A stretch of 64,000 nt of DNA from Entomortierella parvispora E1425. Its lineage: Eukaryota > Fungi > Mortierellomycota. Where the stretch lies: contig BQFW01000009.1 of the NCBI GenBank assembly GCA_020891255.1, positions 248,001 to 312,000 on the forward strand, written 5' to 3'. Under the pieces are notes generated by a model that saw only the letters and a list, made by a program, of their open reading frames with translations, had not been told where the DNA came from and made no database searches. The position numbers and the translations under genes are program-made. Positions 1-64,000 of this stretch are shown here, piece by piece. Positions within the stretch are counted from its first letter, which is position 1; each line of letters starts with the position of its first letter.

Positions 1-1460
1 GCCAACACTGTCACCTCCCTCTCGGTGGTTGTATTTTGCAGGCTCCGATACTGATGATGTTAGAGATGATGCCGTTGAGGAGGCAGATGTCCCTCTTTTG
101 ACCCTGCTCTTGTCTGGTGACATTCGGAGTAATGCCTCGCGTCCTGCTAATATTCTTGCCTCACGGGTTGTTAAGGGGGTGGTAGGTGTCATCAGGCTCG
201 CAGATCCAGGAGATGACACGTTGATGTTGTTCTGGTCTACAGTAGAATGTACGCACCCTTGCTGCTGCTGCTGTGTATCTGCGAACTCTTTGCGGACGGT
301 CATTGGTGAAGGAACTGCACTTTGAACACTGTTAATTTCCTTGACCTCAATCGGTGGAGACAAAGGTGCTAGATCCCAACTCGGCAAATCCAGACAGCTT
401 AAGCTTGCGGGCCGTTGAGTGTCCCGACGTGAAGCCGCAGCTGCTTCTGCCGCGGCTGCCAACCCGGAACCAGATGTGACAAGACTGAGTCTCTTCCTGG
501 GATCAGATGCCCCGATTTGTTCCTTTAACCGTGCCTGCTCCTCATTTGGTTTACCAGGTTGCATTACAAGTCGGACTTCCTGCCCAGTAAATGAATCGTC
601 ATCGCTGCGATCTGTCGACAAGACCTGCACCATCGTATCCGTGTCCTCGTCAAGAGAAACATCTCTTATTTCAAGCGAAGGTGATCTCTCAAGTATAACT
701 GCGTTTTGAGGAATAACGTGGCTGGACGCATTAAATTGAGTCGAATCTGAAGAGCTCCTTTCATCAAGCTTTGACAGCCCATTGAAGGTATGAGATCGAA
801 TCCTCTTCTCCGCACCCCCTTCACCATTTTGTATGGATGTACCATTACCAAGAGTCCAAAGTGAAGTCAGATCGTTGCTTGAAAATGAGAGCTCTAATAA
901 CTTCGGAGCGGACTGACCAATTGAGCGCCGAACTCCCAAGTCTGCAGTGGACTCTTCAGGATTAACTTTAAATCCATCAGAGGCACAGGTGTTGCCTGTC
1001 GTCTGATCTCTCTTCAAAGCTCCCCCAAAACTTTCAAAAAGATCTGTCACGTCAACCTTGATGTTGTCATCATATGACACTTCACGTTGGGCGACATTTG
1101 TCTCCACACCTCCCTGAATGTCCGCGACAAGGGTTATGTCTTGGTTCAGTCCTATTTCTTGCTCTTGTAGTTCCTTGGTCGCCGCAGTCCCTTGGCCCGA
1201 TTGTAGGATGTTGTTTTTTGGCACTCCAGGCGAGATCGGCGATGCCACTGTAGATGAGATGTTTTGCGGTGCTCTTAGTGCACCATGACCACCATTAACG
1301 CCGGGCACCATTGCATCTGCACAAGAGGCGCGGCCTGATCTGTATGATCTTCCAAAGATAGCAGAGGTTGCGGATGTTGGGAGGTTGTGCTGTGAATGGC
1401 GCATCGGCTGGTGAGTTGCTGCTGAACCGCCTTTCCCTTCCTCTAATGATATCAAGGAAC
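1..1460 (-). CDS. Large exon of a multi-exon, Ser/Thr-rich low-complexity hypothetical protein, running off the left edge
   Basis: Manual translation of the minus strand is open from about 1460 to base 1 (…SVSEPAKYNHREGGDSVG). A branch/acceptor-like ctaat…cgtag sits at about 1461. Further small exons are likely up to about 2050. No recognisable domain. Confidence 0.6.
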
Positions 1461-2267
1461 CTACGAAGAAGTTCCAATCCAGATTAGCTTTGTATCGAAT
1501 GAGCTCCTGACTTCATTCTAGCTCCTACCTTGGCTGGCTGTCCAGCTAGTCAGAGACTGTTCTGATCCGTTTCCCCCAACGGGATTGAAGGTAGACACTA
1601 TTAAAGTATCCAGAAAGTAACATATTAAAACGTAAACTCGAGCACCTCTCAACGCAAGGCCTGACTCTATCTTCTCCTCATACGTTCACCCTCGATTTGA
1701 TCAATCAACTGCTGAAGGACAGAAGAATCTTCTAAAGGAGTATAAATGGATTTACGTGAGCCGATGCAATAGCATTCCACTCTGGACATTCAAGTCAATG
1801 CTACATTCATACCTTCTGTCGCCATGGGGTTTCTGCGTGAGTTGCTTTGTACTCTGTTTGGAAAGGTGGGAGAATATCAAAAGGCGTGAAAGAGAAAGCG
1901 GCATTTTTTTTTGTTTTACTTGGGCGACATGACACCACGTCGCAAGGCGTCTGACCTGCAGCGCTTCTCCCCCTTTTTCTATATGTGATTCCACCTTCCA
2001 AACTTCTCCTGGCTGCCAGGACAAACGCAGACACTCGCTCCACTGCAGGAACGTAAAGAGCGGTGATTTTAAAACGCGAGAAATGCGTATCGAAGGGTGG
2101 CCTTCAACAGCCGTGCGCAATGTGCCGAACACGCGGAAATATGGTGATACGTTCTCTTGGCGACTCTGGAGACTCTGCCAGCAAAGGAGTATTCCGCAGG
2201 TCAAAGCAACCCTTGGCAAAAACAAAAAATGCGCTTGCCATCTTCCCCACTAAAAATAAACAATAAT

Positions 2268-2341
2268 CGCTCCCGGGTGGGCTTGAACCACCAACCTCCT
2301 GATTAACAGTCAGACGCGCTAACCAATTGCGCCACGGAAGC
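2268..2341 (-). tRNA. tRNA-Asn (GTT), intronless
   Basis: The reverse complement folds into a cloverleaf: GCTTCCG/CGGGAGC acceptor stem, GCGC D stem, TCTGA-CTGTTAA-TCAGG anticodon arm, GGTGG-TTCAAGC-CCACC T arm. Confidence 0.97.
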
Positions 2342-2465
2342 AACCTCATCCTTGTTGTGATTGGTTGTCCATAGATTCCGGCGGTCAGTCCTATAGCTGA
2401 GGCCCTTCAACTCACGTGACCAGACTCGCAGTCGCGTCCCCTTAGTCCCCTGGCAGTGCGCCCGC

Positions 2466-2674
2466 ATGGGGAAGATCCATTTTTTGTAACATTCTACTCT
2501 TCTTTATTACACGGTGACGAGCCGTGGCATTTGTTGCGCGGGGATCCGGGGTCTTTGTTCGTCTGGACCACGCGGCTTTGCTCAGGTTGTAGATAGTTTG
2601 GTATCGCACTTCACTTCTTTGGCTCGACATAGCAAATAAAATGTTGCAAAAAAAAAAAAAAAAAAAAAAAAAAA
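2466..2674 (+). mobile_element. Non-LTR retrotransposon family 1, copy 1 (5'-truncated: end of ORF, 3' UTR, A27)
   Basis: Nearly identical to 3533-3738, ends in poly(A), 18-bp TSD. Confidence 0.9.
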
Positions 2675-2692
2675 CCCTGGCAGTGCGCCCGC

Positions 2693-3738
2693 GGGGACAC
2701 GTCTCGACGCACACAGCACATCAAAAAACTCCATGGGATGCTTCCGACACTCACAGTCATGCAGGCGCGACACCCAGATATGTACGCAGACGCACTCTGT
2801 TGCCTGTGTCGTGCAGCCCCAGAGGACAACGACCATGTGTGGACTTGTCCAAACTCATACAATCAACAACAACTGATTTGGGCGGATGCGGTGGCTTCAA
2901 TACCAAAGTGGGGCAGGGCCGCTATCAGGAAAGCCAATGAGGACGCTGACACCAGACATCGCAAGCAACAAGCCCGCACACCCAACGTTGCAGCCCCGAA
3001 ACGACTCCAATGGTACCAACCATCGGACACGCTCTTGTGGGCATCACTTTACTCTGCTTTTCATGACCTGTCAGCCTTCCGACCCCCTGAGCAGGGACAG
3101 CTCAAAGCTCCGTTGGCATCGGCTTGTTCTGTCGTCACTGCTTACCAAGGACTGCTCCATTCGGCTCTGATCGAGGCCTGGAGGCCAATTATTAAAGGCC
3201 CTCGCTCTGTCGTGGTCGCCGTTGCTCATCAGTTTATTCGTCGTCTGGACAGGGATGCCTTAGCTCGGCTCTGGAAGACGCGCTGCGAAGTGACTATTGC
3301 ATGGGAGAAGACACAAGGTATCCGCCCCAAGATGAAGAAGCAAGCCCAGACTGGGCAACCGTGGAACAATGCCTCTGGTACGATCTTACCACCGGACACT
3401 TGCCAATGCGGAAAGCCTAACACCGACCACCATCAAGGCCTCTGCCCTGGTGCCCAAGACAATCCCACGCTGGCCGACCAGCGCTTACTGGCTTGTGTGC
3501 GTGGCCAGGTTCACTTATCGACATTAGAAAAGATGGGGAAGATCCATTTTTTGTAACATTTTACTCTTCTTTATTACACGGTGACGAGCCGTGGCATTTG
3601 TTGCGCGGGGATCCGGGGTCTTTGTTCGTCTGGACCACGCGGCTTTGCTCAGGTTGTAGATAGTTTGGTATCGCACTTCACTTCTTTGGCTCGACATAGC
3701 AAATAAAATGTTGCAAAAAAAAAAAAAAAAAAAAAAAA
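2693..3738 (+). mobile_element. Non-LTR retrotransposon family 1, copy 2 (about 1.05 kb; C-terminal zinc-binding region of ORF2, 3' UTR, A24)
   Basis: ORF 2738-3556 carries C-x2-C…H-x3-C (CCLCRAAPEDNDHVWTC), typical of the post-RT domain of LINEs. Poly(A) tail and 16-bp TSD. Confidence 0.9.
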
Positions 3739-3750
3739 CCCTGGCAGTGC

Positions 3751-4048
3751 GCCCTGGTGCCCAAGACAATCCCACGCTGGCCGACCAGCGCTTACTGGCT
3801 TGTGTGCGTGGCCAGGTTCACTTATCGACATTAGAAAAGATGGGGAAGATCCATTTTTTGTAACATTTTACTCTTCTTTATTACACGGTGACGAGCCGTG
3901 GCATTTGTTGCGCGGGGATCCGGGGTCTTTTGTTCGTCTGGACCACGCGGCTTTGCTCAGGTTGTAGATAGTTTGGTCTAGCACTTCACTTCTTTGGCTC
4001 GACATAGCAAATAAAATGTTGCAAAAAAAAAAAAAAAAAAAAAAAAAA
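3751..4048 (+). mobile_element. Non-LTR retrotransposon family 1, copy 3 (about 300 bp, A26)
   Basis: Repeats about 3443-3738 of copy 2 with a few variants. 11-bp TSD cctggcagtgc. Confidence 0.9.
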
Positions 4049-4061
4049 CCTGGCAGTGCTC

Positions 4062-4135
4062 TTTTTTTGCAACATTTTATTTGCTATGTCGAGCCAAAGA
4101 AGTGAAGTGCTAGACCAAACTATCTACAACCTGAG
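4062..4135 (-). mobile_element. Inverted 74-bp 3' end of family 1 (T7 plus reverse-complemented 3' UTR)
   Basis: Exact reverse complement of 3956-4029. Confidence 0.85.
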
Positions 4136-5641
4136 TGCTCCATTTTTGGCGACAGTGGTGGCAGAACGGAACGGCACGTCAAGTGGGTCAAAGGACATGC
4201 TGGGAACATAAGCAACAACATGGTAGATATTGTAGCAAAGGCGGGACATACCAAGGACGCTTCGGACATGGACCCCGCGGTGCACACAGACATGAAGTGC
4301 CATGCAATTTTCAAGGGACGACTGGTAGAAGACGACCTGCGACAAGTACTGAAGAAACAATCAGTGGCAAGGACACACCTCAGATGGGCAAACCAGCGCA
4401 GAACAAAGGCAATGGTTCCAGAATGGGAATTTGTTGAGTGGCAAACAACAATTGCTATCGTTCACAACGGCTCCACACCGAGAAGCTTGTTCACAAGCAA
4501 CTGGGACTGCACGAAACGGGCACATAGGATAAAGAAGCTGCATGGCATGTTGCCTACGCAAAATACATGCACAACTGGCGACCGGATCTGTATGAGGACG
4601 ACTACTGCCGAGTCTGTGAATCCAATGTGGAGGACACAAACCATATATGGAGGTGCCCAGAAACGCTGACGAGTCAATGCGAAGGTTGGGAAGAGACAAT
4701 GAAATTGGTGACCAGCCTTGGCAAGAAACTGTGGGAGCGAGCGAAGGAAAGCTGGGAGAGCGAGAAGAAGAAAGCAGAGGAAGAAGGCAAGGAATTCAAG
4801 AAGAAGGAACCGACGTTTTCGGACGAGACTACGGATGGCTTTTGGACGATGCTGATGGATTTTTTCCGAGGAGCAAGAAACATCAAGGCACAAAACCTAT
4901 TGGACGACGATATGGAAAGAGAGGAGGTGGCCGATCACGGATCACTCGCATGGCGACAATGGACGGTCATCGACGCCTACCACGGATTGGCGCCACTTTT
5001 CCTGAAAGGCAAGATCAAGACACTGTTCTGCACGACCCAAGAGATCGCGAGCATCATGGCGGACGGTTTTATCAAAGGCATCGAGGACTACGACCGAACA
5101 GGGATTTGGAATCCACGTTGCAAAAAGACTGTGGACTGGGAGAAGTCTATCGGGGTTACTGGTGTGAGCAAGCGTACCAGGCCTGGAGAACCGGGTACCC
5201 GTGCTGGCGGACACGGAGGTAGCAACAGTAACTTTGGTAACTTTAACCGGGACAGGTTTGATGTGACAAGGATGAAGAGACTCCACAAGGCTGCGGACAA
5301 AGATATCTTAGATGAATACCAAGGAAAGCGCGTGTTGAACGTCATGGAAAGAACAGGGTGAGTGAAGTACTTCTTGGAGAAGGATCTCGGAAACTAGTGA
5401 CGAACGAGCATGAAAGGCCACAGAGGGGACTGGGCCTGGCCTTGCTATAGCAAGCCAGAAGCTCCCTCTCTTTGGTCGCGGTGTTACGAAACCAGGGTGC
5501 ATGGGCCGTCATAGACGGGTTGTTTTAGTCAGCTTCCCTTGGGTGGAGCAGGCGCGTGAGCGTGTGTGTACTTACAATTAGCAGACAATGAACCCCGCGC
5601 CTGTGAGGCACCACTTGACAAGAAAAGAAAAGATAAAAAAA
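4136..5641 (+). mobile_element. Non-LTR retrotransposon family 2, 5'-truncated and frameshifted (RNase H C-terminus plus zinc-binding domain)
   Basis: WVKGHAGNISNNMVDIVAKAG (RNase H end motif) at about 4187-4245. HGMLPT…RPDLYEDDYCRVCESNVEDTNHIWRC is split over ORFs 4220-4669 and 4567-5361. A-rich tract at 5620-5641; the 3' end is approximate. Confidence 0.8.
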
Positions 5642-5694
5642 CTGGAGGAGAAAGGCCCTTGTCAATATCCAGCTAGGAGCGACTCACCAAACGA

Positions 5695-5960
5695 CACCTC
5701 AAGCACGGTCGTGGTCGCAGTTGCTTATCAGCAGGGATGTTCTTGCACGTCTCTGGAAGACACGCTGCGCGAAGTTACTACTGCACGGGAGAAGACTCAA
5801 GCCGTCCCAAGACGAAGCCAGCACAGCGGGGTCAACCGCAGAACAACGCCTCTGGTACGATCCTACCACCAAACACCTGCCAATGCGGCAAGCCACACTC
5901 CTGTCCCGGCGCCCCAAGGCGATCCCAAGCTGCTAGACTAGCGTGTACTGGCCTGTAATG
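5695..5960 (+). mobile_element. Decayed older copy related to non-LTR family 1
   Basis: Frameshifted matches to the copy 2 ORF (RD.LARLWKTRC, NNASGTILPP.TCQCGKP). Confidence 0.8.
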
Positions 5961-6096
5961 CGTTCAGACGTTCCAAGCATGCTCGAAGCAACGAAAGCCA
6001 GATTTATTCTCAACGAACGTCTCTTCGGTGGACCTTGCAATAGCTGCAATGGCCTTTTATTGTATCTAATAACGTTAGTAGATAAATAGATGAAAT

Positions 6097-7667
6097 CTAT
6101 GACTTGTAAATAAAGTCTACAATCTGCTCCTTGGCTTTCTTTGGGTCAGTGGAGATACTAAACAAGGGCATTCAAATGATGTCAGAAAGTGCAGTAAAAA
6201 TATAAAACCCCTGTTTACAACTGAAAACTTACTTTTTAAGCTTGATATCAAAGCCATTTTCACCATTAGGTTCAAAGAACCGAGAAACGTGGGCCTCTTT
6301 CTGCGCATCGCGTTCCTTCGACCGGACACGCTGAGCATCCTCTACTTTGCTCTTTTCTTCTGTTGCTAAATCCTGATTGTTGGCTCTAAGAGCGGCTGTC
6401 AACTTGCTCCACAGGCGGCGTGATTCGTTTTCTTCCTGTTCGCATTCCGGTGCGATGATTTTTGGGTGAATTTTTGCTGTTTTGGCGTCAAAGAAGACGT
6501 CCTTGACCCCCTGTATATGAGAGGATCATATGTAAGTATATTGCTTACAGGCATATTGTACTTATCAATAATGTCGAGATCCCTTGCCTTCTTTGTGATG
6601 AAAATCTCATCAGACCATTTTCCTGAGATGTCATACAGGACTTCCCCGGTAGAGATACGCTTGATCTTTCCTGCAATACTGTTGTATGACCCAGTGAAGT
6701 ATCCCTGTTACGTAGCTCAGTGACGTTAGAAAGAATGCTTACATGCATGCAGCAAAGGATAGTTGACGCTGCCATTATTCTATGTTTTTAAAAAAAATCA
6801 GTTTTTACCTTGACCTTAAACTCCAGCGAACACACCAGATCTAACTCTGGGCATTTGACGGCCGCCACATCTCCCAGTTCCATGAGCATTGTGCCGAACA
6901 GAATCCCACGCGCGTAGACGTTTGGCATTGTGATGGCATAGGTCTCGCCAGGTCGGTTCGTAAATGAGACCTTGATTTCTCCCTGCATCAAAGTCGCAGC
7001 GCTATTTCCCAAGAATTTTGACTTTGGCATCAAATCGCCAACAATGCTCAGGTGGTTCTCAGGACTGGCGTAGTAGTACACCGAGATGGGCGGATGATGC
7101 GACACTTGCTCTGCAACGTAAAAGGCTTCTGTGCCATCCGCAAACGTCCATTTTGAGCGAAAGTGTTCTCCAAGGATTGGATTATAGGGCTTTTTGACAC
7201 CCTATGGGGCAAAAGTATGAAAGATTGCAAACTGAGTCCTTCGTTCAAACTATTTTTTAGTTGGCCAACATGCAACATACCAGCATACCTTTGGTTTGAT
7301 ATGCCATCCGGAAAGGAAGTAGCGAGTTACTGCTACAAACCGTTCCACGGGGTCGTCCAATTGATTGGCTCTTGAGAGAAGTAGACAAGTGCGTAAAGTC
7401 AGTTAATACGTGAGGACGAAAAGTCAATGATGAAAGGTAAAAGCGGTTGAATGCGTACTTGTTAATGATGTCAGGATGGGACATGAAGTCGGTAATGCGC
7501 TCCAACATACTCCTAGGCTCCAGAACAAAGGTTGGAAGGGTAACCCTGTGCAGGTCCCCACCTTTGCTAAGCTGGGAGATGATGCCCATGAGGATGCTGC
7601 GGTTGCCTTCGTCGACCACCTCGGTGTCGTCGCCCTCGACGGGGATGGTTTTTGTAGGATCAGCCAT
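6097..7667 (-). CDS. OSH7: Oxysterol-binding protein, Osh6/Osh7-like (about 6 exons)
   Basis: EQVSHHPP signature, KKPYNPILGE, and N-terminal SILMGIISQLSKGGDLHRVTLPTFVLEPRSMLERIT. ATG at 7667, GT-AG introns (e.g. 7458-7371), stop TAG at 6099-6097. OSH6 vs OSH7 cannot be resolved. Confidence 0.92.
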
Positions 7668-8517
7668 TTGATTGTTGATGGAATGGACGCGTGCGATGAT
7701 GTGATGATGGAGGGAGAAGAGAGAGAAAGAGATTGGATCCCGCGGAACAAGTGAACGTGAGCGTTTGCCTTTTTTTTTTTTTTTTTTTTTTTTTTCACTT
7801 TTTTGTTTTTCTCTTGTGTGAGTGTTCGCCTCTGGGTCAGCCCCCCTGTCGCATGGTCCAGGGTGACCAAGGTGGAGGAAGGGCGGTCGGGCAAGAGGCT
7901 GGTCAGCGGACGGACAGGCAGACAAGCATGGCAGACAGCCTCGACAGACAGGAGGTAGACAAGGCGGACAAGATACAGACAGGTGCCAAGACAAACAACA
8001 AAGAGACAAAGATCGATCTGAGCTGTGCTGAGTCGAAGCTGTGTCGCAGGCTCGGCCCTGCGTGCGCGTGGAGGGAGGGGAGAGAGGGAGAGACGGTGTT
8101 GGGGAATTGGGGGGGACTGGTGACTGGCGGACGGGGGACTGGGGACGGAGGGACAGGAACACAGATTGAGTTTGGCCAGAGGCAGTCGAGTCATTTTTGC
8201 ACATCGCCGCTCTCTGGTGGAGGCGTGTGATGTGCCTGCAATCCATTCCTTAAGGGTTCGTAGATCTTATCTTGTGCCATCCAGCCCAGACTGACTGATC
8301 GTGATGATTCCGTCAAAGATACCTTTTAAAAGAAGGAACTTCTCCTGTTTTTCCTTTTTTTCTTTTCTTCTTCACCAAACACCCTCGTGCCCCACTTCCC
8401 CCTCTTTCCTCCCGGACTGATCGATATACGACCAAGTATCATCTTTCCCACCTAGGAACCAACAAATTTCTCCCCTCCCCCCGTTCGACCAAAGCGGCAG
8501 TATCCACTCTCCTCAGC

Positions 8518-11500
8518 ATGTACAAGCAACTCTACACCAAAACACCCAAAGCGCTCCCTGGGAAATCCTCCTCCGCTTTGCTCTCCAGCTCGCTCCTCTC
8601 TTCGACGCGCCGCCTTGGTGCCAACGGTGCTGCAGGCAATGTCGTTCCTTTGCTCTCTACTCGTGCCTTGCACACCACAGGAGCCACTGGATCGCGCACT
8701 CCAATCCTGGCTTCGCTTTCGGCTGTGGGCCGATCTTCAAAGCCATTGAGCCTGAACCACACTGGCCTCAAATGCCTTTCAATGGTGCAGACTCGCTGGT
8801 TTTCACAGACCTTGGAGGCCCGTCAGAATCAAGGATCTGGTCAGCAATTGTCCTCTACCAAGAAGCTGGTCTCGGAGGCTATTCTCGCAGATGTTCCCCT
8901 TGTCGACGTCAAAAAAGTCCTAGTCGTCGGCTCTGGTGGATTGACGATTGGACAGGCAGGAGAGTTTGACTACTCAGGTATGATATTCGTGAACCAGCTG
9001 CACACGGGCTGATCGGCACTCCCCAACGACACCTTGTACATCTAATGCACAGTCACACTGACAGCCGCCAACTATCGTTTTTTTTGTTTCCTTCGACAGG
9101 TTCCCAGGCGATCAAAGCTCTCAAAGAGTCAAACATCAATACTGTCCTTGTGAACCCAAACATCGCTACCATTCAGACCTCTCACGCTCTTGCAGACACG
9201 GTCTACTTTCTCCCTGTTACTCCTGAGTACCTGGAGTACATCATTGAGCGCGAGCGTCCTGACGGCATTCTCTTGACCTTTGGTGGCCAGACTGCCCTGA
9301 ACTGTGGAATCCAACTAGATAAGATGGGAATCTTCGATCGCCTTAATGTTAAGGTCCTGGGAACGCCTATCAGGACTCTTCTAGTCAGTGAGGATCGTGA
9401 TCTATTCGCCAAAGCTCTGAATGGTAATTTGGTTAGCGTGCACAGTGCTCCTTCTAAGCTGTTAATTTTTTTTGCAGCGTGTGCTTACCCCTACTCCTAT
9501 CTTTTCTCTAGAAATTGACATTCCTGTGGCTCAGTCCGTCGCCGTGGATAATATGAAAGATGCGTTGGCAGCTGCAGATAATATTGGCTATCCTGTCATT
9601 ATCCGATCTGCGTTTTCCCTTGGAGGCTTGGGATCAGGCTTTGCTAATAACGCTGCTGAATTGACGGCACTTGGCACAAAGTCTTTGACCCTTTCTCCTC
9701 AGATTCTTGTCGAAAAGTCCATGAAGGGCTGGAAGGAGGTTGAGTACGAAGTTGTCCGCGATGCCGCCAATAACTGTATCACAGTTTGCAACATGGAGAA
9801 CTTCGATCCTCTTGGAACGCACACCGGTGATTCTATCGTCGTCGCACCCTCTCAAACTCTAAGTGATGAAGAGTACCATATGCTTCGCACGGCTGCCATC
9901 AAGATCATTCGCCACCTGGGCGTTGTGGGAGAATGCAATGTTCAGTATGCACTTCATCCTGAAAGCTTGGAATACAAGGTCATTGAGGTTAACGCCCGTT
10001 TGAGTCGCTCAAGGTACTTAGCTCACTATGCTTTACTTGAAGATGTGCCTGCCTCAGCGTGATACCCATTCCTGACAAATTTTTCATCTTTATAGTGCCT
10101 TGGCATCAAAGGCTACCGGATATCCTCTGGCATTCATCGCCGCCAAGATCGCTCTTGGTCATACTCTGCCTAATCTTCGTAACTCTGTTACGAAGACCAC
10201 CACTGCATGCTTTGAGCCTTCTCTCGACTACATTGTCACAAAGATTCCCCGCTGGGATCTGGCAAAGTTCCAACATGTGTCGCGAGAGATAGGATCCTCC
10301 ATGAAATCCGTAGGCGAGGTTATGGCCATTGGGCGGACGTTCGAGGAGTCATTCCAGAAAGCTATCCGTCAAGTTGACCCTCAGTTCAAGGGCTTCCAGG
10401 CTTTGGAGTTTGCCGATGTGGATAAGGTCTTGGCGAACCCTACAGACCGTCGTTTGTTTGCCATTGGTGACGCCATGCTTAACAAAGGGTACTCTGTCGA
10501 CAAGGTTCATGACATCACAAAGGTCGACAAATGGTTCCTTCACAAGTTGTCCAACATTGTAGCAGTCCACCACGAACTTGGCAAGTTCAATGCTACGAAT
10601 TTGCCTTTCGAGCTGCTTCATGAAGCCAAGCGCAAGGGATTTGCGGATGCACAAATTGCTGGTCTTCTGGGCAAGAAATCTACCGAGGATGTTATCCGTA
10701 CCACTCGCAAGCAGATGGGTATCACTCCTTTCGTCAAGCGCATCGACACTTTGGCAGCAGAGTTCCCCGCGGATACCAACTATCTCTACACCACGTACAA
10801 TGCGTCATCGCATGATGTAGACTTCACCGATAAGGGAACCATGGTACTCGGATCTGGAGTCTACAGGATCGGTTCTTCAGTTGAATTTGACTGGTGCGGT
10901 GTCTCTTGCATTCGTGCTCTTCGAGAACTTGGAAAGAAGACCGTCATGGTGAATTACAACCCAGAGACTGTCTCTACCGATTTTGACGAGTGCGATCGCC
11001 TGTATTTCGAAGAGCTCTCATACGAGCGCGTTATGGATATCTACGAGCAGGAGCATGCCCAAGGAGTGGTCGTTTCTGTAGGAGGGCAGCTTCCTCAAAA
11101 TATTGCTCTTCGTCTACACGAGAATAATGCTAAGGTGCTGGGAACATCTCCTGTTATGATCGACGCAGCCGAGGACCGCTACAAGTTTAGCAAGATTCTG
11201 GACACGATTGGTGTCGATCAGCCCGAGTGGAAAGAGTTGACCTCACTGGACCAGGCATCTCAATTTGCTGACCAAGTTGGCTACCCTGTTTTGATTCGAC
11301 CTTCTTACGTTCTCTCTGGTGCGGCAATGAATGTAGCTCATACTCCAGAGGCTCTTCATCAGTGCCTTACACTTGCTGCAAACGTATCGCCTCTTCATCC
11401 TGTGGTTATCACCAAGTTCATTGCAGGCGCGCAGGAGATCGACATTGACGCAGTGGCTCACGAGGGCAATTTGATTGTTCATGCTATTTCCGAGCATGTT

Positions 11501-12457
11501 GAGAACGCTGGTGTCCACTCTGGCGACGCCACCCTGGTACTTCCTTCTCGTGACATCAACCCAGACACCAAGTCCAAGCTGAAGACTATTGCCGAGAAGC
11601 TGGCAAAAGCCTTCCAAATTACCGGTCCATTCAATATGCAGATTATCCACAAGCCATCGAACGTCGCCGGTCAAGAACCAGTCCTAAAGGTTATTGAGTG
11701 CAACATTCGTGCATCCCGGTCTTTCCCATTTGTGTCCAAAGTTCTTGGCCATAACTTCATTACTACCGCTACCCACGCACTCTGCGACAAGGATGTGCCA
11801 GCTCCTCAAGATTTGATGGCCAAGGATTATGACTATCAAGCTGTCAAGGTTCCTCAGTTTTCTTGGACCCGTCTTGGAGGGGCTGATCCTTTCCTGGGCG
11901 TTGAAATGGCGTCAACTGGAGAGGTGGCATGTTTCGGGCGAGACAAGGAGGAAGCCTACCTTACCGCCATCCAAAGTGTTCAAAACTTCAAGCTCCCTGT
12001 GCCGCATTCAAGTGTTCTCTTGAGCTCAGACGAATTAACAACCCCAGAGGATCTCGGAAGCATTGGAAAGGGTCTCAAGCAATATGGAGTCAATGTTGTG
12101 ACGATGTCAAAACACACACAGAAGAACTTGGAAAAGTTTGGGGTCCCCTGCAAGTACATTGCAGCACCTGACAGTCTGCCAAAGATGCACAAGGTTATGG
12201 CAGGAGAGAACGTACAGATGGTGATTTCACTGGCTAGGAGCCGCGCACTAGATGTCACCGACAAGGAGTACATGATTCGTCGCGCAGGTGTTGATTCTGG
12301 AATCTCTCTGATCAACGACGAAAAGTGTGGTGTCCTCTTTGTAAACTCTATCAACAAGAACGTGGAGCGCAAGAATGCCCTGGTTGAGAGTAAGGAAGCA
12401 ACCGCCATCCCCGCAGAAGTCAAGTCTTGGGCGGAATTTGTGGGAGGTCGTTACTAG
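8518..12457 (+). CDS. CPA2: Carbamoyl-phosphate synthase, arginine-specific large subunit, with a likely mitochondrial presequence (4 exons)
   Basis: [26 protein letters not shown], two ATP-grasp halves ([24 protein letters not shown]) and an MGS-like C-terminus. The N-terminal about 120 aa are Ser/Leu/Arg-rich and lack acidic residues. Confidence 0.96.
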
Positions 12458-13288
12458 TAGTCTCATGCTCCACTCCCAAGCATGATCTACAGTTTGCATC
12501 TATCCACCTATCCATCCACACTTTATTTTTTTTTTCTTTTTCTTTTTTTTTGGTTTTTGGATTTTTTTCAAGATTCAATTCTTTTTAGTTTTACGTGCTG
12601 TTGCTCCTTTATTGTGTCGTTTGTTCGCTTCTTCTTTTGGTCGAGAAGACAGCAACAGGGTCAGGCCACGGTCAAACTCTCTCCTTTTGGTCGAGGAGTT
12701 AAAGATTGACCATGGACGTTTATCACAAGGTCAACTATTTTCCAGTTCAAAAACCTGCCCACTTTTTCTTTGTTTTTGTCACTTCAATATTCGATTATTG
12801 TTTACTTTCTTTTGGTCGGGAAAGGACATCTAGGGCTGGCGATCTATTACACCGGCTCTAGTACATAGTCAAAGCCTCATGGGCTCATGAGGTTTTCTAG
12901 TTGACCTAGGGGACAGCGCTCTATAATAAAAAAAATTGAAACCCTGAATTCGGCGATCCTCCGTTGCAACGCGTGAACACCTAGCAAGAATGATTTACAC
13001 AGAACCGAAGATCGAGTTGTCTGCTTTGTCCTTTAGGTATTGTGGATGCACTTTGTTTAAGAAAACCCGCCCTAATTCCGCCGGAGTGCTTGGCTGTTCA
13101 CACTTGTCTGTTCAAATCTGGACGACTGCTGTGGTCCGTGCATTGAGGCGGCTCCTTTTTTTGTTCTCATTGACCCCATTCCAGTGTTTGTCTATTCTCC
13201 ATCTTGCCATCCTTTCCAGCGTTTCATCTTTCCTTCCCACATTTTCTCTCTCATCAGCATCACCACCTTTTCATTCACAGCATACTTC

Positions 13289-15364
13289 ATGTCTTCTAGG
13301 ACACCAAGCATCTATAGTGATGCACCGGAAATACCCACGGACGAGTCCGTGGAAGACATGGTACAGCCTGTGGACACCACTCCAGACATCACTCACCAAA
13401 TGCCACCCGTCAACAGCGACCATCTTACAAGGCCATCTAATGGGTCGCAGTCGGATTCCATCGCTGACTCAGCTGGGGACTCTACTGGAAGACAAAGGCA
13501 CTATGCTGCAGAGCAAGAGTTTGGCGCTTCACGAAGACAATCTTCTGCCATCTCAACAGAGGCCGAACCTGGCAATCAAATGGATATAGATGACGAGCAA
13601 CAAGAGGAATCTCAGGAGGATATGCAAATGCATGTTGATCAAACCCCTTCACAGTCGCTGGGGGCTTTTTCTGAAGCAGTATCGTCACCCTCTGCTTCCC
13701 AGCCTGTCGCTGATTCCATCCCAAATGTGCCCCAGCCGGCCACCATCAGTTCGGCTGCAACTAACCCAATTGGACGGACAGTTTCTGTGCCCGTTATTGA
13801 CGAGAAGGCTCAGGCAGAACTGCGGCGAAAAATCATGGAAATCCAGCGAGATCCAAAAATCAGCTTTCCTGAAAAAGCGGGATTGATCCAGGTGAGCATT
13901 CAGCTCTCTTACTCGCAGCAGCTGTTTCATCGCTCGAATATTAATTCACAAGAGAGGATGGTCGTGACGTGTACTCTAGAAACTCATGTCAGGAAAATGG
14001 CGAGAGTCACAAAAGACGACAGAGAGTTCCAATGAGGGCTCTGGGGACGCTTCCGAGGACGACCTAAAAGCTACATATTATGTGAGTGTCATGTCGTCAT
14101 TGTCGTTGCACTTGTTCGTTTTACGACCTTATCCCTAAAGTTTTTCTCTGTGCGTAGAACGAGGAACAAAATCAATTAGGCTGTAAGCACTACAGACGTG
14201 GATGCAAGCTGAAGGCGAACTGCTGTGGAAAATGGTTTAATTGCAGATTCTGTCACGACGATGTGAGCGATCATGTCATCATTCGGTATGTTTTATCGCT
14301 AGCAATGCCACTTTTTATTATGATTATATTTCTCACTCTCACTTTCTTGGTGTACTTAACAGGAGCGAAACCAAGCAAATGCTTTGCATGCATTGTAAAA
14401 CGATCCAGGATGCTGCTCAAACGTGCTACTCTTGCAAGGCTCGTTTGGCTGTCTATTATTGCGATGTATGCAAACTTTGGGATGACTCTCCCCAGAAACC
14501 CATATACCATTGTGATGACTGCGGTATCTGCAGGATTGGTCAAGGCCTTGGACGAGACTATTTCCATTGTAAGAAATGCAACGTCTGCATGACTATTAGT
14601 CTGCAAGGGAATCATAAGTGTATTGAGCGGAATCTTGAGTGCGACTGTCCAATCTGTGGCGAGTACATGTTTACCAGTACAACGACGGTTATCTTCATGG
14701 TAATGCGACTATATTATGGGATATTCGAACAAGTCCTTAAGCTTCTACTACTCATGGAACTGACCTCTGCATCAAATTGTAGCCCTGCGGACACTGTATC
14801 CATGCTAAGTGTCATGAAGAGTATACGAAAACGTCATACCAGTGTCCTACATGCTGGAAATCTCTCGGGGACATGACTGCCTATTATTCCAAGATCGACA
14901 GTTTGTTAGCTGAGCAGACGATGCCACCTGACTATGCCAACATCTACTCGATCGTGCTATGCAACGACTGTGAAGTGAAATCGGAAGCACCATATCATTT
15001 TCTGTATCACAAGTGCGACAAGTGCAAGGGCTATAATACAAAGGTTTTGGAAACGTTCCGACGCATAGCCGATGGCCAAGTTCAAGCAGTGGAGAATGCA
15101 GCTTCTGGAGGTCCATCTGGTACAGCACCAGAAGATAACGCGTCTGGAAGCAATCACAGTTTTGGGGGTCATTCCTCCGCAGCAACTGATCTGCCCATGG
15201 GTGCCACAGGTGTACCAGGCGTTTCTGGAGGATCGTCGAATGTGATCTCAGGAACAGCCCCGGTAAATCTGGCTAATGTAGAACGATCGCGATCGCCGAT
15301 TATGGATGGAAATGCATCTGGGGACATGTCCATGGCGGGCATCTCAGGCAACTCTGCCCCTTAG
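13289..15364 (+). CDS. RCHY1: CHY zinc finger / RING-H2 / zinc-ribbon E3 ligase (Pirh2-like) with a low-complexity N-terminus
   Basis: GCKHYRRGCKLKANCCGKWFNCRFCHDD, YYCDVCKLWDD, CPICGEYMFTS…PCGHCIH, CNDCEVKSEAPYHFLYHKC…YNT, reassembled across GT-AG introns. Confidence 0.92.
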
Positions 15365-15524
15365 ATTGGAGCATTACGAAAAATTAAAAAAATAAAAAAA
15401 AGCCTCAATTTCATGTTCAGTCTCTCTTTTCTTTGATTCATCTGCTCACCTCTTTTTTTTTTCCCTTTCTTTTTCTTCTCCCCAAGCACAAACAAGCGCA
15501 AGCCAAGGCAACACTCTTCTTCCA

Positions 15525-17649
15525 ATGGCAAACAATTCTTACCCAACTGGGACTACCGTCTTTGCCAAGCTGAAAGGATATCCTTGGTGGCCTGCCCGCG
15601 TAAGAGCCGCGTTCATCGCCGCCACCTTTACATCTGTCTTCTCATGGACTGAGAATCTCATAACTGACCATCGAACCCCTTTGCTCATTAGATCGAGGGT
15701 GAAGACGATCTCCCCGAGAATGTGAAGGCGAAAAAACCGAAGCAACGCCCTGTTTGGCCTGTTTTCTTCTTTGGGTCTTACGATTAGTAAGTTGCAATAC
15801 AATGCGCTGGACTGACGAGAACAACACTAAATGAAAGAAAACCAATCAAGGAAGAGAGCAGGATCGATTCGCGAGGCGTAATCTGAGCATGGATGTATGA
15901 TCGGAGAACATGGCAATGAGGAGCGATGTGACGATCATCAATAGTGGCAACAATCGCGCGCTGTTGTAGACAATTGCTTCATCGAGGAGGAACAGGACCA
16001 TAGTCGAGGATGATGGTACAATGGGAATGTCCCCCTGCAACAATATAGCCTCACCGTAGACAACTAACTACTGGGTGACGCAATAGCCAGCAAATACGGC
16101 AAGGAGATTCACGAATGGCTGAACCTCAAAGTTACTTGAAGATCTTCGATCGCACCATCTTTCTGACAAAGACTTGCTCCTTTTTATGCTATAGTGGTTG
16201 GTTTGGTCCTAACGAGATCAAGTCGTTTGACCCCGCTTCAGCTGAAAAAGCAAAGCAAGCACTAAAGAAGGGCAATGCATTGAAAGTGGCGATTAGCGAA
16301 GCACTTGATCCCAGTCTTGTAGTCGCTAGGAATGAGGCTGGCGATTCGGATGGTTCGGATGACGAGGACAAGGAAGTCGATCGTGCCTCTTCACCAGAAC
16401 AGAAGGTAACACCAGTGAAGACAAAAGCAACAGGCACCAAAAAAAGGTCGGCAGGTCGGGAGCAAGATGATTCCACAGAGTTTGACGAGCCTCGTGTGGA
16501 TAAAAAAAGGCGGCCAAGCAACTCTGAAGATCAAGATTTGAAGCGCTCTGCTGTAAAGCGATCGCCTTCAGTCAAACCAACGGCAAAGGTGGCCGTTCAG
16601 AAAAAAAAGGCTTCGGCGGAAGCTCACACTCGGCAGGATTCTGACACGAAGAGCATAGACGACAATATTGCCACCACACCGACAAGCAGCAGCCTCTCCC
16701 GAAAGTCGCAAGATGACTTGGAGAATAATGGCGAGCAAGCTAGAGCAAAGAAAAAGATCAGAAGTACGTGAAAATGTTTCTAATGGTAATGTAACAATTC
16801 TACCAATATAACTGAGTGCGATTCTAACTTCTTTCCCTCCTCCCCCTTTTTTTTAGCTGGCCAACCCATGGAGCGCCTTCTGAAACTTCGACACAAACTC
16901 CAGAAGCTACTCTTGGTGGATGGATTGTCTGATGATACTTTGGTTCAAGTATGAGCCTTTCTTCTTCCTTTGTTTTGGCAATACTGTTGATCCGACTGTA
17001 TATACTTAACTACTATCTATGACCATAGAACCTGGATCGTGCGGACCCTGTTATGTCTGAAGTAGAGTCATTCGATATTGACTTGCAATTACTCAAGGTC
17101 AGTATTGACAACCGGTTTCTAATACTTATTTTGATAGTATAATTCATTCTAACATGCAGCGAAACTATGTTGTTGTCACTCGAATAGGACACTAAAATTG
17201 GACGATTGATGAAGAAAATCTCGTGCATGCAGTTCAGTCGTGATACGAATCACATCGTTGAGAGGTCAAACAAGTTGTTGAGGCAGTACAAGGCTATGAT
17301 GGACAAAGCCCTGGAGAATGGTGGAGCGGCCAGTCCTCGGGATAATGTACAGGAGGCCACGCGCGCCAATACAGAAGTGGCCGCACAACAATTGCATTCA
17401 AACCGAGAAGGGTTTGGCTCCACAGCTGCGCAGGTTAAAAGTTTGGGTCTTCCTCCATATTCGGGAGGGCCAGCTCCAGACGCAGTTGTTGCGGCGGTTA
17501 CCGCCATAGTTGAGCAAAACTCAAACGACGCTGCTGTCGCTGCGGCTGCAGCAATTGCCGATCTTGGTAGCCAAACCTCTTTGTCACTAGAACCTGCCGT
17601 CGTGGCGCCAGTGAAGCAGAAGGAGAGCCCAGGCGCAGCGACTGCGTAA
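15525..17649 (+). CDS. PWWP-domain chromatin protein with a C-terminal TFIIS-N-like helical domain (multi-exon)
   Basis: VFAKLKGYPWWPAR…PVFFFGSYDY…WF PWWP motif across exons. ERLLKLRHKLQKLLL and DTKIGRLMKKIS occur in the later exons. Confidence 0.85.
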
Positions 17650-18875
17650 AAGATCTATAAGGTGTTGTAGTTGTTCCTTTATAAAACTAGCTTCTGCTAA
17701 ACGCCGAGTCATTGAAGGATGTTTGAAGAAATAACATGAGGGATAACACAGAATGGGTTCCTTAGACGAGGAAGGTATGGAGATCATTCATAATCCATCA
17801 CCGCAGAGCGCAGATTTTATGAATATCGACGATTGCCTTCCCGCCAGTCCTTCTTCCTTGCTACCTGGCTTCCTCATCAATACGTGAACATGCTCTCTAC
17901 TATCCATCCAGTTTCACAGTGCACACATTTTTTTTCCGCTCAAGCAACGAAATTACAGCAGAGAGGCGACATAGTCAAGATAAGCAGCTGGACAACCAGG
18001 TGGAGTTTTTTTCCTGTCTTCCTCTTTTTATGTTGACCATAAAAATCCATAGTGACGGGGGGATGATAAGAGAGAACAGAGCGCCTTCCTGTCCTTGGTT
18101 GAGCTGGTCAGTTTTTTTTTCTTTGCTACGAGAGAGAGCCGGATATTATATTTCCACCCACAGCGCTAGGATATAGATATGCAGTACGTACAAAAGTATA
18201 ACAGCAAAAAAAAGGCAGTTTTGGGGGCACTGCAAGTGTTCACAGATGTGCTACTTACAGTATCTATGATGATGGTCTCAACCGCAAAGTTCATGCATGT
18301 AAACTGTTAGATATCTCTTATTTTTAATGCAAATAGGCATGGATCCGTGATGCCACCGTAGTACTGGTATACTGAGAGCCCTTAACACTGCCACACAACT
18401 CTTTTTTTTTCTGTTACCTTTTCTGACCATCCATCTTCCCCTCCCAGGTACAGTATCCACCCGCTCTCTGCCAGTGTTTCCTCCTGCCTCTGCTCCTGTT
18501 TCCCTCTTCTGTTGGTGCTCAAATAATTTTCTAACGGTCACAGGCCCACGTCCTTCTGTCTGGGCACCAAGGCTGCAGCGTCTGTAAGGGCAGCAATAGA
18601 GGCATGTGCCTGGTCTAGCAACGGTTCCTTTTTTTTTGCAGTTTCTACCTGTTAAGCGCTTGAAATTTGTCGCGCGCACCATTCCTGTTGGAGTAGCTGA
18701 TCTACATGGATGTTGAAAAGGACCAGGATATATTTCGAGGCCAGAACGACTACCAATTCGAGCGGCAGTTAAACGCGTTTTTTTTTTTCTTTTTTGTCCA
18801 AGTACTTTACCTCACATTATTAACCTCTTTCCATCATCTTTTCCACTAGATGTTCACATGGAAGCCAGATGACGG

Positions 18876-19914
18876 TGTGGTGTAGTAGATGTGGAGTCCC
18901 GGTCCACATCCATCGGAGTAGAGATATATTTTCAGTAGCATTTATTATTTTGTTTAGTTTCAGTTTTTTTTTCTATAAAGAAGGGAGCAAAATCCATTTT
19001 GCTCCTGGTTGCCTTTTTCCTTTACGATTCCTGCCAGTACACTTTTGTTGAACCCTTCAGAACACAAACATACATCCCCCCCTTCCTGCCCGATATCCCC
19101 TTTGCAGCAGCAGCAAGCTCGACGCCTTAATTCCGATTGCTGAGACTATTAGTAGCTAGTCTAAACCTCCTCCCCCCCCTACCTTTGGATATCACAGACC
19201 TATTGCGTTCTGTTGATCGACCTTGTACACTCACAAGTTACGATCTTCCCCGTCCTCGACAAGTCCCGTCAAGAACCTCGGCCAACCACTTTTCCGTGTC
19301 CTTGCTCACTTACGAGGTACCAACAATGTCTTGTCTCTTTTGAGTGGACTTGTACGATCTTGGCATCCCATCCTGAGGCCTTAACTGGCGCTTGGGCATC
19401 CTGAGGCCTTAACTGGTGCTTGGGAACCTCCCTTATCTTCTCGTCGCCTTCCCTCGAGTCCCTCCTGAACCCTCAGTTAGGAGGCCTTGTCCCCTTTCCC
19501 TGGATAGAATATTTCTGGCCGTGCTCTTACTGATTAGATCCCTTCAATCCTCCCTTGTTGTTGTTATTAGTTAGTATAGTACCTAGTGTTCGCCTCCGTA
19601 GTTGTTTATTCTCCTGTTTGGTTACCATTAGGACGTGCTTAGCTCATTGGTATGTCCTTATTAGTCTCCTTTCAGTTTCGTTCCTGCTTATATCGTGATC
19701 CTGTTGCTCATTCTCCTCCTCCTGTCTATCCAGTTCATTCTCTCGAGATTGTATCTGATCATATAGCAGTGCTGTGCTTGATCCTTGTGGCACAGAGAGC
19801 AAAGTCCCTATCATATGTAAGCAGCGAGCTTTGTTCGTTATTATTCTTTTCGTTATCATTTTCACCTCCAGCCTTTGCTGACGTTAGACTATACTTACTT
19901 TAGACAACATCACA
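18876..19914 (+). mobile_element. LTR-like unit A1 (1039 bp, TG..CA) with mismatched flanks acgg/tcgg
   Basis: Begins tgtggtgtagtaga and ends acaacatcaca. Near-identical to four other full copies in the window. Confidence 0.9.
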
Positions 19915-21076
19915 TCGGCACCGGAAGCAGGCACCTGTGCGTATCAATTCGGCTCGGATTTCAGGAGTAAGCTTCTTTGGGAGCTGGTTGTATCGTCCAA
20001 AAGCGTTGATATTGGTGGCATTGGCTCCTTGGAAGAGCGCAGCCATTTGAGCCATGAAAACGTGCATGGAGTCGAGGTCCATAGGTGTAGGGCCAGAGGT
20101 TGGGGGCGGGGGAGTGGGTTGGGTTGGAAGGTCTTGTGGGTGTGTAGGGTGCAGGATACTGTGGATGATGGTGGCATGGGTAATGGCCTCGTCTAGAGTC
20201 TTCGGTTGAAGCAGTCGAACCTGGGTGCTGGTCGCGGGATCAAGTCCCCGCAGGAACTCGAAAAGGATTGTGCCATCGTCAATCTTGGGAATCAACCGAG
20301 TACAAGAGCGGAACTCGCTGGTGTAAGTGGCTACAGATCGTTTGCCCTGGGTGACAGTAGTGAGTTTTCGTCGGGCAGCGTGGATGGCGTCAGGGGGCGT
20401 GAATCGTTTTTCAAACTGGTCGCGGAACGTGTCCCAATCTGTTGCTAGGGTGAGACCAGAGACGCGCCACCACGAGCGGGCCTCGAGGGTGAGGGTGAGG
20501 ACGGTAAATTTTAAAGTACTCCTCGTAGCTGTCCAGGAAATTGAGGCAAAGGTCGGCGTCGATTTTGCCAGTGTATGGTTCGGGTTTCTGGGGTTTGAGA
20601 ACAGCAGCGAGTGTTCGTACGCGATCGTTCGTGGCCGCGGCGTCTTCTGCTGTCTCGGGTGGTCTGATGGTATTATCGGTAGAGCCAGAGTTATTGGCAT
20701 CATCTTCTCCGGCCATGGTGTTATCGCTGGAGTCTTGGGGAGGTCAGGAATTCAAAGTATCGTAGGATCGTGGAATGCAGTGTGATCAGGTGGAGTCTGG
20801 GAGGTTCGAGGGTCTTGTCTGTGGCGGTGGAATCGGAGGGGTCGGGGATCGAGGAAACCTTTGCTACCAATGCAATAGTAAAGGCCAAGGGAAGAGCACG
20901 AAGATTGAATGATGTTTATTGATATGAAGTCCGGGGTATTTATACTAAAGGTTGTGGTGGTGGCAATGGTGGCAATGGTGGTAGTGGTTGTAGTTGACCC
21001 CTTGTGGCTTTGCTGTGAGTGAAGGCGCTGCACGGTCAGTCTGATTTGACTGTTGCACGAGGTCTATTTGTTTGCA
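19915..21076 (-). mobile_element. Ty3/gypsy element F1: 5' LTR (20871-21076), PBS and gag; 3' half missing
   Basis: LTR tgcaaac…tattgca with TATA and aataaa, followed by PBS tggtagcaaagg. Gag motifs (FEKRFTPPD, SVATYTSEFR, PMDLD, CFRCR) are cut at unit A1. Confidence 0.85.
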
Positions 21077-22145
21077 ACTGACACCTGAAGATAAACAATA
21101 TCTCATCAAGAACAACGGTTGCTTCCGCTGCCGCAAGATCAATGCCGGTCACTACGCCACGTCCTGTCCTGGACCTGTATCTGTTAACAACATGACATCT
21201 TCTAACGAGGGCGGCTCCCCTTCGGGAAATGCCCCCGGCAACTAAGGTCGGTCCGGACCTTAGCTGCCGAAGCTGAACCTCTTTGTCACGCCAGTGGCGG
21301 AGGGGGATCCAGCACTCCAAAGCTAAGTAACTCAAATAAAGCTTCTCATGATTCTGAACCCCAAAAACATGCCCCAAATCATGACAAGAGTGCTCACATC
21401 CCTGCCCCACTGGTTGACTCCTCGGACCAAAACCAAAACCAAAACCCTGTTGCCCCGTCCGCTCCTGTGCCTAGATCCTCCGCTACAGATGAACCGGACC
21501 CTCTCGCTGTTCCGCTGGCACCTAGTGTACCTCCGTCTAAAAGTCAGTTGAAGAAGTTGAAGCGTCGTGCGATTCGCCTACACCAATTCACTGTCGAGAA
21601 GGCGGAGAACCAACTGCTCACCTTCATTGGTTCGATCAACGGTCGCCCCGCGAAAGTTCTAATTGATGGTGGGGCAGAAGGTAATATTATCAGTTCCTCA
21701 TTTCAAAAACGCCATAAGCTTGATCGAACCCAATGCCTGCCCATTCCTATCCTCCTCCCCAACGGCACTTCCTCTATCACATCACACACCGTCCCCATCA
21801 CCCTCGACCGCGGCGACTACTCCGACACACTCAACCCCATCCTCTACCCTGTAACAGGAATACGGTGACATCACGCGATGTGTACCTACAAAAGCTAGAA
21901 ACTTGCAATATAATAAAACTCACTTCTTGTCTCCACTCCACCCTCGATACTCCTATTGCATGGTAGCAAAGGTTTTCGATCCACTGACCTCACTGACCCA
22001 CTGACCCTCCGACACACTTACACCCTGGACCCCCTCGTATCCCTCTTCGATCAACTCTCCCTCGACAATTCACCCAACATGGACCCCGCGACACCGTCAT
22101 TCAAATTCCCTCATCCAACACCGTTCAACGGCAAGCGCGACGGAT

Positions 22146-25100
22146 TGCAATAGGAGTATCGAGGGTGGAGTGGAGACAAGAAGTGAGTTTTATTATATTG
22201 CAAGTTTCTAGCTTTTGTAGGTACACATCGCGTGATGTCACCGTATTCCTGTTACACCTTCCCCTTTTAAAAAATGATACCGTGCTGCTCTTTGAAGGTT
22301 GTGACCAAGTCCATGCAGTTGTCCAAGTTGCTTACTGGGAGCCATTCGTCAGCTTCTCTGCCGTAGGCTTTGAATGACACTAGGAACTGGTGTTGTCTGC
22401 GGTAGAAGCGGTACTTTAAAATTTCGTCCACTTCATACTCCTCTTCGCCGTCAATTACAGTGGGATCCACGGGGGCAGGAGCTCGAATGCCGAGTGACTC
22501 CGGGGACGGCAAATAGGGTCGAAAAGGTATCAACGTGGAAGACGTCATGGATTTTGTAGAATGGTGGCAGCTCGACGCGGAAGGTGACAGGTGAGTGTTG
22601 CTCCAAAAGTGTGAACGGGCCAAGGAATTGAGGTCGAAGTTTATCGGCTGGTCTGATACTGTCGGCAGGGATGGTGATATTGGTGGCACGCAGCAGGACC
22701 TTATCGCCAACCTTGTACTTGTGATCCCGTCGTCGCTTGTTTGCCTGTTGCTCCTGATGATCCTGAGCACGCTGCAGAGCATCCTGGGCCAGGGCAAGGG
22801 TGGTCGCCTGCTCAGTCAGGAAGGTATCGACAGTGGGGACTGAGCTGCTGGGTTTACCGAGGAGAGCGGTGGGGGAGACGAGGGTGCTGGCCAGAGTTGA
22901 GGAAGAACGGCGAGTATCCCGTGGATGCATTGACAGCGTTGTTATAGGCGAATTCCAGTGACGGAAGGAGCTGGTCCCAGTTAGACTGCTTGTTGTCAAT
23001 AAACGCTCTCAACATAGTCTTCAGCGTCTTGTTCATAACCTCTGTCTGCCCATCCGTCTGTGGGTGGTAGGCGGTTGACAGTGCAAGTTTGACATCCATT
23101 AGCCTGTGCAACTCTTGCCAGAATCTACTAGTGAATCGAGTGTCGCGGTCCGAGATGATGGATGTTGGTGTGCCATGCAGCTTAAAGATGTTGTCAAAAA
23201 ACTGGTGGGCGACGTCGACGGCTGTGGCAGAGGTAGTACTGGGGACGAAGTGAGCTTGCTTGGTCAGCTTGTCGACAAACACTGTGATGGCGTCAAAATT
23301 TCTAGCTGTGGGCGGAAGAGGGCCGATGAAGTCCATGGTGACTACCTCCCAACGTTGCGAAGGAATGGGTAGCGGTTGCAAGAGTCCAGCTGGTCGATCC
23401 TGTGAGTCCTTGTTCCTTTGACACTTCTCGCAGGTTGCTACATACTGCTGGGTATCCTTGGCGATGTGGGGCCAATATACGAAACGGCGCAGGTTGTCGT
23501 AAGTCTTTTGAAAACCAAAGTGTCCAGCAGTGGCAGAGTCGTGAGCGTCGTGCAAGAGAGTGAGGCGGATCGGGGAGTGCCGAGGGATGGCCAGGGTGGT
23601 TGCTCCACGTCGGGTAAAGTAGAGGAGGTTGTTCTGGAATGAATATCCATTGGCAACCTTCCCATCCAGGCAATCCTTGTAGATGGGTCCAAGTCGAGGA
23701 TCGTCGTTGTAGTCCTGGACAAGCTGGTCACGGACGTCCGGGGACAGGGAGACGCTGAGGTTGTATAGCTCAACAGGGTCAGGCTCGCGGTAGTCCGGTC
23801 GTCGGGAGAGAGCGTCTGGGACGATGTTGTCAACTCCTCGCTTGTACTTGAAGTCAAAGTCGTATTCCTGAAGCAACTCCATCCAGCGAGCCTGTCGACG
23901 AGTGAGTTTGGGCTGTGTGGGGAAGTGGCGGAGGGTGGCGTGGTCGGTGTGGACGCTGAACTTGGTTCCATCGAGGTAGTAGCGCCAAGTGCGGAGCGCA
24001 TGGATGACAGCCAACAGTTCCTGCTCATGGACAGGGTAGTTCCGCTCAGCTGACTGCATTTTCCTGGAAGTGAATGCGATGGGATGGGTATTCCCTTCCC
24101 GGTCAGTCTGCAGCAGCACTGCACCGATGGCGAAACCGGATGCATCTGTTTCGACAAAGGTGAGAGATCAGGGTCGAAGATGCGGAGGACGGGGGCGGAG
24201 CAGATGGCGCGTTTGAGCTGAAGGAATGCAGATTGTTGTTCGTCGGTCCATTTGAAGGGAGTGTTGTTGGCGAGGAGGGAAGAGAGAGGGAGGGCAATCC
24301 CTGCAAAGCCCGATACGTACTGTTGATAAAATTGCGCAAGCCCCAAAAATTGCTGGACGTCCTTTGTGCTCTTGGGGGTGGGCCAGTCACTGATGGCTTT
24401 GCTGAGCCCGGCCGATGTTTTGATCCCGTCCTTCGTGATGGTGTGGCCCAAAAATTCAGTTTCGTCTTGCATGAAGGAGCACTTGCTCAATTTCGCGTAC
24501 AGACCGTTCTTGCGGAGGAGAGCCAGGACGCTTCGGAGATGCTGCAGGTGTTCTTTCTTTGTCTTGGAGTAGATCAACAGATCGTCGAGATACACGACAA
24601 CCCATTTGTCCAAGACTGGATCGAGCACTCGCAACATCATATTGGAGAACGAAGCAGGAGCGTTAGTAAGGCCAAAGGGAACAACATTGAACTCAAAGTG
24701 ACCATAGCGACAACGGAAGGCAGTCTTGTGTGTGTGTGGTTCAAAGATACGCTGCTGATGATAACCGGATAACAAGTCCAACTTGGAGTAATAGCGTGCT
24801 CCACGGAAGCGGTCAAGTAGCTCGTCGATACGGGGCAGCGGGTGTCTGTTCTTCCTGGTGATCTTGTTGAGGCCACGGTAGTCGACGCACATTCGGAGTG
24901 TGCCGTCCTTCTTCCGCACAAAGAGCACGGGGGCGCCATAGGGAGAGGTACTGGGTTTGATAAAACCTGCTGCTAGCAATTGGTCCAGTTGTTTGCGAAG
25001 TTCGTCAAGCTCGGCGATTGAAAGTCTAATGACAGGGCGGAAGGGTGGGTCGGCTGTCGGGTCGGTCTCGATCTTCATAGCATCACCACGGTCTGGGGGC

Positions 25101-27212
25101 AGGCCGTCCGGGAGTTTCTCCGGAAAGACATCAGCGAACTCTTCCATGACAATGGACCGCACCTCTGGGGTCATATCGGGAATTGTACGCGGTTGGTCAG
25201 TTTCTTCAGAGGGCTCTGGGGTGTTGCGAATAAGGGCCAGGAACACCTCCGAGCCGGGCAGGGTTGCCATGGAATGAAAGTGCATGTGTGTGAGGAGGAG
25301 TCCTTTGGTGCGGCTTTGGATGTGATCGGCCTTGAAGCCGCGGCAGCTCCATTTGACATCGATTCCATTGTGAGTGAAATGAAGATCGTTGGTGCGCCAA
25401 TTGATGCAAGGGTTAACTTTGGTGAGCCAGGGTTTGCCAAGGATGAGGTCGTATTTGTTGAGAGGATAGAGAATAGGGTTGAGCGAATCGGAGTAGTCGC
25501 TGCGGTTGAGGGTGATGGGGACGGTGTGTGATGTAAGGGAGGAAGAGCCATTGGGGAGGAGGATGGGGATGGGCAAGCATTCAGTGCGGAGGAGCTGGTG
25601 TCGCTTTTGAAAAGACGAACTGATAATATTACCTTCTGCACCACCATCAATCAGGATTCTGGCAGCGTGGCCATTGACAGAACCGATGAAAGTGAGCAGT
25701 TGGCTCTCTGCCTTTTGGACAGTGAATTCGTGTAGGCGAATCGCACGACGCTTCAACTTCTTCAACTGACTTTTTGGACAGAGGTACACTAGGTGCCGGC
25801 GGTACAGCGAGAGGGTCCGGTTCATCTGTATCGGAGGATCTAGGTAGAGGAGCGGACAGGGCAACTGGAGCGGGCGAGGCAACAGGTTTTTTGGTTTGGT
25901 TTTGGTTTCGGTCCGATAGAACAACCAGAGCATCGTGGATGTGAGTTCGCTTGTCATGATTGGAGTCATGTTTCTGAGGTGTAGAATCAAGTGAAGTTTT
26001 ATTTGAGGTACTTAGCTCAGGGTTGTTGGCTACAGTTTCGACAACTGGGGTCCGGACCGACCCTAGTTGCCGGAGGCTTTTCCCGAATCAGGGGATTCAC
26101 CCGCGGTTACTTGATTAATTCCTCGGCTGCCGTTGCCGTACTTAGGGCAATTGGGACTGATGTGACCCAATTCGCGGCAGCGGAAGCAGCCACCGTTACG
26201 TACAAGGTACTCTCGGTCGGCGGCGGTCAGGGGTGCGGGGCGATCTCGAGAAGGGTTGTTAGTACCGTTGGTGGGGCGGTTCTGTAAGGAGCGGTGAAGG
26301 GTGCCGAGTTGCTTATGGATATTGTTGAGTTGGATATGAATATTGTCCACTTCCATTGCGTTGGGGTCGGTGATACCAGCAGAGGATCCCGAGGCAGCCA
26401 GTGCTTTGGCACCGAGTGATGGGTCTTCAGTGTGGAAGATACGACCGAACTCCTCCGCGGCCTTAAAGAGTCTGGGCAGATCTATGGTGTCGTTGCCTGC
26501 ATTAACAATGGCCACTTCCAGCATCTGGCGAAGCTGAGTAGGTGCACCACTGAGAAAGGCAGTACGGATAGTATCGTTGAGAACTGCGTTGTCGGCGTAG
26601 TAAGACTGGAGGAGTAGGTGGTATTCACGGGCTTTGGTAATATAGGCCATGACGTTGGAGATGTTCAGTGGCAGTGTCATTTTCATTTGCATTGTGAGGG
26701 CGAGAATGTGCTCCTTAAACTTCGCAGGGCTGAACTCGGCGGCAAGGAGCTCGCTGAAATCCGGGAATGAGGTGTCGGATGGCTTGTTTAAGAGTGCCCA
26801 CCAGCCGATAACCTCATCGCCGGCAAAGGCAAGGGTAACCCCGACCTTGCGAGATTCGGCAATTCCAGCGCCATCGAAGAAAAAGGTCATGCGTTTCAGA
26901 AAACCGAGAACAGAGAATCCGTCGCGCTTGCCGTTGAACGGTGTTGGATGAGGGAATTTGAATGACGGTGTCGCGGAGTCCATGTTGGGTGAATTGTCGA
27001 GGGAGAGTTGATCGAAGAGGGATACGAGGGGGTCCAGGGTGTGAGTGTGTCGGAGGGTCAGTGGGTCAGTGAGGTCAGTGGATCGAAAACCTTTGCTACC
27101 ATGCAATAGGAGTATCGAGGGTGGAGTGGAGACAAGAAGTGCGTTTTATTATATTGCAAGTTTCTAGCTTTTGTAGGTACACATCGCGTGATGTCACCGT
27201 ATTCCTGTTACA
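22146..27212 (-). mobile_element. Full-length Ty3/gypsy chromovirus B1 inserted antisense into the gag of B2
   Basis: LTRs at 22146-22256 and 27102-27212, TSD cggat. Gag ATG at 26983 to stop at 26063; PR-RT-RH-IN-chromodomain with several frameshifts. Confidence 0.95.
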
Positions 27213-27911
27213 CGGATTCTCTGTTCTCGGTTTTCTGAAACGCATGACCTTTTTCTTCGATGGCGCTGGAATTGCCGAACCTCGCAAGGTCGGGGTTACC
27301 CTTGCCTTTGCCGGCGATGAGGTTATCGGCTGGTGGGCACTCTTAAACAAGCCATCCGACACCTCATTCCCGGATTTCAGCGAGCTCCTTGCCACCGAGT
27401 TCAGTCCTGCGAAGTTTAAGGAGCACATTCTCGCCCTCACAATGCAAATGAAAATGACACTACCATTGAACATCTCCAACGTCATGGCCTATATTACCAA
27501 AGCCCGTGAATACCACCTGCTCCTCCAGTCTTACTACGCCGACAACGCAGTTCTCAACGATACTATCCGTACTGCCTTTCTCAGTGGTGCACCTACTCAG
27601 CTTCGCCAGATGCTGGAAGTGGCCATTGTTAATGCAGGCAACGACACCATAGATCTGCCCAGACTCTTCAAGGCCGTGGAGGAGTTCGGTCGTATCTTCC
27701 ACACTGGAGACCCATCACTCGGTGCCAAAGCACTGGCTGCCTCGGGATCCTCTGCTGGTATCACCGACCCCAACGCAATGGAAGTGGACAATATTCATAT
27801 CCAACTCAACAATATCCATAAGCAACTCGGCACCCTTCACCGCTCCTTACAGAACCGCCCCACCAACGGTACTAACAACCCTTCTCGAGATCGCCCCGCA
27901 CCCCTGACCGC

Positions 27912-28416
27912 TGTGGTGTAGTAGATACGGATCACACATTTGTAGAAGTCAGTTTAGATACCTTAAAAGATTGCGTTAATATAATTTCGTGTTCAGAGCA
28001 GTAATTGCTCTGGGTCGCTTCCTTCCCTACTTTTTCGTTTGCTTTTGTTTGATCGTTACAGAACACATACACATCCCCCCCCCACTTCCTGCCCGATATC
28101 CCCTTTGCAGCAGCAGCAAGATCGACGCCTTAATTCCGATTGCTGAGACTATTAGTAGCTAGTCTAACCTCCTCCCCCCCCTTTACCTTTGGATATCACA
28201 GACCCTGTTCTGCCGATCAAGCTTGCCTTCGTACAAGTCTTGAGCTTCCACCCGACTGAGATCTTTATTGATACTTGGTTCACACAGTTTAGACAGTGAG
28301 ATCCTGCAACGTCTATCCTCCCCCTCGCAAGCAATCCCCTTTCCCTTGATCACTTGTGACCAGCCCCTCTCTCCTTGAGCTACGACCGATCCCCAACCCA
28401 TTGTAGCAACACCACA
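27912..28416 (+). mobile_element. LTR-like unit D1 (505 bp) in the gag of B2
   Basis: TG..CA ends and 4-bp TSD ccgc. Removing it restores PLTAADREYL. Confidence 0.92.
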
Positions 28417-29127
28417 CCGCCGCCGACCGAGAGTACCTTGTACGTAACGGTGGCTGCTTCCGCTGCCGCGAATTGGGTCACATCAGTCCCAATTGCCCTA
28501 AGTACGGCAACGGCAGCCGAGGAATTAATCAAGTAACCGCGGGTGAATCCCCTGATTCGGGAAAAGCCTCCGGCAACTAGGGTCGGTCCGGACCCCAGTT
28601 GTCGAAACTGTAGCCAACAACCCTGAGCTAAGTACCTCAAATAAAACTTCACTTGATTCTACACCTCAGAAACATGACTCCAATCATGACAAGCGAACTC
28701 ACATCCACGATGCTCTGGTTGTTCTATCGGACCGAAACCAAAACCAAACCAAAAAACCTGTTGCCTCGCCCGCTCCAGTTGCCCTGTCCGCTCCTCTACC
28801 TAGATCCTCCGATACAGATGAACCGGACCCTCTCGCTGTACCGCCGGCACCTAGTGTACCTCTGTCCAAAAGTCAGTTGAAGAAGTTGAAGCGTCGTGCG
28901 ATTCGCTTACACGAATTCACTGTCCAAAAGGCAGAGAGCCAACTGCTCACTTTCATCGGTTCTGTCAATGGCCACGCTGCCAGAATCCTGATTGATGGTG
29001 GTGCAGAAGGTAATATTATCAGTTCGTCTTTTCAAAAGCGACACCAGCTCCTCCGCACTGAATGCTTGCCCATCCCCATCCTCCTCCCCAATGGCTCTTC
29101 CTCCCTTACATCACACACCGTCCCCAT

Positions 29128-32100
29128 TGAAAAGTATATGGCACACGGAGTCAGTGAGAATAAGAGAGGGATCTCTGTTTTATTGAACCGGTCAGGATAT
29201 TATCCTGACCGTTGCCTCCGTGACTGTGCCTTGCTGCCAGCAGCATCATTTGCCGCTGCGCCACCAAATTATGCGACAGAACTTCCCCTCCCATGGAGAG
29301 CGAAGCGCGGGTTGACACTACTGGTCAGTGAGAGGGTAAAAAATAAAACCTCTATGAAAATGTTATGGTTGAGGAAAAGTGAAAAACCTCTTGTCTTTGA
29401 GGAAAACCATGTGGTAAAAAACCTCTTTGCCTGTTAGGTCTTCTTTGCGTAGTAGCGTTTTAGTTCCTCGTTCTCGTTTGGTATCTCTTCGATCTTTGAT
29501 CCTGTGGTCGCTTATTTTCTTTGAGAAGTTGCCAATATTCTCTGATACATTGTTTTTCAATAAAGTTTTCTTCAGGTTCCCAAGTGTAGTCATCTTTGGA
29601 GTAGCCAGCCCATTTTGCTTTGTATTCCCACTCCCCCCTTTCGAGAAGGATGAGGACGGTGGTCGAGAATGTACTCGATCTCGAATATGGGCAGCGTATT
29701 TAAATCCTCGAGTACGAGTTTGAGCTGGGATGGGGCATAGTTGCGACTGAGCGACTCGCCTGTACCATCTCTGAGCTCATAAGATCCACCGGTCGTGCGG
29801 CGCACTACTGTGTACGGGCCTTCATACCGTGGCGTAAGTTTATTACCGCGGATGGGATCAAGTGTCATGACTTTTGCGCCATCAGGGAATTCATTATGCA
29901 GAACTGTGGCATTGAATCGGGCGATCATTTTCTTTTGAGTCTCTTCTGATTTCTTGTCAATCGCTGGAAAGACAATTTCAGTCATGTATGCGAGACGATC
30001 ACAGAGCTGCTTGTGGGTCATGACGTTCTTGGTAGATTTGGAGTAATTTTGGAAGCCATTGGCCTTGCGAGCGAAGAAGAGAGAGAACGGTGATGAATTA
30101 TGGAGAGCAACGATTCTTGTATTCATTGCAAGCTGTGCCATGGGTACATGAAGGTCCCAAGTATCTTGTTTCTGATGATGTTCTTTCTTGAGGATGTCGA
30201 CTGCGACTTTGACATGTCGTTCAGCAACGCCGTTTCCTCGAGGGTGATACGGCGTAAGTAGCCGGTGGTCAACGTTAAATTCAGAGGTCATTGCAAGCAT
30301 GACTTGGTTCACAAATTCCCTGCCGTTATCGGATTGTAAAACGCGAGGAAAGCCAACGGTACAAAATATATCAAACAGGGCTTTAGCGACAGTGTTTGCT
30401 TGTTTATCAGGGAGCGCTCTTAAGAAGACGAAGCGTGTGCATACGTCGACTACGATAAGAAGGATTTCATTGCCTTTCTTTGAGAGTTTGAACGGTCCCG
30501 CTAAATCCATAGCCATATGATCTCCTGGCAGGTTTGCGTGGATAGCTTTTAATGGATGATAGCCTTTGATACTAATATTGTACTTCTGACATTCCGAGCA
30601 TTTCTTAACCCAATTCAAGCAGTCATCTGTGAGATGGGGCCATGTGTATTGTTCCGCATGTATAGACCGGACCATTGCATTCGCTCCAAGGTGGCCGAGG
30701 GCGTGGGTTTTGTACAATATATCGTCCTGCTTCTTTTTGCCATGAACGACTTCTAACATTGTGTCTTTGTTTTGCATGATGTGCATGTAAGCGTTGACTA
30801 TGTGCCCATGGTTGGAGTCGTAGCGAGTCTGGATGGAGGCTGGGAACAGTCTAGACAAGTGATCTGGCAACACATTCATCACTCCAGGTCGGTATTCGAC
30901 CGTAAAGTCATAACTCAGGATTGTTTCATGCCAGCCAGTGAGCATGGAGTTTAACTCTTTCTGCGAGTGAATGAACGTAAGTGCTCGATGATCTGTATAC
31001 AGTGTAAAGTGTCTTCCCCAGAGGTAATAGTGGAATTTCGTGAGTGCAAACACGATTCCTAGCAATTCTTTTTGTGTGGCTGAATACCGTCGTTCTCTGT
31101 CTTGTAGAGAGCGTGCCATGAAGGATATGTATCTGTTCTCCCATTTTTTCTTGGATTCATTCCTGACTTTCTGGTAAAGGACCGATGCAATGCCTACGTT
31201 GGATGCGTCAGTGGCGACGTAGAACGGCAGACCGAAGTCAGGGAAGTGCAAGATTGGTGCATGGCTTAGCAGTTTCTTGAATGTATTGAAAGCATCGAGT
31301 TCGTCTGCATTGAGTTTGAACACTTTTGTTTCATGCCTCAACTTATCCAATGGCGCTGCCAACGTACTGAACAGCGGGATGAATTCTCGAAAGAAATTAA
31401 ATGTGCCCATGTAGGACTGAATTTGATTGCCTGTGGTTGGTGGAACCCACTGGTCGATATTGGCTAGCTTGGTAGGATCTACCCGTTTGCCAGCCAAGTC
31501 AATGACAAAGCCGAGAAGTACAATCTGTGTTGCGAAGAAGTGTGATTTTTCTGGGTTGATAATAAGCTTTGCTTCTGTTAGGCGTTCGATTACACACTTG
31601 ACGTGCGCTGCATGCTCTTCCTTGGTCTTGGAGAAAATAACGATGTCGTCAATGAACACCAGGACAAAGGGCAAGTCCCCCAAGATGCGTGTCATTCCGC
31701 GTTGGAATATGCTTGACAGTGGCTTAAGTCCGAATGGAGCTCGTCGGAACATATATTGAGTTCCTCGGTGCATGAATGCAGTGAGTGGTTGATGTCCTGC
31801 TTCGATAGGTAACCGGTGATATGCTTGTGTCAAATCGAGCGTTGTATAAATCATGTGGCCACCTATCTGTTGTAAGATGTCCGATATTAATGGTACTGGA
31901 TGGTTGTCATCCTTTAATAATTTGTTCAGAGGACGTGGGTCTAGGCAAACCCGCCATTTCGTTTTATTGCCGAGGAGATCTTTCTTGGCCGCGAGAGTTA
32001 GCGTGTTATTGTGCCGATTGTTGGCCGGAGCAAGTGTGATAACTCCATCTTTAAGCCATTTGTCAACTTGTTCGTCGAAAATATGCTGTTGCTGTTCAGC

Positions 32101-35100
32101 AAACGTCCTTGGTCTGCGATAAATAGTCGTGCCCTCAGGAACATCCAAGAACACGTGCATCTCTGGTAGAGTGCAGTAGCTGTCTAGCGGTATCTGTGCG
32201 TTGTCCTTTATCGAGTCTTGGATTTCACTCATGAATTGTGCTTTGAGTTTCTTGAACTTGTCAGTCAAGTTCTTCGATTGGTGTTTCCAATGGTAACACG
32301 GATGGCTTTTCATCTGGTGTTGGCGTTGGCAGAGTCTGTGCGTTTGCTCGTCCGTCTGCAATGCCTCCGATTGAGAACCCTAGTTTGTTAAATAGGTCCA
32401 TGCCAATGACAAATGGGTATTGTAGGTCAAACAGTTCAAATGAGGCGAGAAGCGAATGTTCATTGCATTCTACTTCTATATGTTCTGTTACTCCTGTTCT
32501 TGCTACATGCATTTTCTTGTGCCCGAGGAAGATGTTTCCCCGTGCTTTGCTGACCTCAATTTTCAGAGCTTCTACTAATGACTTGTCTATGAATGACTTC
32601 GTGGCTCCAGAATCAATTAGTGCTTCAAATTGAAGGCCTTCGAAGTAGATCGGTACTACAAGTCTCTTGTCATTGTCGTTCTGGTCACCCATTTCATTGT
32701 ATATAAGTGTTTCAAACATGTGTGATTGCTCATCGTTTATTGTCATGTGCTCCTGTGGTATGTCTTGTGACATTCTACTTTCCCTCCCCGCATGTGCCAG
32801 GACTGAATCTGTGGAGTGAACAGACTCTATGAATTCTTTATCTGACACTGGCGACATGTCTCTAGTCTGAGAGGAGTAGGACGCAAGAGTGAGTGCGTTG
32901 AAGTTGATATCAAGATCGTGGTATGTTTGCCACACATTTTTACGAGAGCGTAGTATATGAAGAGGGTCCTTACTGTAATTGCGCTCACGAGAGTTGTGGC
33001 TATCCCTGTTGTCTCTGCGCTGGCGATTGTCAGCTTGATATGGCCCGAAGCGGCTTGATCCGCGGTGGGAACGGTCTTGTCGATCGTCTGAGTTGTGTGA
33101 GCTACGCTCCGAGTGTTCATTGCGTCGTCGTTCGTCGTTCTGGTGTGGTGTAGTAGATACGGATCACACATTTGTAGAAGTCAGTTTAGATACCCTTAAA
33201 AGATTGCGTTAATATAATTTCGTGTTCAGAGCAGTAATTGCTCTGGGTCGCTTCCTTCCCTACTTTTTCGTTTGCCTTTGTTTGATCGTTACAGAACACA
33301 TACACATCCCCCCCCCACTTCCTGCCCGATATCCCCTTTGCAGCAGCAGCAAGATCGACGCCTTAATTCCGATTGCTGAGACTATTAGTAGCTAGTCTAA
33401 CCTCCTCCCCCCCCCTTTACCTTTGGATATCACAGACCCTGTTCTGCCGATCAAGCTTGCCTTCGTACAAGTCTTGAGCTTCCACCGGACTGAGATCTTT
33501 ATTGATACTTGGTTCACACAGTTTAGACAGTGAGATCCTGCAACGTCTATCCTCCCCCTCGCAAGCAATCCCCTTTCCCTTGATCACTTGTGACCAGCCC
33601 CTCTCTCCTTGAGCTACGACCGATCCCCAACCCATTGTAGCAACACCACACTGGCGCGCACGGCAGGCGTCCTTCTTATGGCCTAGCTTGTTGCAGTAGT
33701 CGCAGCTGATATGGTCCTTGGAAACGTGGTTGCCGTTCTTGTTACATTTATCACACCACATCTGCTTCGACTCAGCCTTGGCGGCGTGAGAGTTGGTGGT
33801 GGGCATTACTGGAGCGCTAAAGTTTTCGCGAGCTCCAGCTGGTCCTGTTAGCTTGCCCAGTGCGATACAAAAATCAGCGATAGCAATTGGAGTGTCTGGC
33901 ACTGATGTTGCTTGTGGGTTGTCCAGTACGTATTGCGATTGGAATCGCGTGTTGACTGTGTCCATTTCAGATGATGCAAGTCCTTGTCGGAGCAGAGTCA
34001 AAACCACATCGTTGTTGTCTTGTACTCGGAATAGCTTTGTAGCTCTTGCGATCCGATGAGCGTAGTGACTATATGGCTCTCCTGCGAGTCGTCCAAATTT
34101 GGTGAGCGTGGTAACAGCGTTTTCTCGCTCTTCGATTGTTAAACATGTCTCGAAGAACGTCCTCTCGAGATAGTCCACTGTCAGCACCTCCTTGGGTGCC
34201 TTGAACTTCTCTTTCAGATTGGCATGAAAGTGGTCGTTGTGGACCAGGTACAGGAGGTATTTCTCTCCATGACTTCCTATGATTTGCTCCCCCACATACG
34301 GCGCGATTTCTCGTTCGAAGTGCGCCCACCAGTCGTATGCCGATAGGGATCCTGATGATCCGAATCGAAGCCATGTGGATAGAGGCTTGACAGGAAATCC
34401 TGCCTCAGATCGCGCTTGTGGAGCATGGTTGCTTGCGCTTCGATCCTGCTCTTGATAACGGTCTACGGTGGACTGATTTGGATATGCCCATTGTGCTGGT
34501 ACAGGGCGGCGAGCTGCGTGAAGAGCATTGTATGTTTGCTCCATACTGCTGAGGAAGTCCTCGTTGCGCTTATGTTCTTCCTCCATCTTGTCTGTTTCCG
34601 GTGTGAGGTCCATGGGAGCTGTACCGGCATGGGTGACTCTTTTGTTACGTGAGATATGTAAAAGGAGTCTTACATTGGTGAGCCGAGTAGCTTCCATCTG
34701 TGCGTACGTTGCCGCAATGTCTGCCTCTATTTCCGCATCTGTTATGTCAGGCAGGGCAGTATGGGTAGGTACCGCCAAGGCTCTGGTGATTGATACGACC
34801 GATGTAGGACTATCCTTTCTTGGAATAGATGGCAACTGTGACGGTGGTAGTCCTTCAAACGTCAGTCCACTTCTGGTGCCAGAGCTGGTGGATGGAATGG
34901 TTTCCTCGTCCACATCCATCTCTTCTGTGATGGATCCTTCGTGTGTGGCTACAGTGGCCAAGTCTCCGCCATTGTTGGTGGGTTCTCCAGAGTTGGAGGC
35001 AGTGGCGCGCGCGTTGGCGGCTTGTGCAACAGGTATAACAACTGCAGCGACTCTGCTCCGAATTGGTTTGTTGTTGTTGAGATTCACTTTGCCCATGTCG

Positions 35101-35641
35101 CGAAAAATTTTCCCAGCTGAATTGAGTTAATGCCGGAATGAACTGAATGTCGAAAAGTTCACCAAAGTCCATGAGCGGTGGCTTGCGTGCAGTAAGTGGT
35201 GTTTTGGTAACTTTCAAGGGTCCTGAAAGCGATGCTGTGTTCCGTTTAGATGGATGGGTCGGATTGACGGGTGAATTGGCGTTCCAAAGTTGATCTCAGT
35301 TAAATCGAGTGGAATTAACTTGCGGAATGTGAGATGCAGGTCAATGCTGGTGAATGTCGTCGCAGACAGTGAAGAAATGCTGTTGATCGGTCGAGTGCTG
35401 ACGAGTGCGGTTGAATGGAGGTGAATGCCGGTTGTGAATGTCGGTTATGTTCCTGATCCTGCGAGATCTTCTTCTCTTCACTGAAAAAAATGAAAAGTAT
35501 ATGGCACACGGAGTCAGTGAGAATAAGAGAGGGATCTCTGTTTTATTGAACCGGTCAGGATATTATCCTGACCGTTGCCTCCGTGACTGTGCCTTGCTGC
35601 CAGCAGCATCATTTGCCGCTGCGCCACCAAATTATGCGACA
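29128..35641 (-). mobile_element. Full-length Ty3/gypsy chromovirus E (151-bp LTRs at 29128-29278 and 35491-35641)
   Basis: TSD cccat, PPT gggaggggaag. Gag with CCHC knuckles in frame with PR (LIDSGA) once D2 is removed. RT (FIDD), RNase H, IN (TPYHPRGNG); the chromodomain is shifted by a 6-G run. Confidence 0.93.
33144..33650 (+). mobile_element. LTR-like unit D2 (507 bp) in the gag of E
   Basis: TG..CA ends, 4-bp TSD ctgg, near-identical to D1. Confidence 0.92.
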
Positions 35642-38600
35642 CCCATCACCCTCAACCGCAGCGACTACTCCGATTCGCTCAACCCTATTCTCTATCCTCT
35701 CAACAAATACGACCTCATCCTTGGCAAACCCTGGCTCACCAAAGTTAACCCTTGCATCAATTGGCGCACCAACGATCTTCATTTCACTCACAATGGAATC
35801 GATGTCAAATGGAGCTGCCGCGGCTTCAAGGCCGATCACATCCAAAGCCGCACCAAAGGACTCCTCCTCACACACATGCACTTTCATTCCATGGCAACCC
35901 TGCCCGGCTCGGAGCTGTTCCTGGCCCTTATTCGCAACACCCCAGAGCCCTCTGAAGAAACTGACCAACCGCGTACAATTCCCGATATGACCCCAGAGGT
36001 GCGGTCCATTGTCATGGAAGAGTTCGCTGATGTCTTTCCGGAGAAACTCCCGGACGGCCTGCCCCCAGACCGTGGTGATGCTATGAAGATCGAGACCGAC
36101 CCGACAGCCGACCCACCCTTCCGCCCTGTCATTAGACTTTCAATCGCCGAGCTTGACGAACTTCGCAAACAACTGGACCAATTGCTAGCAGCAGGTTTTA
36201 TCAAACCCAGTACCTCTCCCTATGGCGCCCCCGTGCTCTTTGTGCGGAAGAAGGACGGCACACTCCGAATGTGCGTCGACTACCGTGGCCTCAACAAGAT
36301 CACCAGGAAGAACAGACACCCGTTGCCCCGTATCGACGAGCTACTTGACCGCTTCCGTGGAGCACGCTATTACTCCAAGTTGGACTTGTTATCCAGTTAT
36401 CATCAGCAGCGTATCTTTGAACCACACACACACAAGACTGCCTTCCGTTGTCGCTATGGTCACTTTGAGTTCAATGTTGTTCCCTTTGGCCTTACTAACG
36501 CTCCTGCTTCGTTCTCCAATATGATGTTGCGAGTACTCGATCCAGTCTTGGACAAATGGGTTGTCGTGTATCTCGACGATCTGTTGATCTACTCCAAGAC
36601 AAAGAAAGAACACCTGCAGCATCTCCGAAGCGTCCTGGCTCTCCTCCGCAAGAATGGTCTGTACGCGAAATTGAGCAAGTGCTCCTTCATGCAAGACGAA
36701 ACTGAATTTTTGGGCCACACCATCACGAAGGACGGGATCAAAACATCGGCCGGGCTCAGCAAAGCCATCAGTGACTGGCCCACCCCCAAGAGCACAAAGG
36801 ACGTCCAGCAATTTTTGGGGCTTGCGCAATTTTATCAACAGTACGTATCGGGCTTTGCAGGGATTGCCCTCCCTCTCTCTTCCCTCCTCGCCAACAACAC
36901 TCCCTTCAAATGGACCGACGAACAACAATCTGCATTCCTTCAGCTCAAACGCGCCATCTGCTCCGCCCCCGTCCTCCGCATCTTCGACCCTGATCTCTCA
37001 CCTTTGTCGAAACAGATGCATCCGGTTTCGCCATCGGTGCAGTGCTGCTGCAGACTGACCGGGAAGGGAATACCCATCCCATCGCATTCACTTCCAGGAA
37101 AATGCAGTCAGCTGAGCGGAACTACCCTGTCCATGAGCAGGAACTGTTGGCTGTCATCCATGCGCTCCGCACTTGGCGCTACTACCTCGATGGAACCAAG
37201 TTCAGCGTCCACACCGACCACGCCACCCTCCGCCACTTCCCCACACAGCCCAAACTCACTCGTCGACAGGCTCGCTGGATGGAGTTGCTTCAGGAATACG
37301 ACTTTGACTTCAAGTACAAGCGAGGAGTTGACAACATCGTCCCAGACGCTCTCTCCCGACGACCGGACTACCGCGAGCCTGACCCTGTTGAGCTATACAA
37401 CCTCAGCGTCTCCCTGTCCCCGGACGTCCGTGACCAGCTTGTCCAGGACTACAACGACGATCCTCGACTTGGACCCATCTACAAGGATTGCCTGGATGGG
37501 AAGGTTGCCAATGGATATTCATTCCAGAACAACCTCCTCTACTTTACCCGACGTGGAGCAACCACCCTGGCCATCCCTCGGCACTCCCCGATCCGCCTCA
37601 CTCTCTTGCACGACGCTCACGACTCTGCCACTGCTGGACACTTTGGTTTTCAAAAGACTTACGACAACCTGCGCCGTTTCGTATATTGGCCCCACATCGC
37701 CAAGGATACCCAGCAGTATGTAGCAACCTGCGAGAAGTGTCAAAGGAACAAGGACTCACAGGATCGACCAGCTGGACTCTTGCAACCGCTACCCATTCCT
37801 TCGCAACGTTGGGAGGTAGTCACCATGGACTTCATCGGCCCTCTTCCGCCCACAGCTAGAAATTTTGACGCCATCACAGTGTTTGTCGACAAGCTCACCA
37901 AGCAAGCTCACTTCGTCCCCAGTACTACCTCTGCCACGCCGTCGACGTCGCCCACCAGTTTTTTGACAACATCTTCAAGCTGCATGGCAAACCAACATCC
38001 ATCATCTCGGACCGCGACACTCGATTCACTAGTAGATTCTGGCAAGAGTTGCACAGGCTAATGGATGTCAAACTTGCACTGTCAACCGCCTACCACCCAC
38101 AGACGGATGGGCAGACAGAGGTTATGAACAAGACGCTGAAGACTATGTTGAGAGCGTTTATTGACAACAAGCAGTCTAACTGGGACCAGCTCCTTCCGTC
38201 ACTGGAATTCGCCTATAACAACGCTGTCAATGCATCCACGGGATACTCGCCGTTCTTCCTCAACTCTGGCCAGCACCCTCGTCTCCCCACCGCTCTCCTC
38301 GGTAAACCCAACAGCTCAGTCCCCACTGTTGATACCTTCCTGACTGAACAGGCGACCACCCTTGCCCTGGCCCAGGATGCTCTGCAGCGTGCTCAGGATC
38401 ATCAGGAGCAACAGGCAGACAAGCGACGACGGGATCACAAGTACAAGGTTGGCGATAAGGTCCTGCTGCGTGCCACCAATATCACCATCCCAGCCGACAG
38501 TATCAGACCAGCCGATAAGCTTCGACCTCAATTCCTTGGCCCGTTCACACTTTTGGAGCAACACTCACCTGTCACCTTCCGCGTCGAGCTGCCACCATTC

Positions 38601-41600
38601 TACAAAATCCATGACGTCTTCCACGTTGATACCTTTCGACCCTACTTGCCGTCCCCGGAGTCACTCGGCATTCGAGCTCCTGCCCCCGTGGATCCCACTG
38701 TAATTGACGGCGAAGAGGAGTATGAAGTGGACGAAATTTTAAAGTACCGCTTCTACCGCAGACAACACCAGTTCCTAGTGTCATTCAAAGCCTACGGCAG
38801 AGAAGCTGACGAATGGCTCCCAGTAAGCAACTTGGACAACTGCATGGACTTGGTCACAACCTTCAAAGAGCAGCACGGTATCATTTTTTAAAAGGGGAAG
38901 GTGTAACAGGAATACGGTGACATCACGCGATGTGTACCTACAAAAGCTAGAAACTTGCAATATAATAAAACGCACTTCTTGTCTCCACTCCACCCTCGAT
39001 ACTCCTATTGCATACCCCCTCAACAAATACGACCTCATTCTTGGTAAACCATGGCTCACCAAGATCAACCCCCTCATCAATTGGCGCACCAACGATCTCC
39101 ACTTCAATCACAATGGCGTTGACGTCCTGTGGAACTGTCGTGGCTTCAAGGCTGACCACATCCAATCCCGCTCCAAAGGTCTCCTCCTCACACACATGCA
39201 TTTCCACGCCATGGCAAGCTTACCCGGCTCCGAAGTGTTCCTTGCCCTCATCCGCAACACCCCAGAACAGTCTGACGAGACCGATGAGACTGACGAGGTT
39301 GACAAAAAGCGTACAATTCCTGATATGACCCCTGAGGTGCGGTCCATTGTCATGGAAGAGTTTGCTGACGTCTTTCCTGAAAAACTCCCAGACGGACTTC
39401 CCCCAGACCGTGGCGACGCGATGAAGATCGAAACCGACCCCACAGCCGACCGTCCCTTTCGACCCGTTATCAGGCTCTCGATAGCGGAGCTAGACGAACT
39501 CAGAAAACAACTGGACCAATTGCTGAAGGCTGGTTTTATCAAACCCAGTACATCTCCATATGGCGCCCCTGTCCTTTTCGTTCGAAAGAAGGACGGTACG
39601 CTCCGGATGTGCGTCGACTCAACAAAATCACAAAGAAGAACCGACACCCGTTGCCCCGTATTGACGAACTGCTTGACCGCTTCCGAGGTGCTCGCTATTT
39701 CTCCAAGTTGGATCTCTTATCAGGCTATCACCAGCAACGAATCTTTGAACCCCACACCCACAAGACTGCCTTCCGTTGTCGCTATGGTCACTTTGAATTT
39801 AACGTTGTCCCCTTTGGTCTCACTAACGCGCCCGCTTCCTTCTCCAATATGATGCTGCGAGTACTCGACCCAGTCTTGGACAAATGGGTCGTCGTTTACC
39901 TCGACGATCTGTTGATCTACTCCAAGACCAAGAGAGAGCACTTACAACACCTTCGAAGCGTTTTGGCCCTACTCCGCAAGAACGGTCTCTACGCGAAATT
40001 GAGCAAGTGCTCCTTCATGCAAGCCGAGACTGAATTTTTGGGCCACACAATCACAAAGGACGGAATCAAAACATCAGCCGGGCTCACCAAAGCCATCCGA
40101 GAGTGGCCGACCCCCAAGAGCACAAAGGATGTCCAGCAGTTTTTGGGGCTTGCGCAATTTTATCAAGAGTACGTATCAGGCTTTGCAAAGACTGCACTCC
40201 CTCTCTCTTCCCTCCTCGCCAACAACACTCCCTTCACATGGACCGACGAACAACAATCTGCATTCCTCTAGCTCAAACGCGCCATCTGCTCCGCCCCCGT
40301 CCTCCGCATCTTCGACCCGGATCTCCCTACCTTCGTTGACACGGATGCTTCTGGCTTCGCCATTGGCGCAGTACTGCTCCAGGTGGACCGACATGGCAAC
40401 GCTCATCCGGTTGCATTCACTTCCAGAAAAATGCAATCAGCCGAGCTGAACTGTCGCACCCATGAGCAGGAGATGCTAGCAATCATTCACGCTCTACGCA
40501 CATGGCGCTACTACCTCGACGGCACCAAGTTCACTGTCAACACCGACCATGACACTCTTCGCCACTTCCCCTCCCAGCCCAAACTCACTCGTCGACAGGC
40601 TCGCTGGATGGAGTTGCTTCAAGAATACGACATGGAGTTCAAGTACAAGCCAGGAGTTGAGAATATCGTCCCTGACGCCCTCTCTCGCTGACCGGACTAC
40701 CGCGACCCCGACCCCGTTGAGCTCCACAACCTCAGCCTGTCGCTGTCCTCCGACGTCCGCGACCAGCTTGTGCAGGACTACGAGAACGATCCTCGCCTCG
40801 GACCCATCTACAAGGACTGTCTGGAGGGAAAAGTTGCCAATGGATACCGGTTTGAGAACCACCTCCTCTACTCCACTACTACACTAGGCGAGGAACCACC
40901 ACTCTAGCCATCCCTCGGCACTCTTCCATCCGCCTCACCCTCCTACGTGATGCTCACGACTCAACCACCGCTGGACACTTTGGCTTCCAGAAGACTTACG
41001 ACAACCTGCGCCGCTTTGTGTATTGGCCTCACATTGCTAAGGACACCCAACTCTATGTTGCCACCTGCGAAAAGTGTCAGAGGAACAAAGGATCTCAGGA
41101 GCGACCCGCCTCTTCCCATCCCCTCTCAACGCTGGGACGTCGTCACCATGGATTTCATCGGCCCTCTTCCAACCACAGACCGCAACTTCAATGCCATCAC
41201 GGTCTTTGTCGACAAGCTCACCAAGCTCGCACACTTTGTCCCCAGCACCACCTCCGCCACAGCCGTCGATGTTGCCCATCAGTTCTTCGACAATATCTTC
41301 AAATTGCATGGCCTCCCCACATCCATCATCTCCGATCGCGACACACGATTCACCAGCCGCTTCTGGCAGGAGTTGCACAAGCTGCTGGATGTGAAATTGG
41401 CTCTGTCTACAGCCTACCACCCACAGACAGACGGACAGACAGAGGTCATGAACAAGACGCTGAAGACTATGTTACGGGCCTTCGTTGACAATAGGCAGTC
41501 GAACTGGGACCAGCTACTTCCCTCGATAGAGTTTACTTACAACAACGCTGTCAACGCTTCCACTGGCTACTCTCCGTTCTTTCTCAACACCGGTCAACAC

Positions 41601-41754
41601 CCGCCTCCCCGCAGTGCTTCTCAGTGTGCCGAGTAGTCCAGTCCCCGCCGTCGACAGTTTTCTCACGGAGCAGGCGACAGCGCTAATCCTTGCCCAAGAT
41701 GCACTGCAGCGCGCTCAGGAGCACCAGGAAGAGCAGGCGAATAAGCGACGACGT

Positions 41755-42798
41755 TGTGATGTTGTCTAAAGTAAGTATAGTCTAACGTCAGCAAAGGCTG
41801 GAGGTGAAAATGATAACGAAAAGAATAATAACGAACAAAGCTCGCTGCTTACATATGATAGGGACTTTGCTCTCTGTGCCACAACGATCAAGCACAGCAC
41901 TGCTATATGATCAGATACAATCTCGAGAGAATGAACTGGATAGACAGGAGGAGGAGAATGAGCAACAGGATCACGATATAAGCAGGAACGAAACTGAAAG
42001 GAGACTAATAAGGACATACCAATGAGCTAAGCACGTCCTAATGGTAACCAAACAGGAGAATAAACAACTACGGAGGCGAACACTAGGTACTATACTAACT
42101 AATAACAACAACAAGGGAGGATTGAAGGGATCTAATCAGTAAGAGCAAGGCTAGAAGTATTCTATCCAGGGAAAGGGGACAAGGCCGCCTAACTGAGGGT
42201 TCAGGAGGGACTCGAGGGAAGGCGACGAGAAGATAAGGGAGGTTCCCAAGCACCAGTTAAGGTCTCAGGGTGCCCAAGCGCCAGTTAAGGCCTCAGGATG
42301 GGATGCCAAGATCGTACAAGTCCACTCAAAAGAGACAAGACATTGTTGGTACCTCGTAAGTGAGCAAGGACACGGAGAAGTGGTTGGCCGAGGTTCTTGA
42401 CGGGACTTGTCGAGGACGGGGAAGATCGTAACTTGTGAGTGTACAAGGTCGATCAACAGAACGCAATAGGTCTGTGATATCCAAAGGTAAGGGGGGGGGG
42501 GGAGGAGGTTTAGACTAGCTACTAATAGTCTCAGCAATCGGAATTAAGGCGTCGAGCTTGCTGCTGCTGCAAAGGGGATATCGGGCAGGAAGGGGGGGAT
42601 GTATGTTTGTGTTCTGAAGGGTTCAACAAAAGTGTACTGGCAGGAATCGTAAAGGAAAAAGGCAACCAGGAGCAAAATGGATTTTGCTCCCTTCTTTATA
42701 GAAAAAAAAACTGAAACTAAACAAAATAATAAATGCTACTGAAAATGTATATCTACTCCGATTGATGTGGATCGGGACTCCACATCTACTACACCACA
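41755..42798 (-). mobile_element. LTR-like unit A2 in the integrase of C
   Basis: 4-bp TSD acgt. Removing it restores KRRRDHKF. Confidence 0.92.
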
Positions 42799-43382
42799 AC
42801 GTGACCACAAATTCAAAGTCGGTGATAAGGTCTTGCTAAGCGCTACCAATATCACGATTCCCGCCGATACCACTAGACCAGCCCACAGTACCTTGGGTCA
42901 TTCACACTATTGGAACAACACTCGCCAGTCACCTTCGGCGTTGACTTACCTCCCTTTTACAAGATCCATGACGTCTTTCATGTGGACACGTTCCGACCTT
43001 ATCGGTCGTCCCCAGAATCTCTCGGGCCTCGAACAGTAGCACCACCGGACCCGACCATCATCAACGGCGAAGAGGAGTATGCAGTCGAATAAATTTTGAA
43101 TTACCGTCGATTCCGCAGGCAACATCAGTTCTTGGTCTCATGGAAAGGCTACCGCAGAGAGGCCGACGAATGGGTCCCACTAAGCAACTTAGACAATTGT
43201 GCTGACATGGTCCAAGCTTTTAAACAAAAACGTGGACTCATTTTTTAAAAGGGGAAGGTGTAACAGTATGACATTAATTCGGTGACATCACGCGGTCCTC
43301 GCCTATGTACAGTAAGTTAGTACCTAGCACTCAAATAAACATCACTTCTTGTCTCCACTCTGTTACCAGTACTCCTATTGCA

Positions 43383-43744
43383 CTGTCCCTGGTCCTTTCT
43401 GTCCTCGTTGTCTAACTTGGCCTCTGCCCCTTACGAGGTATAACAAGGTCCTGTCTCTTCTGAGTGGACTTGTATGATCTTGACAACCCGATCCTGAGGC
43501 CTTCCTTGACTGGTGCTTGGGAAACCTCCCTACTCTTCTTCTCGCCCTCCCTTGAGTCTCTTCTGAACCCTCAGTCAGGCGGCCTTATCCCCTTTCCCAG
43601 ATAGAACTTCTAATTAGGACCTGCCTGCTCCTTGCAGGTTGTCGTTGTATCATTCAGTTTGCTCCTCAGTTGGTTCTGTCGCTTACTCTCCTCCCCTGTT
43701 ACAGTCCATTCTCCTTAGAGATTGTATCTGATCATATAGCAGTG
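43383..43744 (+). mobile_element. Old, diverged relative of unit A (G), 3' part only
   Basis: Collinear blocks shared with A (cttacgaggta, gagtggacttgta, gaaccctcag, gagattgtatctgatcatatagcagtg) with many substitutions. Boundaries are approximate. Confidence 0.7.
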
Positions 43745-44126
43745 TCCTTATCACTTGTCTCGTTTACAGCTGTTGTCGCTGGCTCTGTTCGTGTTATAAT
43801 TCCTCGGTCCTCCTCTGTAACCTCTGTAAGGTGTTTGGTACGAGTAGCCTGAGCAGGTGCCCCCTGGTGCATTCAGTGCAGTGGTCGTGTTTCGGCCCTG
43901 TTTACTTTGACTAGACATTTCCTTCTCCCTTGGCAAACTCATTCTCCAATTCGCTTCTCGTGTCACCATGAATGCGTCCGTGGAAACGCGGAATGTCACT
44001 TGATGATCGTCGGTTTTGTCGTTGATATACTTTCAGCGTCCCAGATCCTCAACAATGGCGGATCATTCGGCTTTATGGTTGGCTTGGACCCATGCTACCA
44101 AAGTCAAAGTCTCATTGGAGGTCTCA

Positions 44127-46286
44127 TCATCTATCTACCTCCATGTGGGAGTCTTCTTCAGGTACATCCTCAACCACTTGAGTTGGTACGACTACTTCAC
44201 CACTGCTCGTTCCATAAAGATATGGAATATTTATATTAAAGGTTGTGAAGGCGCCTTCCCATTCAGAAAAAAAAGGCTCAAGGTCAAATTCTGCTTCTTG
44301 AGCGTTTGTCAGAGACCATTTTGGTTGTTCGTCGATGGTGTATCCTTTCCAGAGGACGAGCCATTTCGGTGTTTTACGATCCTTTGTCGCCGTGGCCGGA
44401 AGGGTCTGTTGCAGTGCGCAATACGTCGGCGTTGAAGACTGGCGATCACTTCTAATTTGGCACTGTTGCCTCCACATACGCAAACTCAACACAACCGACC
44501 GCAGTTTCCTCAGTGAGGGTTTACGGAATCAACGCCCGCGATTCCCTACGATCTCCTCTGCAGGCGCTTACAAACCATGCCTACAACAACCAGCGGGATT
44601 CTATATGCCACTTGCGATCCCAGGACAACAATGAGACGCAGCCTGTGGTTTCCGAGAAGTCTTCCGAACAATCGTCTTGACCAATTCTGGACCACCCTCG
44701 TGGGCCTTATGGACAATTGGAAAGCGAGCCAACCGTACACTAGACGATGCCAGTGATGGAGTTTGCTTACAATAACTCCCAAAACCCGTCCACAGGTGAG
44801 GGCGTTCTGTTGTTGCAAAATTAGCTCAAGCACAGGAGCGAATTGCATGAGCTCCCGGAGTGTCCTGGGTTGAAGCCATTCGCGTATTTCATTTCGATAA
44901 CTTGGTGTTCTCGTAAGAGGGTCTGAGTCCAAATAGGACCGCATTGAACTCATAATGGCTGTACCTTGTGCAAAAAGCGATCGTCGGGGTGGATTTGCAT
45001 CTGATGGTGTGGTGTAGTAGATGTGGAGTCCCGATCCACATCAATCGGAGTAGATATACATTTTCAGTAGCATTTATTATTTTGTTTAGTTTCAGTTTTT
45101 TTTTCTATAAAGAAGGGAGCAAAATCCATTTTGCTCCTGGTTGCCTTTTTCCTTTACGATTCCTGCCAGTACACTTTTGTTGAACCCTTCAGAACACAAA
45201 CACACATCCCCCCCTTCCTGCCCGATATCCCCTTTGCAGCAGCAGCAAGCTCGACGCCTTAATTCCGATTGCTGAGACTATTAGTAGCTAGTCTAAACCT
45301 CCTCCCCTTACCTTTGGATATCACAGACCTATTGCGTTCTGTTGATCGACCTTGTACACTCACAAGTTACGATCTTCCCCGTCCTCGACAAGTCCCGTCA
45401 AGAACCTCGGCCAACCACTTCTCCGTGTCCTTGCTCACTTACGAGGTACCAACAATGTCTTGTCTCTTTTGAGTGGACTTGTACGATCTTGGCATCCCAC
45501 CCTGAGGCCTTAACTGGCGCTTGGGCACCCTGAGACCTTAACTGGTGCTTGGGAACCTCCCTTATCTTCTCGTCGCCTTCCCTCGAGTCCCTCCTGAACC
45601 CTCAGTTAGGCGGCCTTGTCCCCTTTCCCTGGATAGAATACTTCTAGCCTTGCTCTTACTGATTAGATCCCTTCAATCCTCCCTTGTTGTTGTTATTAGT
45701 TAGTATAGTACCTAGTGTTCGCCTCCGTAGTTGTTTATTCTCCTGTTTGGTTACCATTAGGACGTGCTTAGCTCATTGGTATGTCCTTATTAGTCTCCTT
45801 TCAGTTTCGTTCCTGCTTATATCGTGATCCTGTTGCTCATTCTCCTCCTCCTGTCTATCCAGTTCATTCTCTCGAGATTGTATCTGATCATATAGCAGTG
45901 CTGTGCTTGATCCTTGTGGCACAGAGAGCAAAGTCCCTATCATATGTAAGCAGCGAGCTTTGTTCGTTATTATTCTTTTCGTTATCATTTTCATCTCCAG
46001 CCTTTGCTGACGTTAGACTATACTTACTTTAGACAACATCACAATGGTAGCCAGATCGGAGGTCCAGTTTGCTGAAGAAGCGAGCGGTTTTAAGCGGTCA
46101 ATCATTTCGTCGATATTGGGTAGAGGGTGACGATTTTTGAAGCCTTTGTGGAGCTCCTCAGCGTTGGCGGGGAACTCAACGTGTACAAGATGGCGAGGTA
46201 GATCGTGTGAGGGGTCTTGGGCGGCCAATCATGCGTTACCATTGGGGAGTCCCTTTCCTGGAGGGTGATTTTGTTGACAGCGGCGG
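44127..46286 (-). pseudogene. Heavily deleted Ty3/gypsy pol remnant H (RT and chromodomain fragments)
   Basis: KNRHPLPNIDEMIDRL and ARFFSKLDLRSGYH|QMQIHPDD, which joins across A3. KWLVLWKGY chromodomain-like motif near 44340. Confidence 0.75.
45008..46043 (+). mobile_element. LTR-like unit A3 in remnant H
   Basis: 4-bp TSD atgg. Confidence 0.92.
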
Positions 46287-46792
46287 TGTGGTGTTGCTAC
46301 AATGGGTTGGGGATCGGTCGTAGCTCAAGGAGAGAGGGGCTGGTCACAAGTGATCAAGGGAAAGGGGATTGCTTGCGAGGGGGAGGATAGACGTTGCAGG
46401 ATCTCACTGTCTAAACTGTGTGAACCAAGTATCAATAAAGATCTCAGTCGGGTGGAAGCTCAAGACTTGTACGAAGGCAAGCTTGATCGGCAGAACAGGG
46501 TCTGTGATATCCAAAGGTAAAGGGGGGGGAGGAGGTTAGACTAGCTACTAATAGTCTCAGCAATCGGAATTAAGGCGTCGATCTTGCTGCTGCTGCAAAG
46601 GGGATATCGGGCAGGAAGTGGGGGGGGGATGTGTATGTGTTCTGTAACGATCAAACAAAAGCAAACGAAAAAGTAGGGAAGGAAGCGACCCAGAGCAATT
46701 ACTGCTCTGAACACGAAATTATATTAACGCAATCTTTTAAGGGTATCTAAACTGACTTCTACAAATGTGTGATCCGTATCTACTACACCACA
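46287..46792 (-). mobile_element. LTR-like unit D3
   Basis: 4-bp TSD gcgg. Confidence 0.92.
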
Positions 46793-46886
46793 GCGGTGTT
46801 CTGGAAGAAGGTCTGGAATGATAAAAAGATTTGTATTCTTTTCAGACGTGCACTACTACTAAAACTAGTCCTGTTTCTGTTGGCGG

Positions 46887-47926
46887 TGTGGTGTAGTAGA
46901 TGTGGAGTCCCGATCCACATCAATCGGAGTAGATATACATTTTCAGTAGCATTTATTATTTTGTTTAGTTTCAGTTTTTTTTTCTATAAAGAAGGGAGCA
47001 AAATCCATTTTGCTCCTGGTTGCCTTTTTCCTTTACGATTCCTGCCAGTACACTTTTGTTGAACCCTTCAGAACACAAACATACATCCCCCCCTTCCTGC
47101 CCGATATCCCCTTTGCAGCAGCAGCAAGCTCGACGCCTTAATTCCGATTGCTGAGACTATTAGTAGCTAGTCTAAACCTCCTCCCCCCCCCTTACCTTTG
47201 GATATCACAGACCTATTGCGTTCTGTTGATCGACCTTGTACACTCACAAGTTACGATCTTCCCCGTCCTCGACAAGTCCCGTCAAGAACCTCGGCCAACC
47301 ACTTCTCCGTGTCCTTGCTCACTTACGAGGTACCAACAATGTCTTGTCTCTTTTGAGTGGACTTGTACGATCTTGGCATCCCATCCTGAGGCCTTAACTG
47401 GCGCTTGGGCACCCTGAGACCTTAACTGGTGCTTGGGAACCTCCCTTATCTTCTCGTCGCCTTCCCTCGAGTCCCTCCTGAACCCTCAGTTAGGCGGCCT
47501 TGTCCCCTTTCCCTGGATAGAATACTTCTAGCCTTGCTCTTACTGATTAGATCCCTTCAATCCTCCCTTGTTGTTGTTATTAGTTAGTATAGTACCTAGT
47601 GTTCGCCTCCGTAGTTGTTTATTCTCCTGTTTGGTTACCATTAGGACGTGCTTAGCTCATTGGTATGTCCTTATTAGTCTCCTTTCAGTTTCGTTCCTGC
47701 TTATATCGTGATCCTGTTGCTCATTCTCCTCCTCCTGTCTATCCAGTTCATTCTCTCGAGATTGTATCTGATCATATAGCAGTGCTGTGCTTGATCCTTG
47801 TGGCACAGAGAGCAAAGTCCCTATCATATGTAGGCAGCGAGCTTTGTTCGTTATTATCTTTTCGTTATCATTTTCACCTCCAGCCTTTGCTGACGTTAGA
47901 CTATACTTACTTTAGACAACATCACA
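46887..47926 (+). mobile_element. LTR-like unit A4
   Basis: 4-bp TSD gcgg. Confidence 0.92.
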
Positions 47927-48350
47927 GCGGGTGTGCCAGTGCTGTTGAGAGATCGTCAGAGGCAGCACTTGTGCGTATCAATTCAGCTCGGACTTCAGGA
48001 GTAAGCTTCCTTGGAAGAGCGCAGCCACTTGGCCATGAAAACCTGCATGGAGTGGAGGTCCATAGGTGTGGGGCCAGAGGTTGGGGGCGGGGGAGTGGGT
48101 TGTGTAGGGTGCAGGATACTGTGGATGATGGTGGCATGGGTAATGGCCTCGTCCAGAGTTTTCGGTTGAAGCAGTCGAACCTGGGTGCTGGTTGCGGGAT
48201 CAAGTCCCCGAAGGAACTCGAAGAGGATTGTGCCATCGTCAATCTCGGGGATCAAACGAGTACAAGAGCGGAACTCGCTGGTGTATGTGGCTACAGATCG
48301 TTTGCCCTGGGTGACGGTAGTGAGTTTTCGTCGGGCAGCGTGGATGGCGT

Positions 48351-49389
48351 TGTGATGTTGTCTAAAGTAAGTATAGTCTAACGTCAGCAAAGGCTGGAGA
48401 TGAAAATGATAACGAAAAGAATAATAACGAACAAAGCTCGCTGCTTACATATGATAGGGACTTTGCTCTCTGTGCCACAAGGATCAAGCACAGCACTGCT
48501 ATATGATCAGATACAATCTCGAGAGAATGAACTGGATAGACAGGAGGAGGAGAATGAGCAACAGGATCACGATATAAGCAGGAACGAAACTGAAAGGAGA
48601 CTAATAAGGACATACCAATGAGCTAAGCACGTCCTAATGGTAACCAAACAGGAGAATAAACAACTACGGAGGCGAACACTAGGTACTATACTAACTAATA
48701 ACAACAACAAGGGAGGATTGAAGGGATCTAATCAGTAAGAGCAAGGCTAGAAGTATTCTATCCAGGGAAAGGGGACAAGGCCGCCTAACTGAGGGTTCAG
48801 GAGGGACTCGAGGGAAGGCGACGAGAAGATAAGGGAGGTTCCCAAGCACCAGTTAAGGTCTCAGGGTGCCCAAGCGCCAGTTAAGGCCTCAGGGTGGGAT
48901 GCCAAGATCGTACAAGTCCACTCAAAAGAGACAAGACATTGTTGGTACCTCGTAAGTGAGCAAGGACACGGAGAACTGGTTGGCCGAGGTTCTTGACGGG
49001 ACTTGTCGAGGACGGGGAAGATCGTAACTTGTGAGTGTACAAGGTCGATCAACAGAACGCAATAGGTCTGTGATATCCAAAGGTAGGGGGGGGAGGAGGT
49101 TTAGACTAGCTACTAATAGTCTCAGCAATCGGAATTAAGGCGTCGAGCTTGCTGCTGCTGCAAAGGGGATATCGGGCAGGAAGGGGGGGATGTGTGTTTG
49201 TGTTCTGAAGGGTTCAACAAAAGTGTACTGGCAGGAATCGTAAAGGAAAAAGGCAACCAGGAGCAAAATGGATTTTGCTCCCTTCTTTATAGAAAAAAAA
49301 ACTGAAACTAAACAAAATAATAAATGCTACTGAAAATATATCTCTACTCCGATGGATGTGGACCGGGACTCCACATCTACTACACCACA
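48351..49389 (-). mobile_element. LTR-like unit A5 in the gag of F2
   Basis: 4-bp TSD gcgt. Removing it restores tggatggcgtcaggggg, as in F1. Confidence 0.92.
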
Positions 49390-49739
49390 GCGTCAGGGGG
49401 CGTGAATCGTTTTTCAAACTTGTCGCGGAACGTGTCCCAGTCTGTTGCTAGGGTGAGACCAGCCAGCCCGATAATCTCAAAGTACTCCTCGTAGCTGTCC
49501 AGGAAATTAAGGCAAAGATCGGCATCGGGTTTCTGGGGTTTGAGGACAGCAGTGAGTGTTCGTTCGTCCTCTGCTGTCTCGGGCAGTCTGATGGTATTAT
49601 CGTTGGAGCCAGAGTTATTGGTAACCTCTTGTCCGTCCATGGTGTTATCGCCGGAGTGAGTGCTGGGGAGGTCGGAATTCGAAATATCGTAGGATCGTGG
49701 AGTGCAGTGTAATCAGGTAGAGTCTGGGAGGTTCGAGGG

Positions 49740-52700
49740 TGCAATAGGAGTATCGAGGGTGGAGTGGAGACAAGAAGTGAGTTTTATTATATTGCAAGTT
49801 TCTAGCTTTTGTAGGTACACATCGCGTGATGTCACCGTATTCCTGTTACACCTTCCCCTTTTAAAAAATGATACCGTGCTGCTCTTTGAAGGTTGTGACC
49901 AAGTCCATGCAGTTGTCCAAGTTGCTTACTGGGAGCCATTCGTCAGCTTCTCTGCCGTAGGCTTTGAATGACACTAGGAACTGGTGTTGTCTGCGGTAGA
50001 AGCGGTACTTTAAAATTTCGTCCACTTCATACTCCTCTTCGCCGTCAATTACAGTGGGATCCACGGGGGCAGGAGCTCGAATGCCGAGTGACTCCGGGGA
50101 CGGCAAGTAGGGTCGAAAGGTATCAACGTGGAAGACGTCATGGATTTTGTAGAATGGTGGCAGCTCGACGCGGAAGGTGACAGGTGAGTGTTGCTCCAAA
50201 AGTGTGAACGGGCCAAGGAATTGAGGTCGAAGTTTATCGGCTGGTCTGATACTGTCGGCAGGGATGGTGATATTGGTGGCACGCAGCAGGACCTTATCGC
50301 CAACCTTGTACTTGTGATCCCGTCGTCGCTTGTCTGCCTGTTGCTCCTGATGATCCTGAGCACGCTGCAGAGCATCCTGGGCCAGGGCAAGGGTGGTCGC
50401 CTGTTCAGTCAGGAAGGTATCAACAGTGGGGACTGAGCTGTTGGGTTTACCGAGGAGAGCGGTGGGGAGACGAGGGTGCTGGCCAGAGTTGAGGAAGAAC
50501 GGCGAGTATCCCGTGGATGCATTGACAGCGTTGTTATAGGCGAATTCCAGTGACGGAAGGAGCTGGTCCCAGTTAGACTGCTTGTTGTCAATAAACGCTC
50601 TCAACATAGTCTTCAGCGTCTTGTTCATAACCTCTGTCTGCCCATCCGTCTGTGGGTGGTAGGCGGTTGACAGTGCAAGTTTGACATCCATTAGCCTGTG
50701 CAACTCTTGCCAGAATCTACTAGTGAATCGAGTGTCGCGGTCCGAGATGATGGATGTTGGTTTGCCATGCAGCTTGAAGATGTTGTCAAAAAACTGGTGG
50801 GCGACGTCGACGGCGTGGCAGAGGTAGTACTGGGGACGAAGTGAGCTTGCTTGGTGAGCTTGTCGACAAACACTGTGATGGCGTCAAAATTTCTAGCTGT
50901 GGGCGGAAGAGGGCCGATGAAGTCCATGGTGACTACCTCCCAACGTTGCGAAGGAATGGGTAGCGGTTGCAAGAGTCCAGCTGGTCGATCCTGGGAGTCC
51001 TTGTTCCTTTGACACTTCTCGCAGGTTGCTACATACTGCTGGGTATCCTTGGCGATGTGGGGCCAATATACGAAACGGCGCAGGTTGTCGTAAGTCTTCT
51101 GAAAACCAAAGTGTCCAGCAGTGGCAGAGTCGTGAGCATCGTGCAAGAGAGTGAGGCGGATCGGGGAGTTCCGAGGGATGGCCAGGGTGGTTGCTCCACG
51201 TCGGGTAAAGTAGAGGAGGTTGTTCTGGAATGAATATCCATTGGCAACCTTCCCATCCAGGCAATCCTTGTAGATGGGTCCAAGTCGAGGATCGTCGTTG
51301 TAGTCCTGGACAAGCTGGTCACGGACGTCCGGGGATAGGGAGACACTGAGGTTGTATAGCTCAACAGGGTCAGGCTCGCGGTAGTCCGGTCGTCGGGAGA
51401 GAGCGTCTGGGACGATGTTGTCAACTCCTCGCTTGTACTTAAAGTCAAAGTCGTATTCCTGAAGCAACTCCATCCAGCGAGCCTGTCGACGAGTGAGTTT
51501 GGGCTGTGTGGGGAAGTGGCGGAGGGTGGCGTGGTCGGTGTGGACGCTGAACTTGGTTCCATCGAGGTAGTAGCGCCAAGTGCGGAGCGCATGGATGACA
51601 GCCAACAGTTCCTGCTCATGGACAGGGTAGTTCCGCTCTGCTGACTGCATTTTCCTGGAAGTGAATGCGATGGGATGGGTATTCCCTTCCCGGTCAGTCT
51701 GCAGCAGCACTGCACCGATGGCGAAACCGGATGCATCTGTTTCGACAAAGGTGAGAGATCGGGGTCGAAGATGCGGAGGACGGGGGCGGAGCAGATGGCG
51801 CGTTTGAGCTGAAGGAATGCAGATTGTTGTTCGTCGGTCCATTTGAAGGGAGTGTTGTTGGCGAGGAGGGAAGAGAGAGGGAGGGCAATCCCTGCAAAGC
51901 CCGATACGTACTGTTGATAAAATTGCGCAAGCCCCAAAAATTGCTGGACGTCCTTTGTGCTCTTGGGGGTGGGCCAGTCACTGATGGCTTTGCTGAGCCC
52001 GGCCGATGTTTTGATCCCGTCCTTCGTGATGGTGTGGCCCAAAAATTCAGTTTCGTCTTGCATGAAGGAGCACTTGCTCAATTTCGCGTACAGACCGTTC
52101 TTGCGGAGGAGAGCCAGGACGCTTCGGAGATGCTGCAGGTGTTCTTTCTTTGTCTTGGAGTAGATCAACAGATCGTCGAGATACACGACAACCCATTTGT
52201 CCAAGACTGGATCGAGCACTCGCAACATCATATTGGAGAACGAAGCAGGAGCGTTAGTAAGGCCAAAGGGAACAACATTGAACTCAAAGTGACCATAGCG
52301 ACAACGGAAGGCAGTCTTGTGTGTGTGTGGTTCAAAGATACGCTGCTGATGATAACCGGATAACAAGTCCAACTTGGAGTAATAGCGTGCTCCACGGAAG
52401 CGGTCAAGTAGCTCGTCGATACGGGGCAGCGGGTGTCTGTTCTTCCTGGTGATCTTGTTGAGGCCACGGTAGTCGACGCACATTCGGAGTGTGCCGTCCT
52501 TCTTCCGCACAAAGAGCACGGGGGCGCCATAGGGAGAGGTACTGGGTTTGATAAAACCTGCTGCTAGCAATTGGTCCAGTTGTTTGCGAAGTTCGTCAAG
52601 CTCGGCGATTGAAAGTCTAATGACAGGGCGGAAGGGTGGGTCGGCTGTCGGGTCGGTCTCGATCTTCATAGCATCACCACGGTCTGGGGGCAGGCCGTCC

Positions 52701-54801
52701 GGGAGTTTCTCCGGAAAGACATCAGCGAACTCTTCCATGACAATGGACCGCACCTCTGGGGTCATATCGGGAATTGTACGCGGTTGGTCAGTTTCTTCAG
52801 AGGGCTCTGGGGTGTTGCGAATAAGGGCCAGGAACACCTCCGAGCCGGGCAGGGTTGCCATGGAATGAAAGTGCATGTGTGTGAGGAGGAGTCCTTTGGT
52901 GCGGCTTTGGATGTGATCGGCCTTGAAGCCGCGGCAGCTCCATTTGACATCGATTCCATTGTGTGTGAAATGAAGATCATTGGTGCGCCAATTGATGCAA
53001 GGGTTAACTTTGGTGAGCCAGGGTTTGCCAAGGATGAGGTCGTATTTGTTGAGAGGATAGAGAATAGGGTTGAGCGAATCGGAGTAGTCGCTGCGGTTGA
53101 GGGTGATGGGGACGGTGGGTGATGTGAGGGAGGAAGAGCCATTGGGGAGGAGGATGGGGATGGGCAAGCATTCAGTGCCGAGGAGCTGGTGTCGCTTTTG
53201 AAAAGACGAACTGATAATATTACCTTCTGCACCACCATCAATCAGGATTCTGGCAGCGTGGCCATTGACAGAACCGATGAAAGTGAGCAGTTGGCTCTCT
53301 GCCTTTTGGACAGTGAATTCGTGTAGGCGAATCGCACGACGCTTCAACTTCTTCAACTGACTTTTAGACAGAGGTACGCTAGGTGCCGGCGGTACAGCGA
53401 GAGGGTCCGGTTCATCTGTATCGGAGGATCTAGGTAGAGGAGCGGACAGGGCAACTGGAGCGGGCGAGGCAACAGGTTTTTTGGTTTGGTTTTGGTTTCG
53501 GTCCGATAGAACAACCAGAGCATCGTGGATGTGAGTTCGCCTGTCATGATTGGAGTCATGTTTCTGAGGTGTAGAATCAAGTGAAGTTTTATTTGAGGTA
53601 CTTAGCTCAGGGTTGTTGGCTACAGTTTCGACAACTGGGGTCCGGACCGACCCTAGTTGCCGGAGGCTTTTCCCGAATCAGGGGATTCACCCGCGGTTAC
53701 TTGATTAATTCCTCGGCTGCCGTTGCCGTACTTAGGGCAATTGGGACTGATGTGACCCAATTCGCGGCAGCGAAAGCAGCCACCGTTACGTACAAGGTAC
53801 TCTCGGTCGGCGGCGGTCAGGGGTGCGGGGCGATCTCAAGAAGGGTTGTTAGTACCGTTGGTGGGGCGGCTCTGTAAGGAGCGGTGAAGGTGCCGAGTTG
53901 CTTGTGGATATTGTTGAGTTGGATATGAATATTGTCCACTTCCATTGCGTTGGGGTCGGTGATACCAGCAGAGGATCCCGAGGCAGCCAGTGCTTTGGCA
54001 ACGAGTGATGGGTCTCCAGTGTGGAAGATACGACCGAACTCCTCCGCGGCCTTGAAGAGTCTGGGCAGATCTATGGTGTCGTTGCCTGCATTAACAATGG
54101 CCACTTCCAGCATCTGGCGAAGCTGAGTAGGTGCACCACTGAGAAAGGCAGTACGGATAGTATCGTTGAGAACAGTGTTGTCGGCGTAGTAAGACTGGAG
54201 GAGCAGGTGGTATTCACGGGCTTTGGTAATATAGGCCATGACGTTGGAGATGTTCAGTGGTAGTGTCATTTTCATTTGCATTGTGAGGGCGAGAATGTGC
54301 TCCTTAAACTTCGCAGGGCTGAACTCGGCGGCAAGGAGCTCGCTGAAATCCGGGAATGAGGTGTCGGATGGCTTGTTTAAGAGTGCCCACCAGCCGATAA
54401 CCTCATCGCCGGCAAAGGCAAGGGTAACCCCGACCTTGCGAGATTCGGCAATTCCAGCGCCATCGAAGAAAAAGGTCATGCGTTTCAGAAAACCGAGAAC
54501 AGAGAATCCGTCGCGCTTGCCGTTGAACGGTGTTGGATGAGGGAATTTGAATGACGGTGTCGCGGAGTCCATGTTGGGTGAATTGTCGAGGGAGAGTTGA
54601 TCGAAGAGGGATACGAGGGGGTCCAGGGTGTGAGTGTGTCGGAGGGTCAGTGGGTCAGTGAGGTCAGTGGATCGAAAACCTTTGCTACCATGCAATAGGA
54701 GTATCGAGGGTGGAGTGGAGACAAGAAGTGAGTTTTATTATATTGCAAGTTTCTAGCTTTTGTAGGTACACATCGCGTGATGTCACCGTATTCCTGTTAC
54801 A
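49740..54801 (-). mobile_element. Full-length Ty3/gypsy chromovirus B3
   Basis: Identical 111-bp LTRs at 49740-49850 and 54691-54801, TSD gaggg, PBS and PPT. Frameshifts in gag, at the RT/RNase H junction and in IN. Confidence 0.95.
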
Positions 54802-54935
54802 GAGGGTCTTGTCTGTGGTGGTGGAATCGGAGGGGTCGGGGATCAAGGCCAAGGGAAAAGCACGAAGATTGAATGGGGTATTATACTAAAGGTTGTAAAG
54901 TGTTGTTTGTGGTGGCAATGATGGCAGTGATTGTA

Positions 54936-55134
54936 GGGCATTCATGCAGAATGGTGGCAAAAACCACACAGCATGCTTTCTTTCCAAAAAAAAAAAAAAA
55001 AATCAGGGGAGGGCATTCACGCAGAACGGTGGCAAAAACCACACAACATGTTCCTTCCAGAAAAAATTAGGGGTCGGTCACACGGAGGTGGGAAGAGGGC
55101 GTTCATGCAGAACGGTGGCAAAAACCACATAACA
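54936..55134. repeat. Three-copy degenerate tandem repeat (about 38-bp core, 75-86 bp period)
   Basis: Core gggcRttcaYgcagaaYggtggcaaaaaccacaYaRcat at 54936, 55011 and 55097. Confidence 0.85.
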
Positions 55135-55510
55135 TTTTCGTTTGCCTTTGTTTGATCATCACAGAACACATACACATCACCCACTCATCTGCCCGATATC
55201 CCCTTTGCAGAAGCAGCAAGCTCGACGCCTTAATTCCGATTGCTGAGACTGTTACTTTCTAGTCACCCCTTTCTTTATTCCTTTGGATATCACAGACCCT
55301 GTTCTGCCGATCAAGCTTGCCTTCGTTCCAGTATTGAGCTTCCACCCGACCGAGATCTTTATTGATACTTGGTTCACACAGTTTAGACAGTGAGATCCTG
55401 CAACATCTATCCTCCCCCTCGCAAGCAATCTCCTTTCCCTTGATTACTTGTGACCAGCCCTTCTCTCCTTGAGTTACGACCGATCCCCAGCCCATTGTAG
55501 CAACACCACA
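55135..55510 (+). mobile_element. Truncated, diverged unit D4
   Basis: Aligns to the 3' three quarters of D1 and ends gcaacaccaca followed by ccgt. Confidence 0.85.
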
Positions 55511-55949
55511 CCGTGCGCGCCAGAACGACGAACGACGACGCAACGAACACTCGGAGCGTAGCTCACACAGCTCAGACGATCGACAAGACCGTTCCCACCG
55601 CGGATCGAGCCGCTTCGGGCCATATCAAGCTGACAATCGCCAGCGTAGAGATAACAGGGATAGCCACAACTCTCATGAGCGCAACTACAGTAAGGACCCT
55701 CTTCATATACTACGCTCTCGTAAAAATGTATGGCAAACATACCACGATCTTGATATCAACTTCAACGCACTCACTGTTGCGTCCTACTCATCTCAGACTA
55801 GAGACGTCGCCAGTGTCAGATAAAGAATTCAGAGAGTCTGTTCACTTCACAGATTCTGTCCTGGCACATGCGGGGAGGGAAAGTAGAATGTCACAAGACA
55901 TACCACAGGAACACATGACAATAAACGATGAACAATCGCACATGTTTGA
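55511..55949 (+). mobile_element. Fragment of a second copy of E (gag/PR linker) with an internal deletion
   Basis: Reverse complement of about 32710-33140 with substitutions. Confidence 0.85.
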
Positions 55950-56048
55950 GAAAAAAAAAACTGAAACTAAACAAAATAATAAATGCTATTGAAAATATAT
56001 CTCTACTCCGATTGATATGGATCGGGACTCCACATCTACTACACCACA
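55949..56048 (-). mobile_element. Terminal 100-bp fragment of unit A (A6), the right border of the nest
   Basis: Reverse complement of the first about 100 bp of A, ending tactacaccaca followed by gcgg. Confidence 0.88.
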
Positions 56049-56800
56049 GCGGTTACCTTAGAAGGACCGTACCCAAAGTTTTGCATGGTCATCTGAACCA
56101 AAAGCAAAATGGCCAAAGGTAAAATCCCGTGCCTTCGTCATGCATGTCTCTTCCCTGATCCTTGCTTCCACGCTCCTTTGGACTACATGTACAATACATG
56201 CATTCGACCTATGTTTGCGCTGATAGTGCGGTATCACATCCTTGGTCATGATGAATATAACCATGTCAGGTCGCCGTTTCCACCTGCCTTTGAAAAAAGG
56301 GTGTCTTCAGCGAGTTATGAGATGATTCGACATAGTTATCGGTGTCAATTGCTGGAACACCAATACCCTGTCCATAACAAAGCATTCATCGTTCAGGCTC
56401 CCCATCCTTGAAATAATTGTCTTCCATGAAACCCAAGAGGTCTGTTTGCTTCTTGTCCTTTGGGATGTCTAGATCGCTATGCTGTGTCCTAAATTCATCG
56501 ACCAGCACCACTGCTCTATCCATCTGTGGTTCATACATTATTGTCTTGAGCAAGACCAGTACCTATATGCAGGACGGGCAAAAAAATCAGCAGAGACAAC
56601 TTATGATTGCGTAGAATATCTAAGTTCCCCATATCTGTCCACAGAGATCAGCTCATTCAATAGCTCTTCTAGCTTGGAAAAGGCGCCCACGATTGGTTCC
56701 AAGGCGTCTGGCTGGTAGTTCAGCGCCATGACCATCACTAACTTGCTGAAGTAATCACAATCACCACGTCCAGCATGGACCAGAGCTATCATTTAGAAGG
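56049..56800 (-). pseudogene. Decayed MULE/Mutator-like transposase
   Basis: IDTDNYVESSHNSLKT resembles the T-N-N-x-x-E-S-x-H-N-x-L-K motif of MULE transposases and is followed by RRPDMVIFIMTKDVIPHY. Multiple stops and frameshifts. Confidence 0.6.
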
Positions 56801-57085
56801 GCATCGCTCTGAGAGGTAGGGACCAAAGTTGATAATTGAACAATTAGCGTTTGATGGAGTTTAGATGATTGGAAGAATCTTCATGTCATCAGGGGTCAAA
56901 AAGTGACTGCTAAAATGTAGGAGTGACTGTCTCTCAAGACTATTTTTTTTTTTTTTTTTTTTTTTTTTTGGCCAATGCCTCGGTCTGTTCTCTCATCGGT
57001 CAACCACTGCCATTGCAACTTCGTTCATCTCTAGAGTCAATCCCTCAGTCACCTAGTTTCCTCTCGCTTCAATCTCGGTTTACAC

Positions 57086-59048
57086 ATGGAGGACAAGCTA
57101 CAGGAAAAGTTTGCACTCGTGCAGCAGATGAAGAGGGTAACATAATGCATATTCTCCTTGTCTTCTCATTCATACCGTGACACTGAAGACACTGAAGCCT
57201 TTTATGATTTCATTGTTACTCACACTCTTTCTCCTTGTTCATTAGGAAAAGGAATTGAAGGAAGCCCGTGCAAAAGAGTCGCAGCCCTTCGACATCTTTT
57301 CTATTGCTGGAGTGAGCTTGCCAACAGGAAGCAGCAGCACCGGCGGTCTCAGCATGACCATCCGTCATGATGGGCAGTCTGTTGGAGGTCCCAGCATTGG
57401 CTCTGTAAAACGACCCCGCAGAGAAAGACCCACACAGGCGAGCGCCGAGGACGTTTCAGATTGCAGGACTAGTGTCGACAATTCCATGGACATGCCTGGA
57501 GCTGGGTCAAAGCCCAAGCTAAAACGGTCTTCCATGGCAGCTCGTGCTGAAGGCACATCGGGAATGGTAAGCTGTCTTGTTACTGAGTCGATCTTGTACC
57601 TTGGAGCTAAGTAAATATTTGCTAACCATCGCAATTTTTATCTTAGAGTACGTCAGCTGAGAGAATGCACGACTCAGTGTCGCTCAGTTCTGATAATGCA
57701 ATGACTGAACTAAATGGCAGTCCATCCACTGCTACCCCTCCAACACCAATCCCCTCGCCAAAAAATGGCATCGATCTGTCTTCTAGTAGACGCAATTCTG
57801 GCGAAAGTTCGCCAACAAAGATTCTCGCCAAAGATATGACCCACAACGTTCAGAGTAGATCCGGAAGTATTGACGAAAATGAAGAGATGGTAATCGACAT
57901 GTTCGGCCGTTCCGTGCCAAGGTCGAGACATCACTCATCTGACGAGGGTTCGGATTCAGATAACGAGGGAGCGTAAGTGAAAAAGCAACCTGTATCCATT
58001 GTGTTGAATCTCAGCATACTTGATGTATCTTTGCTGACAGCATTGCATGTTATGCCTTCAACGTGATAGTCACCCCAGAAGAAGACGCAGGACTCGACAC
58101 GAAGAAGATATGGATCGCTACAGACCTTCATACCAGCGCTCTGGTCGATGTAGTTCCAGATCACGATCACAATCACGGTCTTGCTCTCCTTCCCGACGCT
58201 ATCGTCGTTCGCGATCCCGATCCACCAGCCCGCATTATTCACATACTTGGGATAATGGAGGACGAAGACGGCGAGGGCCAAGAGATGGACGCGATCAGCA
58301 ATCAGGGGATGAGTTGACAGCAGTCAAGCACACCGCGGAGGGCTTGGACCCTTATGCTGCTGCCAGCCGATATCTGGATACCGCGTTCTACCCCACAAAG
58401 ATCTACGTTGGTAATCTCCCAAGCTCTATTTCCTTGACAAGTTTACGCACACTTTTTGCGCCATTTGGAGACATTGAAGATATGAATTTAGTTGAGGGCA
58501 AAGACTTCGGATTTATCACCTACCTTTCCCCATCTGGTGCACAGGAGGCTCTGGCAAAGATGAATGGTGTAATGCTGGATGGAACCTATATTCGAGTCAA
58601 TAGAGCCAAGATCCCGGAACGAAATCGTCGTGGTTTCGCTGGAGTAGCGTGGATGGACGAGGATGGTGAATTGGCCAGACTGGAAGAGGAACAGCACCAA
58701 CAGGCCGCCGTTATCACTGGCAGCTTTATGAGCGCTGCTGGCTCTTCAGAGTCTAGCTCGCCCCTACGCAGCGAGGAGCACTCTGGGCAATATTCTTCTG
58801 GAAGTGGAGGCATGGCAATGGCTGGACATCACCATCGTTCTCACTCTACGATGCCATTAAGAGCCGATTCACCCTTCTCAGTGGTGTCACGCCCCGCTCA
58901 TCAGCTTCCATCTCGACCTCGCTCTCCTAAGCTCCCGCCAAAGCCTACTGGAGCAGCGTCGTTCCCTCCAGCGGGGGTGGATCCCCGAGCAGCCATGGCT
59001 GCTGGTGGTCGAGGAGGCCGACAAATTCTGAGATACGATGATCTGTGA
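57086..59048 (+). CDS. RRM-containing RNA-binding protein with an RS-rich region (4 exons)
   Basis: Exons 57086-57137, 57246-57566, 57647-57972 and 58070-59048 join in frame through GT-AG introns (GC|gtaagt at 57973 removes the apparent stop at 57976). RNP2 KIYVGNL, RNP1 KDFGFITY. Confidence 0.85.
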
Positions 59049-59111
59049 ATAAAAAATTGTATTTTTATTTTTTCTTTTGTTTTTCTCCTAACAGAAACTA
59101 GCCTTCCTACA

Positions 59112-60866
59112 ATGGACCCATCTCCTCTAGATCTAGCTGAGATACGCTCGTCCATTGCAGTCTTCCTCACCACAAATGATCTCCAGACATGCATCCGCGT
59201 ATGCCACAGCTGGCATGGTTCGTTCCTCCCACATCTTTGGGCCAGTGTCATCCTCGATCCTTTCATTCAAGGGAGATCCCCTCCTCTTGATTCCTTGATG
59301 GCGCATCTTCCCTACATTCGAAAGCTTTGTTTCTCAATCATCCATATGCCAGCTCTCCTTGATATGCAGTTTCCGAATCTTGTAAGTCTACAGTCGATTC
59401 AAAGCAAAATGGACACTACCGCCATGGTATACAAGCGCGAATCGTTCATTCAAAAGCATCGAGACACACTCAAGGAATTATCTTTAGTCCTGACGCATTC
59501 CAAGCACGAGACTGTCCCTCGATGGAAGGTTCTTGCCGGCTGCGAGAAGCTAGAGACGTTCAGAGTGATGTTTGGTAGGATCCGGCCAGAGGATTGGATA
59601 GCATGCTGGTCGGCTTGGAGAAGGTTGAAGTCTTTGGAGGTGAAGTTCGTCAGGTTTCAAAAGCCTGTTCGGGTGGCTGAGAATGACGCGAATTATGTCG
59701 GCGATAGCGCTCATGTTCCTGAGGAGGGTTCCCATATAACAAGCGGCAGTGATAGTCTAGATCATCAAAGCAATGGTGCCGATAACAGGAATACTCTTTC
59801 CCAAGAAATCATAGGCCCTATTGTTTGGGATTGGCCTGACTTTAGCAACCTTGTGCCAGCAATGCGTCTTCGGCACATTTGCTTAGTCAATCTCAACGGT
59901 CTTTCTGTCGCCGATCAACTCTCTATTATCCAGCAATGTCCTCGTATCGAAAGTCTCCAGTGGAATCTTTCCACGGCTCACGAACGTATACCGCTGTTAG
60001 ACATGGCCGAGTCTATGAGTCAAGAGGCTTGGCCACGCTTAGTGGATCTGGACCTTATGGGTGGTGTCTCCAGGGATGCCGAGGTTGCAAGCATGTTGGG
60101 AGCCATTGATCAAGGGTTGCATCGACTGTCTTTGGTTAATTCTGGATTTGCCAAGCTCTCGCTATGTGCCTTACTGCATCCTAGGACAAAGCATTTTGAC
60201 ATTATTGGAGGAAACCTGGCGGCTAGATCACCTCATGCCCAGTCCTTGGTGCAACTGGAGCTGGGGCTGTGTCGCTTTGTGACAAGTCCTATGGCTCAGA
60301 AGATTATGGAGAGCTGTCCAAACTTGAAAGTATTGAAGGTTGTACGGTTGGCGGACAGAGATATTCTGTATCGTTCCAACGACGACGACCAAGAGCAGTA
60401 CAGCCATCAGCAACCTGAACTATTGCAAGAGGCTGCACCTTGGGTCTGCATCAAACTGGAGAAACTAGAACTAGGTCGCATTGAAATGAAGGCCGATGCA
60501 CAGTCAGCGGGCCCGGTGTCTCCGAATAACCGCGCAATTCTAGACAAACTAGCTCAACTGACAAAGCTCCAGCACTTACGCCTGAGAGACTGCGACGAGT
60601 ATGGTGCTGCAACAGCGGATCCAGGTGGGACTTTGGTGCTTTCTCTGGATCATGGGCTTGAAAAGCTCACACATTTGAAAGATCTTATTACAGTGACGTT
60701 CGACGGACAGCAACAAGACATGGGCGAACAAGACTTGCGGTGGATGGCTAGAACTTGGCCGAAGTTGGCTAGTCTGGAGGGGGTAATCTCTGTCAACCCA
60801 GAGACAAAACGAGAGCTGGAGGGTTGGCTCGAGAGTCGAGGAGTGACATGGTATTCCGTCGAATAA
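59112..60866 (+). CDS. Intronless F-box-like / LRR-type protein of the kind expanded in Mortierellaceae
   Basis: N-terminal PLDLAEIRSSIAVFLTTNDLQTCIRVCHSWHGSFLPHLW, leucine-rich repeats-like spacing, C-terminal LSLDHGLEKLTHLKDL…WPKL. Confidence 0.8.
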   Translation: MDPSPLDLAEIRSSIAVFLTTNDLQTCIRVCHSWHGSFLPHLWASVILDPFIQGRSPPLDSLMAHLPYIRKLCFSIIHMPALLDMQFPNLVSLQSIQSKMDTTAMVYKRESFIQKHRDTLKELSLVLTHSKHETVPRWKVLAGCEKLETFRVMFGRIRPEDWIACWSAWRRLKSLEVKFVRFQKPVRVAENDANYVGDSAHVPEEGSHITSGSDSLDHQSNGADNRNTLSQEIIGPIVWDWPDFSNLVPAMRLRHICLVNLNGLSVADQLSIIQQCPRIESLQWNLSTAHERIPLLDMAESMSQEAWPRLVDLDLMGGVSRDAEVASMLGAIDQGLHRLSLVNSGFAKLSLCALLHPRTKHFDIIGGNLAARSPHAQSLVQLELGLCRFVTSPMAQKIMESCPNLKVLKVVRLADRDILYRSNDDDQEQYSHQQPELLQEAAPWVCIKLEKLELGRIEMKADAQSAGPVSPNNRAILDKLAQLTKLQHLRLRDCDEYGAATADPGGTLVLSLDHGLEKLTHLKDLITVTFDGQQQDMGEQDLRWMARTWPKLASLEGVISVNPETKRELEGWLESRGVTWYSVE

Positions 60867-61694
60867 AAACAGGACGCTAATGGCCTTGTACTAGATCATC
60901 TGATCGTCTTTTAATAAAATGCCCCTACCATCTCATCTACTCATATTTGCTGCAAGATAAGGTCCTCAATTTTCAGTACCCTCGGCGTCGGCTGCCAGCA
61001 GACTGTTACTTAAACTGTACCAGTACCTTGACAAGATTGCTGGCTTAATTGCGACCCCATTCTTTCTGGGGGGCAGCCAAACACGCAACACAGTTTTTAG
61101 CCACCAACCCAAGAGCCACTCAGATTGCGCTTCTGACCACAGATTTTCGCTCAGGAAGCTCAATTTGTAGGCCACGGCATTTACGAGAAGCGAGCACCAA
61201 AATTGCTCGGCAATCTGCTATAGGCATTTGTACTTGGGCCATATTTTGTAGTTTATGAGGTCTTGTTCTCGTTAGGATATCGACCAAAGTTGACGGCCGA
61301 GCTCAATAAGATGGTCGAAGTTGACATTCGTGGGTGGAGAGCGAAAAAGGCCGCTGCCCGCCGCAAGTTCGCGCAACATATTTTTTTTTTCATAAAATGT
61401 AACTTGCGCACGTGCCTGCATCACAAGAAATGTGATGTGATGCATGCACGCATGTCTGTCGGGGATCTTCAATCCTCTTCTTCTCTCTTTCTCTATTTGC
61501 CCCATTCCGGCTTGTCTCACTCATCAAAAGTCTCATGGATTCTCTGCGCACTTGGATTATGCGACCGAGAGCAAATACCGCGGATTCCTCCAGGTCTCTT
61601 GAATGTGTGGATGACCCCAATACACCAGGGCTTGGTAATAAGAGCCGCCTGCTTGCCCTCCAGTTCAGAGTATGTTAAGATCAATAATAACGCG

Positions 61695-64000
61695 ATGTTC
61701 CTCCCAATAGCAGCCGCGCCTATTCGGAAAATGCGCATGTCACAGGATGACTTCATGAGCATCGACCGAAACTGGATATCGTTCTTTATTTTTGGTAAGC
61801 CAGCTGAGAGCACAATTCCCACCAATTTGAATTCAATCAGAACTTTCTTGCAACTATTAACATCCTCGACACTGTACTGTTGGATAGGATGGTAAGATAG
61901 TGGCTCAAGCTTGGTACAGTCGTGGTTGATTCTGACATTTCTAACAGTTTAACTCGCCCATATTCTTGTACAGCATCAACAATCTTATATATGTTGTCAT
62001 TCTATCCGCTGCTGTGGATCTAGTTGGAGCAAAAGTTCCGAAGGGCGTGGTTTTACTCGCGGATATTACTCCCTCGTTAACCATCAAGTTAATTGCCCCC
62101 TATTTCATTCACCGTGTCCCATATACTGCCCGGGTGGTCTTCTGCGCCTCACTCTCCTTTAGCGCGGTAGCGGTAAGTGGAGCGAAATACAACAAATAGG
62201 TAAAATATTATTAATACCATTAGCAATAACTCAGGCTAATCCCAAAGACATCCTAGCTAATCGCCAATGCAGATACAATCTTTATACGACTTGTCGGGGT
62301 AATGATGGCGTCGTTGAGCTCCGGGCTGGGTGAGCTGACATTTTTGATGTTAAGTTCGTTCTATCGGTTGCAGATGGTGTCCGCCTGGTCGAGCGGCACA
62401 GGAGGCGCTGGACTTTTGGGTTCACTCCTTTTCTTGGCATTGACCTCCTGGTTCGGTTTGACAGTTACAAGGACGCTGGCTGTTGTAGCGGTATGATCAA
62501 ATCGGTGCTGGTCCCGATGCTAAGATTGTTGCTCATGTGGTAATGGCGCTAACATAGCAGGTCCGTCTTACATTCTCGCTTTAGATATTTCCGGTGACAA
62601 TGCTAGTGGCGTATTTTTTTATCCTGACAAGTCCTTCGGACATCAGCAGTTTCCGGTCCGCTGGATATGAGCCGGTGGCAACATTCCATAGTCATCAATC
62701 TGGTTCTGCAGGAGGTGATTCAAACTCGCCCAGGAATCGCTCATCTTCTGAGCCAGGACCATCACTGCTTGCAGAAGTACGTCAAAATCACAGTCTCAGT
62801 CAAGAATTGACCCGAAATTGGCAGGATGGATATCAGGGTCCTCAACACTCGGGCGAGTCGGTAACTCACCTTCAGGCGCCTTCAAGCCAGAGTTCGTCGT
62901 CTTCAAACTCAATGACTGCAGTGTCACCGTTGGTTGCCACGGATCAGCTACCTTCGGAAGCTGGACATGCCACTTTGGGACTGCCATCGACAACTCCTTC
63001 GTGGAATACCTCCTCTTGGGATACCCCCTCATGGGATATCGCCACTTGGGAAGTACCACAGCATCACACAGAGCCAACATCAATCAATACCTTACTCGCC
63101 GCCACTGATCCAGACGATCCAGACTTCGTGCCGCCATTTAGAGAGACCGAAGAAGGTGTTGATTCTCGCACGAGGAGAATCTACAGGACTCAGCCGGATG
63201 AGGCTTTATCATTGCGTGAAAAGCTGTTGTTGGCGCGAAGTCTGTTGATTCCGTTTATGGTTCCATTATTTCTCGTTTATTTCGCGTAAGTTAAGAATAT
63301 TTATTTCCAATCCTTCTAATTGCAGTGACATTTGACTAACTCAGACCAACTCCTCTTTGCCAACTAATAGTGAGTACACCATGAATCAAGGAGTATTGCC
63401 AGTTATTCTGTTTCCGATTGAAAAGACTCCATTCCACCATCTTCGCGATGTAAGATCCACCAGAGCTATTTAATTCTTATTGTGGATGAAAGAAAGAGCT
63501 GTTACAACTTTTGAATTGCATTTTAATTGATACACATTGTTTTGGAGACTAGCATTACGTGACTTATGCGGCACTATATCAGGTACATATCCCGATGCTG
63601 TGGCATATTGACTCTAAGTAGTGTAGTCTAAATCCCAAAAACACTATTCCGATTAACACATGGATTAACTTGTAGGTTGGCGTGTTCATTAGTCGGTCAT
63701 CTGCCTCGTACATCCGAATCTCTCGACTTTGGGTCCCATCATTCCTGCAACTGTTGACACTTTTAGTCGCCACTGCTCAGGCATTATTGGTGTCTTCAGA
63801 CACATCCATAGATGCATCTGGCGTAGCGTTTCAAAAGGCACCAGTGCCCCTCCCTTCCATCTATTTCGTCTTTGTCCTCATCCTGTGGGAGGGGTTATTG
63901 GGCGGTACAACCTATGTGCAGACATATATGGGAATATCTCGAGATTATGAGCATGACCCCAAGGGTAAAGAGTTTGCATTGGGTGTTGTAGGTGTGGCAG
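61695..64000 (+). CDS. BTN1: Battenin (Btn1/CLN3) vacuolar membrane protein, 3' partial, at least 8 exons
   Basis: [70 protein letters not shown]. The start codon is uncertain. Confidence 0.9.

Follow-up and report, generated by a model that had tools for sequence, protein, structure and literature searches.

Inserting next to Pol III genes is the textbook way in which retrotransposons of compact genomes find a "safe haven". Among LINEs, this habit has so far been described only in social amoebae: the tRNA-targeting non-LTR elements listed in a 2016 survey and a 2018 review are the dictyostelid TRE5, TRE3, NLTR-A, and NLTR-B only, and the fungal entries in both surveys are all LTR elements (PMC5006619, PMC5911963). 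Pol III targeting in fungi has been described solely for LTR elements, which use an integrase. Our full-text literature searches found no fungal LINE that targets tRNA genes and thus no published fungal precedent, in keeping with the suggestion of a first-pass annotation of the DNA considered here that its element might be undescribed in Mucoromycota.

The TRE5-A element (DRE) of Dictyostelium discoideum is an APE-type LINE with two ORFs and frequent 5' truncations. It inserts about 48 bp (40–54 bp) upstream of tRNA genes of any isotype, in a fixed orientation and without a target sequence, and it also uses a non-tRNA Pol III gene, the 5S rDNA. TRE5-A targeting needs the B box, and the ORF1 protein binds TFIIIB (PMC3159450, PMC5911963). 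The dictyostelid elements NLTR-A and NLTR-B are likewise non-LTR elements found upstream of tRNA genes, with an RNase H downstream of the reverse transcriptase (RT), and they insert 2–6 bp (NLTR-A) and about 50 bp (NLTR-B) from the gene (PMC5006619). Among fungal elements, Ty1 of Saccharomyces inserts upstream of Pol III genes and away from the start site; it is an integrase-based LTR element that uses a window of about 1 kb with nucleosomal periodicity and both orientations, and its tether is the binding of integrase to the Pol III subunit AC40. LINEs of the L1/Tx1 type and of the R type recognize sequence instead, and they form head-to-tail tandem arrays since the target duplication regenerates the target.

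Here we describe a stack of LINE insertions upstream of a tRNA gene in the soil fungus Entomortierella parvispora E1425. With high confidence, we regard this stack as the product of an active lineage of APE-type LINEs that inserts by target-primed reverse transcription (TPRT) upstream of Pol III genes, with both position and orientation fixed.

The insertion stack at tRNA-Asn(GTT)

The window, by which we mean the whole 64-kb stretch of DNA that was analyzed, contains one tRNA gene as judged by ARAGORN, a tRNA-Asn(GTT) that is matched by Rfam RF00005 at contig positions 250268–250341. The gene and the layers found upstream of it are as follows, with positions numbered from the first nucleotide of the window.

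2267..2342, minus strand: tRNA-Asn(GTT), the Pol III target gene (ARAGORN; Rfam RF00005, 67.4 bits)
2413..2418, no strand: CACGTG core of the TCACGTGA box, at -71; tRNA-linked and proximal to all insertions
2448..2465, plus strand: target-site duplication (TSD) of 18 bp, tRNA-proximal copy (repeat finder, TSD calls)
2466..2674, plus strand: family A copy 1, the youngest, 209 bp with A27; identity to the reference 100%
2675..2692, plus strand: TSD repeat, of which the last 2 nt are the 5' end of copy 2
~2691..3738, plus strand: family A copy 2, ~1046 bp (from 2693) including A24; 99.8% identical to the reference
3739..3754, plus strand: TSD repeat of 16 bp, of which the last 4 nt are the 5' end of copy 3
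3751..4048, plus strand: family A copy 3, 298 bp with A26; identity to the reference 98.5%
4049..4061, plus strand: what is left of the original target on the distal side, CCTGGCAGTGC plus TC (sequence, TSD calls)
4062..4135, minus strand: inverted family A 3' end, 74 nt (T7 plus 67 nt), found as an inverted-repeat pair
4136..5641, plus strand: 5'-truncated family B LINE copy, 1.5 kb, with 22–36% amino-acid identity to family A
~5690..5960, plus strand: decayed, old family-A-like fragment, lying outermost in the stack (tBLASTn 5727–5949, 58–79%)

The first-pass annotation had described three 5'-truncated poly(A) copies of 209, 1046, and about 298 bp, and all three are confirmed by the sequence and by a repeat finder. 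Their 5' ends all point toward tRNA-Asn, and CCCTGG... or CCTGG... follows directly after each of the three poly(A) tails, repeating the pre-insertion sequence at 2448–2465. The bottom-strand nick corresponds to the left edge of the TSD at 2448..2465, so that 106 bp separate it from the tRNA's mature 5' end (2342 to 2448); the annotation had estimated about 107 bp, with the 5' ends facing the tRNA. Copy 2, the longest of the three, includes the C terminus of ORF2 with its CCHC motif as well as the 3' UTR.

The stack also has outer layers that the annotation had not described. The TSD match that follows the poly(A) tail of copy 3 spans 11 bp (4049–4059), and the inverted fragment at 4062–4135 is 100% complementary to copy 3, with a 5-bp TGCTC repeat on both flanks. 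Twin priming was considered as the source of this inverted piece and rejected, as it would have put the piece on the other side of copy 3. The family B copy at 4136–5641 comprises the RNase H, the C terminus, the 3' UTR, and an A-rich tail. A tBLASTn search with the ORF2 protein of family A, which also detects family B, returned no LINE-related sequence elsewhere in the 64 kb.

Position of family A insertions relative to Pol III genes

The family A 3' UTR has 44 matches in the genome, with identities of 90–100%. Using this 3' UTR as the query, we picked a sample of 20 ten-kb loci and seven 3-kb loci, which together with the window make up the census. The 27 loci were oriented on the element, 5' ends were mapped against the reference, and TSDs were called. 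Distance was measured from the tRNA-proximal edge of the TSD, which represents the first nick, to the mature tRNA 5' end of the gene lying head-to-head with the element. The measured sites are listed by locus, target, and distance of the nick upstream of the target.

Window: tRNA-Asn, 106 bp
L032: tRNA-Leu-AAG, 92 bp
L034: tRNA-Val, 94 bp
L037: tRNA-Ala, 94 bp
L039: tRNA-Leu-AAG, 87 bp
L041: tRNA-Gly, 96 bp
L042: tRNA-Lys (intron-containing gene), 91 bp
L047: tRNA-Ala, 93 bp
L050: tRNA-Leu-AAG, 112 bp
L027: tRNA-Arg, 117 bp
L040: tRNA-Cys, 84 bp (computed after subtracting a later 6.1-kb LTR retrotransposon sited 2–6 bp from the tRNA)
L038: tRNA-like leader unit, 102 bp

At these 12 sites, the nick lies 84–117 bp upstream of the target (median 94, SD 10) and the TSDs are 10–21 bp long. 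The arrangement is head-to-head in every case (12 of 12), the element's 5' end being turned toward that of the Pol III gene, and the targets comprise 11 tRNA genes of 9 isotypes together with one tRNA-like leader/snoRNA unit. The E. parvispora E1425 assembly, built from Nanopore data at 409x, has 192 nuclear tRNA genes in 38.66 Mb (PMC8759367); with these figures and a generous 100-bp window, the chance of at least 12 hits in 25 sites is about 3e-37. A thirteenth family A event is found at L037, where a tRNA-Arg(TCG) has a nick at -102, and the copies at L043 (Leu-TAA) and L048 (Thr) are also head-to-head, with other LINE material in between.

The 3' UTR search and junction table proposed by the annotation therefore return a near-constant distance with variable sequence, and the 12 sites at -84 to -117 are not the scatter of random distances, unrelated to Pol III genes, that would have spoken against targeting. 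The annotation had left open whether the LINE is tRNA-targeted or site-targeted. The positional half of that reading holds, with 12 head-to-head sites between -84 and -117, whereas sequence specificity does not: the 3' junction sequences of about 30 further family A copies are mutually unrelated and no consensus emerges among 15 clean nick sites, indicating that the family A element is not sequence-specific.

The target at L038 consists of a tRNA-like leader whose B box is perfect, then an snR79-like C/D snoRNA (a match of 40 bits, under the Rfam threshold), and then a T9 run. This layout resembles that of yeast SNR52, which is transcribed by Pol III. Use of a leader-snoRNA unit as a target points to the Pol III machinery rather than to tRNA sequence. 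The targets also differ in internal spacing: once the Lys gene with its intron, the Leu genes with their long arms, and the leader unit are counted in, the distance from the nick to the B box has an SD of 24 bp, compared with 10 bp for the distance from the nick to the 5' end. Because the 5'-end distance is the tighter of the two, the ruler seems to start at the 5', or TFIIIB, side of the gene, and we infer that the reference point is the 5' end or transcription-start side of the gene and not the B box.

The chief rival reading places the landmark outside the Pol III machinery. Upstream of 15 of the 18 tRNA genes examined, CACGTG is present at -47 to -103, and in 8 of 10 box-bearing sites the nick falls 26–44 bp distal to the box and never proximal to it. 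The element could thus be reading a factor at the conserved TCACGTGA box (Cbf1-type bHLH), or a nucleosome edge positioned by this factor, in which case the link to tRNA genes would be indirect. However, the box-less sites (L042 Lys, L027 Arg, and L043 Leu) were struck at the usual distance, the spacing from box to nick (13–44 bp) is no tighter than the spacing from tRNA to nick, and the TCACGTGA box is absent from the non-tRNA insertion sites. We consider a box-based landmark unlikely and retain the 5' side of the Pol III gene as the preferred reference point.

Insertions away from Pol III genes

About 6 of the 25 examined junctions (L026, L028, L031, L033, L036, and L045) have no Pol III gene nearby. 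The junction at L045 sits inside an LTR element, that at L031 is nested in an inverted family A fragment, and that at L036 abuts an inverted family B end. Relic tRNAs proposed at L035, L046, and L049 from B-box-like motifs and a relaxed ARAGORN call were not counted, as Rfam gave nothing at E values up to 1. The junctions without a Pol III gene, which put about a quarter of family A copies off target, suggest that specificity is looser than that of TRE5-A, and the nick window of 34 bp is likewise broader.

In a compact genome, with about a quarter of copies elsewhere, one might propose that insertion is random and that selection spares only those copies that do no harm where they land, for instance upstream of tRNA genes. 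Selection cannot, however, yield a window of 34 bp, a head-to-head orientation at 12 of 12 sites, or the re-use of one bond within 1–2 nt. Moreover, the pattern also holds for copies that are 99–100% identical, on which purging can have had little time to act. Survival as the sole cause therefore strikes us as very improbable, and targeted insertion remains our reading of the data.

Serial insertion at one nick

The TSDs in the window, which the annotation had not described, are nested and range from 11 to 18 bp: the bottom-strand nicks all fall on one bond (within 1 nt), and those in the top strand lie 11, 16, or 18 nt farther out. This nesting explains the common 3' junction, shared within 1 nt, that the first-pass annotation had reported and that is borne out here. 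The TSD of copy 2 contains 4 nt of copy 3 and the TSD of copy 1 contains 2 nt of copy 2, so copy 3 must have arrived first, followed by copy 2 and then copy 1. Identity to the young reference runs in the same order, at 100, 99.8, 98.5, and 97.0% starting from the youngest.

Tandem stacks with a shared nick are present at five loci, namely the window, L032 (three copies), and L040, L041, and L050 (two copies each). In all five, identity to the young reference drops with distance from the tRNA, such that the copy nearest the tRNA is the youngest, and at two of them, the window and L032, bases from the 5' end of the next copy are included in the proximal TSD. The presence of the 5'-end bases of an older copy within nested TSDs indicates that the window stack arose by serial hits on one nick and is not an assembly artefact. 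On the simplest model, the tRNA-proximal copy of the TSD keeps the preferred distance, so that later insertions re-use the same nick and push older copies outward. The upstream regions of tRNA genes in the E. parvispora genome can thus be regarded as layered archives of LINE activity.

Read-based contigs that we built for the source sample (two runs) and for two further samples break at repeats, and none spans 2348–2495, as might be expected if the stack were an artefact of assembly or tandem duplication. Yet truncation point and length differ among all three copies, the junction TSDs include bases of the neighboring copy, and identity drops stepwise; four other loci and metagenome contigs show the same stack architecture, and the assembly rests on Nanopore data at 409x (PMC8759367). 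We give an artefact hardly any credence. Duplication during assembly, which the annotation had named as the finding that would undo its proposal, is excluded by the differing truncation points, the TSDs between copies, and the age gradient, and unequal crossing-over and template jumping were rejected as origins of the stack on the same three grounds. As for specificity toward CCTGGCAGTGC or a similar site, the CCTGGCAGTGC junction is common to the three window copies but is found at no other locus, there is no consensus at the 15 nick sites, and nested TSDs explain the shared junction, leaving this explanation with practically no chance of being correct.

Head-to-tail stacks of this kind are a point of likeness with the sequence-specific L1/Tx1-type and R-type LINEs. 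In those elements the recognized sequence is restored by the duplication, whereas here the targets are unrelated and re-use would follow from a positional tether.

Element structure and relationship to known targeting systems

The copy at L044 has an uninterrupted ORF2 of 2323 aa. It encodes an APE-type endonuclease (residues 47–280; PF03372, Exo_endo_phos), an RT (residues 658–936; PF00078), and an RNase H (residues 1809–1950), with about 700 residues between RT and RNase H that lack any family match, and its C terminus is a CCHC tail that matches zf-RVT weakly (E 0.068). The PF03372 domain in ORF2 settles the type of endonuclease, APE or RLE, that the annotation had asked for in favor of APE. 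The portion of family A ORF1 that the retrieved DNA covers matches a 717-aa relative from residue 294 onward, from which we estimate a full length near 9.8 kb for family A; relatives with 68% identity are found on metagenome contigs of 10.1–10.3 kb, and ORF1 in relatives contains an RRM and a zf-CCHC. The closest solved structures to ORF2 are human L1 ORF2p and the L1 endonuclease, in a database (PDB) that holds no Tad, I, or Jockey references, and a search of the Atlas with the RT region returned generic RT clusters only.

With its endonuclease and RT, its poly(A) tail, its 5' truncation at varying points, and its TSDs of 10–21 bp, family A has the features of an APE-type LINE. Two family A copies are 99.5% identical across 5.7 kb, and copies with 99–100% identity together with intact ORFs make the element look active. 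By these sequence measures, family A appears to be a young, active family.

How does this element compare with those already described? Its fixed distance across isotypes, fixed orientation, and lack of a target sequence are the features of the position-specific class of Pol III-targeting elements. Like TRE5-A, it is an APE-type LINE with two ORFs and frequent 5' truncations that inserts upstream of tRNA genes of any isotype, without a target sequence and in the same orientation, and each uses a non-tRNA Pol III gene as well, with the leader-snoRNA unit here in the place of 5S rDNA. The annotation's description of the element as TRE5-like is accurate as to orientation and isotype independence and fails as to distance, which is about twice that of TRE5-A (about 94 bp, range 84–117, versus about 48 bp, range 40–54). 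The host is a fungus and not an amoebozoan, and the RNase H and the ~700-aa ORF2 insert are both absent in TRE5-A. TRE5 elements proper integrate at about 50 bp, compared with a median of 94 here, and have an ORF2 of APE, RT, and zinc finger without RNase H. The distance of about 94 bp and the RNase H thus place the fungal element outside the TRE5 family on the features tested. For TRE5-A, the interaction of ORF1 with TFIIIB has been demonstrated experimentally.

The RNase H downstream of RT is shared with NLTR-A and NLTR-B, also non-LTR elements upstream of tRNA genes, but these are amoebal and insert closer to the gene (PMC5006619). With Ty1, the element shares a fungal host and a location upstream of Pol III genes away from the start site; Ty1 differs in being an integrase-based LTR element, in its window of about 1 kb, and in its use of both orientations.

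A second family and relatives in other organisms

Family B is distant from family A, with 22–36% amino-acid identity in the C-terminal part of ORF2, and the RT of family B relatives is 46–47% identical to that of family A. The 3' end of family B has 36 matches in the genome. With about 40% of tRNA positions known, 14 of the 36 matches lie head-to-head beside a known tRNA and 0 lie in the opposite orientation; the genome search with RF00005 had scored 63 of about 1193 candidates. For segments that directly abut the tRNA upstream region, the edge of the matched family B 3' segment lies 123, 135, or 149 bp from the tRNA 5' end. At L037, a family B copy with its own 11-bp TSD lies inside a family A copy.

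A similar arrangement is seen outside this genome. A soil-metagenome relative with 47% RT identity has, at L058, a full-length 5' end located 121 bp from a minus-strand tRNA-Lys in head-to-head orientation, and at L059 its 5' end is 148 bp from a tRNA-Ser-like 5' half that is truncated by the end of the contig, again head-to-head. The conserved 5' terminus of this relative is AACTCTTTCC. In several other metagenome contigs, the poly(A) tail of a preceding copy is present at the contig start, 23–40 bp before the 5' end, and in the metagenome relative at L051 there is instead a co-directional tRNA-like stretch, one without Rfam support. Two distant relatives from Geosiphon pyriformis, at about 30% identity, lack any tRNA out to a distance of 6 kb. 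The pattern in family B and in the metagenome relatives indicates that the habit is common to diverged families and to other organisms or strains.

A model for insertion upstream of Pol III genes

In the mechanism that we propose, the ribonucleoprotein would be tethered to the Pol III initiation complex, through TFIIIB or Pol III, on the 5' side of the gene, as experiments have demonstrated for TRE5-A. At a median of 94 bp (range 84–117) upstream of the mature tRNA 5' terminus, the endonuclease nicks the tRNA-sense strand, and the target sequence itself is not recognized. Reverse transcription proceeds toward the tRNA, so that the usually truncated 5' end comes to face the gene, and a second nick 10–21 bp farther out gives rise to the TSD. 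Repetition of these steps pushes earlier copies outward and generates tandem stacks in which the youngest copy is nearest the tRNA. The insertions themselves show this targeting pattern; the tether to Pol III or TFIIIB is what we infer, by analogy with TRE5-A.

As to origin, we lean modestly toward the idea that a Mortierellaceae LINE lineage evolved Pol III-tethered TPRT independently of the dictyostelid TREs. Taken as a whole, this reading would include at least two active families (about 46% RT identity; 22–36% in the C-terminal part of ORF2) with relatives in soil metagenomes, a longer ruler that extends about 95 bp from the start-site side to just past the TCACGTGA box, and possibly a new targeting domain, either in the ~700-aa insert of ORF2 or in ORF1. 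If true, the tethering of TPRT to a transcription complex can evolve repeatedly, and the fungal LINE would represent a third independent solution beside the integrases of Ty1/Ty3 and the amoebal TREs. It would also provide the first fungal, culturable model for a LINE ribonucleoprotein that reads a transcription complex. An active-looking element, a culturable host, and nick re-use that is exact to the nucleotide make the mechanism directly testable.

The LINEs are not the only retrotransposons near tRNA genes in this genome, as a Ty3-like element is found at -2 to -6 of a tRNA. Two retrotransposon classes, the LINE and the Ty3-like element, thereby partition one Pol III landmark.

An E-box and other short motifs upstream of tRNA genes

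Most of the tRNA upstream regions examined share a Cbf1-type E-box, TCACGTGA.

Window 2413-2418 and tRNA upstream regions of L031-L050: TCACGTGA E-box

The motif lies 47-103 bp upstream in 15 of the 18 nuclear tRNA genes examined, compared with about 0.6 expected by chance. It is also present at tRNAs without a family A LINE directly upstream. In E. parvispora, TCACGTGA seems to be an element that tRNA genes generally carry upstream; to our knowledge, it has not been described.

Two further motifs were observed near the nick.

Loci L027, L031, L034, L037 and L047 and window 2439-2444; loci L035, L048, L049 and L050: CCCTTA(A)/TAAGGG and CGCCACCAA motifs

CCCTTA(A)/TAAGGG is found at −84 to −104 in 6/18 tRNA upstream regions, and CGCCACCAA at five insertion sites, two of which have no recognisable tRNA. 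These motifs may be factor binding sites or may reflect weak endonuclease preferences.

A candidate snoRNA unit and a Ty3/gypsy element

One LINE insertion lies at −102 of a unit in which a tRNA-like leader, whose B box (GGTTCGAATCC) is perfect, is directly followed by an snR79-like C/D-box snoRNA and then a T9 run.

L038:2253-2490 (raw coordinates), + strand: tRNA-like leader and snoRNA-like unit

The snR79-like match (40.4 bits, E 4e-5) is under the Rfam gathering score, and the unit is a candidate SNR52-type Pol III-transcribed snoRNA unit.

LTR retrotransposons are present at two of the other loci.

L040:1621-7762 (G000:C8, ~2330820-2336961): Ty3/gypsy LTR retrotransposon
L024:319-927: LTR of a second Ty3/gypsy copy, separated by 88 bp from the 5′ end of a LINE

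The L040 element is intact and very young, with two identical LTRs of 609 bp, and encodes RT-RNaseH-integrase and a CCHC-containing gag. Its insertion site, 2-6 bp upstream of tRNA-Cys, carries a TTGA target site duplication, and the element separates the tRNA gene from an older LINE stack. The genome therefore also harbours a Ty3-like start-site targeter.

Atypical LINE insertions

At the tRNA-Thr locus, a stretch of family A ORF2, ~25 nt long, is fused to the final ~310 nt of family B, with the chimera's 5′ end 108 bp from the tRNA, which suggests reverse transcriptase template switching between family A and family B RNAs.

L048:7497-7837 (oriented coordinates): chimeric family A/family B insertion

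A fragment of the opposite orientation is found next to copy 3, the oldest of the three direct copies.

Window 4062-4135: inverted family A 3′ end, 74 nt

This fragment is 100% complementary to copy 3, including the private variants of that copy, and has a 5-bp TGCTC repeat on both flanks. It may be a rare mini-insertion that entered this spot in the opposite orientation, or it may have arisen as a by-product of the event that produced copy 3. Comparable inverted junctions were observed at L031:7715-7769 and in L036 upstream of 7184.

Within the 142 bp preceding the element 5′ end in one metagenome contig of the 68%-identical relative (L051:1-142) lies a tRNA-like, co-directional stretch carrying a B box, at odds with the head-to-head rule; neither ARAGORN nor Rfam gives a tRNA call for this stretch.

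Another repeat in the window

The window contains numerous copies of a ~510-bp repeat, which lie in both orientations.

Window 18876-19385, 42284-42799, 45008-45514, 46887-47398, 48880-49389 and 55162-56048: ~510-bp repeat

The copies show 88-99% identity to L036:5984-6468. This repeat is an unclassified transposable element family.
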